A stretch of 64,000 bases of DNA, from positions 177,528-241,527 of the forward strand of contig JAGVXL010000001.1 in the NCBI GenBank assembly GCA_018303805.1, given 5' to 3'. Positions within the stretch are counted from its first letter, which is position 1; each line of letters opens with the position of its first letter. The stretch is from Candidatus Pacearchaeota archaeon (GTDB lineage Archaea > Nanobdellota > Nanobdellia > Pacearchaeales > DTIR01). The notes beneath the pieces were generated by a model. That model saw nothing but the letters and a program-made list of their open reading frames with translations. It searched no databases and was not told where the DNA came from. Made by a program: the position numbers and the translations under genes. This document shows positions 1 to 64,000 of this stretch, piece by piece.

Positions 1-204
1 TAAATCAAGACCGTGTTTGTAAGGGTCGTGCCCTTTCTTTATTTCTATACTTTTTACAGCAGCAAGAACAAGTTTGCATATCCTTTTCAGATTGTATTCA
101 ATTTCTTCTTTAGTAAGGACATCGCCCAACTTTTGCTCTTTTCTCTGGATAGCGCCAATAAGCTGTTTATTTTCTGCCAGATTTAGAAATTGTTTTTCTC
201 CCAT
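1..204 (-). CDS. hypothetical protein, N-terminal part (gene runs off the left edge)
   Basis: The reverse-strand frame stays open to the window edge. There is an ATG at 204..202 and an alternative in-frame ATG at 219..217. The translation is MGEKQFLNLAENKQLIGAIQRKEQKLGDVLTKEEIEYNLKRICKLVLAAVKSIEIKKGHDPYKHGLDL. I recognised no motif. Confidence 0.3.
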   Translation of the reverse strand, partial: MGEKQFLNLAENKQLIGAIQRKEQKLGDVLTKEEIEYNLKRICKLVLAAVKSIEIKKGHDPYKHGLDL

Positions 205-309
205 CCGGAATATAAGCATAACTAATATATATCCTTTATGAATTTACGATATATTCCATGTTAATTTTCAGAAATCTTTAAATAATAATCTGATTTCAAA
301 TTGCATAAA

Positions 310-1080
310 ATGATAGATGTTCATTGCCATTTAGAGCAGAAGGATTACAATAAAGACAGAGAACATGTTATAGAACAATGCGCGAAAGAGTTAAAGGCAA
401 TGATAAGTTCTTGTGCTCATCTTCTCACAAGGAAGGATTACGAACTTGGCTTGGAAATGCACCAAAAATACAGAGATTTTGTTTTTCTCTCAATGGGTGT
501 GCATCCAATTTATATCAAAAAAGCAACTCCTGAAAAAATCGACAGGGCAGTCACGCTTGTAGAATCATATAAAGAAGATATTGTTGCGATTGGCGAAGTC
601 GGATTGGATTATTACTGGGTTAAGGATTCTGGGTTAAGAATAAAACAGCAGGATTTATTCAAGAGGTTTATAGGATTGGCTAAAAAACTAGAATTGCCTT
701 TAGTTATCCATTGCAGAGACGCAATAGAAGACACACTGAATATTCTGGAAGAAAATGCTGCTGGCATTAAAGTAATGATGCATTTATACTCATACAGAAA
801 GCATCTTCAGCGTCTTTTGGACAATGGTTATAGCATATCTATAGGACCAAGCATCTCAACCTCTAAAGACTTGAAGAAGATTGCAAGAGACATGCCTCTT
901 GATAGAATAATGCTCGAAACAGATTCTCCTTGGTTTGGTTTTGGGAAAAGAAACACTCCCCTTGCAATCAGGCAAGTAGCAGAAGAAATAGCAAAAATCA
1001 AGAGATGCGGCTTTGAAGAGATTTGGAAAGCTGCTGGAGCAAACGCAGTTAAGTTTTTTAATCTCCCTTTGCAGATATAA
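310..1080 (+). CDS. tatD: TatD-family metal-dependent hydrolase/DNase
   Basis: MIDVHCHL at the N-terminus, then GEVGLDYYW, LPLVIHCRDA and LETDSPW. This is the classic TatD metal-ligand pattern. The ORF-track start at 301 is TTG; the ATG at 310 is more likely. Confidence 0.85.
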   Translation: MIDVHCHLEQKDYNKDREHVIEQCAKELKAMISSCAHLLTRKDYELGLEMHQKYRDFVFLSMGVHPIYIKKATPEKIDRAVTLVESYKEDIVAIGEVGLDYYWVKDSGLRIKQQDLFKRFIGLAKKLELPLVIHCRDAIEDTLNILEENAAGIKVMMHLYSYRKHLQRLLDNGYSISIGPSISTSKDLKKIARDMPLDRIMLETDSPWFGFGKRNTPLAIRQVAEEIAKIKRCGFEEIWKAAGANAVKFFNLPLQI

Positions 1081-1098
1081 ACAAGACAAAGAGAAAAA

Positions 1099-1395
1099 AT
1101 GGAAATAATTCAGATACTGCTATTGAACCTCATTTTAATACTGGCATTCCCAACAGCCCTATTATTAGCAAAAACAACAAAAGAGGAGCTTAAATATGGA
1201 AGAGAAGCATTTGTTTTAATAATTGCTGTCTCATTTATTGTAACGCTAATTGCTCTATTGCTGAAGATAAGCAATGGGAATAAAATACTTGTTGTTTATA
1301 CTGCCTTTTTTATTATAGTAATAAGCGCTATGTCCTTGAATAAATCCTGCAATAAGGATAAAAAACGAAAAGCAAAGATAAAATGCTATATTTAA
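1099..1395 (+). CDS. small membrane protein (about 3 hydrophobic helices), unknown function
   Basis: 98-aa ORF with hydrophobic stretches and a basic C-terminus. It lies 18 nt after the tatD stop and overlaps the next gene's start. Confidence 0.45.
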   Translation: MEIIQILLLNLILILAFPTALLLAKTTKEELKYGREAFVLIIAVSFIVTLIALLLKISNGNKILVVYTAFFIIVISAMSLNKSCNKDKKRKAKIKCYI

Positions 1396-2114
1396 TTGGT
1401 TTAGGTTTGGACAAGAATGATTTAAGCTTTAAATCATATGAAGCAATCAAAAAATGCAAAAAAGTGTATTTGGAAACTTACACTTCAATCATGCCATACA
1501 AGACAAAAGAACTTGAAAAATTGATAAAGAAAAAGATTGTTGAAGCTGACAGGGGGCAAATTGAGAATAGGGCTGAAGAGATGATTAAAGAGGCAAAAAA
1601 ATTAAGAATAGCCCTGCTTGTTTCAGGAGACCCTCTCTCCGCAACAACACATATTGATTTAATAATGCGGGCAAAAAAAGCAGGGATAAAAACAGGGATT
1701 ATTCATGCTCCCTCTATTCTCACAGCTGTGGCAGAAACCGGACTGCAGCTTTATAAGTTCGGCAAGACAACAAGCATACCAAAATTCCAGCAGAATTTTG
1801 AGCCAGAAAGTTTCTATGATATCATGCTTGAAAATTTGAAAATTCAGGCCCATACTTTATTGCTCCTGGATATTGGCTTGGATGTAAAAGAAGCGCTTTC
1901 TTACATAAAAAAAATCTCAGAGAAAAGAAATGACAGCATAAAGGAAAAGATTTTTGTTGTTTGCAGCGAAGTTGGGACTGAAAAATCATCATTTAAGGTT
2001 GGCAAGATAGATGAGCTGCTGAAGGAGAAAGAGGAATCCAAATTGCCTGCATGCATAATTCTGCCATCCTCTTTGCATTTCCTTGAGGCAGAAATGCTCG
2101 GAATCAAGCCTTGA
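1383..2114 (+). CDS. dph5: diphthine synthase (tetrapyrrole-methylase fold)
   Basis: MLYLIGLGL...VYLETYTS...LVSGDPLSATTH...YKFGKTTSIP matches the conserved diphthine synthase layout. Confidence 0.85.
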   Translation: MLYLIGLGLDKNDLSFKSYEAIKKCKKVYLETYTSIMPYKTKELEKLIKKKIVEADRGQIENRAEEMIKEAKKLRIALLVSGDPLSATTHIDLIMRAKKAGIKTGIIHAPSILTAVAETGLQLYKFGKTTSIPKFQQNFEPESFYDIMLENLKIQAHTLLLLDIGLDVKEALSYIKKISEKRNDSIKEKIFVVCSEVGTEKSSFKVGKIDELLKEKEESKLPACIILPSSLHFLEAEMLGIKP

Positions 2115-2406
2115 AGAAATAAAAATATTTTTTCTCTACATTCCCTTTTAAAATCTTAACACCCTCTTTTTTAAGCAGTTTAATCTTCTTTCTAACTCCG
2201 AGATTATAGCCCCCAACCCTGCCGTCAGCATACACAACGCGATGGCATGGAATCTTGACAAGGTGGAGATTGCAGGCAAGAGCCATCGCAACAACACGGG
2301 GATGAATTTCAAGAATTCCTGCAATTTCCTTGTAGCTTGTAACCCTGCCTTTTGGAATCTTCTTTGCAAGTTCAAGAACTCTATTTTGGATTTTGATATT
2401 TCTCAT
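2104..2406 (-). CDS. MGMT-family (O6-alkylguanine-DNA alkyltransferase) DNA-binding/active-site domain protein
   Basis: 100 aa carrying the PCHRVV active-site motif and the preceding helix-turn-helix (GRVTSYKEIA). It has only the C-terminal Ogt domain. Confidence 0.75.
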   Translation of the reverse strand: MRNIKIQNRVLELAKKIPKGRVTSYKEIAGILEIHPRVVAMALACNLHLVKIPCHRVVYADGRVGGYNLGVRKKIKLLKKEGVKILKGNVEKKYFYFFKA

Positions 2407-3433
2407 CGAATATTATTCCTATCATTAAACTTGCAAGCTTATTTGAGTCGTGCCTTATTGGAGGCAATCGAGAGTTGCTCTCGAGACTTTTTTTTATCAG
2501 ATTATTTAAAATGCTCTGCTCAATTACCATATCTCTCCCGTATAAATCAATGTTTCTGCCATTCAGCTCTTTTTCTTTAAATTCTACAAGATGTTTGCAT
2601 TCTTTTTTATAAGCTTGCAATAGTTTAGTGTCTAAATTAGCCTTGTCATTATAGGTTATAATATTTACAACATCCTTGCCAAGATACTTTTCAATATCAT
2701 TGAAATGGTCCGCAACAGAGTAATTTGGGGTTTCAGAAGGCTTCGTCATTATATTGCAATTGTATATCTTTAACGCCTTGGAATCCCTTATGGCATCTGC
2801 CATTCCATCAGCAAGAAAATTGCATATTATGCTTGTGTATAAGTCACCAGGCCCTATAATAATAGCATCTGCCTCTGCTAATGCCTCCAAGGCTCTTGGA
2901 TTTGCCCTTATGTTCTGATTTGAATATAACCTTTCAATCCTTGCCATATCCGGATTCTCAAACCTATCTATAATATCTTCCCTGCTTAACACAGTTCCAT
3001 TCTTGTATACCCCGCTAATATGCGCCTTATCCTTAGTAACTGGCATTACTCTCCCCTTCACATTGAATATTCTATGTGCTTTCTCTAAAGCCACTTCCTC
3101 ATCTCCCTTGGACAGATTTGTGAGTGCAAGCATAGTAAGATTTCCGTATCTATGCTCATTTAAGCTTCCATTATCAAACCTGTAATTAAGCAGCTCTCTC
3201 AAATCTTCCTGTGCCTCAGATAATGCCAATAATCCTTGTATTATATCCCCATAAGGTAATATTCCATACTCATCCCTTAATCTCCCAGAACTGCCCCCAG
3301 AATCAGTTGCTGCAGTAATAAATTTTATGTCAATGCTGTCATCCTCCTCCTTCCTTGCAGCATACTTCTTCAATCCTTCCAGTAACCTAAAAGAACCGCT
3401 GCCTCCACCTATAGTCACTACCTTCTTTCTCAT
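2381..3433 (-). CDS. CofD/YvcK-family protein (UPF0052; 2-phospho-L-lactate transferase-like)
   Basis: VVTIGGGSGSF N-terminus, TDSGGSSGRLRDEYGILPYGDI and GPGDLYTSI motifs. Ends in TAG. Confidence 0.75.
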   Translation of the reverse strand: MRKKVVTIGGGSGSFRLLEGLKKYAARKEEDDSIDIKFITAATDSGGSSGRLRDEYGILPYGDIIQGLLALSEAQEDLRELLNYRFDNGSLNEHRYGNLTMLALTNLSKGDEEVALEKAHRIFNVKGRVMPVTKDKAHISGVYKNGTVLSREDIIDRFENPDMARIERLYSNQNIRANPRALEALAEADAIIIGPGDLYTSIICNFLADGMADAIRDSKALKIYNCNIMTKPSETPNYSVADHFNDIEKYLGKDVVNIITYNDKANLDTKLLQAYKKECKHLVEFKEKELNGRNIDLYGRDMVIEQSILNNLIKKSLESNSRLPPIRHDSNKLASLMIGIIFDEKYQNPK

Positions 3434-3522
3434 TGTTATACCGCAAGGCTAAATGGTTAAATATCTTTTGGATTTGGCTTGCACAAGTCAAAATTTAAAA
3501 ATGCAGCAGGATTCAGACTAGC

Positions 3523-6318
3523 ATGTATAACTTCAAGGAAGTTGAAGGGCAAGCAAGGGAAATTTGGGAAAAGCATGAAAAAGAGATTGAAAAATCTGTT
3601 CAGGAAAGAAGGGGAAGGCTATTTTCTTTTCTAGAGGGGCCCCCAACCGCCAATGCCCCCCCTGGCCTGCACCATCTTGAACTTAGAACCTATAAAGATT
3701 TGATATGCAAGTTTAAGTTTATGCAGGGCTTTTCTGTTCCAAGGAAAGGCGGATGGGACTGCCATGGATTGCCTGTAGAAGTACAGATTGAAAAAAAACT
3801 CAATCTAAACTCCAAAAAAGATATTGAAAAGCATGGCGTTGAGAAATTTATCAAGGAATGCAGGGAAAGTGTTTTTTCTTATATAGAAGAGTGGGAAAAA
3901 TCAACACAAGAACTAAACTACTGGATTGATTTGGAAAATCCATACAGAACTCTCGACAATGATTATACTGAAAGTGTCTGGTGGAGTCTCAAAGAATTAT
4001 ACAATAAGAAACTTTTATACGAAGACAAGAAAGTTGTGCCTTTTTGCCCAAGATGCGAAACACCATTGTCAAGCCACGAAGTGGCACAGGGTTATAAAAA
4101 ATTAAAGGAGGAAACAATTGTGGCCAAATTTAAGCTGGAATCAGGGGAATATATGCTGGCTTGGACAACAACTCCCTGGACTTTGCCCTCAAATTTGGCT
4201 CTGGCTGTCAATCAAAATATAGATTATGCTGTTGTTGAAAAAGATGGAAGAAAATACATTTTAGCCAAAGAACTTGTTAAAAACTTCTTTTCAAAGGCAA
4301 AGATAATTAAAACATTTAAGGGCGAGGATTTGCTTGGGAAGAAATATGAGCCGCTTCTTCCATATTACAATAATCTGAAAAATTCATTTAAGATAATAGA
4401 AGGAGATTTTGTAGAATTGGCAGAAGGCACAGGCATTGTTCATATGGCTCCTGCTTTTGGAGAAGTTGATTTTGAAGCATGCAGGAAGAATGGAATTGAT
4501 TTTGTAAACCCGGTTAATACCAACGGAAAGTTCAGTCATGAGATTCCTGAACTGGATGGCACTTTTATCAAGGCAGCTGATGCGAAGATAACTGAAAAAC
4601 TGGAAAAAGAAGGGAAATTATTCACGAAAATTTCCTATGAACATGATTATCCTTATTGCTGGAGATGCGAGTCTCCTTTGATGTATTATGCAATCAGGTC
4701 GTGGTTTATCAGAGTTTCAAAGGTTAAGGAAGATATGATAAGGTTGAATAAAAAAATTAATTGGGTTCCGGACTATATCCAAGATGGCAGATTTGGAGAT
4801 TGGCTGGAAAATATAAAAGACTGGGCATTGTCAAGAAATAAATTCTGGGGAACTCCATTGCCTGTTTGGAGATGTGAATGCGGGAATGAAATTATTATAG
4901 GAAGTATTGAAGAATTAAAGAAGAATTCTGTAAAGAAACTGGCAGAAAAGGAGATTGATTTACACAAGCCATGGATAGAGAATGTAAAGCTTAAATGCAA
5001 ATGCAGTAAGGAAATGGCAAGGGTTTCAGAAGTTATTGACTGCTGGTATGATTCTGGATGCGCCAGTTTTGCACAATTTCATTATCCCTTTGAGAACAAG
5101 GAATATTTCAAGAAAAGGTATCCTTATGATTTCATTGCAGAGGGGATTGACCAGACACGGGGATGGTTCTACACTCTGCATGCTATTGGAACAATCCTCT
5201 TTGGCAAAGAGGCATACAAAAATGTAATTTGTGCCGGGCATATTGTTGATGAAAATGGCGAGAAAATGTCTAAAAGCAAAGGGAATATAATCCCCCAAAG
5301 AGAGATATTTGATAATGTGGGAGTTGATGCAACAAGGCTGCAATTCTGTACAAGTGATACAGGCAACCAAAAAAGATTCTCGGCTAATCTGGTTAAGGAG
5401 AGTGTTCTGCCATTCCTGACCATATTAATTAATGCGAATAAATATTGCTCTGAATCAGAGAATGGGAAGGAAACCCAAAAAATAGAAGATAAATGGATTT
5501 TATCTAGATTAAATTCAACTATTAATAATGCAACCTCTTTCCTGGAAAAATTTGATATTAATAATGCTTATGCAGAAATATCTGGATTTGTTGTTAACGA
5601 TTTATCCAGGGGGTATATTAAGATGACAAGAGAGAGAAAAACCAAGCCAATATTAAAGGAAGTTCTGATGAAAATTGTGCTGATTTTAGCTCCTTTTGCT
5701 CCCTATATAAGTGAGTATATCTATTCCCAATTCAGCAAAAATTCCGTGCATTTGTCAAACTGGCCTAAAGTTGACAAGAAAAAAATTGACAAGAAACTTG
5801 AGCAGGGTATGGCTATTGCACAGGAGATTATAGAGAGAATACTCTCGGAAAGAGCAAAACCAGGGGTAGGAATTAGGTGGCCTCTTGCCAAGGCAATAAT
5901 CCATACAAAAGAGGAAAATACAAAAATCTTAATGAAAATGCAAGAGATAATCAAGCTGCAGGGAAATATCAAGGAGATAAAAATAAAAAAATCAAGAGAG
6001 GAGAAAGTTGAACTCGACATAAAAATAACTCCGGAACTGGAGGCAGAGGGCTTTTCAAGGGAGATATGCAGAAGAGTGCAGGAAGCAAGGAAAAAATTAG
6101 GCATGCAAAAAGGGCAGAAGATTGATATTCTAGTAAAATCTGATTCAGAACTCCAGAAAATGCTGCAAAAGAATGAAGAATTCATAAAAGAAAGGGTGAA
6201 TGCCTCAAGATTGAAATTTTCAGCAGAAGAAACTCCAGAAGAATACAAATTTTCAGCAGAAGAGGAGATTAGGGGCAGGAAAATAGAAATACATTTCAGT
6301 ATAACTAAAAAAGAGTGA
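3523..6318 (+). CDS. ileS: isoleucyl-tRNA synthetase
   Basis: Class I signature GPPTANAPPGLHH, GWDCHGLPVE, the editing-domain region and KMSKSKGN. At 931 aa it is short for IleRS. Confidence 0.9.
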   Translation: MYNFKEVEGQAREIWEKHEKEIEKSVQERRGRLFSFLEGPPTANAPPGLHHLELRTYKDLICKFKFMQGFSVPRKGGWDCHGLPVEVQIEKKLNLNSKKDIEKHGVEKFIKECRESVFSYIEEWEKSTQELNYWIDLENPYRTLDNDYTESVWWSLKELYNKKLLYEDKKVVPFCPRCETPLSSHEVAQGYKKLKEETIVAKFKLESGEYMLAWTTTPWTLPSNLALAVNQNIDYAVVEKDGRKYILAKELVKNFFSKAKIIKTFKGEDLLGKKYEPLLPYYNNLKNSFKIIEGDFVELAEGTGIVHMAPAFGEVDFEACRKNGIDFVNPVNTNGKFSHEIPELDGTFIKAADAKITEKLEKEGKLFTKISYEHDYPYCWRCESPLMYYAIRSWFIRVSKVKEDMIRLNKKINWVPDYIQDGRFGDWLENIKDWALSRNKFWGTPLPVWRCECGNEIIIGSIEELKKNSVKKLAEKEIDLHKPWIENVKLKCKCSKEMARVSEVIDCWYDSGCASFAQFHYPFENKEYFKKRYPYDFIAEGIDQTRGWFYTLHAIGTILFGKEAYKNVICAGHIVDENGEKMSKSKGNIIPQREIFDNVGVDATRLQFCTSDTGNQKRFSANLVKESVLPFLTILINANKYCSESENGKETQKIEDKWILSRLNSTINNATSFLEKFDINNAYAEISGFVVNDLSRGYIKMTRERKTKPILKEVLMKIVLILAPFAPYISEYIYSQFSKNSVHLSNWPKVDKKKIDKKLEQGMAIAQEIIERILSERAKPGVGIRWPLAKAIIHTKEENTKILMKMQEIIKLQGNIKEIKIKKSREEKVELDIKITPELEAEGFSREICRRVQEARKKLGMQKGQKIDILVKSDSELQKMLQKNEEFIKERVNASRLKFSAEETPEEYKFSAEEEIRGRKIEIHFSITKKE

Positions 6319-6387
6319 AATAAAGAAAGGTTTAAATACCTCAACAGATTATTATTCCTAATTGGTTCCGAATGCTAAAAGGATAAA

Positions 6388-7194
6388 ATGATTGTCAAAG
6401 AGGAATTTTTAGGCCGCTTAAGAAAAATTTTTGATCTTAATCTGTATGAAGTAAAAGTTTGGGCAGCCCTGCTTTCCAGGGGTACAAGCACTGCAGGTGA
6501 ATTAAGCACAATCAGCGATGTGCCGAGATCTAGAACCTATGATATTCTTGAATCCCTTGAAAAGAAGGGTTTTGTTGTTATGAAGCTTGGCAAGCCAATA
6601 AAATTTGTTGCATTGAAGCCAGAAGAGGTTATAGAAAGAGTTAAAAGAAACCTGCATAGTGAGGCGCATGAAAAATCAAAGAGACTAGAGCAGTTGAAGG
6701 GAGAAGATGTGCTAAAGGAGCTCAATAGCCTGTACACACAGGGTGTAAAATTTGTAGAGCCAAGTGACTTGTCAGGGGCATTAAAAGGCAGGAACAACTT
6801 ATACAACCATCTGGACATGATGATAAGGGGCGCAGAAAAATCAGTTACAATCGTTACAACTGCTGAGGGCTTAAACAGAAAAATGGAGAGCCTGATGCAA
6901 AGCCTCGAGAAAGCAAAGAAAAGAGGGGTAAAAATAAGGATTGCAACTCAGATAACAAAAAACAACATAAACATAGCAAAGGATGTGGGCAAGATTGCTG
7001 AGATAAGGCAGATTTCAGATTTTAGGGCGAGGTTTTGCATTATTGATTCTGAGGAGATTCTATTCATGCTGCTAGATGACGATAAGGTTCATGCAAGTTA
7101 TGATATTGGGATATGGATAAATACTGAATTCTTTGCATCTGCCTTGGAGCAGTTGTTTGAGATGTTATGGTGCAATCTTAAGCCAGTAAAATAA
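6388..7194 (+). CDS. TrmB-family transcriptional regulator
   Basis: N-terminal winged HTH: LNLYEVKVWAALLSRGTSTAGELSTISDVPRSRTYDILESLEKKGFV. The C-terminal domain is of TrmB size. Confidence 0.75.
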   Translation: MIVKEEFLGRLRKIFDLNLYEVKVWAALLSRGTSTAGELSTISDVPRSRTYDILESLEKKGFVVMKLGKPIKFVALKPEEVIERVKRNLHSEAHEKSKRLEQLKGEDVLKELNSLYTQGVKFVEPSDLSGALKGRNNLYNHLDMMIRGAEKSVTIVTTAEGLNRKMESLMQSLEKAKKRGVKIRIATQITKNNINIAKDVGKIAEIRQISDFRARFCIIDSEEILFMLLDDDKVHASYDIGIWINTEFFASALEQLFEMLWCNLKPVK

Positions 7195-7267
7195 GTATCT
7201 CAACAGAAAATGGCTGGAAAATTCTGCGTTTGAAAGATGATTTTCCCTAATTTTTGCATATTCATTT

Positions 7268-7711
7268 TTATTGCTGTAATACTTTTCCAATAAGATAGTG
7301 CGGCAATGCCTTCACAATCTTTATTTCCAAAAGTTTCCCAAGAAGGTTTTTTCCTTTTATAGCAACAAGTTTATAATCTGAATTTCTCGCAAGAAAAGTG
7401 TCTTCAAAGCCCTTCCTATTCCCAAGACACTTAAATTTCATTCCAATAAGTTTTTTATTCTCCTCCAAGCAGATTTCCCTATGCAAATCCATTAATTCAA
7501 TTGCTCTTCTTTTTATTATTCCTGCTTTGAGCTTTTTTAATTCTGCGGCTTTTGTCCCTTGACTGGGCCAAAACTTGCTTATGTTCAGAATGATTGGCTT
7601 GGTTTTTTTGATAATCTCAACACTTCTCTTGAAATCCTCGTCTGTTTCAGCAGGATAGCCAACTATAATATCTGTTGACAAGGTTAGGGAAGGTATCTTC
7701 TCATCCGAATA
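7268..7711 (-). pseudogene. 5'-truncated MiaB/CDKAL1-like tRNA methylthiotransferase (C-terminal third only)
   Basis: ...DEKIPSLTLSTDIIVGYPAETDEDF... followed by a TRAM-like C-terminus. The N-terminal domain and the CxxxCxxC radical-SAM core are missing. Similarity ends at an in-frame TAG (7714..7712). The ORF-track start at 7681 is TTG. Confidence 0.6.
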
Positions 7712-7931
7712 CTACATTGGCGTTATAAACCTCAATGGAGAATATGTTGCAGGTTTCGCAGACAAAGGGTCTGTTAAGCTAGAAAGAGAACTTAAAGAAG
7801 GCGAGACTCTTGAAGGGCTGGCACAAGTCCATCTGATAGCAAAACACAAGGACGAATATCTGGTGCAATTGCCAACAGAGCTTTGTGACAGGCTATTTGT
7901 ATTAAAGGATAAACTAGAATTATTTATATAA
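7659..7931 (+). pseudogene. start-less open frame, possible 5'-truncated gene remnant
   Basis: A 90-codon open frame ending in TAA (7929..7931) with no ATG, GTG or TTG that gives more than about 22 aa. The translation is protein-like: ...YIGVINLNGEYVAGFADKGSVKLERELKEGETLEGLAQVHLIAKHKDEYLVQLPTELCDRLFVLKDKLELFI. The antisense 86-aa ORF is S/L-rich and implausible. Confidence 0.35.
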
Positions 7932-8405
7932 TCAAAAGGCAAGCGTGACAATAAGGCTGAACAGGATAACAAAGATTTCTGCTGTTATCACATATTTCAT
8001 GTCAATCTTGAAATCATTGGCAAATTTAAACCAGATATACACCACAACAAGCCATTGAACTGTTATTATGTGGAAAAATGCAAAAGATTTATTCAAAAAA
8101 GAAAGGAAAAACTGCTTTACAAGCCCTACTGCAAAGGTCATGAGTATCAGATTAGCAAAGAAGAATACAAATTTCTCATTTGGCAGAAACCCGCCTCTTG
8201 CCTTGTCAAACTTTCTCTTAAACTCTAAAATCTGCCCTGCAGCAAGAGGCCCTATGCTCAAACCAAGAAACCATGACAGATACTCTTTTATGCGCATGAA
8301 GAACTCAGTAAAAAGCAGGAAATTAAAAAGCTCTACCAAAGTAATGGCTGCGAGAACTGCAAAAATTATTCCTTCTATTAATAATAATTTCTGCCTGTCT
8401 TCCAT
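7932..8405 (-). CDS. integral membrane protein, unknown function
   Basis: 157 aa with 4-5 hydrophobic helices. Its start lies 2 nt downstream of the argS stop. Confidence 0.5.
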   Translation of the reverse strand: MEDRQKLLLIEGIIFAVLAAITLVELFNFLLFTEFFMRIKEYLSWFLGLSIGPLAAGQILEFKRKFDKARGGFLPNEKFVFFFANLILMTFAVGLVKQFFLSFLNKSFAFFHIITVQWLVVVYIWFKFANDFKIDMKYVITAEIFVILFSLIVTLAF

Positions 8406-8407
8406 TT

Positions 8408-10180
8408 TTACATCTCTTCAATAGCTTCTATGCCCAATAAATTCAATGCATTCTTTAACACTTGCCTTACTGCGGCAACAAGCAATAATCTTGCTTCTTT
8501 TTCCTTTCCTGCCTTTAATACCGGACAGGCTTCATAGAAATCATTGAATGTTTTGGATAGGTTATAGGCATAATTGGCTATGATATTTGGAGAAAATTGC
8601 TCTGATGCATTTTTGCAAGTCTCTGGAAATTCTGAAAGTATCTTAATAAGGGCTTGCTCCTTTGGATTGTCAAGCACGGAAAAATCTGCTTTAGGATTTA
8701 CTTTATTAATATCTGTTTTTCTTAGAATACTACATGCCCGGGCATGGGAATACTGCAAGTATGGCCCTGAATCCCCTTCAAAGTTTAATGCCTGTTCCCA
8801 GGAGAAATTAACATCTTTGGCTGGGGCATTTTTTAGTATAGCATACTTAATTGCTCCAACTCCTATATCCGCAGCATTCCCCTTTGTTTTCCTTTTTTTT
8901 ATTTCTTCTTTGGCTTTTACAATTGTTTTTTCCAATACATCGTTCAAGAGTATTATCTTCCCTTTTCTTGTCTCCATAATTTCCCCTCCAAAATTTATAG
9001 TGCCGAATCCAATATGCAGAAGCTTATCAGAAAAATCATAGCCCCATTCCTTTAAAAGCGCAAATAACTGCCTGAAATGCATTTCCTGCCTGAAATCAGT
9101 GACATAAATCATTCTGTCAAATTTATATTTCCTGTATCTTTCAACAGCCGCACCTATATCCTGTGTTATATAGGATGCTGTGCCGTTGCTTCTTAACACG
9201 TACTTCTTAGGCAAATCCTGAAATTCAGCATAAACTGCCCCATCACTCTCTAATTTTGCCTTTCCCTCCTTTAAAGCCTGAGCTATAATCTGCTTGCCCT
9301 TCTCTGAAAATAGGCTTTGCCCTGTTATTTCGTGGAAACTAACATTCAAAATCTTGTAAATCTCATTAAAGCCCTCTTTTGAAACCCTTATTATTTCATG
9401 CCATATTTCTGTTGTCTTTTTATCCCCCAGCTCAAGAAGCCTTAATTTTTCCTTTGCCTTGTTAGTCCATTCATTATCCTGCAATTCCTCTTCAAAATCC
9501 TCATTATACTCTATTTTTTCCTTGTCGCAGAACTTTATATAAAGCCTAAGTAATTCATCAACAGGATTATCTTTCAGGGCTTCCTTGTCAAGCCAGAGTT
9601 CATACGCCACAATCATTTTGCCTATATGCAATCCAATATCCCCCAGATAATTTATGCCCTTAACATTATAGCCCTGAAAATCAAAGATTCTAAGCAGAGA
9701 ATCCCCGAGAATTGTTGAGCGTATATGCCCTATATGCATCGGCTTTCCTATATTCGGGCCGGAAAAATCAATCACAATTTTCTTGTTCCTTCCTGTTTTT
9801 CCGCTGCCAAATTCATCTTTTTCATCCAGCAGTCTTTTTATTATCCCTTTGGCGATTAAAGAGGCATTAAAGAAAAAGTTTACATAGCCCTTAACTGCAT
9901 TAATCTTGCTTATATCTTCTGGTTTCTTCTTGTTTAGTTTTTCAGCAAGCTCTTTGGCTATTTCTGCGGGATTTTTCCTGGATTTTTTGGCAAGTATGAA
10001 GCAAGGAAATGCCATATCTCCAAGTTCACTTCTTGATGGCTTTTCAAGCAGTTTTAAGATGCTCTCCTTGCTGATGCCTTTTCCTTTCATCTCTTTTGCC
10101 AGCAATTCTGCAATCCTTCCCTCAAACATGGATATGGGAAGAGAAACAGGGGTTAAAAATTTTGCCTTTTTGCTATTCAA
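8408..10180 (-). CDS. argS: arginyl-tRNA synthetase
   Basis: SGPNIGKPMHIGHIRSTILGD (HIGH region) and an anticodon-binding C-terminal domain that ends ...IEEM, as is typical of ArgRS. Confidence 0.9.
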   Translation of the reverse strand: MNSKKAKFLTPVSLPISMFEGRIAELLAKEMKGKGISKESILKLLEKPSRSELGDMAFPCFILAKKSRKNPAEIAKELAEKLNKKKPEDISKINAVKGYVNFFFNASLIAKGIIKRLLDEKDEFGSGKTGRNKKIVIDFSGPNIGKPMHIGHIRSTILGDSLLRIFDFQGYNVKGINYLGDIGLHIGKMIVAYELWLDKEALKDNPVDELLRLYIKFCDKEKIEYNEDFEEELQDNEWTNKAKEKLRLLELGDKKTTEIWHEIIRVSKEGFNEIYKILNVSFHEITGQSLFSEKGKQIIAQALKEGKAKLESDGAVYAEFQDLPKKYVLRSNGTASYITQDIGAAVERYRKYKFDRMIYVTDFRQEMHFRQLFALLKEWGYDFSDKLLHIGFGTINFGGEIMETRKGKIILLNDVLEKTIVKAKEEIKKRKTKGNAADIGVGAIKYAILKNAPAKDVNFSWEQALNFEGDSGPYLQYSHARACSILRKTDINKVNPKADFSVLDNPKEQALIKILSEFPETCKNASEQFSPNIIANYAYNLSKTFNDFYEACPVLKAGKEKEARLLLVAAVRQVLKNALNLLGIEAIEEM

Positions 10181-10486
10181 AATCCCGTTTTAAAGAAGGA
10201 CAAAAAGAAATCCAAATTAAAAATTTTGCCTTGCTGAGCTTTGTAAAGGCAAAATTTTGGCAGAAAGGTTTTTAAACTCAGCTTGTTTTTTTGCTGTATA
10301 ATCCAGGGTTTTTTATCTTAAAAATAGATAAAATTCTCCATTAAAACTTTCAATAAAATTTAACCTAAATCAGTGAAAACTATCCAACACGGGAAAGTGA
10401 AGAATAAGGGAAGATTTAGGGTGAAAATTAGCATCGGGAAAGATAAATTCAGAAAAATTGAGATAATCAAATAAAAGAAAGAAAAA

Positions 10487-12373
10487 ATGAGCAATAAATC
10501 TGAGTATACTGCAGAGCAAATAAAAGTTTTGGATGGGTTAGATGGAGTCCGCCGTCGTCCGAGTATGTATATCGGCTCCACAGGCAAAGAAGGCCTGCAT
10601 CATTTGGTTTATGAAGTAGTAGACAATTCTGTTGATGAGGCACTAGCTGGAACATGCACCCTGATTCTTGTTACTGTAAATAAAGATGGAAGCGTGACTG
10701 TTGAGGATAACGGAAGGGGTATTCCTGTTGAGAAACATGCCCTCGGCAAATCTGCACTTGAAGTGGTTATGACAAAGCTGCATGCTGGAGGAAAATTTGA
10801 TCATAAGGCATATCTTATTTCTGGTGGATTACACGGTGTTGGTGTTTCTGTGGTTAATGCATTATCAAGAGAGATGACAGTTCAGGTTAGAAGAGATGGG
10901 AAGATTTACGAGCAAAAATACAAGAGGGGCAAGCCGGCAACAGAAGTGAAAGTTGTTGGGAAATCAGATAAAATAGGAACAACAGTAACATTTGTGCCTG
11001 ATGATGAGATATTCTCCGTATTGCAGTTTGATTTTTCAGTTCTTGTAAACAGAATGCGCGAGCTTGCATTTCTTAACCCTGGATTGAAGATTATCCTAAA
11101 AGATGAGATTAAGCAAAAAGAGGAGGAATTTCTGTCTATTGGGGGGTTAGTCGAGTTTGTAAAATGGCTAAATAAGTCAAAAGAGGTATTGCATAAGCCG
11201 ATTTATTTCAAAAAACAGATGGACAGCACGATTGTGGAGGTTGCTGTCCAGTACAATAATTCTTATCTTGACAACATTTTTGGGTTTGTAAACACAATCA
11301 ATACGGTTGAGGGCGGCACCCATATAATCGGATTCAAAACTGCATTAACAAGAGTGATTAATAATTATGCGCAAAAGAACAAGATAATCAAAGGGGAGAC
11401 AATAACGGGCGATGACTCTAGAGAAGGATTAACAGCCATCATAAATATAAGGATAAAAGAGCCGCAATTTGAAGGGCAGACAAAAACAAAACTGGGAAAT
11501 TCTGAAGTAAAGGGCTTTGTTGACTCTATCGTTACATTATTTTTATCCCAGTTTTTTGAAGAAAATCCAACAATAGCGAAAAAAATTTCAGAAAAAGTTG
11601 CTCAAGCTTCTAAAGCAAGAGAGGCAGCAAAAAAAGCCCGCGATCTTGTCAGAAGAAAAAATGCTTTTGGCTTGTCTGGATTGCCGGGAAAATTGGCAGA
11701 CTGCTCATCTAATAAATTAGAAGAAACAGAATTATTCATTGTTGAGGGCCAGTCAGCAGGAGGCTCTTCAAAAATGGCTAGAAACAAGGAATTTCAGGCA
11801 ATACTTCCCTTGAAAGGAAAAATCCTGAATGTTGAAAAAGCCCAGCCTATAAAAGTTCTAAGCAATGAGGAAATTGCTAATCTGATAACAGCAATCGGAA
11901 CAGGAGTCGGAGAAGAATTTAATCTTGAGAAATTGAGATACGGGAAAATTATAATTATGACAGATGCAGATGTTGACGGGCAGCATATCAAGACATTATT
12001 ACTGACTTTTTTTTACAGATACATGCTGCAGCTTATAGAAAACGGGAATGTTTTTGTTGCTGTTCCTCCTTTGTATAAAATAAGAAAGCACAAAGACCAT
12101 TATGTTTATTCTGACAAGGGGCTAAAATTAGCCCTGAATAAACTTGGGCAGGGAAAAAATGTTAATGTCCAGAGATTCAAGGGATTAGGAGAGATGAATC
12201 CGCAGCAACTGTGGGAAACAACAATGAATCCTTCAAGCAGGACACTAAAAAAAGTTGCAGTGGAAGATGCTGTTGAAGCGGATGAAACCATCTCTATATT
12301 AATGGGGGATGATGTTGCCCCAAGAAAACAGTTCATAGAAGAGCATGCCAAGGAGGCGAATTTAGATTTGTAA
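10487..12373 (+). CDS. gyrB: DNA gyrase subunit B
   Basis: YTAEQIKVLDGLDGVRRRPSMYIGST, GLHHLVYEVVDNSVDEA, TOPRIM EGQSAGGS and PLKGKILNVE. Confidence 0.95.
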   Translation: MSNKSEYTAEQIKVLDGLDGVRRRPSMYIGSTGKEGLHHLVYEVVDNSVDEALAGTCTLILVTVNKDGSVTVEDNGRGIPVEKHALGKSALEVVMTKLHAGGKFDHKAYLISGGLHGVGVSVVNALSREMTVQVRRDGKIYEQKYKRGKPATEVKVVGKSDKIGTTVTFVPDDEIFSVLQFDFSVLVNRMRELAFLNPGLKIILKDEIKQKEEEFLSIGGLVEFVKWLNKSKEVLHKPIYFKKQMDSTIVEVAVQYNNSYLDNIFGFVNTINTVEGGTHIIGFKTALTRVINNYAQKNKIIKGETITGDDSREGLTAIINIRIKEPQFEGQTKTKLGNSEVKGFVDSIVTLFLSQFFEENPTIAKKISEKVAQASKAREAAKKARDLVRRKNAFGLSGLPGKLADCSSNKLEETELFIVEGQSAGGSSKMARNKEFQAILPLKGKILNVEKAQPIKVLSNEEIANLITAIGTGVGEEFNLEKLRYGKIIIMTDADVDGQHIKTLLLTFFYRYMLQLIENGNVFVAVPPLYKIRKHKDHYVYSDKGLKLALNKLGQGKNVNVQRFKGLGEMNPQQLWETTMNPSSRTLKKVAVEDAVEADETISILMGDDVAPRKQFIEEHAKEANLDL

Positions 12374-12383
12374 TCTGTGAAAA

Positions 12384-12605
12384 ATGACAACGCTCAAAGA
12401 AATAATAGGCCAAGTTAAAAAAGCAGAATCAATTAATAGGGAAAATTTTGTGATAGAAGTAACAAAAGAAAACTGCGGGAATCTTAAAGGGCTTTTGGCT
12501 AATGTAAGAAAGGTTTATGACAACGCCCATAACCCCCTCAGCAGTTATAATATAGATACAATAAAAAGCAATGGCATAATGCACTTGCACTTTTATAGGA
12601 AATAA
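12384..12605 (+). CDS. hypothetical 73-aa protein encoded between gyrB and gyrA
   Basis: An ATG ORF that starts 10 nt after the gyrB stop and ends 2 nt before the gyrA ATG, on the same strand. No motif recognised. Confidence 0.45.
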
Positions 12606-12607
12606 AA

Positions 12608-15103
12608 ATGGCAGAAGAGAAAGATAAAACAGAGGAACAGGACGATATTGAGCTTGAAGAAGAAAGCAAGGAGAAAGGCATAGAAAATACAGATATAAGT
12701 GAAGAGATGAGAAAGGCATATATAGATTATGCCATGTCAGTAATAGTAAGCAGGGCATTGCCTGCAGCAGAAGACGGGTTAAAGCCGGTTCATAGAAGAA
12801 TTCTTTATGCTATGGAGAGGCTGGGGATAAATTCAGACAAGGCAACAGTGAAATGTGCCCGTATTGTGGGAGATGTTATCGGCAAATATCATCCCCATGG
12901 TGACATTGCTGTCTATGATTCTCTCGTAAGAATGGCCCAGGATTTTTCATTGAGATACCCCTTGATAAAAGGGCAGGGCAACTTCGGCAGTATTGACGGG
13001 GATATGCCTGCTGCCTACAGATACACAGAAGCAAAGCTTGATAAAATTTCAGAAGAGCTGCTTCAGGATTTAGAAAAAGATACAGTTGAATGGAATCCAA
13101 ATTTTGACAATAGTTTGAAAGAGCCGGAATTGCTTCCTGCAAAACTGCCTAACTTACTGCTAAATGGTGCAAATGGGATAGCAGTAGGAATGGCAACCAA
13201 TATCCCCCCCCATAACTTAACAAATGTTTGCGACACAATTATCTCTTATTTGAACAATCCAAATGTTGAAATTGAAAAGCTTGCTGAAACAATCCAGGGC
13301 CCTGATTTTCCTACTGGAGGAAGCATAGATTATTCGAATATTCTGGATTTATACAAAACAGGGAAAGCATCCATAACAATGCGCGGGAGATTAATAACAG
13401 AGGATATCAGGGGAGGAAAAGAAGCAATAATTATCACGGAAATTCCCTATCAAATAAACAAGACAACACTCATAGAAAAAATTGCTTCCTTGGTTGCAGA
13501 GAAAAAACTTCCTGATGTTACAGACATAAGAGATGAGTCTGCAAAAGGAAAAATCAGGATTGTTATTGAGCAAAAAAGGGGGGCTGACTCAAAATTCACA
13601 ATTAACAGGCTGTACCAATATACAGACATGCAATGCAATTTTGATGCAAATATCTTAGCATTAGTCAATGGAGAGCCAAAATTGCTTAACCTGAAACAAA
13701 TAGTAGAGGTTTATGTTGATTATAGAAAACAAATAATCAAGAGAAGAACAAAATTTGACTTGGAAAAAGCAGAGGACAGAAAGCACATAGTTGAAGGCTT
13801 GCTTCTTGCCTTAAAACAGATAGATGATGTTGTTTCCTCAATAAAAAAATCTAAAAACACAACAGAAGCCTTGGAAGCATTAGTCAAAAGATTCTCATTA
13901 ACCCAGAAACAAGCCCAGGCAATTCTTGATATGAAGCTCTCGTCTTTAACTTCTTTAGAGACAGACAAGCTCAAGGATGAAAATAAGAAGCTTGAGGAAT
14001 TAATTAGAGAATTAAAGAAGATTCTATCAGATGAAAAAGAGATTATCGCGATAATAAGGAAAGACTTGTCTGACTTAAAGAGGAACTTTGGAGATGAAAG
14101 AAGGACAAATATCCTGCAGAGAATAGCCGAGATACAGGAAAAAGACCTGATAGTAAAAAAACAGGCTATAGTTACAATAACTGGTAAGGGCTATGTAAAA
14201 AGAATGGATGAAAAGGCATACAAGGAGCAGAAAAGAGGCGGAAAAGGAATGATTGGAAGCGATTTGGCGACAGGGGATTATATAAGGCAGTTGATAACAT
14301 GCAACACCCATGATTACCTGTTATTCTTTACAGACAGGGGAAAGGCCTATTGGCTTAAAGCTTATGAAGTTCCTGAAACAGACAGGTATGGAAAAGGAAA
14401 AGCAATAATCAACTTGCTGAACATCAGGGAAGAAAATGTCACAAGTGTTATCCCTGTGAATAAATTTGAAAATTTCCTTCTTATGGTCACAAAACAGGGC
14501 GTAATAAAGAAACTTCCTCTTGACAATTTGAGCAATCCAAGAAAAGCAGGCGTAAGGGCAATTAATCTGCCTCTTGACAATTCAGATAATTTAATTGATG
14601 TTCAAAGAATTACAGAAAAGCAGGAGGTTGTTATTGTGACAGCAGACGGGCAGGCAATAAGATTTTCATCAGAAGAGGTCAGGGCAATGGGAAGGGCATC
14701 CTATGGGGTTGCAGGAATAAAACTGGAAAAAGGGGATTATGTTGTTTCCCTAGAAGTTCTGCCTGAAACAGAAGAAGAGCGGAAAAAAGCTTCTGTCTTG
14801 ACAATAACAGACAAGGGATATGGCAAGAGAAGCGCAATAGAGGATTACAGAAAAACAGGAAGAGCATGCAAGGGAGTGATAAACTTGAAAGTTACAGACA
14901 AGACAGGAAAAGTCAGGACAACTGTCTCTATAAAAGATGAGGATTCAATTATTGTTTCAACAACAAAAGGCATAGTGATAAGAACAAATGTGAAGGACAT
15001 AAGGATAATGGGAAGAGCCACCCAGGGTGTGAGGATAATCAAGCTGCAGGAAGGCGATTCTGTTACTGACCTGGTAAAAGTCAATAACTTAATAGAGGAA
15101 TGA
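12608..15103 (+). CDS. gyrA: DNA gyrase subunit A
   Basis: [32 protein letters not shown], the active-site region [10 protein letters not shown], and C-terminal beta-pinwheel repeats. Confidence 0.95.
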
Positions 15104-15151
15104 AGAAAATAATCAAATAAAAGAAAGAAAAGAAGAAAAACAAAAATTGGC

Positions 15152-15466
15152 TTACTTCAGTTCCAAGTGTATTGGCGCTTTCTTTGCTACCACATTGTAA
15201 ACATGCGCAACTATCAATGTGCCAATGAAGCCGACAATGAAACCGCCTATAGGATAGCCGATTATCAGCAGAGCTCCGGCATTCAACACATTCAACTGTG
15301 GCACTGTAATTCCTGAGATGCCTGCCAATTGCGCAAACCACGATACAAGTATGCCCAGATTGACTGCTGTCAATATGCCAAGTATCAATCCAAGCACTGC
15401 ATTAACCAAACCAACTGCAATGGCAATAGGAACTGGTGGTATTCTCTTTACTTTGGTTACAGCCAT
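15152..15466 (-). CDS. small membrane protein, paralog 1 of a tandem pair
   Basis: 104 aa with 3 hydrophobic helices, ending ...HLELK. It is preceded by GGAGGTGAAAAATG. Confidence 0.55.
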   Translation of the reverse strand: MAVTKVKRIPPVPIAIAVGLVNAVLGLILGILTAVNLGILVSWFAQLAGISGITVPQLNVLNAGALLIIGYPIGGFIVGFIGTLIVAHVYNVVAKKAPIHLELK

Positions 15467-15551
15467 TTTTCACCTCCTTTTTAATGCTGATATTATCAGG
15501 GGAATAGAACTTAAAAAGCCTTGCTTTTCTTGTTTTTTCCCTGACTTTTTA

Positions 15552-15872
15552 TCACTTCAACTCAACCTTAAGCTGAACTTTTCTTGCTATCAGATTGTAT
15601 AGCCATACAACAACAAGAGTTCCTATGAATCCGCTAATAAATCCTGTAACTGGATAAATCAGGATGAGCCATGCAGAACCAGTTACAGACAAGGCAAGCA
15701 TGTTCTGCAAGCCGCCTTGAACTAGTGTTGCTGCAATTTCTGGATTTCTTGCCAGGAAAATGGAAATCCCCAATCCAATAATCGCAAAAATAAACCCAAT
15801 AATCGCATTTATCAGCCCTACAACCAAGGCAGCGCTTAAGGGAGCAATTTTCCTTAATTTTGACAAAGCCAT
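15552..15872 (-). CDS. small membrane protein, paralog 2 of a tandem pair
   Basis: 106 aa that aligns end to end with the 15152..15466 product (GFI.GFIGTL.V...YN..A.K....ELK). The upstream sequence GGAGGTGAAAAATG is identical. Confidence 0.55.
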   Translation of the reverse strand: MALSKLRKIAPLSAALVVGLINAIIGFIFAIIGLGISIFLARNPEIAATLVQGGLQNMLALSVTGSAWLILIYPVTGFISGFIGTLVVVWLYNLIARKVQLKVELK

Positions 15873-15914
15873 TTTTCACCTCCTTTTTATTGATTCATAT
15901 CAAGATTTGAAGAT

Positions 15915-16127
15915 TCATGTTGTGCCCCTGTCCTTGTCAATCTCTTTAGGGATAACATATCCTCTTTTTTCTATTGCATTGAAATGCTCTTTGGTTATTT
16001 TAACGCCACCAACATAATAATGAAATAAGTTCCTTACCTCTTCTATCTGTTTTTGGTGTTCCTCAAAATCTGCATCTTCGTTTATTTTCTTGCTGCACTA
16101 CAGACAGATATCATCAAGATTTGCCAT
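15915..16127 (-). pseudogene. small ORF interrupted by an in-frame TAG at codon 10 (CxxC-type N-terminus)
   Basis: My own reverse-strand translation is MANLDDICL[TAG]CSKKINEDADFEEHQKQIEEVRNLFHYYVGGVKITKEHFNAIEKRGYVIPKEIDKDRGTT, then TGA. The TAG is at 16100..16098. The ORF starts 24 nt after the stop of the upstream SIMPL gene. Confidence 0.4.
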
Positions 16128-16151
16128 TCTTTTGTTTTTTAATAAAAGTTT

Positions 16152-16913
16152 TTACTCAAACCCATAACTTACTGAAATAGACGCTGTAACCTTCACGCTG
16201 CCTGCTAAAATCTGCGTTGAAGCCGAAGCCATCTCCTTGTATGCTGCATAATAGGGAGTGACATAACTGTATCCAGCAGTTATATACACTGGTTTTTTCA
16301 GGGTAACACCCATCTGCTCTGCTGTAATCAATGCCTTTTTCCTTGCATCGCTTATTGCCTTTTTCAAGGCCTCTGCACCAACTGACTCCTTCCTTGCATC
16401 AGTTAATGCAAAGACTATACTGTTAATTTTGTTTGCCCCTGCATTGACTGCATTATCAATTATCTTGCCGGCATCATTAACCCCTGATTTTATCTTGAGA
16501 ATATGTGTTGTTTTGTAACCTATTATTTTTTCCTGCCCATCTTTCCAGTCTATCAACGGAGAGAGGTCGAGAGAGTATGTTTCCACATCCTCTTTCTTTG
16601 CATAAGAATAAATTTCCCTATACACTTTCTGCATTATGTTCGCATTTTCTTTTTGTGATGTTGAAGCAATCAGATTCTGGGTTTCAACTCCAAGATAAAT
16701 TTCAGCCACATCCGCCTTCTCACTCACTTCAGCATACCCTGAAACATCAATCTTGTCCTTAGTTGAGGACTGAATAACTTGTATCTGCTGATTGGATATT
16801 AAGCCAAATCTCAAGGCAAGAATGATAGAACCAAATATGATTATCCATACTATAGATATAGTAATTACAAGAGCTTTCCTCTTTTTTTCCGTCTCCTGTT
16901 TTGAATCTGCCAT
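16152..16913 (-). CDS. SIMPL/DUF541-domain protein with an N-terminal membrane anchor
   Basis: N-terminal TM helix followed by the pattern typical of SIMPL (26-kDa periplasmic immunogenic protein family): IDVSGYAEVSEKADVAEIYLGVET... Confidence 0.6.
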   Translation of the reverse strand: MADSKQETEKKRKALVITISIVWIIIFGSIILALRFGLISNQQIQVIQSSTKDKIDVSGYAEVSEKADVAEIYLGVETQNLIASTSQKENANIMQKVYREIYSYAKKEDVETYSLDLSPLIDWKDGQEKIIGYKTTHILKIKSGVNDAGKIIDNAVNAGANKINSIVFALTDARKESVGAEALKKAISDARKKALITAEQMGVTLKKPVYITAGYSYVTPYYAAYKEMASASTQILAGSVKVTASISVSYGFE

Positions 16914-16953
16914 TATTCAGAATAGGCATGCCTATTTTATAAATTTAATGAAA

Positions 16954-18195
16954 CTAAATTACAATCTCCCCCCAGCCAATTAATCTCCAATGCCCCTGCA
17001 GATTTCTTGCTATGCCCACCTTGCTCTTTGCGATAGGCACTATCGGAATTTTCAATGAAAGTTCTATTTCATTGCCTGTTGATTTTGCTGCTATCCCAAC
17101 AGTTACAGCCGTATTTACACTTAAAAGAATTGTCTCGTTAAATTTTATCGGCTCTACAGGTTTTTTCTCCTCTATGCCTATAATCTCCTTGAACAGCTGT
17201 GTTTTTATTTTTACACGCGATTTAATTTCTGGCAGTTCTCCTGCTTTTCCAACAACGCATCCTGCCAAGGAATCTGCTTTTGTCAATACTGGGTCAAGAG
17301 AAGTCTGTATCGCAAGAGAGCCAGAGGGGATAATTTTATCAAGTTTGTTATTGCCAGAATATAACGCAAGGATTTTGGTTTTGATTGTTCTGTACTCTGT
17401 AGTGTTGTGTTTTTTCATTGATAAGCCTGGTTTTATCTCAATCTCGTCTCCTATCTGCAATGAGCCCTGCTTTAAAACGCCGCCTAAAACCCCCCCGCTT
17501 AACTCAGCAGAATTTGTTCCCGGCTTGTTAATGTCAAAAGAGCGGGCAATAAAAAACAATGGCTTGTTTTCTATGTCTCTCTCTGGAATTTTTAACTTGC
17601 AGATATATTCAAGGATAGAATCTATATTCACTCCCTGCTGCGCAGAACATGGAATTATCACCGCATTCTCTGCTACTGTGCCTTTGACAAACTTTTTGAT
17701 ATCCTCATAATTTTTTAGTGCCTGTTCCCTTGTCGCTAAATCAACCTTGTTTTGCACTATCATGATTTCCCTGATGCCTTTTGCCTCCAATGCAACGAGA
17801 TGCTCTCTCGTCTGAGGTCTAGGACATGGCTCATTTGCAGCTATCACAAGTATTGCGGCATCAATCACTGCGGCTCCGCTTAACATTGTAGCCATAAGCA
17901 TCTCATGCCCGGGAGCATCAACAAAACTAATATATCTTACTGCTTCACTTTTTCCGCCACATTTGCATGTTTCTTCTCTGGTGTACACGCCGCATTTAGT
18001 GCATTTCCTGATAACAACATCTGCATAGCCCAGCTTGATTGTTATCCCTCTTTTCAATTCTTCAGAATGCGTGTCAGTCCACTTTCCAGTAAGCTTCCAG
18101 AGCAATGTAGTCTTGCCGTGGTCTATATGCCCTACCATGCCTATGTTCAGCACAGGCTGTTTAGTTATTTGTTCTGCCATTTTTTCAATAGCCAT
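16954..18195 (-). CDS. eif2g: translation initiation factor aIF2 gamma subunit
   Basis: NIGMVGHIDHGKTTL, the zinc-knuckle CxxC...CxC insert, NKVDL, and EF-Tu-like domains II and III. Confidence 0.95.
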   Translation of the reverse strand: MAIEKMAEQITKQPVLNIGMVGHIDHGKTTLLWKLTGKWTDTHSEELKRGITIKLGYADVVIRKCTKCGVYTREETCKCGGKSEAVRYISFVDAPGHEMLMATMLSGAAVIDAAILVIAANEPCPRPQTREHLVALEAKGIREIMIVQNKVDLATREQALKNYEDIKKFVKGTVAENAVIIPCSAQQGVNIDSILEYICKLKIPERDIENKPLFFIARSFDINKPGTNSAELSGGVLGGVLKQGSLQIGDEIEIKPGLSMKKHNTTEYRTIKTKILALYSGNNKLDKIIPSGSLAIQTSLDPVLTKADSLAGCVVGKAGELPEIKSRVKIKTQLFKEIIGIEEKKPVEPIKFNETILLSVNTAVTVGIAAKSTGNEIELSLKIPIVPIAKSKVGIARNLQGHWRLIGWGEIVI

Positions 18196-18269
18196 GGAAT
18201 TGAGACTCTATAATCCATATTGGTTTTTACCAACACCCAAAAGAAAGGCGGTTTATTTATTTTTAAACA

Positions 18270-19565
18270 TTACTCCTTGTCTGGATAATCGCAGTTTGAA
18301 ATCATAAAAACAGAGCCAAATCTAAGCTTTTCCCTGCTTATATTTGAAATTGCTTTTATTATCTCCCCGTATTTTGTTTTGTCAGTTGTTATAACCACAG
18401 GAACAAAATTTTCTCTCTCCTCGCCTATTTGTATTGCTTGGGATATATTTATGTTGTGGCTTGCAAGTATGCCTGTGAGGTTGTGCAGTGTGCCTGGCTT
18501 GTCAAGCCCATAAAATTTAAGGTAGAACCTCGACTCTAAATTTTCCTTTTCTACGATTTCAAACTTATTTGTTCCAAAGAAACTAATTTTTTGGTAAGGA
18601 TTTTGCATCATTCTGGATATCTGCCTTATATCAGTCATAATCGCCGCGGCAGTTGGTTTTCCCGCCCCCTCTCCAGAGAGCATTATATTTGCATTTCCTT
18701 TCAGGTAAATAGCGTTTGTTTCATAATTTATGGAACTAAGAGCATGCCTTTTAGGCAGAAGAACCGGTTGAACGCTCGCTTCAAGCAGGTTGTCCTTTAA
18801 TCTTGAAATCGCAAGCAACTTTATTGTATATCCTAATTGCTTGGCAAATGCTATATCCTCGCTGCTTATCTTTTTTATACCCTCGCAATATATCTCTTCT
18901 GAGCTTATCTTTGTCTTAAAATTTATTGATGTAATAATCGCAAGTTTTTGCGCGGCATCTTTGCCAGAAACATCAAATTCTGGGTTAGCCTCTGCAAATC
19001 CTTTCTCTTGTGCTTCAAGCAATGCTGTGTTATAATCCATTCCCTTGTTCATTCTTGTAAGTATATAGTTAGTTGTGCCATTAAGGATGCCCAAAATCTC
19101 TTTCGTATTGTTCCCCTCACTGCTTGTAATCTTGTCTATCACCCCCATGCCGCCGCCCACAGAAGCGGAGAACCTTAAATATCTTTCATGCTCAAGAGCT
19201 ATAATCTCAAGTTCAGAACCATATCTGTCTATTACCGCTTTGTTCGCAGTAATAACATGCTTGCCTTTGAGCAATGCATTTTTAATATGCTCATAAGCTG
19301 GGCTATAGCCCCCTATCAGCTCAACAAAAATGTCTATCTCTCCATCGTCTATAATTTCTTCAACATTCTTTGTGAAAGGCAGGGAATAGATCTCTCTTTC
19401 CATGTCTTTGTCAGCAGTTTTTTTAAGGATAATCTCAAGCCCCGCCTCCATCTTGAAATTCTCCTTCTGTTTATCAAACTCATTAACCGCTGCGCAGCCG
19501 ATTTTGCCTAAACCTGCTATCCCTATTCTTATTTTTCTGCATTCCATTTTCTGAGCTCCTTGCAA
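18270..19565 (-). CDS. hom: homoserine dehydrogenase with a C-terminal ACT domain
   Basis: IRIGIAGLGKIG Rossmann start, central GILNGTTNYIL, and an ACT-like tail. The true start may be the MECRK methionine at 19547. Confidence 0.8.
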   Translation of the reverse strand: MQGAQKMECRKIRIGIAGLGKIGCAAVNEFDKQKENFKMEAGLEIILKKTADKDMEREIYSLPFTKNVEEIIDDGEIDIFVELIGGYSPAYEHIKNALLKGKHVITANKAVIDRYGSELEIIALEHERYLRFSASVGGGMGVIDKITSSEGNNTKEILGILNGTTNYILTRMNKGMDYNTALLEAQEKGFAEANPEFDVSGKDAAQKLAIITSINFKTKISSEEIYCEGIKKISSEDIAFAKQLGYTIKLLAISRLKDNLLEASVQPVLLPKRHALSSINYETNAIYLKGNANIMLSGEGAGKPTAAAIMTDIRQISRMMQNPYQKISFFGTNKFEIVEKENLESRFYLKFYGLDKPGTLHNLTGILASHNINISQAIQIGEERENFVPVVITTDKTKYGEIIKAISNISREKLRFGSVFMISNCDYPDKE

Positions 19566-19610
19566 TTAAACTCTCGAGAAACCAAGAGGTTCTCACCTCC
19601 TTACTCTACT

Positions 19611-20027
19611 TTATTGCTGTTGTTCTGTTCCTTCTGCTTTCTCTTCTTTCTTGATATAAATCTCACTCAACAGCTTTTCCCCTTGCTTCTTCACTCTCAA
19701 ATTTATCTGGGCAATATCAGCGGAGATTGTATTGCCGCGGACAGTTTTTCTTAATCTCAAGCCTCTTGGCTTTCTTTGCCTCATGCCCTTCCCATATGTC
19801 AAAAGCAGCCTCTTCCTGCCTATAACCTCCAGTGATGCAAGGGCAGGAAACCCTGCATTGTCTGAAGCGCCAGTAAGAATGAATTCGTAACCATTTAACT
19901 CTTTGGAAATATCCTTTCCCTGCACAGCATCCCCAAGCTTCATGCTTACAAACACCTTCTCATCTGCCTCGACATGAAATGTTCTGCCTTTGTCTTTTTC
20001 AATTCCGGCGATATCAAGTTTCAACAT
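19611..20027 (-). CDS. rps6e: 30S ribosomal protein S6e
   Basis: LTGASDNAGFPA...GRKRLLLTYGKGMRQRKPRGLRLRKTVRGNTIS. Confidence 0.9.
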   Translation of the reverse strand: MLKLDIAGIEKDKGRTFHVEADEKVFVSMKLGDAVQGKDISKELNGYEFILTGASDNAGFPALASLEVIGRKRLLLTYGKGMRQRKPRGLRLRKTVRGNTISADIAQINLRVKKQGEKLLSEIYIKKEEKAEGTEQQQ

Positions 20028-20082
20028 TTTTGTTCCTATTTATTTTATTAAAAACCTTACAAACAAGTGTTTTAAAATCTTT

Positions 20083-20844
20083 CTAATGAGGATAAAAAGT
20101 TGTTGATAAAACTTTTCCTTGAAGTATACCAATAATGCTCTTGGCTGCGTTTCCTATCCTGCAAATCTTTCCGGCATCATTCGCCATCTTTATAGCATCA
20201 AGCTTTTTCTGCAAGCCGCCTCTTCCCTCCCTCATTTCATTTTTAATGTTGTCGTAATCTTCTTGACTGTAAGAATCTGCGGTTTCAACAATCTCACCAT
20301 CTTTCAGCAATCCATCATGAATAATCAGGTTTACCATCAAATCCTGCCCCAATCTGGTTGTTATCAATGCCTCAAGTTCATCATTATCACTGAATTTAAT
20401 CTCTCTAGTTGCAAGGGTGTCATTTTCATTGAACACAGGCACTACTCCTTTTTCCAGTGTTTTGTTATAGCTGCCATAAAGAATCTTGAACCTTTCTTTA
20501 TTAACAAAATCGTTCTTTGTTACAAGGAACTGCGCAATATTAACCCCATATTTCCCAAATTCCAGTATATACTCTTGCATAAGCAGGGGCTGCCCTACTG
20601 CAGCATAAACCTGTTTCTCAACCAAGCTTCCTTCCAGAGATGTGTGGAGTTTTCTTTTTCCAGAGGCAATTGCTCCTGAAGTCACAATTGTCACACATTT
20701 GCCCTGCATTCTTAATTCATGGCAGCATTTCGCAAGGTTTGCAATTATCTTGCTGTTTATCTTGCTGTCTGTAGTTATCCCTGCTGTTCCAACTTTTACC
20801 ACAATTTTATTAGCCTTATCAAGCAAGTTTTCCATTTCACACAC
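20083..20844 (-). CDS. amino-acid-kinase family protein, glutamate 5-kinase-like (no PUA domain)
   Basis: IVVKVGTAGITTD..., VTIVTSGAIASG and a C-terminal GKVLSTTF resemble the ProB core. Confidence 0.6.
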   Translation of the reverse strand: MCEMENLLDKANKIVVKVGTAGITTDSKINSKIIANLAKCCHELRMQGKCVTIVTSGAIASGKRKLHTSLEGSLVEKQVYAAVGQPLLMQEYILEFGKYGVNIAQFLVTKNDFVNKERFKILYGSYNKTLEKGVVPVFNENDTLATREIKFSDNDELEALITTRLGQDLMVNLIIHDGLLKDGEIVETADSYSQEDYDNIKNEMREGRGGLQKKLDAIKMANDAGKICRIGNAAKSIIGILQGKVLSTTFYPH

Positions 20845-22567
20845 CCCACGTTGCCTTTTTCTTCCTCTTTACTGTGGCAATTTCCTGCAGGACTGCAATC
20901 TCATCTGCAGAAAGATATTGCTTGTTCTTTTTCAAGTTCCTGAAATTTTCCTCGCTCATCTCACTATATAAAATATCCCCCTCATGAACCTGCCGTCCAA
21001 ATGTGATATTGGGCATGCTTACTGCAACATCCATGCCTCTCCCAACCTCTTCAACTGACTTGTTCTCTGACTGTATTGCCTTTATCTCTGAAACTTTTTC
21101 GTCATGGGCGTTAATCATCTCAGTTCCTGCTTTTAAAATGCCAGCTTCTACATGCACACCGAAAATCGCGGGCTTGCTCTGCCTGAAAACAAATCTTAAA
21201 ACCCCCAGTTTGCATGGCAGAACTAACTTTTCAAGAGTTTCTCTTTGAATTTCCTTCTGCTTCTCCACAAGCCATTTTTGAAAATCCTCTATTAATCTGT
21301 AGATAACATCATTGGCAAGCACTTTAATCCTTGCATCTCTTGCATCCTCATCCACAGAAACATTAAAGCCAAGCACAACTGCGTTAAGGGGATTTGCCTG
21401 CAAATTTGCAGCAGCATTCATCAAATCAACCTTATTTACAGAGCCTATTAATGCCTTGCTGACTTTAATTCCCTCTTTATTCAGCAAAACAAGCAATGCT
21501 TCTAAACTGCCTAGAGAATCTGCCTTTGCTATAACCCCCTCTTTCTCTGTTCTGATTGTTTTTTCTATTTCCTGTTTTAACGCCTTGATTACCTGCTCTT
21601 TGTTATTTTGTTTCACAACAGAAAATGGCATGCCCGGCAATATCTCTGCACTATTGGCAAGCTGCATTCTTATTCCCGCAGCTGCTGTAACCCCTTTCAT
21701 TGTCTTAAAGCCCTTGCATAAGGGCAGTGCTTCTGATAGGATTCTTATTTTGCTTGTTATTGGCTCGTCAAAACTTGCTATTGCAACTGTATCCCCCTGC
21801 TTTAATGTCCCGTCATAAAGGACAGCCTCAACATAGATAATTGATTTTTCCCTCTTAACCTCAAGCACTGTTCCTCTCGCTTCCTCGCTGATTTGCAGCT
21901 TGCCTTTCAGGAATTTCTGTGTCAAGCCGCATAGCATTATAATCAGCTCCTTTATTCCCTCTGCTGTTTTTCCTGAGCAAGGCACCAATGCAACCTGCTT
22001 TGTAAAATCAGAAATTCTGTAAAAGATGTCAGCATTAAAGCCATGGGATGACAAAGCCTCAACTATCATTGAAAATTTTTTTTCAAATTCATTCTTAACA
22101 TAAATCTGCTGGGAATTTATATCCTCCTCTAATTTTTCAGAATTCCTCTTCCATCCGTGGACTGCATCCACTTTATTTAATGCGACAATAAAAGGCACTT
22201 TGCTGGATTTTAGAATCTCCATGCATTCAATGGTTTGGGGCATGAATCCCTCGTTTATATCGATAACTAAAATTGCCAAATCTGCCAGAGTGCCACCCCT
22301 TTTCCTCAAGTTTGTGAAGGCAGCATGCCCTGGAGTGTCAATAAATAAGAATCCTGGGATTTCAAGCTGGATGTTAAATTGTTCAAGCAAGCCAGAGCAT
22401 TTTTTCTGAATCAAGTCAATAGGATAGCAAGTGCATGAGATTTTCTGCGTTATGCCCCCTGCCTCTTTTCTCGCTATTATTGTTTCCCTTATGCTGTCCA
22501 GTATGGTTGTCTTTCCATGATCAACATGCCCCACAACAGTAACGATTGGCTGCCTTATTCTTTCCAT
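20837..22567 (-). CDS. infB: translation initiation factor aIF5B (archaeal IF-2)
   Basis: RQPIVTVVGHVDHGKTTILD, DTPGHAAF and NKVD, at typical aIF5B length. Confidence 0.95.
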   Translation of the reverse strand: MERIRQPIVTVVGHVDHGKTTILDSIRETIIARKEAGGITQKISCTCYPIDLIQKKCSGLLEQFNIQLEIPGFLFIDTPGHAAFTNLRKRGGTLADLAILVIDINEGFMPQTIECMEILKSSKVPFIVALNKVDAVHGWKRNSEKLEEDINSQQIYVKNEFEKKFSMIVEALSSHGFNADIFYRISDFTKQVALVPCSGKTAEGIKELIIMLCGLTQKFLKGKLQISEEARGTVLEVKREKSIIYVEAVLYDGTLKQGDTVAIASFDEPITSKIRILSEALPLCKGFKTMKGVTAAAGIRMQLANSAEILPGMPFSVVKQNNKEQVIKALKQEIEKTIRTEKEGVIAKADSLGSLEALLVLLNKEGIKVSKALIGSVNKVDLMNAAANLQANPLNAVVLGFNVSVDEDARDARIKVLANDVIYRLIEDFQKWLVEKQKEIQRETLEKLVLPCKLGVLRFVFRQSKPAIFGVHVEAGILKAGTEMINAHDEKVSEIKAIQSENKSVEEVGRGMDVAVSMPNITFGRQVHEGDILYSEMSEENFRNLKKNKQYLSADEIAVLQEIATVKRKKKATWGV

Positions 22568-22612
22568 ATTTATAAAAATAAAAGAAAACTTTTAAATCTT
22601 GCCACTTCCGGC

Positions 22613-22945
22613 TTATTTCGCCGGCTCTTTTTCTGCAGGCTTCTCTTGTTCTTTCCCTGATTTGCTTTCTGCTTTCTTCTCTTCCTTTTTTTCTTTCTCT
22701 TCTTCAGCCTTCTCTTCATGCATCTTCTCTTCATGCTTTGCCTCTTCAAGCAATTCTTCCTTGAGTTCTGCTTTTGTCTTGCCCTTCCCTGTTTTTCTAA
22801 CCCATGCAAGCTTGCTGCTTTCCCTGCCGAGCTGGAAATTTTTCATGCATTTAGAAGAGCAAAAATTATAAACTCTGGCGAATGCCACAAAAATAACCCC
22901 TTTGCCCTGTTCAATTTGCCTGCTGCAAAAACTGCATTTTGCCAT
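22613..22945 (-). CDS. rpl24e: 50S ribosomal protein L24e with a K/E-rich C-terminal extension
   Basis: MAKCSFCSRQIEQGKGVIFV...FCSSKCMKNF zinc-ribbon core, followed by about 55 aa of K/E-rich tail. Confidence 0.9.
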   Translation of the reverse strand: MAKCSFCSRQIEQGKGVIFVAFARVYNFCSSKCMKNFQLGRESSKLAWVRKTGKGKTKAELKEELLEEAKHEEKMHEEKAEEEKEKKEEKKAESKSGKEQEKPAEKEPAK

Positions 22946-22961
22946 TTTTTGATTCTGAATT

Positions 22962-23180
22962 TTATTTGTTTTTAATTAACTTAAATCTTGGAACTTTTTT
23001 TCCATTTATATTAACCTTTTCCAAAAACATATCTTTTGGTCTCACCCATAAATCTTTGTTTCCATAAAGAGCCTTGTATACAATAAATTCTTCTAATGTT
23101 TCACTATGTTTTGCTAAACCTATAACCTCATACTCTCTTCCTTTGAAATGTTCATATATTCCCAGTTTTAACTTCTGCAT
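22962..23180 (-). CDS. DUF1653-family protein
   Basis: YEHFKGREYEVIGLAKHSETLEEFIVYKALYG..LWVRPKDMF...PRF matches my memory of the DUF1653 consensus. Confidence 0.7.
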   Translation of the reverse strand: MQKLKLGIYEHFKGREYEVIGLAKHSETLEEFIVYKALYGNKDLWVRPKDMFLEKVNINGKKVPRFKLIKNK

Positions 23181-23198
23181 TTTGTTTTTACTTTGAAA

Positions 23199-23495
23199 TT
23201 AAGTGAACGCCCCTTTCATCACCTTGCTTCTTAACCTTCTTGCCTCAATTTGTGTTTCTCTTAGCATCAAAATATCCTTCAAGCGAATAGGTCCTTTTAC
23301 ATTTCTCCTTATTAATTTTCCTTTTTCAACACCCTGCATGATTCTTGCGCGGATTTGCGTAATCTCCCCCCTAAATCCAGTCCTGCCAACAATCTCTTCA
23401 ACAACTGCAGGCACTGCTGTCCCAACTACCTTATCCATGCCTTTTTTTGCTTCAACTGAAACTTCCTTTTTCTTTTGTTGCTTATCGCTTCCCAT
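23199..23495 (-). CDS. rps28e: 30S ribosomal protein S28e with an N-terminal K-rich extension
   Basis: [24 protein letters not shown]...[30 protein letters not shown]. Confidence 0.9.
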
Positions 23496-23524
23496 TTTTT
23501 AATTTCAAAGCAAGTCTTCCAGGC

Positions 23525-23962
23525 TTATTCTTCTTTTTTCTTTCTGGTTCTTTTTGGCTTTTCTTCTGCCTCTGGCTTTTCTTCGGTTGCTTCTGCCTTT
23601 TCCGCGGGAATTTCAGCAATCTCTGCAGTATCTGCTTTTTGCTTCTCCTCTTTTTGGGATTTGGCAAATTCTGCTATCTTGCCTGCGGTTTCCCCGGCAT
23701 CAATTACCGCAATGGATGCTGTTGCAACCAGAATTCCTGCAGCCGCCCCTAGCTTCTGCTTTGAATCTGCTACAATGCAGGGGATTCCCTTCTCCCTGCA
23801 CAATATTGGTAAATGCTGCACTATCTCCTTTGGCTGGACATCCTCTGCATAAACAACAAGTTTTGCTGTTCCTCTCTCCACAGATTTCGTAACTTCGTTT
23901 GTGCCTTTCTCTATCTTGCCAGTTTTTCTTGCTTTCTCTATTATTTCGTAAACAGAACTCAT
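23525..23962 (-). CDS. rpl7ae: 50S ribosomal protein L7Ae (K-turn binding) with a K/E-rich C-terminal tail
   Basis: [47 protein letters not shown]...LGAAAG. Confidence 0.9.
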
Positions 23963-23975
23963 TTTTAAACCTCCT

Positions 23976-23987
23976 TCATCAAATCAG
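23976..23987 (-). promoter_or_regulatory. C'/D'-like (K-loop-like) motif in the rpl7ae 5' leader
   Basis: The reverse strand reads ...AUGACUGAUUUGAUGAAGGAGGUUUAAAAAUG. That is CUGA, then UU, then UGAUGA, directly abutting the GGAGG Shine-Dalgarno of the L7Ae gene. Confidence 0.4.
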
Positions 23988-24021
23988 TCATGGGTTTTGT
24001 TTTAAATTAAAAGGTTCAGAA

Positions 24022-24072
24022 AAAATCAATTTAAAAAGCTTTTGGTTGAAAAAAATTTTTTAAATTGATTTT
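24022..24072. repeat. 16-bp perfect inverted repeat upstream of the rpl7ae operon
   Basis: AAAATCAATTTAAAAA (24022..24037) and TTTTTAAATTGATTTT (24057..24072), separated by 19 nt. Confidence 0.7.
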
Positions 24073-24092
24073 CCATTTTAGAATTAGAGATA

Positions 24093-24599
24093 TCAGAACC
24101 TTTTTCCTTCCATCTCTAAATAGGACTTAAGCTGCGCGCAAAGCTCATCAACCTCTTCCATTATCTTGCCTTCATATGACTCTATTCTGCTTTTGATGAT
24201 ATACCTGTCATAAACACCCCTCATAAATTTGTTAAATGGGGATGTTTCCCATCTGCTTTCATAATCCTTTTCAAGCAATCCTGAAATGCTGATCTCAACG
24301 CTTCCTTTGTTGAGCTTTATCTTAACGTCCCCTTTTTGCACTTCTACAGAAGACATGCCAAAAGCCCTGAAAGTTATTTTCAATAAAAACCTGAAATAAT
24401 CTGAAACGCTTTTTCTTGCGTTCCATATAACCTCAAGCTCCTTTCCCTCTGGCTTGATTTTTTCAGTGTAGGATTTTTCTTCTATCACGCCATAGCCATA
24501 TGTAGAAAGCCACTTGCTAACAAAGTTATACAATGCCTTGAAATCAAAAAGCCCGTCAAATTTAACCTTACTGTCATATATCTTGTCTGTTTCAGCCAT
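24093..24599 (-). CDS. hypothetical protein
   Basis: Clean ORF with balanced composition and no motif recognised. The ATG at 24599 (MAETDK...) is preferred over the GTG at 24614. Confidence 0.5.
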   Translation of the reverse strand: MAETDKIYDSKVKFDGLFDFKALYNFVSKWLSTYGYGVIEEKSYTEKIKPEGKELEVIWNARKSVSDYFRFLLKITFRAFGMSSVEVQKGDVKIKLNKGSVEISISGLLEKDYESRWETSPFNKFMRGVYDRYIIKSRIESYEGKIMEEVDELCAQLKSYLEMEGKRF

Positions 24600-24678
24600 G
24601 ATTAAATCACTCACAGCAGGTATTTAAATATTTTTGTAAGAAAACAAAATCTTGGAGATTTGCAGGAGTAAGCCCTTA

Positions 24679-24987
24679 TCAGTCTACAATCTCTATCTGT
24701 ATATTAACCTCTTTTGGCACAGGTATGCGCATGATGCTATGCAATACCCGGTCGTCCAAAGGCAAATCAACAATCCTTTTATGAACTCTCATTTCAAACC
24801 TGTCAAAAGATGCCTTGCCAGAGCCACAAGGGCTTTTCCTGGTCGTAATCTTCAAGTGTTTTGTAGGCAGGGGCATAGGACCCCGGATAACAACACCTGA
24901 ACTGCTGGCTATATTTTTTATTGTTGAGCATATCTCATTTAAATATTCTATATTCGGTGATGCGAGTTTTATTCGTGCTTTTCCCAT
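24679..24987 (-). CDS. rps10: 30S ribosomal protein S10 (uS10)
   Basis: [10 protein letters not shown]...[40 protein letters not shown]. The start is placed at the internal ATG (24987) of the 125-aa ORF-track entry. Confidence 0.9.
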
Positions 24988-25081
24988 TTTCAAGTAAAAT
25001 ATAAGAAGCATACGTCCAAGAGGCTTTTTAAAATTTGCTATGAAATTAGCAAGCAAATTTTAATCTGAAATAAACAGAAAA

Positions 25082-25672
25082 TTACTCTATGATATCCTTA
25101 CAACTTTCGCACAGAAGTCTATTATCCATATTATAAAGCAAGCCGTAAGCCCCGCACTCAACGCACTCTCCCTCTTTAACCCATGTCTCCCCAGTTAATG
25201 CTGCTTCGCTCCTTTTTCGTTTCTCTGTTTCCTCTTTTATTTCTATTGCCTCTCTCAGACTATCAGAAAGAGAGGGTTGTATTCTTAAAATGTCTTTGAG
25301 TGTTATTACTCCAATTACCCTATTTTTGACAGTAACAGGCAGGACCCTAAATTTTGTTTTTGTTATCCTGTCCATTGCCTCGCTTATGTCCTTGCTAGGG
25401 GCTATACTCACAACTCTTTTTGTCATTATATCCTCTGCCTTAACCTTGCCCAAATCCTGCCTTTTCACAACGACCCAGACTATGTCCTTTTCTGTAAGAA
25501 TCCCCTTCAAAACCTGATTTTCCTGGACTACAAGAGAGCCGACATGCTTTTTTATCATCTCCCTTGCACAGTCACTTACAGATAAGATTGGCTTGACAGA
25601 AACAAAGTTCCTTGTCATAATATCCCCCACTTTGATTCCTATCTTGGGCTTTGCCCAGACTCTGAATTTCAT
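25082..25672 (-). CDS. CBS-pair protein with a C-terminal zinc ribbon
   Basis: Two CBS repeats (VGDIMTRNFVSV..., AEDIMTKRVVSI...), then CVECG...CESC. Confidence 0.75.
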   Translation of the reverse strand: MKFRVWAKPKIGIKVGDIMTRNFVSVKPILSVSDCAREMIKKHVGSLVVQENQVLKGILTEKDIVWVVVKRQDLGKVKAEDIMTKRVVSIAPSKDISEAMDRITKTKFRVLPVTVKNRVIGVITLKDILRIQPSLSDSLREAIEIKEETEKRKRSEAALTGETWVKEGECVECGAYGLLYNMDNRLLCESCKDIIE

Positions 25673-25889
25673 TTGAACATCACTTTTTATTTTAATGTTA
25701 AAAACAAAGGGATATAAAAACTATCTTGCAGAAAAAAGTATATAATTCAAGAGATAAAACCTTTTAAATCAAAGATCAGAAATTTTCCTGACTTGGAAGT
25801 TAAGAAAAAATGACAATTTCAGGTTTAACTTTTTCGCAAGATTTATAAATACGTATCTAGGATAAACTTTAACTAAACCTTATTTTAAA

Positions 25890-27512
25890 ATGGAAAGACA
25901 GCCAATATTTATACTGCCAGAGAATGTCCAGAGGATGATGGGAAGAGACGCTCAAAGAAACAACATAATGGCTGCAAGATTAGTTGCCGATACCGTCAAG
26001 ACTACGCTAGGGCCAAAAGGCATGGACAAGATGCTTGTTTCTAGCATTGGAGACATAACAGTAACCAATGATGGCGTTACAATCCTTGAGGAGATGGAAA
26101 TAGAGCATCCTGCAGCTAAAATGATGGTTGAAATTGCCAAAACTCAGGAAGCAGCTGTTGGGGACGGCACAACTACTGCTGTTGTAATTGCAGGCAAGCT
26201 CCTTGAAAATGCTGAATTTCTGCTTGACAAGAAAATACATCCTACGGTAATCGCAAAGGGATACAGGATTGCGGCGGAAAAAGCTCAGGAAATTTTAGAG
26301 GAAATAGCAACAAAAATAACACCCAAGGAGGAATTATTATTGAAATATATCGCAATGACTGCAATGACTGGAAAGGGGGCAGAGACTGCAAAAGATAAAT
26401 TCTCGGATATTGTTGTCAAGGCCGTTAAGATGGTATATGAAAACAACAAAGTGGATATGGCAAACATCAAACTTGAGAAGAGAAAGGGGAAAGGGGTGGA
26501 AGATTCCGAACTTATTGAAGGGATAGTCCTTGACAAAGAAAAAGTTCATGGAGACATGCCTTCTTTTGTGAAGAACGCAAAAATTGCCTTAATAGATTCT
26601 GCACTTGAGATAAAGAACCTTGAAACAGACACTAAAATAAGTGTTAGCAGCCCTGAGCAGCTGCAGGAATTCCTCAATCAGGAGGAGAAAATCCTGAAGA
26701 ATATGGTTGAAAAAATCAAAAAGGCAGGGGCAAATGTGGTTTTCTGCCAGAAGGGTATTGATGATATAGCACAATACTATCTGACAAAGGGGGGGATATA
26801 TGCCTGCAGAAGAATAGCAAAGAGTGATATGGACAAGCTTGCAAAGGCGACTGGCGGAAAGATAATAAGCAATTTGAATGAATTAACAGGCAAGGAGCTT
26901 GGAAAGGCTGCTGAAGTAAGCGAAGAGAAAGAAGGGGAAGAAGCATTAACAAATATCAAGGGCTGCCCTAACCCTAAAGCATTGACAATCCTTATCAGGG
27001 GCGGAACAGAGCATGTTATTGATGAAATGGAAAGGGCAATAAAAGATGCTCTGGGGGATGTTGCAGCTGCGTTGACAGTTGGAAAGATTGTTGCTGGAGG
27101 CGGCGGGATAGAGGCAGAGCTTGCAAAAAGGCTGAGAGATTTTTCACAGGGGTTAAGCGGCAGAGAGCAGCTCGCAGTAGAGCAGTTTGTTGCGGCATTA
27201 GAATCAATTCCCGCGACTCTCGCAGAGAATGCTGGTTTGGACCCTATTGATGTTTTGACAGAATTAAAGGCCAGGCATGAAAAAGGCGAGAAGAATGCTG
27301 GGCTAAACCTATTCACAAACAAGATAGAGGATGTGATGAAAGTGGGGATTATAGAGCCATTGAAAATCAAGACGCAGGCGATTGATTCTGCATCTGAAGT
27401 TGCGATGATGATTCTCAGGATAGATGATGTTATTGCCTCTTCCGGAGGCGGGGCTCCAAGAGGAATGCCTCACGGCGGAATGGGCGGCATGCCAGAAGGC
27501 GGGGAATATTAA
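25890..27512 (+). CDS. ths: thermosome subunit (group II chaperonin)
   Basis: [39 protein letters not shown], and a C-terminal GGMGGM tail. Confidence 0.95.
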
Positions 27513-27546
27513 AAGATTAATATTTTTTCTTTTTTAAAATTCTGAA

Positions 27547-27882
27547 TTAATTCTTTGTATAGTTCTTTAAAATGTGATTAGGCAAGAAGCAATCAACAAC
27601 ATAGAACCAGTCTTTTAGGTAATTCCCTTTGTTGCTAAAATAAGCATATTCCTTCAATTCGGCATGAATATCTTCAATACTCTTTGCCTCTGTTTCTTTG
27701 ATTGCCCAGGCAAGAACTGCCTTTTTTGCCATTTCTTCATTTTTAATTTCTGATTTAGAATTAGAATTAGAATTCTTTAATTTAAAGTATACACTATTAG
27801 CTAGATACAAAATATCGTTTTCCGCATCATTTCTAAAAACTTTATGTATGCATTTGTCAATATCGTCCAGAGTTAATGCCAT
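27547..27882 (-). CDS. hypothetical protein (111 aa)
   Basis: The start is set at ATG 27882 (MALTLDDIDK...). The longer 160-aa ORF-track version reads through two tRNA sequences and I rejected it. Confidence 0.45.
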   Translation of the reverse strand: MALTLDDIDKCIHKVFRNDAENDILYLANSVYFKLKNSNSNSKSEIKNEEMAKKAVLAWAIKETEAKSIEDIHAELKEYAYFSNKGNYLKDWFYVVDCFLPNHILKNYTKN

Positions 27883-27922
27883 ATTTATAATAACGAGAAG
27901 AATTATGAAAAGATTATTGAAA

Positions 27923-27940
27923 CCAAAAATATATAAAAAT
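27923..27940 (-). terminator. T-rich tract after the tRNA cluster (also contains a TATA-like TTTATATA for the next gene)
   Basis: The reverse strand reads ATTTTTATATATTTTTGG, beginning 5 nt after the last tRNA discriminator base. Confidence 0.35.
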
Positions 27941-27945
27941 AGCCA

Positions 27946-27970
27946 TGCGCCAGCCGGGACTCGAACCCGG
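27946..27970 (-). tRNA. 3' portion (T-arm + 3' acceptor strand + discriminator) of an interrupted tRNA ('tRNA-X')
   Basis: CCGGG-UUCGAGU-CCCGG-CUGGCGC-A is a perfect T-arm with a canonical T-loop. The acceptor strand pairs 7/7 with GCGCUAG at 29126..29120. Confidence 0.7.
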
Positions 27971-27980
27971 ATAGCATAAA

Positions 27981-28051
27981 TGCAGCTTGCGGGGATTGAA
28001 CCCGCAGCTCGAGCTTGGGAAGCTCGCATTTTACCATTAAACTAAAGCTGC
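27981..28051 (-). tRNA. tRNA-Gly (anticodon CCC), 71 nt, CCA not encoded
   Basis: Hand fold: GCAGCUU-UA-GUUU-AAUGGUA-AAAU-G-CGAGC-UUCCCAA-GCUCG-AGCU-GCGGG-UUCAAUC-CCCGC-AAGCUGC-A. All four stems pair. Confidence 0.85.
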
Positions 28052-29061
28052 GTTCTAAAAGGGAGGGATTCTTTAAAATTTGTTATCGCTCCCTTCAATT
28101 CTTTCTTAGAGGGAATATCACCATTCTTTATAAAATATTTATATCTTTCTATATTCTTAGGATTCGAACTTCCTATTAATTTAAAGAAGCTATGCAGTTC
28201 ATTTTGATTTTGTATCCTTACATTAAAAGAGTATCTTTTAAGAAATCCTGATTTATTTGTACTTTTTGATGGAGTAAAATTAATTTTCTTTAATAAGCAT
28301 ATTATATTATGGCTAATAATTTTTGAGTTTGTCTGAAATTCAATTATTGCTCTATTATATCTTTTCTGTTTTCTGTAAATTCCGCCATCAGTATCTAATA
28401 AACCTCTTAACGCTCCATAAATAAATTCTTTTTTTTCAGAAATCCATGAAGGTAGATGAGCACCATTCTTTATTTTATTCCCTACAGTCAGGCTATTATT
28501 TTTTAAAAATTTAATAAGCTCTGAAGAGTAGCAATCAAGAATTATTGTATTTTTATTGGTATAACTAATAAAAATTTTAGAATCAATGCCAAAAAGTTTC
28601 TTTATTTGTTCAGAGATATAATCTAAATGATTTTTTTCGTAAGGAAATTCGCTGGTGATAGTTAACTCTCCTTCTTCTAAATGACCATCACCTAATATAA
28701 CACCTAATAATTCTGCAAGTTCTTCACTTTTTTCAGGTATTTTTATTTTCTTTTTATTTTTGCCCCCCGCAGATTTTTGTCCCCAGTTTGCAGGAAGAAT
28801 TTTTTCTACCCATTTTGATTGGATAGTTTCCCATTCTTCAAATGGATAGACCTTAAGAAGAGAATAAGCAATTTTATAAGGAATTGTAGACCTCTCTTTT
28901 TGCCATTCTACTCTTAAAGTATACTCGCTAAGATTTATACTATCTGCCAGGGCTTTCCATGTCAGTCCGCTGTTCTTCTTTATTTTTCTCACAAATAATT
29001 TTTGGAATCCTTTCTTGAATTTAACCCTATTATCGATTATACACTCCCCCCTCTTTCTCAT
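28042..29061 (-). CDS. LAGLIDADG homing endonuclease (two-motif, monomeric type) with an N-terminal HTH-like region
   Basis: Motif 1 is LLGVILGDGHL and motif 2 is LRGLLDTDGGIY. The ORF ends in TAG, and its last 10 nt overlap the 5' acceptor strand of tRNA-Gly. Confidence 0.85.
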   Translation of the reverse strand: MRKRGECIIDNRVKFKKGFQKLFVRKIKKNSGLTWKALADSINLSEYTLRVEWQKERSTIPYKIAYSLLKVYPFEEWETIQSKWVEKILPANWGQKSAGGKNKKKIKIPEKSEELAELLGVILGDGHLEEGELTITSEFPYEKNHLDYISEQIKKLFGIDSKIFISYTNKNTIILDCYSSELIKFLKNNSLTVGNKIKNGAHLPSWISEKKEFIYGALRGLLDTDGGIYRKQKRYNRAIIEFQTNSKIISHNIICLLKKINFTPSKSTNKSGFLKRYSFNVRIQNQNELHSFFKLIGSSNPKNIERYKYFIKNGDIPSKKELKGAITNFKESLPFRTQL

Positions 29062-29101
29062 TTATCCTATAGAGCAAACCACTATATAAATATTTCTTTT
29101 T

Positions 29102-29126
29102 TTCTTAGCCATTGGACCACTAGCGC
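29102..29126 (-). tRNA. 5' portion (acceptor strand + D-arm) of the interrupted tRNA ('tRNA-X')
   Basis: GCGCUAG-UG-GUCC-AAUGGCUA-AGA with U8, A14, G18G19 and A21 in place. The D-arm closely resembles that of tRNA-Val in this window (GUCC-AGUGGUUA-AGAC). Confidence 0.6.
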
Positions 29127-29150
29127 ATATATCCTAAAATATAACAATCC

Positions 29151-29157
29151 TTATAAA
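29151..29157 (-). promoter_or_regulatory. TATA box for the tRNA-X / LAGLIDADG / tRNA-Gly transcription unit
   Basis: The reverse strand has TTTATAA lying 24 nt upstream of the first tRNA-X nucleotide, which is typical archaeal spacing. Confidence 0.5.
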
Positions 29158-29178
29158 TTTAACAATGGACTTTCCTAT

Positions 29179-29685
29179 ATGGCAGAAAGAACAGAGATAG
29201 AAAAGGAAACAAGAATGCTTATAGCATTGGACATACTTTACAAGCCTTTTTCCAGCTTGGGTGCCAAGGGCAAGAGGAAAGCAGAAAAACATGCAAAGAG
29301 CATAGTTTCTTTTTTAAAAGAAGGCGAGGAGAAAGGCGAGAGGATTTTTGCAAGAGTTGAGAAGAGAGACGAGGAAAAGGCGAGAGATCTAAGGGAGGGA
29401 ATAGATGCCTTCAAAGAAGAATACCCGCAGTACGGAAAACTGCTTGAAAAATGCATAAAGGAAAAAAGAATGAGCCATAATAAGTATATTATCTATGGGT
29501 TAAGCGAGGGGTTTAAGTTAGGAGAAGAGGATTATGTTAAGGTAATGATGGGTTTAGGATTTGAAAGAAGGGAAGCCAATTCTGTCTATCCTCACATTTT
29601 AGCTATTTCAGACCGCTTGGGCAAGGCAGTAGAGCAAGCTGAAAGAATCATGCTCATACCACAGAAAAAGCAAAAGGAAAAATGA
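29179..29685 (+). CDS. hypothetical protein (168 aa)
   Basis: The start is set at ATG 29179 (MAERTEIEK...). The longer ORF-track version overlaps the tRNA-X / LAGLIDADG region. It overlaps the next gene by 4 nt (ATGA). Confidence 0.5.
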   Translation: MAERTEIEKETRMLIALDILYKPFSSLGAKGKRKAEKHAKSIVSFLKEGEEKGERIFARVEKRDEEKARDLREGIDAFKEEYPQYGKLLEKCIKEKRMSHNKYIIYGLSEGFKLGEEDYVKVMMGLGFERREANSVYPHILAISDRLGKAVEQAERIMLIPQKKQKEK

Positions 29686-30071
29686 AAGTTCGTGAAGTAA
29701 TGGGCAAGCCAAATGTTGTTTCCCCTGAAACAACTATCTTGGAAGCGGCAAAAATCATGGCTGAAAAAGATGTGACAACCCTCTTTGTTATTGAGGGGCA
29801 GAAAGTCATAGGAATCATAACTGATATGGATATAATAAAAAGATGCGTTATCCAGAATAAGAAAGCAGGGGATGTTAAGGCAAAGGACATTATGACTTCC
29901 AAGCTTGTAACAGTTGATGCAGATGATAATGTGGAGTATGCAGTTAATGTCATGCTTGAGAACAAAATCAGGAGATTGCCTGTTGTTTCAAAAGGCCGGT
30001 TTGTCGGCATCATTACAACAGATTATATCTCAGCGCATGCCGATGAACTTGGTGTTGATTCATTATTTTGA
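29682..30071 (+). CDS. CBS-pair domain protein
   Basis: Two CBS repeats (VREVMGKPNVVSP..., AKDIMTSKLVTV...RRLPVV). Confidence 0.75.
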   Translation: MKVREVMGKPNVVSPETTILEAAKIMAEKDVTTLFVIEGQKVIGIITDMDIIKRCVIQNKKAGDVKAKDIMTSKLVTVDADDNVEYAVNVMLENKIRRLPVVSKGRFVGIITTDYISAHADELGVDSLF

Positions 30072-30412
30072 AAATGGCAGAAGGGATAGTTCTATTTAAG
30101 GAATGGCAGAAACTGGACTTGAGAGTTGCAAGAATAACTGATGTAAAAGAGCATCCTAATGCTAACAAGCTTTATCTTCTTGATGTTGATTTGGGAAATG
30201 AGAAAAGGCAGCTGGTTGCGGGATTGAAAAATAATTATTCCACAAATGAACTGAAAGGCAAACTTTGTGTTGTTTTTACGAATCTTGAGCCAGCAACAAT
30301 CCGCGGCATAAAAAGCGAGGGAATGATTCTTGCTGCTGTGAATGATGACAAGAGTAAGGTTTTGATTTTGCAGCCTGAGAAAGAGATGGGGGTAGGGAGC
30401 AAAGTGCAATGA
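30068..30412 (+). CDS. tRNA-binding domain protein (Trbp111/CsaA/EMAP-II-like OB fold)
   Basis: LDLRVARITDVKEHPNANKLYLLDVDLG...RQLVAGL...NLEPATIRGIKSEGMILAA. Confidence 0.8.
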   Translation: MKMAEGIVLFKEWQKLDLRVARITDVKEHPNANKLYLLDVDLGNEKRQLVAGLKNNYSTNELKGKLCVVFTNLEPATIRGIKSEGMILAAVNDDKSKVLILQPEKEMGVGSKVQ

Positions 30413-30744
30413 AAAGCCTGATAGAAAAATTTTTTGAATTTCAAAAAGAAAAAAGAAGAAACAAACTATTTAGGATTATTGGTCCACGGTGCATTGATTC
30501 TTGCAGAACATACGACGAACTTATGAGAATTGTTAAAAGAAAAGCATCGTTTATGTATTTGTGGAAAGGACAAAATAGAAAGGATTCTAGTCAGTTCTCA
30601 GAGGATTTATTAAATCTTGGAATTGTAAAGGAGTATTTTAAAGACGAGGGAAGCAATTCCAGATTTTCCATACAATATTACAATCTAAAAGATATTCACT
30701 ATAGACTTACTGAAAAAGGTAGAGAGAAACTTGTGAAAAAATAA
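30409..30744 (+). CDS. hypothetical protein, possible winged-helix
   Basis: The C-terminal ...YRLTEKGREKL resembles the wing/recognition end of PadR/MarR-type winged-helix domains. Otherwise unknown. Confidence 0.4.
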   Translation: MKSLIEKFFEFQKEKRRNKLFRIIGPRCIDSCRTYDELMRIVKRKASFMYLWKGQNRKDSSQFSEDLLNLGIVKEYFKDEGSNSRFSIQYYNLKDIHYRLTEKGREKLVKK

Positions 30745-30751
30745 ATTTTCT

Positions 30752-31363
30752 TTATTGCAACAATTCAGGCTCGACATCCTCTTCTTCTGATTTGTAGTCT
30801 ATAACAGAGAAGACATCATATTTCTTCAGCTTTTCTCTGCCTCCAAGATATGATAGGTCTATGATGAATGCAACACCAACAACATTCCCTCCTAACCTTT
30901 CAACTAATTTGCACGCTGCCTCTGCTGTCCCACCAGTAGCTAGGAGATCGTCTGCAATCAAAACATTTTGTCCTTTTTTAATTCCATCTTCATGCATTTC
31001 AAAGGCATCGATGCTATATTCTGTTTGGAATTCCTGCTTTATTGTTTTGTAGGGAAGTTTTCCAGGCTTTCTTAAAGGGACAAAGCTGCAGTACATCTCA
31101 TGAGCAAGAATGGAGCCGAAAATAAATCCCCTCGACTCTGCTGCTACGACAGCATCAATCCTTTTGTCCTTAAAATGTTCTTCTATTGTTAATAAAACAT
31201 AACGCCTTGTGAAAGGGTCTTGCAGCAATGGTGTTATATCCCGAAACATAATTCCCTTTTTTGGAAAGTGAGGAATAGTCCTTATTCTCTTTTTTATGTC
31301 TTGGATGTTCATGTTTATATTCAAATAGGATGTATTTAAAAAATTTTCCTGAATGTCTCGCAT
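30752..31363 (-). CDS. apt: adenine phosphoribosyltransferase
   Basis: FPKKGIMFRDITPLL, ESRGFIFG, and the PRPP loop VLIADDLLATGGTA. The true start may be the internal MNIQDIK. Confidence 0.85.
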   Translation of the reverse strand: MRDIQENFLNTSYLNINMNIQDIKKRIRTIPHFPKKGIMFRDITPLLQDPFTRRYVLLTIEEHFKDKRIDAVVAAESRGFIFGSILAHEMYCSFVPLRKPGKLPYKTIKQEFQTEYSIDAFEMHEDGIKKGQNVLIADDLLATGGTAEAACKLVERLGGNVVGVAFIIDLSYLGGREKLKKYDVFSVIDYKSEEEDVEPELLQ

Positions 31364-31410
31364 TTGGATTTGTGATTGCTATACTAAATTTTAGCAAATC
31401 AAAATGCTGT

Positions 31411-31466
31411 TCGGAGTTGCGCTCTGATTATTGATATCCTAATGTTAGCAGAGCGAAACTCCTCGA
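31411..31466 (-). repeat. 56-nt conserved hairpin element immediately 3' of tRNA-Val (copy A)
   Basis: 53/56 identical to 55029..55084. On the reverse strand GGAGUUUCGCUCUG pairs with CAGAGCGCAACUCC (13/14) around a 22-nt loop. The element begins at the nucleotide after the discriminator base. Confidence 0.8.
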
Positions 31467-31583
31467 TGAGCCCGCTCGGGTTCGAACCGAGGATCTCCAC
31501 CGCTCTCAATCTTTTTCTCTCCAAGGTCTCTTCCTAAGAGAGCTTTTGTGAGGGTAGCGTCTTAACCACTGGACTACGGGCTC
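31467..31583 (-). tRNA. tRNA-Val (anticodon CAC) with a 44-nt intron at 37/38 (31546..31503)
   Basis: GAGCCCG-UA-GUCC-AGUGGUUA-AGAC-G-CUACC-CUCACA[44 nt]C-GGUGG-AGAUC-CUCGG-UUCGAAC-CCGAG-CGGGCUC-A. CUCA (32-35) pairs with UGAG near the intron's 3' end, which puts both splice sites in 3-nt bulges. Confidence 0.8.
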
Positions 31584-31618
31584 ATTCTCCCTTACAAAAG
31601 AACAAATTTTACTTTAAA

Positions 31619-32080
31619 TTATTTTTTATTGCTTAAAACAAGCTTCCTGAAGAGCATTATCTCTTTTTCTGCTTCCTCCCTGCTTCCAGAGGCATGAATT
31701 ATATTGTGTGTTTCCCTGTCAAGTTTTGCATTTTCACGCATGTCTTCATTGCTGAAATCTCCCCTTAAAGTTACTTTGTCTGCCTCAGCGGGGTTTGTCT
31801 TGCCGCATATTTTCCTTGTCTTTTCAACAGCATTCTTGCCTTCAAGAACCGCAGCAACAACATAATCAGAAAGCATCCATCCCTTGACATTTTCAAGCAG
31901 CTTTGCGTTTACAACACTTTCAATATGCCTGTATAATTCATCAACAAAGTGCTTGTTTAGTTTTAATTTCCATTTCTCGGCAACATTTAAGCCAGCATCC
32001 TGAAATCTTTTCAGGCAAATATCAACAATGCCCTTTTGAACAGCATCCGGCTTGAGAATTATGAATGTTTGTTCATTCAT
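31619..32080 (-). CDS. ndk: nucleoside diphosphate kinase
   Basis: EQTFIILKPDAV, and NIIHASGS containing the catalytic His. Confidence 0.9.
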   Translation of the reverse strand: MNEQTFIILKPDAVQKGIVDICLKRFQDAGLNVAEKWKLKLNKHFVDELYRHIESVVNAKLLENVKGWMLSDYVVAAVLEGKNAVEKTRKICGKTNPAEADKVTLRGDFSNEDMRENAKLDRETHNIIHASGSREEAEKEIMLFRKLVLSNKK

Positions 32081-32082
32081 TT

Positions 32083-32640
32083 TTACTTTTTTATTAATTT
32101 GCTAAGCAAATCATCAATTTTTTTGTAAAGTTCTTTAACGCTTCCAGAATTCTCAATTTTATACTCCACATATTTTAAAGTACTCTTGAAATGGAGCATT
32201 TCCCACTCTCTTTTCTCTTGTTTAAGAAAATGCTCAAATGTCTGCGCATCCCCTTCTCTTTTTCTTGCTTTTAATCTTTCATATCTTACTTTTTTTGGTG
32301 CATCAATCAAAACAAGAACTGCCCCTGCTTTTTTTGCCTCGCCCGCATCTACTGGCGTCCTTATTCCATCTATCAGCAACCGATTACCTGCAGAGTTACT
32401 CAGTCTTTCAATGGTTTCCCTTATGAAATATTCCTGCCCATATTTATCGCGATATTTCTCTTGTATTGCCTGCAAATTTTCCCTTGTCAGTTCCATGCCT
32501 TCCTGCCTTGTCACTTCCCTGACTAAATCACCCATCCCAACACGATAAAAACCATGTTTTTTTATGAGATAATCAGAAACAGTTGTTTTGCCTGCCCCTA
32601 TAGTGCCAAGCAAGCCAATCATATATTTTGTATTCTCCAT
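32083..32640 (-). CDS. P-loop nucleotide kinase (dephospho-CoA kinase / adenylate kinase-like fold)
   Basis: IGLLGTIGAGKTTVSDYL Walker A, and a small lid-type architecture. Substrate not assignable. Confidence 0.5.
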   Translation of the reverse strand: MENTKYMIGLLGTIGAGKTTVSDYLIKKHGFYRVGMGDLVREVTRQEGMELTRENLQAIQEKYRDKYGQEYFIRETIERLSNSAGNRLLIDGIRTPVDAGEAKKAGAVLVLIDAPKKVRYERLKARKREGDAQTFEHFLKQEKREWEMLHFKSTLKYVEYKIENSGSVKELYKKIDDLLSKLIKK

Positions 32641-32645
32641 GATAA

Positions 32646-33422
32646 CTATTCCACCCCAAGAATTCTCAAGAATCTGCGGAATTTTCCTTTTTTCTCTTGT
32701 ATTTCAAGCTGTTCAACATATTTCTTGCCGAGCAATTTCGCAGCCAACCTTTTATAGCCCTTAGCAGCCTTGCTTTCAGGGTGAGTATGCACAACAGCAT
32801 CTTTCAATCTTAATGCTTCTTTCACGGAATCGTCTTCAGGAATTATTTCAAGTATGGGGGTTTCAAGCATTGCCTCAATGTTCTCAAGATTCTCTTCATG
32901 CAGGGAATCCATAAATCTAGTCAGCACAATCCCCCTGACATTCTTATCAAGCTTTTCGGCAAGGCGTATTGTCTTTAATGCATCAGTCAGTGCAGGCAGT
33001 TCTGCCTGAGTAACTATTAGGATGTCGTCTGCTGCTTCAATAGCCATTACTGCTTCTCTGCCCAAGCCCGCAGCAGAATCAAATATCACAATATCCCCGA
33101 ACCTTTTTAATCTCTTTGCGATTTCATGGATTTTGTCAAGATTCATGTTTCTTGGCAAGGATAGGGAGGCAGGCATAACTTTAATTCCTGAATGATGCTC
33201 ATAAAGCGCCTCGTGAACTTTTGCCCTGCCACTTAGGACATGGCTTAAACTGACAGGCGTTATAGGGGCGCCAAAATGCAATCCTATATTTGGAGTAGTA
33301 ATATTGGCATCAACAAGGACTACTTCCTTGCCTAAGAGGTTTAGTGCTGCAGCAAGATTAATTGCAGTAGTTGTTTTGCCCACCCCCCCTTTGCCAGAAG
33401 TTATTACAATAATCCTCGCCAT
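32646..33422 (-). CDS. minD: MinD/ParA-family ATPase (archaeal MinD type)
   Basis: Deviant Walker A: IVITSGKGGVGKTTTAINLAAAL. Confidence 0.85.
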   Translation of the reverse strand: MARIIVITSGKGGVGKTTTAINLAAALNLLGKEVVLVDANITTPNIGLHFGAPITPVSLSHVLSGRAKVHEALYEHHSGIKVMPASLSLPRNMNLDKIHEIAKRLKRFGDIVIFDSAAGLGREAVMAIEAADDILIVTQAELPALTDALKTIRLAEKLDKNVRGIVLTRFMDSLHEENLENIEAMLETPILEIIPEDDSVKEALRLKDAVVHTHPESKAAKGYKRLAAKLLGKKYVEQLEIQEKKGKFRRFLRILGVE

Positions 33423-33452
33423 TTTTAATCCACTTTTTATCTTACTGAACTT

Positions 33453-33923
33453 TTACTTAATAAAATGCTTCACAAAACTTAAAAATCTTTCCAAAAGTTC
33501 CTGCCACTCTTTAAGTTTGTCCATATTTATGCTTATTATCCTGCCCTTATTTGTAACATTAAGCGCAACACCCTTTCTGAATTCTGCCTCCTTAGTGTAC
33601 TCTAACTTGGGGATTATCTTAAAAAAAAGGTAAAGTTGCAGTGTTTTAATAACCATATTCTCTTTCTTTAGAACTTCAAGAAGAACATTAACCTTGGCGC
33701 GAGGTGCAATAGGAATCTTCGTTACCATCTTTTTCTTCTTTGCCTTTTCGAGCATGGCATCAATGCATCCTTCAATCATCCCCTGCCATCTCGAAATAAG
33801 ATTAAGGATAACATCACATGTTTTTGTGTACTTAAGGCTGACGTAGAACAGATGCTCTGCTACACGCCTTTCTTTCTCGATACGCTGCCACATAAATTTA
33901 ACTTTAATCCTCTTTTTAAACAA
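33453..33923 (-). CDS. hypothetical protein, tandem paralog A
   Basis: 156 aa, and I can align it by eye with the next gene (AEHLFYVS.. with ADHMVYIT..; EFRKGVAL.. with EFVRRDKL..). Confidence 0.45.
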   Translation of the reverse strand: MFKKRIKVKFMWQRIEKERRVAEHLFYVSLKYTKTCDVILNLISRWQGMIEGCIDAMLEKAKKKKMVTKIPIAPRAKVNVLLEVLKKENMVIKTLQLYLFFKIIPKLEYTKEAEFRKGVALNVTNKGRIISINMDKLKEWQELLERFLSFVKHFIK

Positions 33924-33983
33924 AGTAAAGAATGCCCGCCTATTATTTATACCTATCGATATACTGGCGAGGATACATAAAAC

Positions 33984-34457
33984 TTACCACCTTGCTTGTA
34001 TCCTGACACTTACCTTCTGCAGCAAGCCCTTGCTTACCAACAGGTAATCTTTCAGCCTGTCAAGGGTTAATGTATCAGTTTTTAGGTTGTCAGACATGAT
34101 GACAAGCTTGTCTCTCCTTACAAATTCCATAGGGCTTGCCTTATGCTCTTTCATGAGTCTGAATATTTCAACTATCTTCTCCAGTTCAGCAGAGGAAATC
34201 CCAAATCTGGGGGAGCACTTTTCCCTGAAAACCCTGAAATTCTCACTTGCATTTTCTGTCAAAATTATCCTTTTGTATGAAGAATCATATTGCAATATAA
34301 TATTCACAAGGGTAAGGACTGCAGAATAAATCTCGCTTAAAATCTTAATTAGGAGCCTATTCTCCTTGATAAGAGGGAAGGTTATGTAAACCATATGGTC
34401 TGCTGTTTGCAGTGCTTTAGAAGCCGACTGCAGAGATACAAGAATCTTGTCAGGCAT
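33984..34457 (-). CDS. hypothetical protein, tandem paralog B
   Basis: 157 aa with the same predicted all-helical layout as 33453..33923. It contains RLMKEH (Rx4H), which is only a weak HEPN-like hint. Confidence 0.45.
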   Translation of the reverse strand: MPDKILVSLQSASKALQTADHMVYITFPLIKENRLLIKILSEIYSAVLTLVNIILQYDSSYKRIILTENASENFRVFREKCSPRFGISSAELEKIVEIFRLMKEHKASPMEFVRRDKLVIMSDNLKTDTLTLDRLKDYLLVSKGLLQKVSVRIQARW

Positions 34458-34544
34458 TTTCCCTTAGCTGTTTATAAGAACAAAAAAGAATATAAAAACC
34501 TTTTCTATAATGTCAGAAAAATAAACTGCATCCTTTAGGGTACA

Positions 34545-34564
34545 GACAGTTGTGAACAACTGTC
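34545..34564. repeat. perfect 9-bp palindrome (GACAGTTGT-GA-ACAACTGTC)
   Basis: Read directly from the sequence. It lies between the sec61-beta stop and the TATA-like box of the next gene. Confidence 0.7.
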
Positions 34565-34619
34565 AGATTTTCCTGAGCATCCTAAAAACAAAAACCCTTT
34601 GTTTTTTTGATCTTTGCAG

Positions 34620-34775
34620 TTACATCACTACTCTCAATACTATCTCTAATGCAACAGCTAGAACTATGAGTAGCACAACATGTGCTGGCTTTATCTGAAT
34701 CTTGCTCTTGTAGTCGTCATAGTAATTCACCAGTCCACCTGTGCTGGAAGGCATCCTTAAGCGGTCTTGTGCCAT
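34620..34775 (-). CDS. secG: preprotein translocase subunit Sec61-beta (archaeal SecG), 51 aa
   Basis: Absent from the ORF track because it is under 60 aa. My translation is MAQDRLRMPSSTGGLVNYYDDYKSKIQIKPAHVVLLIVLAVALEIVLRVVM. It fits the Sec61-beta pattern (sSaGL.rYy.e...i.i.P..V) plus a C-terminal TM helix. Confidence 0.7.
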   Translation of the reverse strand: MAQDRLRMPSSTGGLVNYYDDYKSKIQIKPAHVVLLIVLAVALEIVLRVVM

Positions 34776-34849
34776 TTAAAGTTGATATAACAACAGTATA
34801 AAAATCTTTTGCTAAAAACCTTTAAAAAACTATCATAACTATAACCCCC

Positions 34850-37204
34850 ATGCAAGACATGAAAGAAATGCAGGATTATGTCATATTTGAGGCAGAGAAG
34901 AAATGGCAGGAATACTGGGAGAAGCAGGGAATTTACAAATTCAATAATAAGAAAAAAGACAAGCTTTTCTCAGTTGATAATCCCCCCCCTACTGTTTCAG
35001 GCAAAATGCACATCGGGCATGCATTCTCTTACTCACAGCAGGATTTTATTGCGAGGTTCAGAAGGATGAAGCAGGAAAATGTTTTCTATCCATTTGGCAC
35101 AGATGATAATGGCTTGCCAACTGAAAGGATGGTTGAAAAGCTTAATAATGTCAAAAGCGCCAGCATGGACATGGCAGAGTTTATTGAGCTCTGCTTGAAA
35201 ACACTTAAGAAAATCACTCCAGAGTTTATCCAGGATTGGAAAAAATTGGGGGTGTCTGCAGATTATAGCCTGGGTTACTCTACAATAGACAAAAAATGCC
35301 AGCAGCTTTCCCAGAAATCCTTTATTGAACTTTTCAGGAAAAATCTTGTTTATAAGAGAGAATTCCCGACAATATGGTGCCCAGAGTGCAGGACTGCAAT
35401 TGCACAAGCTGAACTTGAAGACAAGCAACGGGATAGTCTATTTTCAACAATAAAATTTAAGGTAGAAGGTAGGGATTTGCTGATTTCAACAACAAGGCCT
35501 GAACTCCTGCCGGCATGTGTTGCAGTCTTTGTGAATCCTGCTGACAAAAGGTATAAGAATCTCGCAGGGAAAAAGGCAAAAGTTCCTTTAGTTGATTTTG
35601 AAGTTCCTGTAATAGCGGACAAATCAGCAGATATGGCAAAAGGAACAGGAGTTCTGATGGTTTGTTCATATGGGGATCGGTTTGATGTTGAGGCAATCCA
35701 AAGGCACAAGTTAGAGCCAAGATTAATCCTGAACAGGGATGGCACTTTAAGTTATAATCAGTATGCCGGCTTAAGGATTAAGGAAGCCAGAAAAAAAATC
35801 CTAGAGGAATTAAAACAGAAAAATCTTATCACAGAGGAGCAGCATATCATCCATGCAGTTAATGTGCATGACAAGTGTGGGACAGAAATTGAGTTTTTGA
35901 CAACAGAGCAGTGGTTTATCAAGATACTTGATAAAAAAGAGGAACTGATAGAGCAGGGCAGAAAAATAAAATGGCATCCGGGATTCATGCTCAAAAGATA
36001 TGAGGGCTGGATAAACGGCTTGGAGTGGGACTGGAGCATTTCTAGAGACAGGCATTTTGGAGTTCCAATCCCTGTATGGGAATGCAAAAAATGCAAAACA
36101 ATTATCTTGCCTGATGAAAAAGAGCTTCCAATTAATCCATTACAGACTCAGAAAAAATGTGATAAATGCAATTCAGTTGCAGAGCCAGAAAAGAAAGTTC
36201 TTGACACATGGGCAACATCATCCTTGACACCACAGATTGCATCCTCTCTTGTAAGAGACATTATAAAACTGCCTTTCTCTTTGAGACCCCAAGCCCATGA
36301 TATAATAAGGACATGGGCATTCTATACAATCACAAAATCCTATCTGCATGAAAAACAGATTCCATGGAAGGATATCATGATTTCAGGCTTTGTCACATTG
36401 AAAGGCGAAAAGATGAGCAAGAGCAAAGGAAATGTAATCCAGCCCCAGGAAGTAATAGAAAAATATGGCGCAGATTCCCTGAGGTTTTGGGCTGCTGGCA
36501 GCAAGCTGGGGGAGGATTTGGATTATCAGGAAAAGGATATTATTACAGGCAGGAAGCTTATAACAAAACTTTGGAATGCCTCTAAATTTACCCTTATGAA
36601 CTTGCAGGATTATAAGGCAGAAAAGCCGGCAAAACTTGAAGTAATGGACAAATGGATCCTATGCAAATTGACTCGGCTTGTCAGGAACTGCACAACCTTT
36701 TTCGAGGGCTATGAATATTCCAAGGCAAGGGCTGAAACAGAAAATTTCTTCTGGCATGATTTTTGTGACAATTATCTGGAAATTTCCAAGAGGAGGATAT
36801 ATCAGGGAACTAAGCAAGAGAAGCTTTCAGCGCAATATGCTATTTACACATCACTCCTTTCCGTGATAAAGCTGTTTGCTCCAATAATGCCACATATAAC
36901 TGAGGAGATCTATCACTTAAGATTCGCAGAAGATGAGAGATGCAAGAGCATTCATATAAGCAGATGGCCCGAATTGAGCATGGATGATAAATCTGCTTTG
37001 GAAATAGGAGATCTTTTTATTGAGACTCTTGCAGCAGTCAGGCAGTTTAAGGCATCAAACAAGAAATCATTGAAGGCATTAATTTCCTTGACTTTGGAAC
37101 AAGAAAAAGTCAGCAAGCTTAAGGACTCCTTGGGAGATTTTAAGGCAGTTGTAAATGCGAAAGAAATAAAAGAAGGCAAGTTTTCTATTTCATTACTGGA
37201 ATAG
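34850..37204 (+). CDS. valS: valyl-tRNA synthetase
   Basis: PPPTVSGKMHIGHAFSY, GTDDNGLPTE and KMSKSKGN. Ends in TAG. Confidence 0.85.
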   Translation: MQDMKEMQDYVIFEAEKKWQEYWEKQGIYKFNNKKKDKLFSVDNPPPTVSGKMHIGHAFSYSQQDFIARFRRMKQENVFYPFGTDDNGLPTERMVEKLNNVKSASMDMAEFIELCLKTLKKITPEFIQDWKKLGVSADYSLGYSTIDKKCQQLSQKSFIELFRKNLVYKREFPTIWCPECRTAIAQAELEDKQRDSLFSTIKFKVEGRDLLISTTRPELLPACVAVFVNPADKRYKNLAGKKAKVPLVDFEVPVIADKSADMAKGTGVLMVCSYGDRFDVEAIQRHKLEPRLILNRDGTLSYNQYAGLRIKEARKKILEELKQKNLITEEQHIIHAVNVHDKCGTEIEFLTTEQWFIKILDKKEELIEQGRKIKWHPGFMLKRYEGWINGLEWDWSISRDRHFGVPIPVWECKKCKTIILPDEKELPINPLQTQKKCDKCNSVAEPEKKVLDTWATSSLTPQIASSLVRDIIKLPFSLRPQAHDIIRTWAFYTITKSYLHEKQIPWKDIMISGFVTLKGEKMSKSKGNVIQPQEVIEKYGADSLRFWAAGSKLGEDLDYQEKDIITGRKLITKLWNASKFTLMNLQDYKAEKPAKLEVMDKWILCKLTRLVRNCTTFFEGYEYSKARAETENFFWHDFCDNYLEISKRRIYQGTKQEKLSAQYAIYTSLLSVIKLFAPIMPHITEEIYHLRFAEDERCKSIHISRWPELSMDDKSALEIGDLFIETLAAVRQFKASNKKSLKALISLTLEQEKVSKLKDSLGDFKAVVNAKEIKEGKFSISLLE

Positions 37205-37234
37205 CATTGAAAGTTGCATGCTTAATCTATCAAA

Positions 37235-38320
37235 ATGTCAGATGAAAAAGTAAAACTGAAAAAATTATTGAATGAACTTAGAGGATACAGGGGCAGGCAT
37301 ACAGAGCTGATAACTGTTTACGTTCCTGCTGATTACAATCTGGCTGCTGTGGCAAAGCAGCTCGAGCAGGAGAGGAGTACAGCTGAGAACATTAAAAGCA
37401 AGACAACAAAGAAGAATGTCCTTGATGCTCTGGAAAGGCTGGTAAGGCACTTGAAGCTCTATAAGCAAACACCGAAAAATGGCATAGCCCTGTTCTGCGG
37501 CAATGTGGCAGAAGTAGAAGGGCAGACAGATATTAAAATCTGGACAATAGAGCCTCCAGAGCCATTAAGAACAAAGCTTTACCGCTGTGACCAGGAATTT
37601 GTCCTGAATCCTCTCGAGGAAATGGTTCAGATCAAAGAAATCTATGGTCTATTTGCAATAGAAAGGCAAGAGGCAACAATTGGCTTGCTGGAAGGAAAAA
37701 CAATAAGGGTGCTGCAAAAATTGACATCAGGCATTCCTGGCAAGACAGAGAAAGGTGGGCAGAGCGCAGCAAGATTCTCCAGGATAAGGGAAGGTATGGC
37801 AAAGGAGTATTACAGAAGAGCTGCTGAAGCTGTTAAGCAGCAGTTTTTCAATATGCTAAATCTCCGCGGCATTATAGTTGGAGGGCCTGGACCGACTAAA
37901 GAGGATTTTTTAAAACAGGGGGAACTGACAACAGCATTAAAAGAGAAAATTATTGCTGTTAAGGACATCGGCTATAGTGACGAGTATGGTTTAAAGCTCC
38001 TTGTGGAGGCATCACAGGATGTTTTGGCACAGCAGGAAATCACACTTGAGAAAAAAATCCTTGAGAGATTTTTTACTATGCTCGCAACAAAGCCGCATTT
38101 TGTTGCCTATGGCAAGGCACAAGTCCAGAAAGCGCTTGATGCGGGGGCAGTGGCAGAATTAATACTTTCATCTTGGCTTGATGAGAAAGAATCTGCCGAC
38201 TTTGAGTTTGCGGCATTAAATATAAACTCGTCAGTCAAATTTGTCTCGGAAGATACGGATGAAGGCATTCAATTCAGGAATCTTGGGGGCATAGGCGCTA
38301 TTTTAAGATTTGCAATATAG
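37235..38320 (+). CDS. prf1: peptide chain release factor aRF1
   Basis: NIKS decoding motif (AENIKSKTT) and the GGQ motif (KGGQSAARF). At 361 aa it is short. Ends in TAG. Confidence 0.9.
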   Translation: MSDEKVKLKKLLNELRGYRGRHTELITVYVPADYNLAAVAKQLEQERSTAENIKSKTTKKNVLDALERLVRHLKLYKQTPKNGIALFCGNVAEVEGQTDIKIWTIEPPEPLRTKLYRCDQEFVLNPLEEMVQIKEIYGLFAIERQEATIGLLEGKTIRVLQKLTSGIPGKTEKGGQSAARFSRIREGMAKEYYRRAAEAVKQQFFNMLNLRGIIVGGPGPTKEDFLKQGELTTALKEKIIAVKDIGYSDEYGLKLLVEASQDVLAQQEITLEKKILERFFTMLATKPHFVAYGKAQVQKALDAGAVAELILSSWLDEKESADFEFAALNINSSVKFVSEDTDEGIQFRNLGGIGAILRFAI

Positions 38321-38344
38321 ATTAAATTTGCAAAAGAGGGAAAA

Positions 38345-38845
38345 ATGCAAGAGCAGGATGAGAATACAGAACTGTTAAAAAAAGTTGAAGCTGCATTGTT
38401 TATCTCTGCGAGATTTATGCCTGTTGATGAGCTGGTTATGCTTACAAGTATCAACCCCATAATGCTCTCTGACTTGCTGAAAGAGCTTAAAACAGGTTAT
38501 GAAAATAAAAATTCAGCCCTTGTAATAGTCAATAAAGACAATCTGTGGAAAATGGATGTCCTGCCGGAATACCAAAATATAATAACGAGGCTTGCTTCAG
38601 GAAAGCCAGAATTCAGCAGGGCAGAGCAGGAAACTCTAGCTATTATTGCATACAAACAGCCTATAAAGCAGTCGGTTGTTATAAAAATAAGAGGCAATAA
38701 GGCTTACAACGAAATCAAGAAATTTCTGGAAATGGGGCTTTTGAAGGCAAGAAAATCTGGGCATACTTTCGAGCTTGAACTTTCCCAGGATTTTTATGAT
38801 TATTTCCAGCTTGAAAAGAAAGAGGGTAGGAAAGAAACGAAATGA
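38345..38845 (+). CDS. scpB: segregation and condensation protein B
   Basis: VEAALFISARFMPVDEL... and FSRAEQETLAIIAYKQPIKQSVVIKIRG, i.e. tandem winged-helix ScpB signatures. Confidence 0.8.
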   Translation: MQEQDENTELLKKVEAALFISARFMPVDELVMLTSINPIMLSDLLKELKTGYENKNSALVIVNKDNLWKMDVLPEYQNIITRLASGKPEFSRAEQETLAIIAYKQPIKQSVVIKIRGNKAYNEIKKFLEMGLLKARKSGHTFELELSQDFYDYFQLEKKEGRKETK

Positions 38846-38872
38846 GCTATAGGATAATTTAGGGGTAATAAA

Positions 38873-40150
38873 ATGTTTTTGCTCTCCTTTGCAGTGTATG
38901 TAACCGCATATTTTGGGCTGCTTACAGCAGGGTTCTTCCTCCTGACTTATTTTGAGAAAAGAGATAAGATAATAGACCCTATGGCAAAGAGATTCCCATT
39001 TGTTTCCTTCATTGTTCCGGTGTTTAATGAGCAGGAAGCTATAAGGGGTACAGTAAACTCCCTCATTAATGTAGAATACCCAAAAGGCAAATTTGAGATT
39101 ATAGCAGTTGATGATGGCAGCACAGATAATACACACAATGTTCTCAAGAAGCTTAAATCAAAGATAGTAAGGGTCTTCACAAAGGAAAACGGAGGATGCC
39201 CCGCTGCGCTTAATTTTGGGATAAAAAAGGCACGAGGGGAGCTTATAGCGAGATTTGACGCAGACACAATACTATCAAGAGATTCTTTAAAAAAGATGAT
39301 AGGCTATTTTGATAATCCAAAGGTAATGGCTGTTACCTCCTCATTGAATGTTAATAACAACAAGGGATTCCTGCAGGGGATACAATGGGCAGAATACCTT
39401 TTCGGTATTGTCCTAAGGAAGATATTTGACCTTAACGATTCAATCCATGTAATACCCGGCCCGCTCTCAATCTATAGAGCAGAATTCTTCAGGAAATATG
39501 GCGGTTTTGATGAGAAGAATATAACTGAAGACACTGAAATGGCTATGCGGATACAGAACTGCTGCTATAAGATAAAAAACAGCATCAGCGCAAGTGTATA
39601 TACAAATGTCCCTGTAACCTTTGGCTCATTGCTGAAGCAGAGGATAAGATGGTACACTGGATTTTTGCATAACTCCCTGAATTATAGGCATCTGTATGAC
39701 ATGAAAAGGAAAACAAACCTTTCCACATTTATCCTTCCCCTCGCAGTAACATCAGTGTTCCTTGCGTTCTTTTCCTTCTTTGTCATGATGTATTACCACA
39801 TCGGGGCATTGAAAGACCAGATTATAAGAATAAGTGTTGCCGGTTTCAGCATCCATGAATGGCTGAGCAATATTAACTACAAAACAATTACAGAGTTGCT
39901 TGTGAATTACGCAACAAGTGGGTATATCTTCTTCGTGATACTGGGGATTCTGCTGATACTTCTCTTCTTTTCCATTTCAAAACATTACAGCGGGGAGAAG
40001 AGGGGCATATCCATTGCAGTAGTTCTTTATTTTCTCTTCTATCTATTCTTTTTCCTTTTGTGGTGGAGTATTGCATTGTTCTATTTTATAACCGGAAAAG
40101 AGCAGACGTGGGGCAGAAGAAAATATAAGAGAGCTGAGATGGTTGCCTGA
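38873..40150 (+). CDS. family 2 glycosyltransferase, processive type, membrane-embedded
   Basis: VSFIVPVFNE...AVDDGSTDNT, DADT, and the Q(R/Q)xRW motif (KQRIRWYTG), flanked by TM helices. Confidence 0.8.
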   Translation: MFLLSFAVYVTAYFGLLTAGFFLLTYFEKRDKIIDPMAKRFPFVSFIVPVFNEQEAIRGTVNSLINVEYPKGKFEIIAVDDGSTDNTHNVLKKLKSKIVRVFTKENGGCPAALNFGIKKARGELIARFDADTILSRDSLKKMIGYFDNPKVMAVTSSLNVNNNKGFLQGIQWAEYLFGIVLRKIFDLNDSIHVIPGPLSIYRAEFFRKYGGFDEKNITEDTEMAMRIQNCCYKIKNSISASVYTNVPVTFGSLLKQRIRWYTGFLHNSLNYRHLYDMKRKTNLSTFILPLAVTSVFLAFFSFFVMMYYHIGALKDQIIRISVAGFSIHEWLSNINYKTITELLVNYATSGYIFFVILGILLILLFFSISKHYSGEKRGISIAVVLYFLFYLFFFLLWWSIALFYFITGKEQTWGRRKYKRAEMVA

Positions 40151-40180
40151 ATAAAAATAAAAAATACTTAAAAAGGTTAA

Positions 40181-40888
40181 ATGATTAATCAGAAGATGGT
40201 GGCGATGTCTAAAAGCAAGCATGGATTCCCAAAGGAAACAGAGAGCAATGTTGAATTTAATAAATATGTAGCGAGCTTTGCAGTGGCAACGCTCCTTTTT
40301 ATCATAGGGATAGTCATAGGCAATTACCTTGCAGAGGAAAAGATATCAAAAATAACCCAGATGGAAAGCAATCTTGAATTTGACATAACCTCCATGGAAA
40401 TCCAGAATCTCTTGTTCTCAGAAAATCCGTGTTACACTGCAATAACTGGGCTGGAGGAAAAGCTTAGGGACACTGAAAGGAAGATATCATTTATGGAGGT
40501 GCAATTGGGAAAGGACAATGAAGGCGTTATAAAACTGAAGAAGTATTACTCTCTTTTGGAGATAAAACACTATCTTTCTATGGAAAAAAGGAGGAAAGAG
40601 TGCAACATGAGCTACAGCATGATTTTATTCTTTTACTCAAATAGCAGGGACAAAATTGCTGAAAGCGAGAGGCAGGGGTATGTTTTGGATAGCATAAGGC
40701 AAAGATATGAGGTTGAAAATGTTAAGATTTATGCGCTTGATAAGGATTTGGACCTGTATATAATCGAAGGGCTAGCAAGATTTTACAATGTTTCAGATTC
40801 CCCGACAATTGTAATGAATGACCAGCTGCTTGAAGGATTTCACAGCAAAGAAGAAATAGAGAGTATTATAATAAGCACTAATGAATAG
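40181..40888 (+). CDS. single-pass membrane protein, unknown function (possible thioredoxin-like C-terminal fold without CxxC)
   Basis: One TM helix near the N-terminus, then a coiled-coil-like stretch. The fold guess is weak. Confidence 0.45.
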   Translation: MINQKMVAMSKSKHGFPKETESNVEFNKYVASFAVATLLFIIGIVIGNYLAEEKISKITQMESNLEFDITSMEIQNLLFSENPCYTAITGLEEKLRDTERKISFMEVQLGKDNEGVIKLKKYYSLLEIKHYLSMEKRRKECNMSYSMILFFYSNSRDKIAESERQGYVLDSIRQRYEVENVKIYALDKDLDLYIIEGLARFYNVSDSPTIVMNDQLLEGFHSKEEIESIIISTNE

Positions 40889-40922
40889 AAAAAAATAAAT
40901 ATCTCTATTTCTGTGTATTCAT

Positions 40923-41378
40923 ATGGTAGAGATATGCTCTTTATGCGGCAGGAACAGCAAGGAAGCAAATCTCCTGACTGCAATCTTGGACAGGGAAAGG
41001 GAATTTGTGAAGATATGTGAGACATGCGCCGTTGTTGAAATGGCAGTCATAATCCCGAAGCCCAGCAAGACACAGCTGAAGGAAGCTGAAGTGCCTTACA
41101 CAGTTTATGAGCGGCTTGCAAGAATGTCTGGGGTAAAACCAAAAGAAAATGTGCTTATGCAGGAAAGGGCAAAGCAGGAAAAGGCACAGCAAGCAGCAAG
41201 AAATTTTAGAGTCAAGCAAGAAACAGAATTCAGAAATCAGGCAGGACAATCAACAGAAAAGCAATCAATAAAAGTTCTGGAGGAAAAGGGCAGGAAAGAG
41301 GCTGTTATAGATTTCTCATCTAAAGAGCTAAAGATAGGCGATCTGCAGAAGCTAAAAAAGGAAATGCTTGAAAAATAA
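40923..41378 (+). CDS. hypothetical protein with an N-terminal CxxC...CxxC zinc ribbon
   Basis: MVEICSLCGR...KICETCAV, followed by a K/E/Q-rich tail. Confidence 0.45.
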   Translation: MVEICSLCGRNSKEANLLTAILDREREFVKICETCAVVEMAVIIPKPSKTQLKEAEVPYTVYERLARMSGVKPKENVLMQERAKQEKAQQAARNFRVKQETEFRNQAGQSTEKQSIKVLEEKGRKEAVIDFSSKELKIGDLQKLKKEMLEK

Positions 41379-41432
41379 TCGGAAGCTTTATAAATATAAT
41401 GGGACACCCCTTATCAACCCCGATTTTTTAAA

Positions 41433-41696
41433 ATGGAAATTAATGTTCTTAAGGATGAGAAGCAGCATATAGAAATAGAAATAGGCAATCTTACAGTCGT
41501 AGAATTGCTAAGAAACCAGTTATGGAAAAATTCCGCTGTGGATATCGTAGCATGGAAAAGAGAGCATCCAAGCAAGAATCCAGTGCTTGTTGTGAAAGTC
41601 AAGTCAGGGACTGCAAAAAAGGCGTTGCAGGACTGCATTGAAAAAACGCTTAAAATAAACGAGAATATCCTTGAAAAATTCAAGGCAGCAAAATAA
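41433..41696 (+). CDS. rpoL: DNA-directed RNA polymerase subunit L (Rpo11)
   Basis: At 87 aa, MEINVLKDEKQHIEIEI.NLTVVELLRNQLWKNSAVDIVAWKREHP..KNPVLVVK fits the RpoL/Rpb11 pattern. Confidence 0.75.
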   Translation: MEINVLKDEKQHIEIEIGNLTVVELLRNQLWKNSAVDIVAWKREHPSKNPVLVVKVKSGTAKKALQDCIEKTLKINENILEKFKAAK

Positions 41697-41734
41697 ACTT
41701 TAGGAAATTTTATTAATCCCTTTTTTCTTTTGTC

Positions 41735-42319
41735 TTGATGTTAAGCCGGAAGCAGGGTGATGTGCTTGTAAAATTTGCAAGAAATTCAATAAAGCAAATT
41801 TTTGAAGGCAAAGGTAGAGATGGGCTGAAAAATCTAGGAGAATTCAGCAAAAAGCATGGAGTTTTTGTCACATTGCTTTCATTTCCAAGCCATGAATTGA
41901 GAGGATGTATAGGATTTCCTTACCCAAACCTTTCATTGGACAGGGCAGTCAAGGAGGCTGCAATAGCCGCAGCATTCTCTGATTGTAGGTTTCAGCCCCT
42001 ACAGAAGAATGAACTGAAAGACATAATCATTGAAATTTCTATGCTTACAATCCCTGAAGAAATTAAATGCAAAAAAAATGAACTGCAAAGCAAAATAAAA
42101 ATAGGGCAAGATGGCTTAATTATTTCATATAAGGGACAGAGCGGCTTGCTTCTGCCCCAAGTTCCTGTTGAATGGGGATGGGACAGCCATGAATTTTTAG
42201 AACAAATCTGCATGAAGGCGGGATTGGACAAAAAATCATGGAAGCAGAAAGACTGCAAAATTTATAATTTTCAGGCGCAGATTTTTTCTGAAGAGAAGCC
42301 AGAAGGCAAGATAATTTAG
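41735..42319 (+). CDS. AMMECR1-domain protein
   Basis: HGVFVTL....ELRGCIGFP and DCRFQPL motifs. Confidence 0.85.
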   Translation: MMLSRKQGDVLVKFARNSIKQIFEGKGRDGLKNLGEFSKKHGVFVTLLSFPSHELRGCIGFPYPNLSLDRAVKEAAIAAAFSDCRFQPLQKNELKDIIIEISMLTIPEEIKCKKNELQSKIKIGQDGLIISYKGQSGLLLPQVPVEWGWDSHEFLEQICMKAGLDKKSWKQKDCKIYNFQAQIFSEEKPEGKII

Positions 42320-42405
42320 AAAAAAGAAGCTTAGAAAGCAAAATAAAAGCAAAAATTATTAAATTCACGCATTTTTAAAAAATAAGATACAATTGAGAGA
42401 GAAAA

Positions 42406-43143
42406 ATGGAAAGGGGGAAAATTTCAGCAGGCAGCTATGACTTAAACAAATGGCTTCTGGGGGGTTATGAAAAGGATATAATCACAACAATCTATGGGTC
42501 TGCAGGCTCAGGAAAAACAAATTTCTGTTTGCTTGCTGCAGTAAGCCAAGCAAAAAAAGGCAATAAGGTGATATTCATAGATACAGAAGGGGGATTTTCT
42601 ACTGAAAGGCTTAAGCAGATTGCACAGGACAAGACAGATGAAATCATGACACGAATCCTACTGCTGAAACCAACTAGTTTCAGCGAGCAACAAAAGTCAT
42701 TTAATATCCTTTTAAACGAATTGAAAGGCAAAAAGGAAATTGGAGTTATAATTGTAGACGGCATAACAATGCTGTACAGGCTTGAACTTGCAGAGGCTGC
42801 TAGAAGCAGCAATAAAAGGCAGATACAGGATATAAACAGCAAGCTTGCAAACCAGATGAGGATTCTTGCGGAGATAGCAAGAAAGGAGCACATTCCGATT
42901 ATAGTGACTAATCAAGTTTATTCGGAGTTCTTAAGCGAGGAGGAATTTAGAGAAGGCAGAGAGAAAAAGATAGCAATGGTTGGGGGGGATATCCTGAAAT
43001 ACTGGAGCAAGTGCATAATTGAACTGCAGAACTCAGAAGGCAGGAAAAAAGCAATTCTAATCAAGCACCGTTCATTGCCGCAGAAAGAATTAAGCTTTAT
43101 AATAACAAATACAGGCATTCTCAGGACATGGAGGATTTTCTGA
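42406..43143 (+). CDS. radB: DNA repair/recombination protein RadB
   Basis: RecA-core-only protein with YGSAGSGKTNFCL Walker A and IIVDGIT Walker B. It has no N-terminal HhH domain. Confidence 0.8.
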   Translation: MERGKISAGSYDLNKWLLGGYEKDIITTIYGSAGSGKTNFCLLAAVSQAKKGNKVIFIDTEGGFSTERLKQIAQDKTDEIMTRILLLKPTSFSEQQKSFNILLNELKGKKEIGVIIVDGITMLYRLELAEAARSSNKRQIQDINSKLANQMRILAEIARKEHIPIIVTNQVYSEFLSEEEFREGREKKIAMVGGDILKYWSKCIIELQNSEGRKKAILIKHRSLPQKELSFIITNTGILRTWRIF

Positions 43144-43150
43144 CTGTGAT

Positions 43151-43447
43151 ATGGACATTGACCGGCTTTACAAAGCAGGGGTTTCTGAACTATGGAGAGA
43201 TCTGGAAAAGATTGATAATCTCATAGCTAAAAACATAGAAAATAATTATTCGGAAAGTTTTGTGAGGTATATGCGGGACTCCCTCATTGTATTTGAATTT
43301 ATTAAGTCAAAAAAGATTCCAGAGAAGAGGGAATTTCTAAGAAAATTAGAAGACATAAGGGATTATTATAACCATAATGGAAACAGCGAAATGGGGTCAG
43401 AATACTCCATTAAGGTAAATTTCTTTAAGAGGGAATTTGCGCCTTAG
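43151..43447 (+). CDS. hypothetical protein (98 aa)
   Basis: ORF lying 7 nt after radB. No motif recognised. Confidence 0.4.
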   Translation: MDIDRLYKAGVSELWRDLEKIDNLIAKNIENNYSESFVRYMRDSLIVFEFIKSKKIPEKREFLRKLEDIRDYYNHNGNSEMGSEYSIKVNFFKREFAP

Positions 43448-43461
43448 GACTTTATCCTGTT

Positions 43462-45402
43462 CTATAATCTTGTCCTGAAAACCCTTATATCCGGGCTTAA
43501 CAGAAATATATGGTCCTCTTTGCTTCTTACTCCCCTGTATACTCTCTGCAGAAATTCCCTTTGCGCTTTGTCAGTATAAAATTCACTGTAATATAACGGT
43601 TTTGTCTGCCTGAGTATTGTCCAGAAGATTGAGCTTATGTTAGGATAGGGATATTTTGACAGGATTATGCTGTTGCACATCTCCCCAGGGAAATCTATTC
43701 CTCGATTGCACTTTGTTGTGAAAAGGATATCCCTTTTCCCTTCTTTGAATTCAATTATCATTTTTTCAGCTCTTCCCTTGATTTGCATCTCCTTCATTTC
43801 TTCCTGAGTCATGATGCTCAGATTATACCTTTCAGCCTCCTCTTTTGTAGGCAAATCAGTAAAAGAGACAATATGGATTAAGACTGGCTTTTTTGCATAG
43901 TTTATACATGCCTCAAATGATTGAAGGTATTTCTCTCTTGTTACTATACCGCTCTGAAAATTCTTGAAGCTGCAGTAAGCCTCATAACCGGTTCTCAAGG
44001 GAGTTATCGTTCCAGGCGTTTCTGTCTCCGCCTCAATAACCTTGTAGTTTTCAATCCCAAATATGTCTTTAAGAACTTTTTCAGAATGAAGCGTGCCTGA
44101 CATCATCACTATTGCCTTGTTTTTGTCAAGCATTTCCTTAAACCTCTTTTTAAGGTTTATTGTAACTATCTTTGCTGTTGTCTCGTTGTCATTTGACTCA
44201 AAAGACACATAGGACTCATCAAGAAAATCCTCAAAGGTTCTTGCAACTTCGTCGCAATGATAGCAGTAATTCTCCTCATCGCACTCAACTTCAGCCATTA
44301 TGTCAGTATCTAAAAAATGCCTGAGCAGCCCTAATACTTTTGTTTCTTTTAAGGGTGTTATTTCTTTTGTCCTGCAACCAGCCAGTTTTTCATCATCAAT
44401 TATGCCCATTATGATTTCTGCAAGCTCTTCTATCAGCTTATAGGTTTTCTCATTTTCAGAGAATAAGCTACCTATTGCGACATTCAGCCGGTTTAGGTTT
44501 ATCTTTTTTTCGTTTGAAAAACTGTCTAAAAATTCATCACATTCGTCGATTATTTCAACTTCTGTTTCCGGCTTCCTGTTCATTGCAGTCTCAATTTTGT
44601 ATTTCTGGCTGTTGAATATGATTGCGTCAGCATCAATATATGAATTAAACTGCCCATAATAGCTGCAACCCTGTTTTCTCTGGTATATCTTGTATTCCTT
44701 TCCTGCCAATCCCTTATACTTTCTGTATTTTGCCTCGAGATTAACCTCTATTTCAGATGGGATTATCGGGCTCCAGTAGGGGCATACAGGCGCTATTGAC
44801 ATTCTTCTTACTTTTCTCACACTATTGAAATAACTGGGGTTTATCTTAGGGTTTCTGTCAAGATAGGATTTTATTGTTCCAAAATTCTTTTCTTTTATGT
44901 CAATCCTGCATGGCAAGAGGGGGTTGTCGCATGACAACCCATATTTTTCTTTTGTTTTTGTTGAGACATGATTCTTTTCTATAAGCCTATTAAGCATAAA
45001 TTCAAAATCACTTATTTTTGCATTCCCTTCTTTTTTTGCAGAACGATAAAATTCAGGCTTGTCTTCACTTATAAACAGGCATTGATGGTTTGCTCTTCCT
45101 GTTAAAACCTTTATCCTTAATTTCTCCCCATTTTTCTTTAAGAGGTATTTCCTGTTGGTGTAATCATCTTCATACTGTTTTTGCAGGGATTTTACAGGAA
45201 CTACAATTGATGCTCTCCCAAGCTCATTTGCGATATTAAGCGCGATTGCTGATTTTCCTGTTCCGCACACCCCCCTTATCAGGATAATCTTACTCCCCCT
45301 TTTTATTGATTCAACAACCTCTTTCACAATATCTTCTTGGTTTTTCCCATTTGAAAAAACAAGAGGTTCAAAGTTCTTTTCCCCTTCACGTAAACTCCAC
45401 AT
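43462..45402 (-). CDS. XPD/Rad3/DinG-family helicase
   Basis: Walker A GVCGTGKSA, DEcD-type box IIDECDEF, four spaced Cys ending in the VCPYW (CPY) Fe-S signature, and a Helicase_C_2-like end (NRGIDFPGE...ILSKYPYP). Confidence 0.7.
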   Translation of the reverse strand: MWSLREGEKNFEPLVFSNGKNQEDIVKEVVESIKRGSKIILIRGVCGTGKSAIALNIANELGRASIVVPVKSLQKQYEDDYTNRKYLLKKNGEKLRIKVLTGRANHQCLFISEDKPEFYRSAKKEGNAKISDFEFMLNRLIEKNHVSTKTKEKYGLSCDNPLLPCRIDIKEKNFGTIKSYLDRNPKINPSYFNSVRKVRRMSIAPVCPYWSPIIPSEIEVNLEAKYRKYKGLAGKEYKIYQRKQGCSYYGQFNSYIDADAIIFNSQKYKIETAMNRKPETEVEIIDECDEFLDSFSNEKKINLNRLNVAIGSLFSENEKTYKLIEELAEIIMGIIDDEKLAGCRTKEITPLKETKVLGLLRHFLDTDIMAEVECDEENYCYHCDEVARTFEDFLDESYVSFESNDNETTAKIVTINLKKRFKEMLDKNKAIVMMSGTLHSEKVLKDIFGIENYKVIEAETETPGTITPLRTGYEAYCSFKNFQSGIVTREKYLQSFEACINYAKKPVLIHIVSFTDLPTKEEAERYNLSIMTQEEMKEMQIKGRAEKMIIEFKEGKRDILFTTKCNRGIDFPGEMCNSIILSKYPYPNISSIFWTILRQTKPLYYSEFYTDKAQREFLQRVYRGVRSKEDHIFLLSPDIRVFRTRL

Positions 45403-45442
45403 ACCCCTATCTTGACAGAAACCATTTATAATAATTTAGCTT

Positions 45443-47566
45443 TTAGGTAGAAATCTGAGCATGCGGCTTTTTTGCAGGGCATTCAGGATTAAAACAGAAC
45501 TTCCATGGCCTTCTACCCTTGCTTATTGCCATCAGTATAGGGAAGCCGCAACTGCATGTCTCTTCGCTTTTCTTTATAAAGCCATATGGCGGCAGGCTTA
45601 AGGTTTTCCTGCATTCAGGATATGCATTGCAGGCGAGAAACTGCCTTCCAACTTTGCTCTTTCTGACAACAAGCCATCCATCCTTGCAGTCAGGACATTT
45701 CACTATTTTGGCTTGTTCGGCATTTTCTTTCTGCAAGTCTTCATACCCTTTTGTAAGCTCCTTTCCAATTGGCTCAAGTTTCTTTTTCATGCTTTCGGAT
45801 ATTTTGATTATTATTTTTTTGGCTTCTTCAACAATTTTTTTCTGCAGTTCATATTTATCCTTATTTTTTTCGATTTTCTCACACTCTGCCTCAAAATGCC
45901 TTGTCAATTTCTCATCAATTATAACAGGAGCCTCTTTTTCAAGTGTTGAAATTAAAATCATGCCGAAAGAAGTTGCCTCTATTGGCTCATTCTTAATATA
46001 GCCCCTGTTGTAGAGTGTGTCAATTATTGATGCTCTCGTGGCTTTTGTGCCTAAATTTTTTTTTGCCAGTTCGGAAACCAGTCCTGCCTGGCTGTACCTG
46101 TGCGGCGGCTGTGTCTGCTTTTCCTCTATTCTTATTTCTTTTATGACAACATTTCCATTTATATCTAGCAGTTCTTTTTCCTGCAGCCTTGCCTTGTAAA
46201 CCTGCATCCACCCCTTCTCAAGAATGCTCAAGCCAGAGGCAGTAAATTTTAGGTTGTCAATTTCAATGATTATTTTTTTATTTTCAATTACAGCCTCTGA
46301 ACAGAAACATGCAATAAATCTCCTGGCAATCAAATCATAGAGTTTTTTCTGCTCTTCATTCATCTTTTCATATTCGCCCGTAGGAAATATTGCAGGATGG
46401 GCGTCCTCTTTCTTGCCTTCAACAGGATTTTCTCTTGTTGTATGCTTTACGAGTTCTGTATGTTTTGCAAGTTTTTCCAGAATTTTTTTATAGCCGATTG
46501 TTCTTGGCAGTTTTTGTGAAGAGGTCCTTGGATAGGAAATTAAGCCAGCAAGGTAAAGCTGCTGCGCAATCTGCAGAACCCTTGATGGAGAAAAGCCATG
46601 CAGTCTTGATGCCTCAACCTGCAAGGCTGTCAAATCAAAAGGGAATCCTGGCATAATCTTCTGCTCAGATTTTTCTGTTCTTGCTATTGCATTTTTGCCT
46701 TTTAACTTATGGAATTTTGCAAGCTCAACCTGCTTTGTTATATCTCTTTCATACTTGACTTCTGTTTTATGGTCGTTGCTTACGACAAGATAAACCTGCC
46801 AGTAAGGAGTAGCTTTAAATTCCTGAATCTGCCTTTCCTTTGCAACAATAAATGCAAGAGCCGGGCCTTGCACTCTGCCTATAGACATTATCCTGAACCT
46901 TCCAGCCTTGCTTAATGCATTCATTAATGCCCTGCTGAAGTTTATGCCATAGAACCAGTCAAGCATATGCCTTGTTTCCCCGCTTAAAGCTAGACCCCAT
47001 TCAATAGTTGGAGACATATTTTTATACGCATCAACAATATCATGGTCTGTCAGGGTTGAGAATTTCATTCTCATTGCATCCTGCTGCCTGAAGATATTCC
47101 TTAAAACATTATAGCCAATCAACTCGCCTTCAATATCATAATCAGTTGCAATTACAAAGCTGTTTGCATTTCTGGCAAGCTGCACAACAGCATTATAATA
47201 CTTTTTAGTGAAACCGCTTTTCTTTCCGAGATTGTAAGTTGCCTGCCATTCAACATTAAATATTGGCCATCCTTTCTCTGTAGAAGTCAGGCCAAATAGA
47301 TGCCCAACAGCACAAGCAACAACAATATTTTTTCCTTCATAACTTAGTTCATAATAGGGCACTCCATTAATGCTTCTTTTTTCTGCATTTCCAAGGGCAT
47401 AAGCTATCTTCATTGCTGCCTGCGGCTTTTCAGTTAGAATTAGTTCATAACTTTTATTTTCAAGTTTTGGTTCTTCATCTGTTGCATTGTCTGTTACCCC
47501 CTCTACAGATTGCCCTGTTTTCTTTTCTGTATTTTCAGCTGTTTCAGTTTTTTTCTTGCGTGGCAT
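45443..47566 (-). CDS. topA: type IA DNA topoisomerase with C-terminal zinc ribbons
   Basis: TOPRIM start LILTEKPQAA, active-site ISYPRTSSQ, and C-terminal CPDC...C..C and C.C...C clusters. The start is set at MPRKKK (47566). Confidence 0.85.
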   Translation of the reverse strand: MPRKKKTETAENTEKKTGQSVEGVTDNATDEEPKLENKSYELILTEKPQAAMKIAYALGNAEKRSINGVPYYELSYEGKNIVVACAVGHLFGLTSTEKGWPIFNVEWQATYNLGKKSGFTKKYYNAVVQLARNANSFVIATDYDIEGELIGYNVLRNIFRQQDAMRMKFSTLTDHDIVDAYKNMSPTIEWGLALSGETRHMLDWFYGINFSRALMNALSKAGRFRIMSIGRVQGPALAFIVAKERQIQEFKATPYWQVYLVVSNDHKTEVKYERDITKQVELAKFHKLKGKNAIARTEKSEQKIMPGFPFDLTALQVEASRLHGFSPSRVLQIAQQLYLAGLISYPRTSSQKLPRTIGYKKILEKLAKHTELVKHTTRENPVEGKKEDAHPAIFPTGEYEKMNEEQKKLYDLIARRFIACFCSEAVIENKKIIIEIDNLKFTASGLSILEKGWMQVYKARLQEKELLDINGNVVIKEIRIEEKQTQPPHRYSQAGLVSELAKKNLGTKATRASIIDTLYNRGYIKNEPIEATSFGMILISTLEKEAPVIIDEKLTRHFEAECEKIEKNKDKYELQKKIVEEAKKIIIKISESMKKKLEPIGKELTKGYEDLQKENAEQAKIVKCPDCKDGWLVVRKSKVGRQFLACNAYPECRKTLSLPPYGFIKKSEETCSCGFPILMAISKGRRPWKFCFNPECPAKKPHAQIST

Positions 47567-47729
47567 TTTTATCAACTTATGGAAAATTCCTGGGGAATAT
47601 ATAAATATTCGCTTTGACTGCCTAATAAGCAATTAACATTGTTTCAATAGACAGAAAGACTATTAAATAAATTCAACGAGCCATTTTTTACTAAAAAACA
47701 TTTAAATACATCCCCCAATTTTCCAGTTT

Positions 47730-48377
47730 ATGGCAGATACATTTGCTTATCATTACAAACAAGGAATTTACTTAAATATAACAAATAGATGCACAAACAA
47801 CTGCATTTTTTGTTTCAAGAATTTTCAAAAACAAAAAAATCCATTCGCCTTTTTGTTGCTTAAAAAAGAGCCAAAACTTGAAGGAATATTAGGCTCAATT
47901 CAATTAGATTATAATACAAGTCCCAGCATAAGAGAAATTATTTTCTGCGGATTGGGTGAGCCCTTATTGAGATTAGATGAAATTGTCCTGCCTGCTGCCA
48001 AAATAATCAAAGAGGAATACAGGAAAAATGTCAGAATCAACACAAACGGGCATGCACTAATCTTATATCCTGGGAGAAATGTTGCAGAAGAACTAAAAGA
48101 TGCAGGAGTTGGTGCTGTTTCTATAAGTTTGAATGCAGAGAATTCAGAGAAATACAACAGATTATGCAGGCCAAAATTTAACATGCAACAGAGGGTTTAT
48201 GAAAAAGTGAAAAAGTTTGGAAAGGCATGCAAGAAAATAGGATTAGAAACAGAATTCACAGCAGTTGAAATTCCCAGAGAGAGAATTTCAAGCGGGATAA
48301 TCGCAAGTATAGAAAAATGCAGGAAAATTTCAATCGGCTTAGGAATCGATTTTAGGAAAAGGGATTATATAAACTAA
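47730..48377 (+). CDS. small radical SAM protein
   Basis: NITNRCTNNCIFC (CxxxCxxC) and GLGEPLL. At about 215 aa its size and start resemble the 'TatD-associated' radical SAM group, though I am recalling that group from memory. Confidence 0.7.
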   Translation: MADTFAYHYKQGIYLNITNRCTNNCIFCFKNFQKQKNPFAFLLLKKEPKLEGILGSIQLDYNTSPSIREIIFCGLGEPLLRLDEIVLPAAKIIKEEYRKNVRINTNGHALILYPGRNVAEELKDAGVGAVSISLNAENSEKYNRLCRPKFNMQQRVYEKVKKFGKACKKIGLETEFTAVEIPRERISSGIIASIEKCRKISIGLGIDFRKRDYIN

Positions 48378-48389
48378 GATTAAAAATGT

Positions 48390-48860
48390 TCAGCTTAATA
48401 AGCTTAGTATCCCCTGTATTACCCCCTGGCTGAAAAATGCAAGGAAAATTATCCCTATTAAACTGCCAATAACTATCAGGAGATATGCAAGATTCTTATT
48501 TGTTTTAAGCAGGAATGCCAGCAAAACAGAACTCCAAATGCCCCCGCCAAAAGAGGGGAGCATGCTCAAAACAAAAATTCCTGTATTGCCTAATTTCTTT
48601 ACAGAGTTCCAAATAGCGTATCTTTTTATTTTTGCCTTTTCAGCAGTTGCGTCAATCCTAACCTTATCTAAAAAAACTATTTTTTTGCCTGTGCTGTAAA
48701 TAAAATAAAAAAAAGGAATCTGAAAAAAGTCTGCTATTGCTGTAAATAAAATGACAAGCCAGGGGTTATTTGTCAGGGCAATGCCATATGGAACCGCGAT
48801 TTTCCTGCCGCCAACAGCATAAAGCAGCAAAAATCCCAGCATAAAAAATAGAATTTTCAT
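48390..48860 (-). CDS. small integral membrane protein (4-5 TM)
   Basis: Hydrophobic 156-aa ORF. It may belong to the 'small multidrug export-like' family, but I cannot verify this. Confidence 0.45.
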   Translation of the reverse strand: MKILFFMLGFLLLYAVGGRKIAVPYGIALTNNPWLVILFTAIADFFQIPFFYFIYSTGKKIVFLDKVRIDATAEKAKIKRYAIWNSVKKLGNTGIFVLSMLPSFGGGIWSSVLLAFLLKTNKNLAYLLIVIGSLIGIIFLAFFSQGVIQGILSLLS

Positions 48861-48868
48861 ATTTAAAT

Positions 48869-49474
48869 CTAAATCCAGATTATTTTGCCTCTCCTCCCGA
48901 TATTTATAACCCTTGTCTTTCCGATTTTCTCCTCTATGCCCTCTGCCTCATGTACGTGGCTGCATAATGCTATATCCGGCTTGAATCTTTCAATTGCTTT
49001 TTTCACTCCCTCCGAACCTGGAAAGAAACGAGTAAATTGGCCTATTAAGGTTTCAGCAGGATGCACATGCGTGACCATCATTTTTTTTCTTGTTCCTTTA
49101 ACACCATCAAAGCCCCTTTTTAACAAATCATATATCTCCTTTTCCTTGAGCATGAATAAGCCTATGTTGGCTCCTCCGCAGCCGAAAATGCCTATATTTC
49201 CTTTCTTGACAGAGTACCCATGCAGGCTTTTCAAGTTTGGATAAAGCTGCATAAGAAAATCTATTGTTGCAATAGTTTCATGATTTCCTGGAACAATTAA
49301 CACCTCCTGCTTTGCCTTCGCGAAGGGCTCTATTAAACCCCGCGTTGAGGTTTCTGCATATGTCAAATCCCCGGCTAGAATCACCAAATCTACCATTTCT
49401 TTCTTTGCCTCGCTTGCAAGTTTTTTTGCGAGTCTTGTATCCCCATGCAAATCCCCCGCTGCCAAAATTTTCAT
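48869..49474 (-). CDS. calcineurin-like metallophosphoesterase
   Basis: AAGDLHGD, AGDLT, GNHE and VTHVHP motifs. Confidence 0.8.
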   Translation of the reverse strand: MKILAAGDLHGDTRLAKKLASEAKKEMVDLVILAGDLTYAETSTRGLIEPFAKAKQEVLIVPGNHETIATIDFLMQLYPNLKSLHGYSVKKGNIGIFGCGGANIGLFMLKEKEIYDLLKRGFDGVKGTRKKMMVTHVHPAETLIGQFTRFFPGSEGVKKAIERFKPDIALCSHVHEAEGIEEKIGKTRVINIGRRGKIIWI

Positions 49475-49579
49475 TTTAAATGCTAAGATACGATCTTATT
49501 TAAAATTTATCTAAACAGGGCAAACAACCGTCTTTCTATTTCACAAAGTTTATTAACACTTTTTCTCTTTTTATAAATA

Positions 49580-50086
49580 ATGGAGATTATTATAATAGGA
49601 AGGGGTGGTCAAGGGGCTGTAAAGGCAGCACAGCTCCTTGCAACTTCTGCATTCCTGTCTGGATATGAGGCCCAAGCATTCCCAATGTTTGGAGTTGAAA
49701 GGAGGGGCGCTCCTGTTAGCTCCTTTGTCAGGATAAGCGACAAGCCGATAAAGACAAGAGCGCAAATCGAAAGGGCGGATTATGCAGTTATCCTAGACGC
49801 AACACTGCTTAATTCAAGAAAGATAGATGCAAGAACAATAATCCTCAATTCAAGCAAGCTGCCTGCGAAATGCAGGGGGATAGATGCAGACGCCATTGCT
49901 TCAAAAATATTCCCAAAAGGAATAAACACTGTGATGATAGCGGCATTTGCTTTCTTAACAGGCATAATAGAAAAAGATGCCCTGCTCAATGCATGTAAGG
50001 AAATCTTTGAAGGAGAAATGGCAAACAAAAACATACAGATTGTAGAGGAAACGTTTTCAAGCTTGGTAAAATTGAGGAAAAAATGA
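49580..50086 (+). CDS. porG: pyruvate/2-oxoacid:ferredoxin oxidoreductase gamma subunit
   Basis: IIGRGGQGAVKAAQLLA...FPMFGVERRGAPV. Confidence 0.85.
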   Translation: MEIIIIGRGGQGAVKAAQLLATSAFLSGYEAQAFPMFGVERRGAPVSSFVRISDKPIKTRAQIERADYAVILDATLLNSRKIDARTIILNSSKLPAKCRGIDADAIASKIFPKGINTVMIAAFAFLTGIIEKDALLNACKEIFEGEMANKNIQIVEETFSSLVKLRKK

Positions 50087-50781
50087 GCACCATGGAGTCC
50101 ATGCTTAACAGTGTATCCAAAAATAACAGGCAATTTGAAGGAAGATACCTAGAAAGAGTGCTGGACGCTATGGAGACTATAAACAGGAAGTTTTTTGTTC
50201 CGCCAGCGATGCAAAATTGCTCTTATGATGACACGCCATTACAGATTGGGAAAGGACAGACAATCTCGCAGCCAAGCACAGTCGCAGCAATGCTTTTGTA
50301 TGCCGAACCTAAGCCCAAAATGAGTATTTTGGAGGTGGGGGCTGGCTCAGGGTGGAATGCGTGTTTAATCCAGTATCTCGTGCATCCAGGCAGGGTTTTG
50401 GCACTGGAAAGAATTTCTTTTCTTGCTAAAAATGCAGAAGAAAATATTGCTAATTTGAGGAAGTATCTTAAAGAAAAGAAGCCAAAAGAAGCAGCAAAAT
50501 TAAACAACCTTAGAATCAGGACAGAAAATGCGCTTGATGAAAACAGCCGCATTTGGCAGGAGAAATACGACAGAATAATAATAACTGCAGGAATTCCCTT
50601 GAATACAGACATGGGGGATATAGTACAAAAAATGGCTGGTAGATTATTAAAAGAGAAGGGCATGCTTATCTGTCCTGAAGTTGAAGGTCCTCTGAGAATA
50701 TACAGGAAAAGCAAGGAATTAATTATCGAACAGACAGAAAGCAGGTATGTCTTTGTGCCCCTGCTTAACGGGGTGGAGTAA
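50083..50781 (+). CDS. pcm: protein-L-isoaspartate O-methyltransferase
   Basis: GKGQTISQPSTVAAML, and the SAM motif ILEVGAGSGWNA. Its ATG overlaps the porG stop (ATGA). Confidence 0.8.
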   Translation: MSTMESMLNSVSKNNRQFEGRYLERVLDAMETINRKFFVPPAMQNCSYDDTPLQIGKGQTISQPSTVAAMLLYAEPKPKMSILEVGAGSGWNACLIQYLVHPGRVLALERISFLAKNAEENIANLRKYLKEKKPKEAAKLNNLRIRTENALDENSRIWQEKYDRIIITAGIPLNTDMGDIVQKMAGRLLKEKGMLICPEVEGPLRIYRKSKELIIEQTESRYVFVPLLNGVE

Positions 50782-50783
50782 AA

Positions 50784-51080
50784 ATGGCAAAACAGGATTC
50801 AAGGAAGGATTCAGGAATAACTGCTGGCGCAGTAATAACAAAAGCAGGCAGCAGCATGAAAAACAAGACAGGCTTCTGGGGGGTCTTCAAGCCAGTATTG
50901 CTGAATAGCAGATGCAACGCTTGCGGAATCTGCGTGCAATACTGCCCTGATGGATGCATTGTAATAAAAGATAAAAAGGCAAGTATAAATCAGGACTATT
51001 GCAAGGGTTGCGCAATATGCTCTAAGGAATGCCCTTCAAAGGCGATAATAATGCAAAAGAAAATTTTAAAATCTTGTTGA
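50784..51080 (+). CDS. porD: pyruvate:ferredoxin oxidoreductase delta subunit (2x[4Fe-4S])
   Basis: CNACGICVQYCP and CKGCAICSKECP. Confidence 0.85.
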   Translation: MAKQDSRKDSGITAGAVITKAGSSMKNKTGFWGVFKPVLLNSRCNACGICVQYCPDGCIVIKDKKASINQDYCKGCAICSKECPSKAIIMQKKILKSC

Positions 51081-51084
51081 AAAA

Positions 51085-52254
51085 ATGCAGATAAAATCAG
51101 GCAGAGCAGGAAATAAAGATGCAAGGAAAATGATTGAGTGCAGCGAGGCAATTGCAGAAGCAACTGCATTATGCAAGCCGGCGGTTGTAGCAACCTATCC
51201 TATAACCCCCCAAACACATATTGTTGAGATGCTTGCGAAGATGCATTCAGAAGGCAGAGTTAATTCAGAGATAATAAATGTTGAATCTGAACATTCTGCG
51301 ATGTCTGCATGCATAGGCGCAGAGGCATGCGGAGTTAGGACTTTTACCGCAAGCTCAAGCCAGGGTATAGCATTAATGTCAGAGATGCTATTTATTGCTT
51401 CAGGGATGAGGCTGCCAATTGTAATGGCTGTTGCCAACAGGGCATTATCAGCACCGATAAACATATGGAATGACCATTCAGATACAATGGCCCAGAGAGA
51501 TGCAGGATGGCTGCAGTTTTATTGCGAGAATGCGCAGGAGGCATATGATTCAATAATTCAAGCGTATAAAATCTCTGAGCAGAAGGATATAATGTTGCCA
51601 AGCATGGTTTGTGTTGATGGCTTTACATTAAGCCATTTATGGGAGCCAGTCAAGATGTTAAGTCAGGCAGATGTTGATTCATTTTTGCCTGTGTATAATC
51701 CATTATACAAACTGGATTCAGAAATTCCTGTAACAATGGGGGCATTGGCATATCCTAATACATACATGCATTTCAAAAAACAACAGCAGGATGCAATGTT
51801 AAATGCAGTTGAGGTTATAAAGAAAACAAATCTCGAATTTGGGAAAAGATTCTCTAGAATCTATGGGAATGGTATGATTGAAACCTATAAAATTGAAGAT
51901 GCAAAAGAGGCAATTGTTGCAATGGGGAGTGTTTGCAGCACAGCAAGAATTGTTATAGATAGATTAAGACAGAAAGGAAGGAAAATTGGCCTGATAAAAA
52001 TCAGGGCATTCAGGCCTTTTCCAAATGAAGAGCTGAAAAAAATTGCAGGCAAGATTGAGAAAATTGCCGTTATTGACAGGGCAATTTCACTTGGCAATTC
52101 AGGGCCCCTATTTATTGAGATTAAGGCAACACTGCCAAAATCTCATATTAATAATTTTATTGTTGGTTTGGGAGGGAGGGACATAAGTGAAAACATAATT
52201 GAGAGCATAGTTAAAAAGATAGGGCAAAAGCAGGAAATTGAATGGGTATTCTAA
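51085..52254 (+). CDS. porA: pyruvate:ferredoxin oxidoreductase alpha subunit
   Basis: ATYPITPQT..., ESEHSAMSAC... and TASSSQG are typical of the alpha subunit. Confidence 0.9.
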   Translation: MQIKSGRAGNKDARKMIECSEAIAEATALCKPAVVATYPITPQTHIVEMLAKMHSEGRVNSEIINVESEHSAMSACIGAEACGVRTFTASSSQGIALMSEMLFIASGMRLPIVMAVANRALSAPINIWNDHSDTMAQRDAGWLQFYCENAQEAYDSIIQAYKISEQKDIMLPSMVCVDGFTLSHLWEPVKMLSQADVDSFLPVYNPLYKLDSEIPVTMGALAYPNTYMHFKKQQQDAMLNAVEVIKKTNLEFGKRFSRIYGNGMIETYKIEDAKEAIVAMGSVCSTARIVIDRLRQKGRKIGLIKIRAFRPFPNEELKKIAGKIEKIAVIDRAISLGNSGPLFIEIKATLPKSHINNFIVGLGGRDISENIIESIVKKIGQKQEIEWVF

Positions 52255-52255
52255 A

Positions 52256-53197
52256 ATGAAAAGAATCAAAAAGTTGGGACAGGCAAAGAAAGAAACGAAA
52301 AAAATTAGAGAAGAGAAACTGGAGGAGTTTGAGGGCTTTGTTTCAGGGCATAATGCATGTGCGGGATGCGGGGCAGCAATAGCAATGAGGCATATTGCAA
52401 GGGTAGCAGGCAGAAACAGCATAATATCAATAGCGACAGGATGCATGGAAGTTGTTTCCACATCTTATCCTCTTACGGCATGGAAACTGCCTTTGATACA
52501 TTCTGCGTTTGAGAATGCTGCCGCAACTGCCTCAGGGATAGATGCAGCATTGAGGCATTTAAACAAGAAAACAAATGTCATTGCCATAGCGGGAGATGGA
52601 GGCACATTTGACATTGGCTTTCAGGCTTTGTCTGGGGCTATAGAAAGAAATCAGAATTTCTTGTTTATATGCTACGACAATGAGGCCTATATGAACACCG
52701 GAATTCAGCGCTCCGGCTCAACCCCTAGATTTACAGAGACAACAACTTCTCCCTATGGCAGGGTTTTGCATGGCAAGCTTGAGTGGAAAAAACAGATGCC
52801 ATTTATTGTTGCAGCTCATGGATGCTATTCTGCAACTGCGAGCATTGCATTTCTTTCAGATTTTCATGCAAAAATAAAAAAGGCATTGGCAATACCCGGG
52901 CCTAAATTTATATCTGTCCTCGCCCCATGCACAATAGGATGGAAAATCCAGAATAGCGATGCAATAGAAATTTCAAGGCTTGCTGTTCAGACAGGCATAT
53001 TCCCGCTTTATGAAGTAGAAAATGGAACTGTGAAGCTTAATTTCGACATTAAAAGCAGACCGGTTTCAGAATATCTAAAACGCCAGGGAAGATTTGAGCA
53101 TCTTAACGATAGGGAAATCCGCGAAGTGCAGAAAAAAGTTGATGAAATTTATGGCAGGATAAAAAATCTTTCCAATTTGCAGATTAAAATTTTCTGA
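52256..53197 (+). CDS. porB: pyruvate:ferredoxin oxidoreductase beta subunit (TPP-binding)
   Basis: CAGCG cluster ligands and GDGGTFDIGFQ...YDNEAYMNTG TPP motif. The ATG at 52256 is preferred over the TTG at 52238. Confidence 0.9.
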   Translation: MKRIKKLGQAKKETKKIREEKLEEFEGFVSGHNACAGCGAAIAMRHIARVAGRNSIISIATGCMEVVSTSYPLTAWKLPLIHSAFENAAATASGIDAALRHLNKKTNVIAIAGDGGTFDIGFQALSGAIERNQNFLFICYDNEAYMNTGIQRSGSTPRFTETTTSPYGRVLHGKLEWKKQMPFIVAAHGCYSATASIAFLSDFHAKIKKALAIPGPKFISVLAPCTIGWKIQNSDAIEISRLAVQTGIFPLYEVENGTVKLNFDIKSRPVSEYLKRQGRFEHLNDREIREVQKKVDEIYGRIKNLSNLQIKIF

Positions 53198-53319
53198 GAA
53201 TAATTTTTTATCGGATACATTTATTTCAGAGGATTATAGAAAGATTTATAAATTAAAATGATAATAGAACATATAGTTTAAGAAATACCTTAATAAGGAT
53301 ATAAGACTAGGGGGAATAA

Positions 53320-53586
53320 ATGAAGGACTCTTTTGAGGTTTTTTTCAGAAAAAAGCCAGCTTTAATGCTGGTTGCATTGAAAAAATCAAGCAAGATAAGG
53401 TATGGCAGCATTCTCGCAAAGGAAGTTGACTGCACTTATTCTCATGCCGTCAAGATTTTGCAAGGTATAGAGAAGCTTGGATTGGTAGTTTTTGAGAAAA
53501 AGGGAAGGATAAAGCTGATAAAGCTGACAAAGAAAGGCGAGGATATTGCAGACAACATTGACAACATAAAAAATCTGCTAAAATAA
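53320..53586 (+). CDS. small winged-helix transcriptional regulator
   Basis: RYGSILAKEVDCTYSHAVKILQGIEKLGLVVFEKKGRIKLIKLTKKG. A GGGGG Shine-Dalgarno sequence lies upstream. Confidence 0.65.
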   Translation: MKDSFEVFFRKKPALMLVALKKSSKIRYGSILAKEVDCTYSHAVKILQGIEKLGLVVFEKKGRIKLIKLTKKGEDIADNIDNIKNLLK

Positions 53587-53610
53587 AAATCAGTTAATTA
53601 GATAGGTTAA

Positions 53611-54240
53611 TCAGGCTCTGCCATGACTCTCACCATTTTTAATGCCTGAGGCAATTATGTGAGCTATTCTTAGGGGCTCTGGAATCAGTGAATGTGTTGC
53701 AGATATTCTCACAATTTTTGCTGCAGCAGTTAGAGAAACTCCGGCAATCTGGATGAACAAATTCCTGCCTTGAATATTTATCTTATGGATTTTTGCTGCT
53801 TTTGCTATCAAATTCATCTTTCTGTCAGCAGTTATTCCTGAATCACTTGCTTTGTCTATGGCTTTTGCAATCTTATTCATATCCGGCATCTTTCTTATTA
53901 TAACAACAACTGGTATGCCTGTTTTTTCGCTTAACTCCCCAATGTCTATAATGTTAAATCCCGCAACAGCAATGCCGTTCAGCATTATGCAGTTAATCTG
54001 CCCATAATGCCTTGTTTTCTTGATTAATTTTACAAGCTTTTCTGTTGCGTCGCTGCCATCCACTTTTACATGGCATGAGAGCAATCCATCCATGTAATTT
54101 CCCCCTCGAAATACTGTAGCAACAACAAGGCATCTATTCTCAAAAAATTTTTCAAATGGAGCGTCATCTATGCCGACAATTCTAATCTCCAGCTTAACAT
54201 TCTTGCCTTTGGTTTTTTTCCTGCTAACTTTGATTATCAT
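53611..54240 (-). CDS. DUF99 (UPF0215) family protein, EndoV-like fold
   Basis: IVGIDDAPF...VKVDGSDATE...IMLNGIAVAGFNIIDI...GIPVVVI. The start is set at ATG 54240. Confidence 0.7.
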   Translation of the reverse strand: MIIKVSRKKTKGKNVKLEIRIVGIDDAPFEKFFENRCLVVATVFRGGNYMDGLLSCHVKVDGSDATEKLVKLIKKTRHYGQINCIMLNGIAVAGFNIIDIGELSEKTGIPVVVIIRKMPDMNKIAKAIDKASDSGITADRKMNLIAKAAKIHKINIQGRNLFIQIAGVSLTAAAKIVRISATHSLIPEPLRIAHIIASGIKNGESHGRA

Positions 54241-54290
54241 TATTCTATTTTGATACAAAACTTTATAAACATTTTCTAACTTTCAGTGAA

Positions 54291-54989
54291 ATGGAGATAA
54301 AACTGAAAAAAAAGCCGCAGAAGCCGGTGATAATTGAGGGATTCCCAAGTCTTGGTTTAGTTGGGGGCATCGCGGCAGAGTTCTTAGTTGATTATTTGAA
54401 TGCAGAGCAGATTGGCTGTTTATACTCAGAAAAATTGCCGCCAGTGGCTTCAATACATAATGGGCAGGTTCTTGATGCATTCGGCATTTTTTATAACGAG
54501 AAAAGCAACATTGTGATTATAAGGCCTCTTACTTTGGCGGCAGGCATGGAATGGGAACTTTCTAATTCCATAGTTAATCTTGCAGATATATTAAAAGCAA
54601 AAGAGCTTATTTCACTGGAGGGCATAAACGCGGGCAGGGGCTTGGCAGAGCCACAGGCATTTTTCTTTACTGCTGACAAGGCAAAATCAAAAAAACTGCA
54701 AAGCCTCGGATTAACTGAAATAAAAGAGGGGCTTGTGTTCGGAGTTTCAGCTTCCCTTCTGTCAAAACAGCCTGAATCAACATTTATATTTACTGAAACA
54801 CATTCAGAACTGCCCGACTCACGCTCGGCTGCCAAGATGGTTGAGGTTCTTGACAAGTATCTTGGATTGAAAATTGATTATAAGCCGCTGATTGAAAAGG
54901 CAGAGATGTTTGAGAAAAAGCTTAAAGGGATAATGCAGGCTGCACAAAAATCTGCTGACAAGACACAAGGCACTTCTTATTTGGGGTAA
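54291..54989 (+). CDS. PAC2-family protein (proteasome assembly chaperone-like)
   Basis: The N-terminal KPVIIEGFPSLGLVGGIAAEFL pattern is characteristic of the archaeal PAC2/PbaA-B family. Confidence 0.6.
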   Translation: MEIKLKKKPQKPVIIEGFPSLGLVGGIAAEFLVDYLNAEQIGCLYSEKLPPVASIHNGQVLDAFGIFYNEKSNIVIIRPLTLAAGMEWELSNSIVNLADILKAKELISLEGINAGRGLAEPQAFFFTADKAKSKKLQSLGLTEIKEGLVFGVSASLLSKQPESTFIFTETHSELPDSRSAAKMVEVLDKYLGLKIDYKPLIEKAEMFEKKLKGIMQAAQKSADKTQGTSYLG

Positions 54990-55028
54990 TTGTTTTTTCT
55001 GTATAAATCTTTAAAACAAGAATAATTC

Positions 55029-55084
55029 TCGGAGTTGCGCTCTGGTTATTGATATCCTGATGTTAGCAGAGCGAAACCCCTCGA
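55029..55084 (-). repeat. 56-nt conserved hairpin element (copy B), immediately 3' of a tRNA-like fragment
   Basis: 53/56 identical to 31411..31466. The A-to-G change in the 5' arm keeps pairing as G-U. Confidence 0.8.
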
Positions 55085-55130
55085 TGGACCTAGCACGATT
55101 TGAACACGCGAATCTGGCTTTACTCGCCAG
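55085..55130 (-). pseudogene. orphan tRNA 3' fragment (anticodon-arm-like + T-arm + 3' acceptor strand)
   Basis: CUGGC-GAGUAAA-GCCAG-AUUC-GCGUG-UUCAAAU-CGUGC-UAGGUCC-A. The T-loop is canonical, but the 7-nt 'anticodon' loop has A at position 33. No matching 5' acceptor strand (GGRYYUR) exists in the 250 nt upstream. Confidence 0.55.
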
Positions 55131-55614
55131 CCTCTTCTGCAGCAGGTTCCTCTTCTGCCTCGTCTGCAGGGGTTGCAAGCTCCATTATTTCAGTCTGCTC
55201 AACATCTTCAAGAGTGCCTTCTTCAGGCTGCGGCAATTGCTCTTTAGCTGGCTCTGCCTTCAAAATTTCAGGAATAACTGACCTCTTTTCTTTCTCATTT
55301 TTGGGCTTTTCTTTTTCCTGCTTCATTTCAACTATTTCTTCCTTTACTTCAACAGGTTTTTTCACAGCAGTTTCTTCTAGCCTTTTTGGCATCGGTCTTT
55401 TGACAGTGATTGGCAGGATGCTCGCATAAAACTCTATTTCTGCGATCTTTAAAGGGTCGTAGTTGATGATTTCAAGCTCATCCTTAGTTATCTTCAGAAG
55501 TATCGGGGCATTCATGGATACCTGCAAAGCCCTTGCTCCAAGAATTCTTGCAATCTCATATTTGGTAAACCTGCTTTCCACTTCCCTTCTTTGCTTTTCA
55601 GTTACCTGTATCAT
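55120..55614 (-). CDS. rpoK: DNA-directed RNA polymerase subunit K (Rpo6) with a roughly 90-aa acidic C-terminal extension
   Basis: The core is [26 protein letters not shown]...[10 protein letters not shown]....LPITVKR. The start is set at MIQVTEK (55614). The stop codon lies inside the tRNA-like fragment. Confidence 0.8.
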
Positions 55615-55669
55615 TTTTAAAGTATTTATCAAACACCGATTTTTATTTAAAAATATTTTCAATTAGCGG

Positions 55670-56494
55670 TTATCTTGCAGTTACCTTCTTTATTTTTTCA
55701 GCAATAGCTGGATAGATTTTTTTCCATTCCTCCACAGCAGTATCTATCATCTTGGATATTTCATCCTGTGTAAGAGCACTTTCATTTCCTTTCTGCATTG
55801 CATTAATCATGCAGTCCTTGCCCTTTGGCGAAATGGCAAAACTTACTCTTGTCTCCTGCGCATCTTCCTCTTCCCTGCATGGATCAAGTATTATGCTCCT
55901 GCTTATTTTGTGCAATGTCAAAGTCAAGGGCATATGCTCGGTTAGAGGCAGTTTCTTGCTTGTCCATTTCCCAAATTCCACTCTTTCTGTTTTCTCATTA
56001 TATTTGGGCATCACTGCATTCTGCAGCGCAGCAACAGCAGCAAGGCTGCTTGCATCAATTAAATTCCCATCATCATTCAGGGGGTATATATCCACAAAAA
56101 CAGTCCACACCTTTTCCCCTGATTTTATGCATAATTTATTGAAGTCAATAAATCCTGATTCCCTGATGCCCCTATCAACAACCCTGGCGAGTTCTATGGC
56201 TTCTATTTTAGGTGGGCCTAGCTCAAATCTCTCTGAAGCCAAAGGTGAAAGCTCTACTGTTGTAACAAGAGTTCCTAAATCTTCAGAATCTGTATAGGGC
56301 TCAGAAACGCCAAGCTTTACTCCTGCTGCAACCTCTGTCTTGCCTATCCTGACAAAAGCAGAACCCTCTGCCTTGTTTGACACAGGGCTTTCAATCTCGA
56401 TATTCCGGTACTCAAGCAACTTGCGTGAATCAAATCTCTTGCCCTCTAAGAGGTATTCAGTAATTCTCCTGCGTGTTATATTGCTTGTTTCCAT
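55670..56494 (-). CDS. rrp42: exosome complex component Rrp42 (RNase PH-like, inactive subunit)
   Basis: LEGKRFDSRKLLEYRNIEIE... with an RNase PH fold, following rrp41. Confidence 0.85.
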   Translation of the reverse strand: METSNITRRRITEYLLEGKRFDSRKLLEYRNIEIESPVSNKAEGSAFVRIGKTEVAAGVKLGVSEPYTDSEDLGTLVTTVELSPLASERFELGPPKIEAIELARVVDRGIRESGFIDFNKLCIKSGEKVWTVFVDIYPLNDDGNLIDASSLAAVAALQNAVMPKYNEKTERVEFGKWTSKKLPLTEHMPLTLTLHKISRSIILDPCREEEDAQETRVSFAISPKGKDCMINAMQKGNESALTQDEISKMIDTAVEEWKKIYPAIAEKIKKVTAR

Positions 56495-56527
56495 TTTAGT
56501 TATTTGTTATTTGGGTTGCCGCTCGCC

Positions 56528-57226
56528 TTATTCCTTAACCATCTTCAACGCCTTTTTTTGTTCAGCATAAACTTTTTTGCATGCCTTCTCGCCAGCTTTT
56601 ATTGCCTCTTTCAATTCCTCTCCTGAAATCTTGCCGTCAAGCTGCAGCAAGCAAAGTTTGTTGCTGCGGGAAGTAAAAGCCATTGGCATGTCTGTTGCCC
56701 CTTCCCCATCCTCATAATCCTCCTCCTCCTTTATCAGGTCTGCAACAATGCTCTTGTCTATCTTGCCGATTGAAACTGCACCTACAAGCTCATTCATTGG
56801 CACTCCTGCATGCGCCAATGCAATTGCAGCAGCGTTTATCGCGGCGCATCTTGTTGAGGCATTTGCCTGCAAAACCTGGATAAAAATATCAACAACTGTG
56901 TTGGGAAACTCATCAATTCTCACAGCAGGGGACAAAGCCCATTCAATCACTTTAGAGATTTCCGAGCTTCTCCTGTTCGGGCCTGGCTTTTTTCTCTCGG
57001 TAACAGAGAAAGGCAGCATGTCATAGTTTACTCTCAACACGCCTTTTTCAGGATTCTGCATGTGCTGCGGATGCAATGGCCTCGGGCCATAAACAGCTGC
57101 TATGGCAATCGTGTCGCCAAATGAGAATAGTGCAGAGCCGTCCGCCCTCGGCACAACGCCAATTTTCACTTTCATCTTCCTCAATTCGTCAAATGCCCTG
57201 CCGTCAAATCTTTTTGTGTATGCCAT
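56528..57226 (-). CDS. rrp41: exosome complex exonuclease Rrp41 (RNase PH-like, catalytic subunit)
   Basis: RFDGRAFDELRKMKVKIGVVPRADGSALFSFGDT. The ATG at 57226 is preferred over the GTG at 57235. Confidence 0.9.
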   Translation of the reverse strand: MAYTKRFDGRAFDELRKMKVKIGVVPRADGSALFSFGDTIAIAAVYGPRPLHPQHMQNPEKGVLRVNYDMLPFSVTERKKPGPNRRSSEISKVIEWALSPAVRIDEFPNTVVDIFIQVLQANASTRCAAINAAAIALAHAGVPMNELVGAVSIGKIDKSIVADLIKEEEDYEDGEGATDMPMAFTSRSNKLCLLQLDGKISGEELKEAIKAGEKACKKVYAEQKKALKMVKE

Positions 57227-57227
57227 T

Positions 57228-57917
57228 TTAATCACAACATCCTCCTCCGACCCCGCTGCCTGCTTTTTCAGTCACAATTTCAAAAAGGGAATAGTTAATT
57301 TTTGCAACTTTATCTCCAACACCCATCATAAACCCAGGATGCAAATCAGCTGTATGCAAATAAATTCCATCTTCTTGAACAAGGTAAGAATTATTTAAAA
57401 AAGGCAGATTATGTTTTCTGAATTCTTCTATCATGTACTTTGTTTTTTTGTCTATATCATAAAAAATACCAATCTCTGCTCCAAAAACTTTTTTCAGTCG
57501 TTTGATATACTCTGCCTCTTCCTTCTCATTTTTTAGCTTAAAAGTTATTAGTTCAAACAAGCCAAACAAGTAGGTACTTCCACAAAGGGTCTTTTCTTTG
57601 CTTGACTTATCCGCTTTTCTTTCAATCTTCTCTACAATTTTTCTTTCCTTTTTTATTCTTAAATAACTTTCAAATCCTAACTCCCTTATTTTTTTCTCAA
57701 TAGCATTAAAATTTTTATAGTCCCCTTTTAACTTCTCAATGTCTTCTACTATCTTTTTATTATCTCCCGTGTATGCTGGGGTAACTACACACTCTCTTTC
57801 TTTTAGGTTACCATATATCTCTTCTTTTGTTTTTTCACTTATAACCTTCAGTTTAATTTCACATGGATTTCCTGTTTCTTTTTCAATCTCTTTTATAATC
57901 TCGCATAGGTCTTTCAT
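57228..57917 (-). CDS. hypothetical 229-aa protein embedded between rrp4 and rrp41
   Basis: Its ATG overlaps the rrp4 stop (ATGA), and its TAA is 1 nt before the rrp41 ATG. The protein is K/E-rich and ends ...GSGVGGGCCD. No motif recognised. Confidence 0.55.
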   Translation of the reverse strand: MKDLCEIIKEIEKETGNPCEIKLKVISEKTKEEIYGNLKERECVVTPAYTGDNKKIVEDIEKLKGDYKNFNAIEKKIRELGFESYLRIKKERKIVEKIERKADKSSKEKTLCGSTYLFGLFELITFKLKNEKEEAEYIKRLKKVFGAEIGIFYDIDKKTKYMIEEFRKHNLPFLNNSYLVQEDGIYLHTADLHPGFMMGVGDKVAKINYSLFEIVTEKAGSGVGGGCCD

Positions 57918-58681
57918 TTTCCCTTTTCCTCTGATTTGACAGAATTTCCAAATTTTTTCCTGTTTTTCTCCAAAAATTCCTCAACCTTTTCAGTTAAGCC
58001 ATCAACAAAAGATTTCTCAACAATCAGCATGATGGCTTCCTTGGCAAACAATTCTGACTCTACTGTCCTGCCCTTTATCCAGACCAAGCCGTTCTGCCCT
58101 ACTGTTATGTTGCATCCTGTCTCGTGCTTTATCAAGTTAATCATGCTTCCCTCTCTCCCTATAACGCGAGGCACTTTATTGGGGTTTATTGAGATTATCA
58201 TGCCGTCCTCAAGCTTTCCAAGACCCCTTGCCCTTAAAGTCAAGTCAACTCCGCGATGTTTTATTGCATAAACCTCGGCGACAACCATGTCCCCGAAATC
58301 AAGGTATTCTGTCAGGTCATTTTTATTCACGAACTTCGAACATTCCATAACCTGCAGGAACCCCATGTATGGTGAATTGATGTCCATAATCCATCCGTTG
58401 AATGTTATGTCTGTAACCTTGCATATTATTGAGTTCCCTTTTCTCGGGATGTAAACTCCTGCAAGGGGGATTACTTTCACGAACCTGTCTGTTATGTCTG
58501 AAAGCCCGAAGCGGATTGCGACTATGTCCTCTCCGTCTCTCGCGGTGCAATCTCCCGGGAGATACTCAGAGCCGGTTACGATAGTTTCTCCGGGAATAAC
58601 TATATCCCTTTTCTTCTTCTCTGCTGTCTGCTCTGTCATTTCACTTTTCATGTCCCTAGAATCTTGTTTAATTGCTTCCAT
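57914..58681 (-). CDS. rrp4: exosome complex RNA-binding subunit Rrp4 (S1 + KH)
   Basis: IVIPGETIV... N-terminal domain, an S1 region, and a KH motif PRVIGREGSMINLIKHETGCNITVGQNG. Confidence 0.9.
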   Translation of the reverse strand: MEAIKQDSRDMKSEMTEQTAEKKKRDIVIPGETIVTGSEYLPGDCTARDGEDIVAIRFGLSDITDRFVKVIPLAGVYIPRKGNSIICKVTDITFNGWIMDINSPYMGFLQVMECSKFVNKNDLTEYLDFGDMVVAEVYAIKHRGVDLTLRARGLGKLEDGMIISINPNKVPRVIGREGSMINLIKHETGCNITVGQNGLVWIKGRTVESELFAKEAIMLIVEKSFVDGLTEKVEEFLEKNRKKFGNSVKSEEKGK

Positions 58682-58689
58682 TTTTAAAT

Positions 58690-59376
58690 CTATTCTTTCT
58701 CGTTCAGTTCAGCTGTCAAGGCAGAACCATGGGTCATTTTATTAAGCTTATCGTAAAATTCTGACTGCATGCCTGTCGGCAGGTTCACAACAGCAAGCAG
58801 GCTTCCATCATTAAGCCATTCCTCTTTTTCTTTTATGCCATGCAGCAAGGCGTACACAGAACCTGTATAAACTGCCGGCACTGTAATCTGCAATTTTTTC
58901 ACTTCTGTTTTTAGTGGCAGGAACTTCTGCATTTCCTTTATTATCTCAGGCAATTGCTCCTGAACGCTTTTCATGTCAGAGATGTTTATATGGGCCTCGT
59001 GAAACGCAGTTTCAACCCTTGTTGGAGTATGCGGCTTGCCTGTCTTGGGGTCAATATAATTTTTTGCTATAAAATCAATAACTTGCTTGATCTTTGCATC
59101 TCTTTCCTCTTTCCTGTGTTCAGAAGATACCTGTATTTCCCCTTTTCTTACAATTTCAGCAGCAATTTTCTCAATGTCATCTGTGCCAAAGCATGCCTTT
59201 AAATCAGTAGTAGAGGCATGCATCCCTTTCTTTATGTCAGAAAAAACCTCATTAAAGGCAAGAAAATTCTGTATGCTGCCCTGCCCTGTCTTCCTAAACA
59301 TAAGGGCCTTGTCCAAATCAACAAGAATTTCAAATTCCTTTCCTTTAATCTTTAATCTTGCATTAACATTCGCCAT
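58690..59376 (-). CDS. sdo1: ribosome maturation protein SDO1/SBDS
   Basis: ARLKIKGKEFEILVDLDKAL... FYSH domain, in the conserved position next to rrp4. Confidence 0.85.
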   Translation of the reverse strand: MANVNARLKIKGKEFEILVDLDKALMFRKTGQGSIQNFLAFNEVFSDIKKGMHASTTDLKACFGTDDIEKIAAEIVRKGEIQVSSEHRKEERDAKIKQVIDFIAKNYIDPKTGKPHTPTRVETAFHEAHINISDMKSVQEQLPEIIKEMQKFLPLKTEVKKLQITVPAVYTGSVYALLHGIKEKEEWLNDGSLLAVVNLPTGMQSEFYDKLNKMTHGSALTAELNEKE

Positions 59377-59614
59377 TTTAATCAGCCAAGCCCCGTATCT
59401 GATAATTAATTATAATCCTCGGGCTTTAATTAACATTAAATTTTATGTCCCATTTCCATTTTTAATTTTTGATTATAATTCAATTGATTTTATTTTTCTT
59501 TGATATTTTCTGCCTCATTTCTTCCTTTTCATCCATTTTTATTTCAAAAGTTTCCTATGTGCTCATCAATCTTAATATCCCGCTCCATTTTTTATTCAGC
59601 TTCTCCCGGCATTT

Positions 59615-60343
59615 TTATTTCAAAAGTTTCCTCAAAGCTTCCTCGCTTTTCTTTTCCATTTTTTTGTCCTTCTTTGTGGCATAAGCAATATCCATCCTTG
59701 AGATATCAAAATTCTTCCCAAGAATTTTTCTGAAAATTCCAACAGCGATTTTAATGCCCTGCTCGATTGTCATGCTTTCCTTGTACTGTTCCTTAAGCAT
59801 TTCCTTTACCTTGTCGTCATTCTCGCCTATTGCAGTTGCCCTGTAACCAAAATAATTCCCTGTGACATCTGAAACAAACAGTTTTACAGAGCCATCTACA
59901 TTTACCCCTGCTGTCATTACAGACAGGCCAAACGGCCTTAAGCCGCCATATTGTGTTGAGGCCTGCTTCAGGTCAGCCATCTCCTTTACAACAAGCTCGA
60001 TGTCAATTGGAGAATCATAAGTAACCCTATGCTGCTGCGCAAGCAATTGAGCCCTTTCAACAAGAACTCTCGCATCAGACAGGATTCCTGCAGCGCTTGA
60101 TATGATATGGGAGTCAATCTCATAAATCTTGCTTGCTGATTCCTTGACCATCAATTCATCTTTCAGCCTTCTGTCTGCAACAATCACAACCCCGTCAGAA
60201 CAAACCATGCCTATACTCGGGCTGCCCAATCGGACAGTTTTCTCTGCATATTCAACCTGCAATAGATGCCCATCAGGGGAGAATAAAGTAGCGGCTCTGT
60301 CATATCCCATTACTTGATGCTGAATTTCAGTTGGTGTGTCCAT
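59615..60343 (-). CDS. psmA: proteasome subunit alpha
   Basis: YDRAATLFSPDGHLLQVEYAEKTV. Confidence 0.95.
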   Translation of the reverse strand: MDTPTEIQHQVMGYDRAATLFSPDGHLLQVEYAEKTVRLGSPSIGMVCSDGVVIVADRRLKDELMVKESASKIYEIDSHIISSAAGILSDARVLVERAQLLAQQHRVTYDSPIDIELVVKEMADLKQASTQYGGLRPFGLSVMTAGVNVDGSVKLFVSDVTGNYFGYRATAIGENDDKVKEMLKEQYKESMTIEQGIKIAVGIFRKILGKNFDISRMDIAYATKKDKKMEKKSEEALRKLLK

Positions 60344-60640
60344 CTTTGTGTTTGTCTTTTTTGGTTATTTTTATTATTGCTTATTTATTATTAAATTTTA
60401 GCTTTAGTATCAGTATCTGCGGATAGAAAACAAGCCCAAGCCGCATTCAATGGGCAATTGGATAATCAAACAACATTTACTCTATCCGACATCTGATTAA
60501 AAGCGGGGCATTTTTAAACCTTTTTATTTGAAAATTCAGAGGTTTAAAAATGGGGTTTTCATGGGCGTTAAGGGGGGTTAGAGGGGATTTTTGAGGCAAG
60601 GGGGCAAAACAATTATAAAATCCTCCTTGGATGTATATCC

Positions 60641-60946
60641 ATGAAATACAACAAGCTTGTCAGAGACAAAATCCCTGAAATAATCAGTAAGAAAGGGGCA
60701 AACCCAATCACCCATATTGCTGATGACAAAGAATACTGGCAGAAATTAAAGGAAAAATTGCAGGAAGAAATTGATTAGTTCATGGCAAATCCAAGCGAGG
60801 AAGAACTCGCGGATATTGTAGAAGTTATCAATGCAATATGCGATTTCAGGGAAATTGACAGGCAGAAGCTTGAATCCATCAGAAAAAAGAAATCCGAAGA
60901 GAGGGGCGGTTTCAAAAACAAGATAATTCTTGATGAAACGGGATAA
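60641..60946 (+). pseudogene. MazG-like/PRA-PH-like NTP pyrophosphohydrolase interrupted by an in-frame TAG (60776..60778)
   Basis: [45 protein letters not shown][TAG]FMANPSEEELADIVEVINAICDF...KKSEERGGFKNKIIL. The family is normally one continuous chain of about 100 aa, and the TAG sits where I expect Glu (GAG). Confidence 0.65.
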
Positions 60947-60968
60947 ATCCGCAAGAAGCAAATAAAAA

Positions 60969-61565
60969 TTAAATGAGAATCTGCTCTAATGCTTTCTTTA
61001 TATCCCTGCTCCAATAATCCCCTATTTTGTGGCCGAATTTCCTCTCAGGAGTTACCACATTAAATTGTGATTCATAAGTTCCGAGCATTTTTGGGATAAA
61101 TATCTTATACTCGGCTGAATCAGGCGATAGTCTCCTTGAGACATATCCTTCTATTATCCGCTTGAAATTTTCAGCAAGAATCTCACTCTGCCCAACTACA
61201 TCCTTAAGATAAGAACCTACTTCCTTTTTCAGCTTATCATACTCCCCCATATCCTCCCTTGCAGATTCTGAGAGGGGTGTTGTTTCCCTCACAAAATAGT
61301 CTCTCTTTATCCCGCTTATCCTTTTGATGCCTAATTTGTTTTCGAGAATTGCAGTCATGTATCCTATTCCTCCAGAGGTGTTGTTGGATATGCCAGATTT
61401 CTTAAGAATAGATTCAATATAATCAAAATATTCCCTATTCAAGCCAGGTTTACAACTGATTTCTCCTTCGGCTAACCTGTTCTTGAAATCAGAAACAATT
61501 CCTGAAAGTTTGGACTCTAAATCATAATCTCTTGCTTTTTGCTGTGCACTAGTTTCAGTTACCAT
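60969..61565 (-). CDS. hypothetical protein (198 aa)
   Basis: Clean ORF between Pop5 and psmA. No motif recognised. Confidence 0.45.
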   Translation of the reverse strand: MVTETSAQQKARDYDLESKLSGIVSDFKNRLAEGEISCKPGLNREYFDYIESILKKSGISNNTSGGIGYMTAILENKLGIKRISGIKRDYFVRETTPLSESAREDMGEYDKLKKEVGSYLKDVVGQSEILAENFKRIIEGYVSRRLSPDSAEYKIFIPKMLGTYESQFNVVTPERKFGHKIGDYWSRDIKKALEQILI

Positions 61566-61627
61566 AAATCTTCTCCTGTTAAGATATTTTTAAATCTTGT
61601 GATTTTTTGTGTTTTTATTTCCCCTGT

Positions 61628-61918
61628 TCATCCCCATTTCTGCCTCGCCCTTTTTATCGTCCCAGAAACACCTATGCAGTTGAATCCTGCATCTTTCAAC
61701 GCCTTCCTTATTTTTTCAGCATGCTTTCTCAAAATGCAGAACATAACCTTGCTCCCCTTCTCATTAAAGCCAATAAGCTTTGCATCTGCATTGCATTTAT
61801 TTCTCACAACATGCCTTAAAAAATCCCAATTATGTTTGTCCTGCAGGACAACAACAAGATATCTTTTTCTCTCCCTCATGCTTGGCTTGAACCTTTTTCT
61901 ACCTTGCTTTGCCATCAT
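61628..61918 (-). CDS. rnp2: RNase P protein component 2 (Pop5 homolog)
   Basis: ...RFKPSMRERKRYLVVVL... matches the Pop5 N-terminal pattern (LPPTLR.KKRY..F.V). It is small (96 aa) and in the usual superoperon position upstream of psmA. Confidence 0.65.
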   Translation of the reverse strand: MMAKQGRKRFKPSMRERKRYLVVVLQDKHNWDFLRHVVRNKCNADAKLIGFNEKGSKVMFCILRKHAEKIRKALKDAGFNCIGVSGTIKRARQKWG

Positions 61919-64000
61919 TTTTTATTTTTCTGCCTTTTCCCTTTCTTTCCATTTTTGATAATCTTAATAACCCTTTTCTCTCTAAAAAATCTATGCCTCT
62001 TGAACAGGATTGCAAGGATAATAACCAATAAAACTGCAGTAATCCCCAATAGATTAACTTTTTTGTTCCATAATTCTAGAGTTTTTTGTTCAACATTCAT
62101 TTCAGGGATATTTATTTCAGGCTTAATCTGTTCTGAAATGTTTGTAACATTCTCAAGAATTTCAATTTCCTTAACCTCAACAGGAATCATCTCATAAATT
62201 GCCATTATGCTCAAATTTGCCCTTGGATAAGAAATATTTTTCAGATTAACAAGCAAATCGTAAAACTTGCCGCCAGTTAAATTAAATTTCCTTGCCTCGC
62301 CAACTGAAAGCTTGAATTTAAGAGATGAAGAATTCAGTTCTAATGTAATATTATCCATGTCAACAATTTTCAGAGTCAAGTTATGCTCATTATCCCTTAA
62401 TGTAAATTTAATCCTGTCATTTTTTTCAAGCAACCTGTTCACTTCCCTGCCTTCTTTCAAAATTCCCTCTGAATAAGTTTTTGCTGCTGGACCCCCGCCA
62501 CCGCCTCCGCCTCCCCCGCCGCTTGAAGTTGAAACAGCACAAGTTCCGCAGTCTGCAGAACAAGAACTGCAAGACTCTCCAGACTCACAATAAGCATTTC
62601 CACAATAATCCGCTGCAGAGTAGGCAGAAAATCCCGAGACATTAAACACAAGAGTGCCATTAGTTGAATTGTAAGTTGTTATGCTGCAGATTGAACTTGG
62701 GCATGCCGCAGAATCTCTTAAAATTCTTGGGTTATTTAAAGTCAAATTCAAGAAGGTTATATTAGCTGATTTATTCAAGCCTGCTGCATTGCTTGAATTC
62801 ACAAAAACATAATTATGCCTCAATATAATATCATCAGAAAAGTTCGTTCCATTCTGTGTTATATTTGGCAGGTTTAGTTTTACATAACTGGAATTTTCTA
62901 TTTCTAATGTTGTATTTTTCAGATAATATTTTCCTAAATTTAGATCTTTGAACTTGGATTTATCGTCTGTAAGATTTAAATCATATCCTGTAGCATTTCT
63001 CAATATTGTATTAATTATTGTGTTATTCTCATTTACGCCATAAAAACAAACTCCTTGAGAATTTGAAGTTAGTAAGAGATTAATGAGAGTATTATTATTT
63101 GAATTATAAATAATGGCAATTCCACAGGAAGAGCTATTGGAAACTGTTATGTTTGTAAGGGTATTATAACTTGAGTTTGAAGAGAGAATAATGCCATGTT
63201 GGGTGTTTGATGCAGTGATATTTACAAGATTGTTGTTAGAACTTAAAGTGAGAACAATATTATCTATAGAATTATCCAAACTGTTAATATTAGTGATATT
63301 ATTATTAGAGCTTGATGTAAGATTGATAGAAGTACGGTAGTTGTTTGAAGCTGTTAAATTCTCTAAGGTAGAATTTTCCGTGTAATAGTAGTAAACACCA
63401 TCACGCCAGTCAGTAACATTGCAGTTTTTTATGCTAATATTTGTCAATTTTGCTGTACTTAACCCATCTGCCATTATTCCATATGTAAAAACCGTATTCT
63501 GCCCGTCAATCCACCTGCTGAAATCTACACAATTAATTTCAACATGACTTACTGAGATGTTGATGCAAGCCTGTCCAACTGATGAGTTCCAGTTTGTTAT
63601 GCTACTATTCAGCCTATAGTTGCCAGCTTGCGTTATGTTCCTGCAAGCCGAGATATTGTAATCTACAGGAACATTTGCTGTAAGTTGCCATTTGCCACTT
63701 GCTCCAATATTGTTTGCAGAGTCAGTGCAGTTCACGCTCCAGTTGTAAGTAGCGTTGTTTAGGGCTATGCTGATATTGTTCGTGATATTCTTTGTAGGGC
63801 TTGTTGTTGTGCTGTTCAAAGCAGAATTTATGATAAGGGAGCAATTTGCAATATCACTCAAATCAGTGACATTAAATGAGAAACTTATATTGCCTGCTAC
63901 GGTATAATTTGTTCCATTTTCAGGCGAAATAAGAGTAACATTTGGATTTGTTAAATCATAGGTTACTGTATAGTTTAATGCCCATCCAAAACTGCTTGAG
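61915..64000 (-). CDS. large secreted/surface protein with right-handed beta-helix (NosD-like) repeats, Cys-rich module, Gly10 linker and C-terminal TM anchor (5' end beyond the window)
   Basis: The frame stays open to position 64000, and the ORF-track start at 63861 is an internal TTG. It has repetitive N.T/N.S-rich beta-helix-like repeats, CESGESCSSCSADCGTC, GGGGGGGGGG, and a final hydrophobic helix followed by a basic tail. Confidence 0.75.
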   Translation of the reverse strand, partial: SSSFGWALNYTVTYDLTNPNVTLISPENGTNYTVAGNISFSFNVTDLSDIANCSLIINSALNSTTTSPTKNITNNISIALNNATYNWSVNCTDSANNIGASGKWQLTANVPVDYNISACRNITQAGNYRLNSSITNWNSSVGQACINISVSHVEINCVDFSRWIDGQNTVFTYGIMADGLSTAKLTNISIKNCNVTDWRDGVYYYYTENSTLENLTASNNYRTSINLTSSSNNNITNINSLDNSIDNIVLTLSSNNNLVNITASNTQHGIILSSNSSYNTLTNITVSNSSSCGIAIIYNSNNNTLINLLLTSNSQGVCFYGVNENNTIINTILRNATGYDLNLTDDKSKFKDLNLGKYYLKNTTLEIENSSYVKLNLPNITQNGTNFSDDIILRHNYVFVNSSNAAGLNKSANITFLNLTLNNPRILRDSAACPSSICSITTYNSTNGTLVFNVSGFSAYSAADYCGNAYCESGESCSSCSADCGTCAVSTSSGGGGGGGGGGPAAKTYSEGILKEGREVNRLLEKNDRIKFTLRDNEHNLTLKIVDMDNITLELNSSSLKFKLSVGEARKFNLTGGKFYDLLVNLKNISYPRANLSIMAIYEMIPVEVKEIEILENVTNISEQIKPEINIPEMNVEQKTLELWNKKVNLLGITAVLLVIILAILFKRHRFFREKRVIKIIKNGKKGKRQKNKK

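Follow-up and report, generated by a model that had tools for sequence, protein, structure and literature searches.

A mobile cassette carrying a LAGLIDADG endonuclease gene and a tRNA-Gly(CCC) gene replaces the anticodon arm of a resident tRNA-Gly(CCC) gene in a DPANN archaeon

Homing endonuclease genes normally spare their host by riding in introns or inteins. Another group of mobile DNA, the integrase-driven elements, inserts into tRNA genes and carries a copy of the tRNA part that is displaced, the 3' part. In phage T4, the free-standing GIY-YIG endonuclease SegB is encoded in the phage tRNA gene cluster and undergoes "intronless homing", during which adjacent tRNA genes are copied along with the endonuclease gene as the break is repaired, and the markers of the recipient are lost (PMC2330249). 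In archaea, Pacearchaeota, Woesearchaeota and Aenigmarchaeota carry rRNA introns with LAGLIDADG genes, and all 39 of the 39 archaeal group I introns surveyed are located in rRNA genes, with none in tRNA genes (PMC6125680). Split and tri-split tRNAs, as well as mobile tRNA introns, have been described in Nanoarchaeum and Thermoproteales. Their pieces are joined at the RNA level; a working tRNA arises by way of leaders that are complementary to each other and of a bulge-helix-bulge motif (PMC10714607).

The locus studied here is located on the minus strand of a 64-kb stretch of Pacearchaeota DNA, hereafter named the window. A preliminary description had recognised a tRNA gene split by a 1.1-kb cassette with a LAGLIDADG gene and a complete tRNA-Gly(CCC). 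The elements that it listed were all found at their minus-strand coordinates, and uninterrupted orthologous alleles agree with the split. The features of the locus, in the direction of reading, are the following.

29157..29151, minus strand: resident promoter, TATA box TTTATAA, 24 nt upstream of G1 of the 5' piece
29126..29103, minus strand: 5' relic of the resident tRNA-Gly(CCC), acceptor 5' strand and D-arm, tRNA positions 1-24
29102..29091, minus strand: left end of the cassette, purine-rich BRE-like stretch (AAAAAAAGAAATA region), missing from uninterrupted alleles
29090..29083, minus strand: putative cassette-borne TATA box TTTATATA, 21 nt before the ORF ATG
29082..29062, minus strand: relic tRNA D-arm GTGGTTTGCTCTATAGGATAA, which holds the left arm of a 12-nt inverted repeat
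29061..28042, minus strand: LAGLIDADG ORF, 339 aa, with an N-terminal helical domain of ~110 aa
28051..27981, minus strand: complete cassette-borne tRNA-Gly(CCC) (ARAGORN; Rfam tRNA, 69.1 bits, model positions 1-71)
27980..27975, minus strand: right end of the cassette, fast-evolving spacer TTTATG, part of the right arm of the inverted repeat
27974..27946, minus strand: 3' relic of the resident tRNA-Gly(CCC), variable loop CTAT, T-arm, acceptor 3' strand and A73, positions 44-73
27945..27923, minus strand: T-rich stretch TGGCTATTTTTATATATTTTTGG, 3' of the resident tRNA gene, likely terminator of the whole unit

The 5' relic reads GCGCTAG-TG-GTCC-AATGGCTA-AGA, and its acceptor strand pairs with that of the 3' relic at 7/7 positions, one of them G-U, as had been seen before. 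The earlier reading of the TATA box TTTATAA, of two LAGLIDADG motifs in the ORF and of a foldable tRNA-Gly(CCC) was likewise borne out by the sequence, by a Pfam match and by ARAGORN and Rfam, respectively. The first 10 nt of this tRNA form the end of the ORF, stop codon included. The borders of the outer pieces had to be shifted. The 5' piece had been drawn to 29102, but the A at this position belongs to the cassette, the uninterrupted allele having C. The 3' piece had been drawn at 27970..27946, which does hold the T-arm, the acceptor 3' strand and A73, but its real start is 4 nt earlier, with CTAT at 27974. The preliminary description had also not named the broken gene as tRNA-Gly(CCC), and had recorded neither the cassette TATA box at 29090..29083 nor the nature of the left-arm stretch of the inverted repeat, a relic D-arm. 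The LAGLIDADG gene is the sole long ORF between the two relics, where no integrase gene is found, and it is not in frame within any host protein. The arrangement is genuine and not an assembly artefact; it recurs as a whole in the independent assemblies L162 and L001.

Uninterrupted alleles, which the preliminary description had proposed to look for in related genomes, were located via a neighbouring 168-aa gene. In three relatives (L163, L164 and L165), the orthologous locus holds a tRNA-Gly(CCC) gene that is uninterrupted and is preceded by the same promoter, and a block ATTGTTAAATTTATAAGGATT at the resident TATA box is common to these alleles and the window. In L164, the promoter is followed by GCGCTAGTGGTCCAATGGCTAAGAC-T-TGAGC-TTCCCAA-(60-nt intron)-GCTCA-CTAT-CCGGGTTCGAGTCCCGG-CTGGCGC-A. 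This gene scores 42.6 bits with the Rfam tRNA model, and the gene of L163, which has no intron, scores 61.1 bits. L165 has a 5' exon identical to that of the window, then CGAGC-TTCCCAA, on a contig that breaks off further downstream. The intron adjoins the anticodon loop in both L164 and L165. The 5' relic of the window is identical to the 5' exons of L164 and of L165 (24/24 nt), and the 3' relic is identical to the 3' exon of L164 (29/29 nt). Similarity between the window and the uninterrupted alleles ends after tRNA position 24. Relative to L163 and L164, positions 25-43 are missing from the outer pieces, as expected from the earlier remark that the outer tRNA has no anticodon arm. ARAGORN, a check suggested beforehand, called no tRNA on the joined outer pieces alone, and called a tRNA-Gly(CCC) when the anticodon arm of L164 was set between them. 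Since the uninterrupted orthologous alleles lie behind the same promoter and the exons of L164 equal both outer pieces, the "split tRNA" formed by these pieces is what is left of the tRNA-Gly(CCC) gene resident in this DPANN archaeon, in which a cassette of 1128 bp (29102..27975, minus strand) has taken the place of the anticodon arm (positions 25-43). The site shows a presence/absence polymorphism, with the cassette in the window, L162 and L001 and an intact gene in L163, L164 and L165. One of the three readings offered beforehand, that of a tRNA gene destroyed by an endonuclease and tRNA-Gly cassette, is proved by these alleles.

The left end of the cassette has counterparts in related loci. 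In most of them an equivalent purine-rich stretch precedes the TATA box, and the stretch at 29102..29091 may serve as a BRE. Of 38 distinct related loci, 30 have a TATA-like motif at a distance of 18-45 nt upstream of the ATG, and the box at 29090..29083 is a candidate promoter. At the position homologous to the relic D-arm, other loci resemble the 5' part of a tRNA, e.g. TAGTTTATCGGTAGTAT. A D-arm-like pattern was found there in 25/38 loci, versus 8.6% of control windows, and in the one-layer loci L107/L109 a genuine tRNA 5' fragment directly adjoins the ATG. The stretch at 29082..29062 is the remnant of an older insertion layer. At the other end of the cassette, L001 has TAAAAGTGG in the place of the spacer TTTATG.

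The 339-aa ORF matches Pfam LAGLIDADG_3 (E=5e-9) through the motifs LGVILGDGH and LRGLLDTDGG. Among 21 homologues, G124-D125-G126 and D223-T224-D225-G226-G227 are invariant, and thus both D125 and D225. An AlphaFold model (mean pLDDT 88.9) and Foldseek comparison predicted a double LAGLIDADG fold, with alpha-beta-beta-alpha-beta-beta-alpha twice. The best Foldseek matches were the TliVMA intein endonuclease domain (E=3e-11), I-Tsp061I (TM 0.75 on target) and I-DmoI (TM 0.68); WhiA and the bI3 maturase were also among the structural matches, and a PDB profile search with the ORF matched 7qsu and 2dch. The modelled protein looks like an active single-chain LAGLIDADG homing endonuclease. It shares the fold and catalytic motifs of I-DmoI, I-Tsp061I and PI-PfuI and differs from them by an extra N-terminal domain of ~110 aa, which is helical and conserved among the homologues. 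Its activity would be that of an endonuclease, with a target site probably in a tRNA gene. As for the archaeal rRNA-intron endonucleases, which occur in the same phyla, the putative target is a highly conserved RNA gene. Comparison of the ORF with that of L001 gave 23, 13 and 62 differences at codon positions 1, 2 and 3, which indicates purifying selection on the endonuclease gene.

We then compared the window with L001 beyond the ORF. Over the whole block that the two relics delimit, their outermost bases included, the two sequences are 90-100% similar; directly outside it, the similarity falls to 56-76%. Divergence at fourfold-degenerate sites is 0.22 in the endonuclease gene versus 0.55-0.61 in the two flanking genes. 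Being ~3x less diverged, the cassette is younger than its flanks, an indication that it is mobile. The cassette tRNA-Gly(CCC) is identical at 71/71 nt, though the ORF differs by 10%. No difference was found in the 53 nt of the two relics, where ~12 would be expected at the rate of the ORF fourfold sites. Homing that was recent or separate would agree with this number if the tRNA gene entered was perfectly conserved, and the L164 exons are indeed identical too; it could also be a sign of selection on the relics.

To assess the distribution of the unit, homologues of the ORF were collected, and ~60 of them with 46-63% identity were found in DPANN assemblies. In 49 loci, 40 of them distinct, a same-strand tRNA-Gly(CCC) overlaps the end of the ORF or follows it closely. 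This linkage or overlap is near-universal across several DPANN phyla and persists down to 33% identity, and distant relatives are linked to other tRNAs, including tRNA-Ser(GGA) in CPR bacteria. The tRNA fragments were found by pattern and complementarity scans and by eye, as an nhmmer profile of 27 inner tRNAs matched complete tRNAs only, fragments of 25 nt scoring too low. In at least 11 distinct loci, the outer 5' and 3' acceptor strands pair 7/7 with differing sequences (GCGCTAG/CTGGCGC, GCAGCCA/TGGCTGC, GCGCCAT/ATGGCGC, GCACCAG/CTGGTGC and others), and in these loci the outer 5' piece always ends at tRNA position 24-25. Some 3' pieces (L107, L091, L092 and L009) still hold a decayed TTCCCAA anticodon loop. 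Other loci have a T-arm cut within the T-loop or no 3' piece at all, and scars nested in one another show that insertions were repeated in some. When L005 is compared with L087, the inner tRNA shows 0/72 differences and the outer 5' piece 4/24, and the 3' piece of L005 is degenerate. The identity of the ORF shows no more than a moderate correlation with that of the inner tRNA (Spearman 0.41) and of the outer piece (0.29), in pairs that are non-independent, and this correlation was given no weight as evidence. The search of viral contigs returned no close relative of the ORF (best 23-28% identity), for which reason a viral vector for the cassette was rejected.

We consider it likely that a mobile cassette bearing an endonuclease and its own tRNA replaced the anticodon arm of the resident tRNA-Gly(CCC) and left the relics behind. 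In this cassette, a putative BRE/TATA promoter and the relic D-arm are followed by the LAGLIDADG gene and an overlapping tRNA-Gly(CCC) of a different sequence type. The cassette tRNA would assume the decoding of GGG, and the resident ends at 29126..29103 and 27974..27946 would be non-functional relics. In tRNA-Gly(CCC) genes that lack the cassette, the endonuclease would cleave close to where the D-arm meets the anticodon stem. A copy with the cassette would then be the template for repair, with the conserved 5' and 3' portions of the gene acting as short homology arms, and the endonuclease gene and its tRNA would therefore be copied in jointly. Such homing would be "intronless", with the element supplying a replacement for the gene that it destroys. 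Transcription would probably start at the resident promoter, the cassette promoter or both and stop at the T-rich terminator of the resident gene; RNase P and tRNase Z would release the tRNA from the transcript.

Among the described systems, T4 SegB shares with the cassette an endonuclease gene outside any intron or intein and among tRNA genes, and a target, here a predicted one, in the tRNA gene sequence of relatives that lack the endonuclease gene. Neighbouring markers are inherited along, as in systems of the T4 Seg/Mob type, and the limits of the block of identity coincide exactly with the two ends of the outer tRNA. Unlike SegB, a GIY-YIG enzyme of a phage, the cassette enzyme belongs to the LAGLIDADG family and to cellular DPANN chromosomes, without a close relative on viral contigs. 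The cassette is also inserted inside a tRNA gene, of which it deletes the anticodon arm, and brings a replacement tRNA with the same anticodon that overlaps the ORF. Cleavage by the cassette endonuclease is a prediction. Intron and intein endonucleases ride in elements, self-splicing or spliced by enzymes, that restore the host gene at the RNA or protein level; the cassette, in contrast, destroys the host gene, and a second gene compensates at the DNA level. The cassette resembles the integrase-driven elements in having a tRNA gene as target, in keeping a working tRNA and in leaving a displaced resident piece at its border. Unlike them, it has a single ORF and no integrase, and there are no direct att repeats, the relics being the non-overlapping positions 1-24 and 44-73. 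It supplies a whole tRNA, and in some loci apparently the 5' part, where those elements supply the 3' part.

Two observations count against the homing model. The anticodon loop of the cassette tRNA is the same as in the cassette-free alleles, and for L165 so is the anticodon stem, although the cassette tRNA would have to be immune to the endonuclease. The sole hint of how it might escape cutting is that, in each of the 20 loci compared, at least 5 of 24 positions distinguish it from the 5' part of the resident gene. The other observation is the 0/53 relic differences from L001.

This last number also speaks for a view that we regard as unlikely, namely that the outer pieces, though they have ceased to be a tRNA, are retained because they serve some function. 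Their acceptor stem and T-arm could form a tRNA-like "top half" around the 1.1-kb insert, a handle (RNase P, tRNase Z, CCA addition) by which the endonuclease mRNA/tRNA transcript is processed or stabilised; or they could be homology arms that selection on the element keeps intact for further homing. Between the window and L001, the relics have stayed unchanged despite 22% divergence at the ORF fourfold sites, and the spacer beside the 3' relic was rebuilt. An acceptor stem and a T-arm form in RNAfold from the joined ends, the 7/7 acceptor pairing is kept in the 11 or more distinct loci, and Rfam gave a sub-threshold tRNA-like match to mascRNA-menRNA (16.4 bits, 27947..28008). However, many loci have an intact ORF and tRNA next to a 3' piece that is absent, cut in the T-loop or degenerate, and the outer 5' piece changed at 4/24 positions between L005 and L087 with the inner tRNA unchanged. 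Recent homing into a perfectly conserved tRNA gene explains the identity equally well, the L164 exons being identical.

A further possibility, to which we give a very low probability, concerns the protein. It could be a domesticated factor, e.g. a regulator or maturase of tRNA-Gly(CCC), and its linkage to the tRNA would then reflect a shared function and not mobility. The near-universal linkage or overlap in several DPANN phyla down to 33% identity, the conserved N-terminal helical domain and the purifying selection on the gene are all compatible with such a role, and there are other cases of co-opted LAGLIDADG folds, the structural matches including WhiA and the bI3 maturase. On the other hand, close relatives differ in whether this locus contains the gene, its insertion destroyed a resident tRNA gene, the cassette is younger than its flanks, and loci carry nested scars of repeated insertions. 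Both catalytic aspartates are also invariant.

The two remaining readings of the preliminary description, in which the outer pieces would still yield a tRNA, fared worst. The first, in which a giant archaeal-type intron harbours a tRNA as well as the endonuclease gene and is spliced out to give a functional outer tRNA, has next to no chance of being correct. The 7/7 pairing of the outer acceptor strands and the intact resident promoter and terminator would suit it. So would the 12-nt inverted repeat near the cassette ends, proposed to zip the outer parts together; its 11/12 complementarity is present in the window and was reached by only 2 of 2000 shuffles. But this repeat is not conserved, the best match being 7/12 in the 90%-identical L001 and nothing comparable being found in 35 other loci. 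The bulge-helix-bulge fold suggested as a check was not seen in the MFE fold, where the junctions lie in unpaired stretches (the 5' junction included) and neither is flanked by helices. No group I intron was matched in Rfam at E<=10. Without positions 25-43, as seen against the uninterrupted alleles, the spliced product would have no anticodon arm, so splicing could not yield a decoding tRNA, and ARAGORN does not call the joined pieces a tRNA.

It is equally hard to believe in the second, a tri-split tRNA with an anticodon-arm piece encoded elsewhere and joined in trans, although the missing part is exactly the anticodon arm and Caldivirga offers precedents (PMC10714607). As in split tRNAs, an archaeal tRNA gene is found in separate pieces and mobile DNA is involved in its disruption; unlike split tRNAs, the pieces of the window cannot make a decoding tRNA, and such pieces decay. 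Within the 64-kb window, no CCC-anticodon stem-loop that could be the middle piece exists outside coding ORFs, hairpins with TTCCCAA occurring only at 49674 and 59710, inside long ORFs and without tRNA flanks. Beside the break points, where conserved complementary leaders would be expected, there are a promoter and a spacer that changes fast. The relics are decaying, truncated or lost in relatives, and a complete tRNA-Gly(CCC) is already present inside the cassette.

Two other ways of joining were rejected: a D-loop intron joining GTCC to GGAT at 29066 (the D-stem of L164 and L015 is GTCC/AGAC, nearly complete in the 5' piece), and splicing of the outer 5' piece to the inner tRNA body (GCGCTAG pairs with the inner AAGCTGC at 4/7 positions by eye).

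If the homing model is right, the cassette suggests a third way for homing endonuclease genes in cellular genomes, which is to break an essential RNA gene and deliver a working substitute alongside, in effect a natural gene-replacement drive. It offers a concrete and testable source of archaeal tRNA gene fragments that could otherwise be mistaken for split tRNAs or giant introns. Together, the cassettes provide a natural collection of LAGLIDADG enzymes, with defined tRNA genes as their probable targets. According to an old idea, tRNA introns and split tRNA genes protect against mobile elements, and the intron-bearing alleles L164 and L165 make this idea experimentally approachable. The linkage of the same protein superfamily to tRNAs in DPANN and CPR hints at exchange between these ultra-small symbiont groups. 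More speculatively, and with considerable doubt on our part, a superfamily of tRNA-gene-specific, replace-the-target homing elements could span both domains (DPANN and CPR). Every clade would be specialised on a single tRNA (Gly-CCC, Gly-UCC, Gly-GCC, Ser-GGA, Gln, Ala, Val, Phe or Glu), destroying the resident gene and installing a resistant copy. Such pressure would be a main reason for tRNA introns and pieces in these lineages, and the introns beside the anticodon loop in L164, L165 and many cassette tRNAs would confer immunity. We found no prior account of a LAGLIDADG-tRNA cassette in DPANN or CPR, in a literature search whose incomplete coverage leaves newness unproven.

Of the related loci, L002 differs in its pairing. 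Its outer 5' strand pairs perfectly with the inner 3' strand, and the 3' part of its tRNA may be derived from the resident gene.

All elements named in the preliminary description (TATA box, 5' piece, ORF, tRNA-Gly(CCC) and 3' piece) were present on the minus strand of the window, in the layout below. The TATA boxes, the purine-rich and D-arm-like stretches, the spacer, the outer 3' piece and the T-rich run were read from the sequence.

29157..29151, minus strand: TATA box TTTATAA
29126..29103, minus strand: outer 5' piece GCGCTAG-TG-GTCC-AATGGCTA-AGA, 24 nt after the TATA box TTTATAA
29102..29091, minus strand: purine-rich stretch
29090..29083, minus strand: second TATA box TTTATATA
29082..29062, minus strand: 21 nt resembling a degraded tRNA D-arm
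29061..28042, minus strand: 339-aa ORF, Pfam LAGLIDADG_3 match (E=5e-9)
28051..27981, minus strand: complete (inner) tRNA-Gly(CCC), called by ARAGORN; Rfam 69.1 bits
Between inner tRNA and outer 3' piece, minus strand: 6-nt spacer (TTTATG)
27974..27946, minus strand: outer 3' piece CTAT-CCGGG-TTCGAGT-CCCGG-CTGGCGC-A
After the outer 3' piece, minus strand: T-rich run

The ORF and the inner tRNA overlap by 10 nt, the end of the one serving as the start of the other, and the outer acceptor strands do pair at 7/7 positions, as had been claimed. A 168-aa gene (29179..29682, plus strand) divergently adjoins the outer 5' piece. Also on the plus strand are ORF 29682..30071, by eye resembling a 129-aa CBS-domain protein, with orthologues in the related loci L001, L162 and L163 that match Pfam CBS, and ORF 25890..27512, by eye resembling a thermosome (group II chaperonin) subunit. 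These neighbours are consistent with an archaeal genome of DPANN type. A second tRNA gene in the window (31467..31583, minus strand; Rfam 49.4 bits), missed by ARAGORN in default mode, reads by eye as tRNA-Val(CAC), its intron of some 46 nt adjoining the anticodon loop.

Relatives of the locus were located via the 168-aa neighbour gene, and the adjoining sequence was then inspected. The cassette, i.e., the insert carrying the ORF and the inner tRNA, was present in L162 and L001 (neighbour gene identity 99% and 79%, respectively). Uninterrupted alleles were found in three other loci. L163 (82%) has an intact, intron-less tRNA-Gly(CCC) (GCGCCAGTGGTTTATCGGTAGAATCTCTGCTTCCCAAGCAGATGGGCTGGGTTCAATTCCCAGCTGGCGCA; Rfam 61.1 bits), L164 (75%) an intact tRNA-Gly(CCC) with a 60-nt intron (GCGCTAGTGGTCCAATGGCTAAGAC-T-TGAGC-TTCCCAA-[60-nt intron]-GCTCA-CTAT-CCGGGTTCGAGTCCCGG-CTGGCGC-A; Rfam 42.6 bits), and L165 (81%) an intact 5' exon into the anticodon arm (GCGCTAGTGGTCCAATGGCTAAGAC-T-CGAGC-TTCCCAA), followed by an intron to the contig end. 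The promoter block ATTGTTAAATTTATAAGGATT is common to the window and all three alleles. The outer pieces of the window are identical to the L164 exons at 24/24 and 29/29 nt, and among 168 loci their exact strings occur only in L001, L162, L164 and L165. The proposed ARAGORN run on the outer pieces joined alone called no tRNA; with the L164 anticodon arm put between them, tRNA-Gly(CCC) was called. The uninterrupted alleles, the L164 exon identity and this last test identify the outer gene as the resident tRNA-Gly(CCC). By alignment, the break points fall after tRNA position 24 and before position 44, and positions 25-43 plus any intron have been replaced by 1128 bp (29102..27975). The alleles L163, L164 and L165, of the kind the preliminary description had proposed to look for in relatives, bear out one of its three readings, namely that a tRNA gene was destroyed by an endonuclease and tRNA-Gly cassette. 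Beyond the 3' relic there is no synteny between the window and L163 or L164; in those two loci, tRNA-Pro, endonuclease V and an MFS transporter occupy that side of the tRNA locus.

Introns of 12-60 nt at or adjoining the anticodon loop were seen in many tRNA-Gly(CCC) genes, both in cassettes (inner tRNA of L009, L010, L016, L017, L082, L086, L094, L099, L115, L116 and L127) and in cassette-free alleles (L164, 2804..2935; L165, 1..56). Such introns could shield these genes from cutting, should the recognition site of the endonuclease extend across the anticodon loop.

The reading as a tri-split tRNA with a middle piece encoded elsewhere found no candidate middle piece within the 64-kb window; the two TTCCCAA hairpins seen there belong to ORFs of 168 and 242 aa and are without tRNA flanks. 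A giant intron is not supported, since the product would be without an anticodon arm, the MFE structure predicted for 29126..29040 plus 27990..27946 has an unpaired 5' junction, no helices flanking either junction and none of the bulge-helix-bulge motif sought by this folding, and Rfam detected no group I intron at the locus at E<=10. The 12-nt inverted repeat, described as able to zip the outer parts together, is present with an 11/12 match, a rare value reached by 2/2000 shuffles, but as a zipper it lacks conservation: L001, with TAAAAGTGG as its spacer in place of TTTATG, gives the best match at 7/12, and nothing comparable was found in 35 other loci. We treat it as a local coincidence. In the related locus L019 (2088..3583), ARAGORN in intron mode called a "tRNA" with a 1407-nt intron across the whole LAGLIDADG ORF, which probably combines an outer 5' fragment and the 3' end of a downstream multi-intron tRNA. 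Gene finders can thus take cassette loci for giant-intron tRNAs.

A search of 5.8 billion proteins revealed about 60 relatives of the ORF (46-63% identity), nearly all from DPANN (Nanoarchaeota, Pacearchaeota, Woesearchaeota, Micrarchaeota); no close relative was found in the viral contigs searched. Among the related loci, taken from genomes and metagenomes, 49 (40 distinct) have an ORF that terminates within a same-strand tRNA-Gly(CCC) or just short of it, usually with an overlap of 10-15 nt. A TATA-like box lies 18-45 nt 5' of the ATG in 30/38 loci, and between the two a stretch like tRNA positions 8-25 (e.g., TAGTTTATCGGTAGTAT) was found in 25/38 loci versus 8.6% of control windows. Farther upstream, about 20 loci show by eye a clean tRNA 5' fragment ending at position 24-25, and many have a tRNA 3' fragment downstream of the inner tRNA. 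At least 11 distinct loci have outer acceptor strands that are complementary at 7/7 positions, with sequences differing between loci. These common features argue that the layout in the window is one instance of a recurring architecture. A complete tRNA-Gly(CCC) lies 5' of the ORF in L110 (tRNA 1374..1446, ORF 1501..2484), with a 3' acceptor remnant (…CTGGCGCA) after the ORF, and in L121 (tRNA 142..214, ORF 302..1291), with only a 3' acceptor remnant after it; the order of the cassette parts is therefore not fixed.

Compared with L001, the window is 100% identical in both relics and the inner tRNA, 92.5% in the promoter/relic stretch and 90.3% in the ORF; identity drops to 56-76% just beyond the ends of the outer tRNA. 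At fourfold-degenerate sites, the ORF has diverged by 0.22 and the two neighbouring host genes by 0.61 and 0.55, by which measure the cassette is much younger than the split of the two hosts. Transfer into a conserved tRNA gene at the orthologous site would produce this pattern. At the ORF fourfold-site rate, the relics should differ at about 12 positions, but 0/53 differences are seen. This is explained by homing, recent or separate, into a gene that is itself perfectly conserved, since the L164 exons are identical as well. A retained function of the relics, whether in tRNA-like processing as a handle or in homing as homology arms, is improbable. The ORF differences at codon positions 1, 2 and 3 (23, 13 and 62) indicate purifying selection, and the motif aspartates D125 and D225 are unchanged across 21 homologues. 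The AlphaFold model (mean pLDDT 88.9) has an N-terminal helical domain of about 110 aa and then a double LAGLIDADG core; in structure it most closely resembles intein endonuclease domains, the archaeal intron enzyme I-Tsp061I (TM 0.75) and I-DmoI, and a PDB profile search agreed.

The outer pieces appear to be relics of the resident gene, and in other loci they vary in state. L005 and L087 differ at 0/72 positions in the inner tRNA and at 4/24 in the outer 5' piece, and the L005 3' piece is degenerate. The 3' piece begins mid T-loop in L012, L089, L097 and L088, and none follows the inner tRNA in L002, L011, L095, L106 and L117 among the loci inspected. A decayed TTCCCAA is still visible in the 3' pieces of L107, L091, L092 and L009, which confirms tRNA-Gly(CCC) genes as the insertion targets and indicates that primary insertion occurred between positions 25 and ~32, with erosion afterwards. 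In L107 and L109, which have a single layer, the 5' fragment directly abuts the ATG; this explains the D-arm-like stretch that precedes the ATG in other loci as the scar of an older layer, its acceptor strand turned TATA box. Two 3' remnants in series follow the inner tRNA in L087 (downstream of tRNA 2473..2544), L005 and L094, first a full T-arm plus acceptor, then a second ending …CATGGGCGCA or …CATAGGCGCA, which suggests nested insertion layers on the right side of the cassette as well. L089 and L097 have outer 5' pieces with 2/24 differences and identical truncated 3' pieces, together with inner tRNAs differing at 17/71 positions and ORFs 75% identical, a hint that one cassette can be swapped for another at one resident site.

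Homing endonuclease genes usually lie at or near their own cut site. Given this proximity and the constant left junction at position 24-25, the predicted endonuclease would cut cassette-free tRNA-Gly(CCC) genes near the D-arm/anticodon-stem junction. Repair would copy in the donor cassette by crossing over within the conserved 5' and 3' portions of the tRNA gene. L002 suggests that the right-hand cross-over can fall within the tRNA body: its outer 5' strand (GCGGCTG) is a perfect complement of the downstream tRNA's 3' strand, while the 5' strand belonging to that tRNA has a G-U pair. The minimal mobile unit would then comprise the ORF together with the beginning of the tRNA, which would account for their overlap. 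In every locus compared, 5/24 positions or more distinguish the cassette tRNA from the resident 5' part, and this divergence could confer resistance to cutting. Transcription would probably start at either TATA box and end in the resident T-rich terminator. Cutting by RNase P at the tRNA 5' end would strip the stop codon from the mRNA, so that each transcript would give protein or tRNA, not both.

Our literature search found no description of such LAGLIDADG-tRNA cassettes. In a survey of archaeal group I introns, 39/39 were in rRNA genes (PMC6125680). The closest analogue is SegB of phage T4, a GIY-YIG endonuclease within a tRNA cluster, which recognises a TΨC-arm motif and drives the inheritance of its own gene and neighbouring tRNA genes (PMC2330249). 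The cassette is likewise a probable case of free-standing homing, but it differs in its cellular genomes, its LAGLIDADG enzyme, its tRNA-gene-destroying insertion and its built-in replacement.

More distant relatives of the ORF (24-33% identity; L018-L081, L129-L161) are almost always followed by a complete same-strand tRNA of clade-specific identity. In about 45 loci this is tRNA-Ser(GGA); the titles of most of them name CPR bacteria, and those of a few name Omnitrophota or other bacterial MAGs (e.g., L021, L025 and L039, with the ORF end at ~3500 and the tRNA at ~3500-3620). The archaeal loci have Ala(GGC), Gln(UUG), Val(UAC), Phe(GAA), Glu(UUC) or Gly(UCC) tRNAs, and in several loci a Gly(GCC) tRNA lies next to the ORF on the opposite strand. 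Fragments of tRNA 5' or 3' parts surround the ORF in several of these distant-relative loci.

Follow-up and report, generated by a model that had tools for sequence, protein, structure and literature searches.

A 56-nt hairpin inserted at the 3′ ends of two tRNA genes in a Pacearchaeota genome, a candidate miniature mobile element

Introduction

Prokaryotic MITEs and palindromic repeats, such as the SM-type MITEs of Sulfolobus, the Correia elements of Neisseria and the Rickettsia palindromic elements, share several properties with the hairpin described here, which is short, non-coding and built of inverted repeats, is present or absent at orthologous sites, and occurs in near-identical copies with unrelated flanks. 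It differs from them in that it is only 56 nt long, was seen in two copies, is not accompanied by a target-site duplication (TSD), has no cognate insertion sequence in the approximately 80 kb of DNA that were read, and lies exactly at a tRNA 3′ boundary instead of a short generic target. Hairpins moved by HUH/Y1 enzymes, that is, the IS200/IS605-derived PATEs and the REP sequences with RAYT, form another group for comparison, the RAYT/REP systems being known from bacteria. Like these, the present element is a hairpin with a mismatch, lacks a TSD and is located 3′ of ...YCA(T), but it consists of one hairpin, not of a distinct left and a right one, and no TnpA, TnpB or RAYT gene was found in the approximately 80 kb; a target motif is not definable from two sites, and membership in this group is not claimed.

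Genes of tRNAs serve as “safe” targets in compact genomes for archaeal integrative elements of the SSV/pNOB8 type as well as for the Dictyostelium TRE and the yeast Ty3 elements, and the tRNA loci studied here are hot spots of change. The SSV/pNOB8-type elements, however, recombine inside the 3′ part of the tRNA gene and duplicate it, which the hairpin does not, while TRE and Ty3 are long coding retroelements inserted tens of bases from the tRNA, whereas the hairpin is a 56-nt non-coding sequence exactly at the RNase Z site. Dicistronic genes of a tRNA and a C/D box sRNA are known from Nanoarchaeum equitans and plants, and the fragments derived from tRNA 3′-trailers are called tRF-1. The hairpin is similar to both in that an RNA of about 56 nt directly after the tRNA would be freed by tRNase Z, but unlike the dicistronic sRNAs it has no C/D boxes, matches no Rfam family and is not conserved in relatives. 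For the Thermoproteales, a review covers transposing archaeal BHB tRNA introns (PMC4090602); tRNA genes that are disrupted or split have been reported too (PMC3293823, PMC3218864). These introns are likewise near-identical short inserts at different tRNA genes, and presence or absence of a tRNA-Val intron is seen in the clade studied here; the hairpin nevertheless differs, as it follows position 73, beyond the mature tRNA, and has no bulge-helix-bulge at its borders.

Results

Two near-identical hairpins follow tRNA discriminator bases

The window, that is, the whole 64-kb stretch of DNA that was analysed, comes from a DPANN archaeon and carries archaeal housekeeping genes (NDK, APRT, ValRS, eRF1, Rrp4/41/42 with rpoK, PAC2, POR, gyrase and topoisomerase I). 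Its closest named relatives are Candidatus Pacearchaeota/Woesearchaeota MAGs, and identical contigs, including a 269-kb ENA contig, come from groundwater metagenomes. Among the repeat families of the window, only one (D6) shows high identity, and it consists of the following pair:

31411..31466, minus strand: hairpin copy A, 5′-TCGAGGAGTTTCGCTCTG-(22-nt loop)-CAGAGCGCAACTCCGA-3′ on the minus strand; 93.8 bits with model R1
55029..55084, minus strand: hairpin copy B, 53/56 identical to copy A; 93.0 bits with model R1

Pairwise alignment and pattern search reproduced the identity of 53/56 in the same orientation given in the preliminary description, and a comparable match was obtained in 0 of 100 shuffles. 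Both copies open with TCGAGG on the minus strand, one base 3′ of a tRNA discriminator A, as had been claimed, and the 5′ boundary CA/TCGAGG is the same at both sites. Beyond the two ends of the repeat the sites show no likeness except for the common ...CA of the tRNA 3′ ends, and the alignment thus agreed with the earlier statement that the tRNA parts are not similar to each other. A larger segmental duplication, against which the same description had warned, was rejected because the copies have unrelated flanks.

On the tRNA strand, the element folds into a stem of 13 pairs with one U-C mismatch and a 22-nt loop, so that of the stem of about 14 bp and the 22-nt loop proposed before, the loop was retained while the stem had to be corrected for its internal mismatch. 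The arms GGAGTTTCGCTCTG and CAGAGCGCAACTCC, complementary at 13/14 positions, sit 4 nt and 2 nt from the element ends, and in this respect the 56-nt non-coding sequence has the inverted-repeat structure expected of a MITE. Fold energies on the tRNA strand were −19.2 and −20.1 kcal/mol (z = −3.4 and −3.8). Copy B differs from copy A by one A>G change in an arm and two T>C changes in the loop, that is, the loop (20/22 identical) and the arms (27/28) are about equally conserved between the copies. Folding of the tRNA strand also bore out that the arm substitution preserves pairing as G-U; on the opposite strand the same change produces a C-A mismatch, and for this reason copy B folds less well on that strand than on the tRNA strand.

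Copy A was unchanged in seven same-species contigs from several samples, in which the tRNA-Val–hairpin region is invariant, and the contigs bearing the element include the JGI contigs L003 (3300002105) and L009 (3300009031). Copy B was found in the same-species contigs L029 and L031 as well. Altogether, two copies were detected in approximately 80 kb (the window with 8.6 kb added on its left and 7.6 kb on its right side), the added flanks containing no further tRNA and no hairpin copy. The further copies envisaged earlier for related genomes were not detected either, since model R1 revealed no extra or diverged copy in 224 kb of the window and its relatives.

Copy A lies between tRNA-Val(CAC) and the APRT promoter-like box

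The region of copy A includes two further features:

31467..31583, minus strand: tRNA-Val(CAC), interrupted 3′ of its anticodon by a 44-nt intron; Rfam RF00005, 49.4 bits; ARAGORN -i
31393..31410, minus strand: approximately 12–18 extra bases, ACAGCATTTTGATTTGCT, recognised in alignments to L025, L037 and L038; boundary uncertain

The assignment of the site A tRNA to tRNA-Val(CAC) was upheld by both Rfam and ARAGORN with introns allowed, while plain ARAGORN (no introns) missed this tRNA at 31467–31583. Its discriminator A (31467) adjoins copy A directly. Orthologues of this tRNA were found immediately upstream of the APRT gene in three relatives, namely L025 (NCBI GCA_053534775.1; APRT 87% identical to that of the window), L037 (84%) and L038 (87%), where the junction reads ...GGGTCCA/TTCAAAAAATTTATATATAATCACAAGC, ...GGGCCCA/CTCGCTTTAGAAAATTTTAAATATAG and ...GGGCCCA/TTTAGAAAATTTTAAAAATA, respectively. 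The hairpin is absent in all three, and a promoter-like A/T-rich APRT box, AAAATTT(T)A.ATA, begins 3–10 nt after the tRNA-Val discriminator. In the window the same box (AAAATTTAGTATAGCAATCACAAAT) is reached only after the 56-nt hairpin and approximately 12–18 more bases. Judging by the alignments, these extra bases would be either part of the insertion or diverged trailer. The inserted length amounts to about 66–74 nt at site A versus about 57 nt at site B, insertion A exceeding insertion B by about 10 nt.

Several observations were made on the neighbouring sequences. The APRT ORF obtained mechanically (30752–31363, minus strand, 203 aa) is probably 17 residues too long, the NCBI protein and most APRT homologues beginning at an internal ATG (~31312, 186 aa); with this start the spacer from the hairpin to the gene is about 100 nt. 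Directly 3′ of copy A, positions 31356–31408 (minus strand) gave a weak match to model R1 (19.5 bits, E ~0.01) and make a small hairpin of their own (GATTTGCTA ... TAGCAATC) around the TATA-like box of APRT; this match is probably due to chance. The 44-nt intron of tRNA-Val is present in the window (31500–31545) and at the L025 locus (1833–1949) and absent at the loci of L037 (1738–1813) and L038 (966–1038), which are relatives of similar distance, indicating that tRNA introns are gained or lost in this clade. A likeness too short to judge exists between the outer helix of the intron (GCUCUC/GAGAGC) and the inner one of the hairpin (CGCUCUG/CAGAGCG).

Copy B follows the 3′ part of a tRNA-Lys(UUU)

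At site B, the hairpin is surrounded by the following features:

55120..55614, minus strand: rpoK (RNA polymerase subunit K/Rpb6, 164 aa), Pfam PF01192; its stop codon overlaps the tRNA-Lys remnant
55085..55121, minus strand: 3′ part of tRNA-Lys(UUU), 30/38 identical to the 3′ part of the L030 tRNA-Lys(UUU)
54990..55028, minus strand: original tRNA-Lys trailer or spacer as far as the stop codon of PAC2, a convergent gene; 25/37 identical to L030:10700–10733, the trailer found directly after tRNA-Lys in that relative

The 35–37 nt upstream of copy B contain GCGTG TTCAAAT CGTGC TAGGTCC A, representing a T-arm, the 3′ strand of an acceptor stem and a discriminator, and Rfam gave no tRNA match at this fragment. 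It had been described as the 3′ fragment of an unrelated orphan tRNA; the fragment is indeed a 3′ part, but its origin could be traced through relative L030 (NCBI GCA_043799715.1, a 353-kb contig), which contains a complete tRNA-Lys(UUU) at 10735–10810 (Rfam, 68.6 bits) convergent to a PAC2 gene 84% identical to that of the window. The remnant runs from about U36–A38 via the 3′ strand of the anticodon stem, the variable loop, the T-arm and the acceptor to the discriminator, while the 5′ part is absent, and a matching 5′ half of tRNA-Lys was not found in the approximately 80 kb. A “tRNA-Lys with a 1212-nt intron”, proposed by ARAGORN at low threshold with its 5′ half inside the Rrp42 gene, was rejected as its acceptor does not pair.

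The tRNA-Lys homology begins exactly at the TAA stop codon (55122–55120) of rpoK, the last gene of the exosome (Rrp4/41/42) operon. The acidic C-terminal tail of RpoK is common to the homologues P0121–P0136, the genes of which do not adjoin a tRNA. Consequently, the end of the ORF is native, and the possibility that the tRNA fragment represents a read-through or artefactual extension of rpoK was rejected. Compared with L030, pairing in the remnant is kept only through G-U pairs, with a tandem G-U/U-G in the T-stem; on this comparison the changes look more like decay than selection, and the fragment was considered a probable pseudogene remnant, a split tRNA-Lys being the less likely alternative. 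Besides this, the CTGGC sequence in the tail of rpoK pairs with the retained 3′ strand of the anticodon stem, GCCAG, and within 55085–55135 (minus strand) a pseudo anticodon stem-loop, CTGGC GAGTAAA GCCAG, is formed with the rpoK stop codon in its loop, which may be a chance structure, a breakpoint microhomology or a functional one.

That the hairpin serves the expression of a fragmented tRNA, site B being the 3′ half of a split (trans-spliced) tRNA-Lys stabilised or marked by it, appears highly improbable. Such a gene would need a 5′ half that carries the acceptor GGACCTA and a trailer complementary to ...GAAGAGGCTGGCGAG. The 3′ part can be folded, the remnant begins in the anticodon loop and the substitutions relative to L030 retain pairing of the T-stem and the anticodon stem via G-U; moreover, Nanoarchaeum and Staphylothermus have split tRNAs, tRNA-Lys among them (PMC3218864), and Pacearchaeales are reported to lack tRNAs for reasons that are unexplained (bioRxiv 10.64898/2026.05.13.725050). 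However, copy A follows an ordinary complete tRNA-Val, the approximately 80 kb contain no 5′ half, the fragment lacks its own promoter and begins at the rpoK stop codon, its tandem G-U/U-G pairs look like decay, and the known split tRNAs use leader–trailer pairing and a BHB, not a 3′ hairpin.

The orthologous sites are empty in relatives

Alignment of the window with L030 revealed a single, clean 57-nt gap, which opens behind ...GGTCCA(T) and is flanked by homologous stretches, and the hairpin is absent from L030. Together with the tRNA-Val loci of L025, L037 and L038, the orthologous sites were therefore empty in all relatives that keep the tRNAs (4/4), a presence/absence polymorphism of the kind known from MITEs. 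The TSD sought as a sign of transposition was not found, as no host bases are duplicated relative to the empty sites in L030, L025, L037 and L038, and in this the element departs from classical MITEs; the alignments allow two insertion points one base apart (A^T or AT^).

While the two copies are 95% identical, the window and L030 agree in only 79% of the tRNA part, 68% of the spacer, 78% of the PAC2 DNA and about 50% of the PAC2 third codon positions. Similarity between the copies far exceeds that between the orthologous flanks, thus the copies separated after the species split, and such a young common origin fits a gain in this lineage rather than independent precise losses in four relatives, although the relatives may, on these alignments, have lost the palindrome precisely. 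The equal conservation of loop and arms is also what would be expected of a recent copy rather than of long-term selection on the stem. Only four T-arm/acceptor 3′ ends exist in the window, and the probability that two independent random insertions hit such ends is of the order of 1e-9. The feature is real and not a product of chance, a lineage-specific insertion at two tRNA 3′ ends and, as judged from these sequence comparisons, a recent one at the tRNA 3′ boundary.

One copy could also be original and the other a one-off templated repair patch, placed at a DNA break by a tRNA 3′ end, with neither mobility nor function. The presence of two copies only, the lack of a TSD and of a transposase and the unequal lengths of the inserts (~57 vs. 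~66–74 nt) would suit this explanation. Both sites are empty in relatives, however, so two events at the same position relative to the tRNA are needed, and the recurrence of the 5′ boundary is unlikely for untargeted repair; we regard a repair patch as very unlikely.

Gene order around the hairpins

The 23.6 kb between the direct repeats (31467–55028) is core housekeeping DNA syntenic with L025 and L030, and the NDK–tRNA-Val–APRT adjacency is ancestral. On this ground, an integrated element or island bounded by the repeats was rejected. A tRNA att site was rejected as well, because the repeat starts after the discriminator, no tRNA sequence lies inside it and the tRNA parts differ.

In the relatives, the surroundings of site B were found to vary. 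L028 (an 87% relative) has a different gene after rpoK (L028:2026–2059), a TFS-like gene precedes tRNA-Lys in L030 (L030:10700–11175), and in L035 (97% PAC2; 1778–1923) and L039 (75%; 4690–5067) PAC2 faces a Toprim-like ORF with no tRNA between them. The partners downstream of PAC2 and rpoK among the 75–97% relatives thus comprise rpoK, the TFS-like gene, the Toprim-like ORF and an ORF starting with MGDNAFN, and the breakpoints (54990 and 55120 in the window) are located exactly at stop codons or inside the tRNA. As far as these alignments tell, members of the clade differ by a shuffled gene order at this point, one of the breakpoints lying in the anticodon loop of tRNA-Lys.

Another tRNA gene of the window (27945–29126, minus strand) is apparently interrupted by a cassette. 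Its 5′ fragment, GCGCTAG TG GTCC AATGGCTA AGA (29126 to ~29102), is preceded by a TATA-like box about 30 nt upstream, and the acceptor of the 3′ fragment, CCGGG TTCGAGT CCCGG CTGGCGC A (27970–27946), is complementary to the 5′ fragment; both resemble an archaeal tRNA-Gly without anticodon arm. A LAGLIDADG homing-endonuclease-like ORF (28042–29061, 339 aa), the only mobile-type gene seen, and a complete tRNA-Gly(CCC) (27981–28051) lie between the fragments. From its sequence, this locus looks like a resident tRNA gene whose middle was replaced by a homing-endonuclease cassette that brought a tRNA-Gly along.

The 3′ ends of tRNAs are classical integration sites of archaeal integrative elements (cf. 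PMC3293823, PMC3218864), and the hairpin copies could accordingly be att-like leftovers of integrative elements or plasmids targeting tRNA genes, or mark rearrangement sites. The breaks of synteny after rpoK (L028), at the PAC2 stop codon (L035, L039) and inside the tRNA-Lys anticodon loop speak for such an origin, as does the disruption of a second tRNA gene of the window by the LAGLIDADG cassette. Nevertheless, this origin seems decidedly unlikely to us, as the repeat starts 3′ of the tRNA and, in contrast to tRNA att sites, contains none of its sequence, the repeats enclose core housekeeping DNA that is contiguous in relatives, no integrase was found in the approximately 80 kb, and the breakpoints do not match the hairpin, both flanks of each site being collinear with a relative.

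Searches for known elements and RNA families

Scanning of genome and metagenome contig collections with the hairpin pattern gave no match, the metagenome collection evidently being without this species and the genome collection without the source genome; a pattern tolerant of transitions found one chance match in the same collections, in a GC-rich bacterium (L024). Three viral scans yielded nothing or one chance match in a coding region, BLAST against plasmids and phages only chance matches of 21–26 nt, and Rfam, at gathering as well as permissive thresholds, no family for the hairpin.

Candidate classes were examined one by one. Neither a C (RUGAUGA) nor a D (CUGA) box is present on the tRNA strand and no snoRNA/sRNA family of Rfam matched, thus a C/D box sRNA was rejected; an H/ACA sRNA was rejected on reading of the sequence, Rfam giving nothing here either. 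The orientation of RYYYAAC/GTTRRRY is wrong for an integron attC. An archaeal BHB intron was likewise rejected, since the insert follows position 73 and the UCGA and GA beside the stem do not allow a central helix of 4 bp to be built with the end of the acceptor. Concerning the IS200/IS605 and REP groups, the hairpin has a U-C mismatch and no TSD, and the target common to the two sites is only ...YCA(T) (n = 2). The two subterminal hairpins of a PATE or the GTAG-type head and clustered inverted pairs of REP/BIME were not seen in the element, which is a single hairpin in isolated copies, and no Y1/HUH gene was found in the approximately 80 kb.

The hairpin in the tRNA trailer

T-rich tracts lie 3′ of the hairpin at both sites (TTTTGATTTG at site A, TTATTCTTGTTTT at site B), beginning 8–10 nt past the stem; this distance and the 22-nt loop were the terminator-like features considered, and a terminator scan gave only a trivial plus-strand site. 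In archaea a T-tract suffices for termination and a hairpin is not needed. The processing or termination signal suggested in the preliminary description gained no support as a conserved signal, because the relatives do without the hairpin, while the position between tRNA and T-rich tract is compatible with its other suggestion, a small RNA that would derive from the trailer.

A functional 3′-trailer module acquired in this lineage, copied between tRNA trailers and kept by selection, for example as a stop or insulator, an aid to tRNase Z or a small-RNA precursor, is an unlikely but arguable explanation. At both sites the hairpin has the tRNA on one side and a T-rich tract on the other, its fold is better on the tRNA strand, where alone the arm substitution gives a G-U pair, and at site A it separates the tRNA from the promoter of the next gene; conservation of the loop to the same degree as the stem is explicable by a sequence-specific RNA or a protein-binding site. 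Against selection stand the four relatives without hairpin at the same tRNAs, the lack of a hairpin after tRNA-Gly(CCC) of the window and the fragment that follows it, and the T5 directly 3′ of tRNA-Lys in L030, which would be enough for termination by a T-tract. In addition, a single G-U is no covariation, and two near-identical copies do not permit a covariation analysis; the hairpin of site B follows an apparently dead tRNA fragment, and no Rfam family matches.

Discussion

A MITE-like, miniature non-coding mobile hairpin at the tRNA 3′ boundary, which rides in the 3′ trailer and is known in two copies, is the explanation we favour, and on the present sequence comparisons we give it about an even chance. 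The earlier suggestion of a mobile palindrome that targets tRNA 3′ ends is thus partly substantiated: insertion in this lineage follows from the four empty relatives and the identity of the copies, while targeting of the tRNA end is deduced from two sites. According to the proposed mechanism, the element would have entered two unrelated tRNA genes, tRNA-Val(CAC) and tRNA-Lys(UUU), at base one or two beyond the discriminator, and some property of the 3′ end of these genes (T-arm/acceptor, ...YCA^T; n = 2) may have served for recognition of the target. As it is located upstream of a T-rich termination tract, it would be transcribed within the 3′ trailer of the pre-tRNA and presumably cut off by tRNase Z. 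The tRNA would then remain unharmed, so that an element could land safely at this boundary in a genome that has hardly any intergenic space. No gene of a transposase, integrase or HUH nuclease was found in the approximately 80 kb, and the mobilising enzyme would be encoded outside this region.

It is conceivable, though we think it rather unlikely, that the element stands for a new class of ultra-small hairpins in DPANN, which integrate exactly at the tRNA 3′ processing site by recognising the gene end or the tRNA and not a DNA word, cause no duplication and are discarded as trailer. The tRNA-Lys cut in its anticodon loop and the tRNA-Gly split by a cassette would hint at a shared mechanism of tRNA-directed mobility.

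Should the copy number stay at two, the hairpin is a lineage-specific curiosity of minor importance. Should the target rule apply throughout the genome, no smaller element that inserts at the tRNA 3′ end with single-base specificity would be known, and the hairpin would show that selfish DNA can persist in spacer-poor genomes of ~0.6 Mb by hiding in the discarded part of a tRNA transcript. The rule would also provide a handle on a nuclease or recombinase that reads tRNA gene ends, and would bear on the origin of disrupted and split tRNA genes in DPANN archaea.
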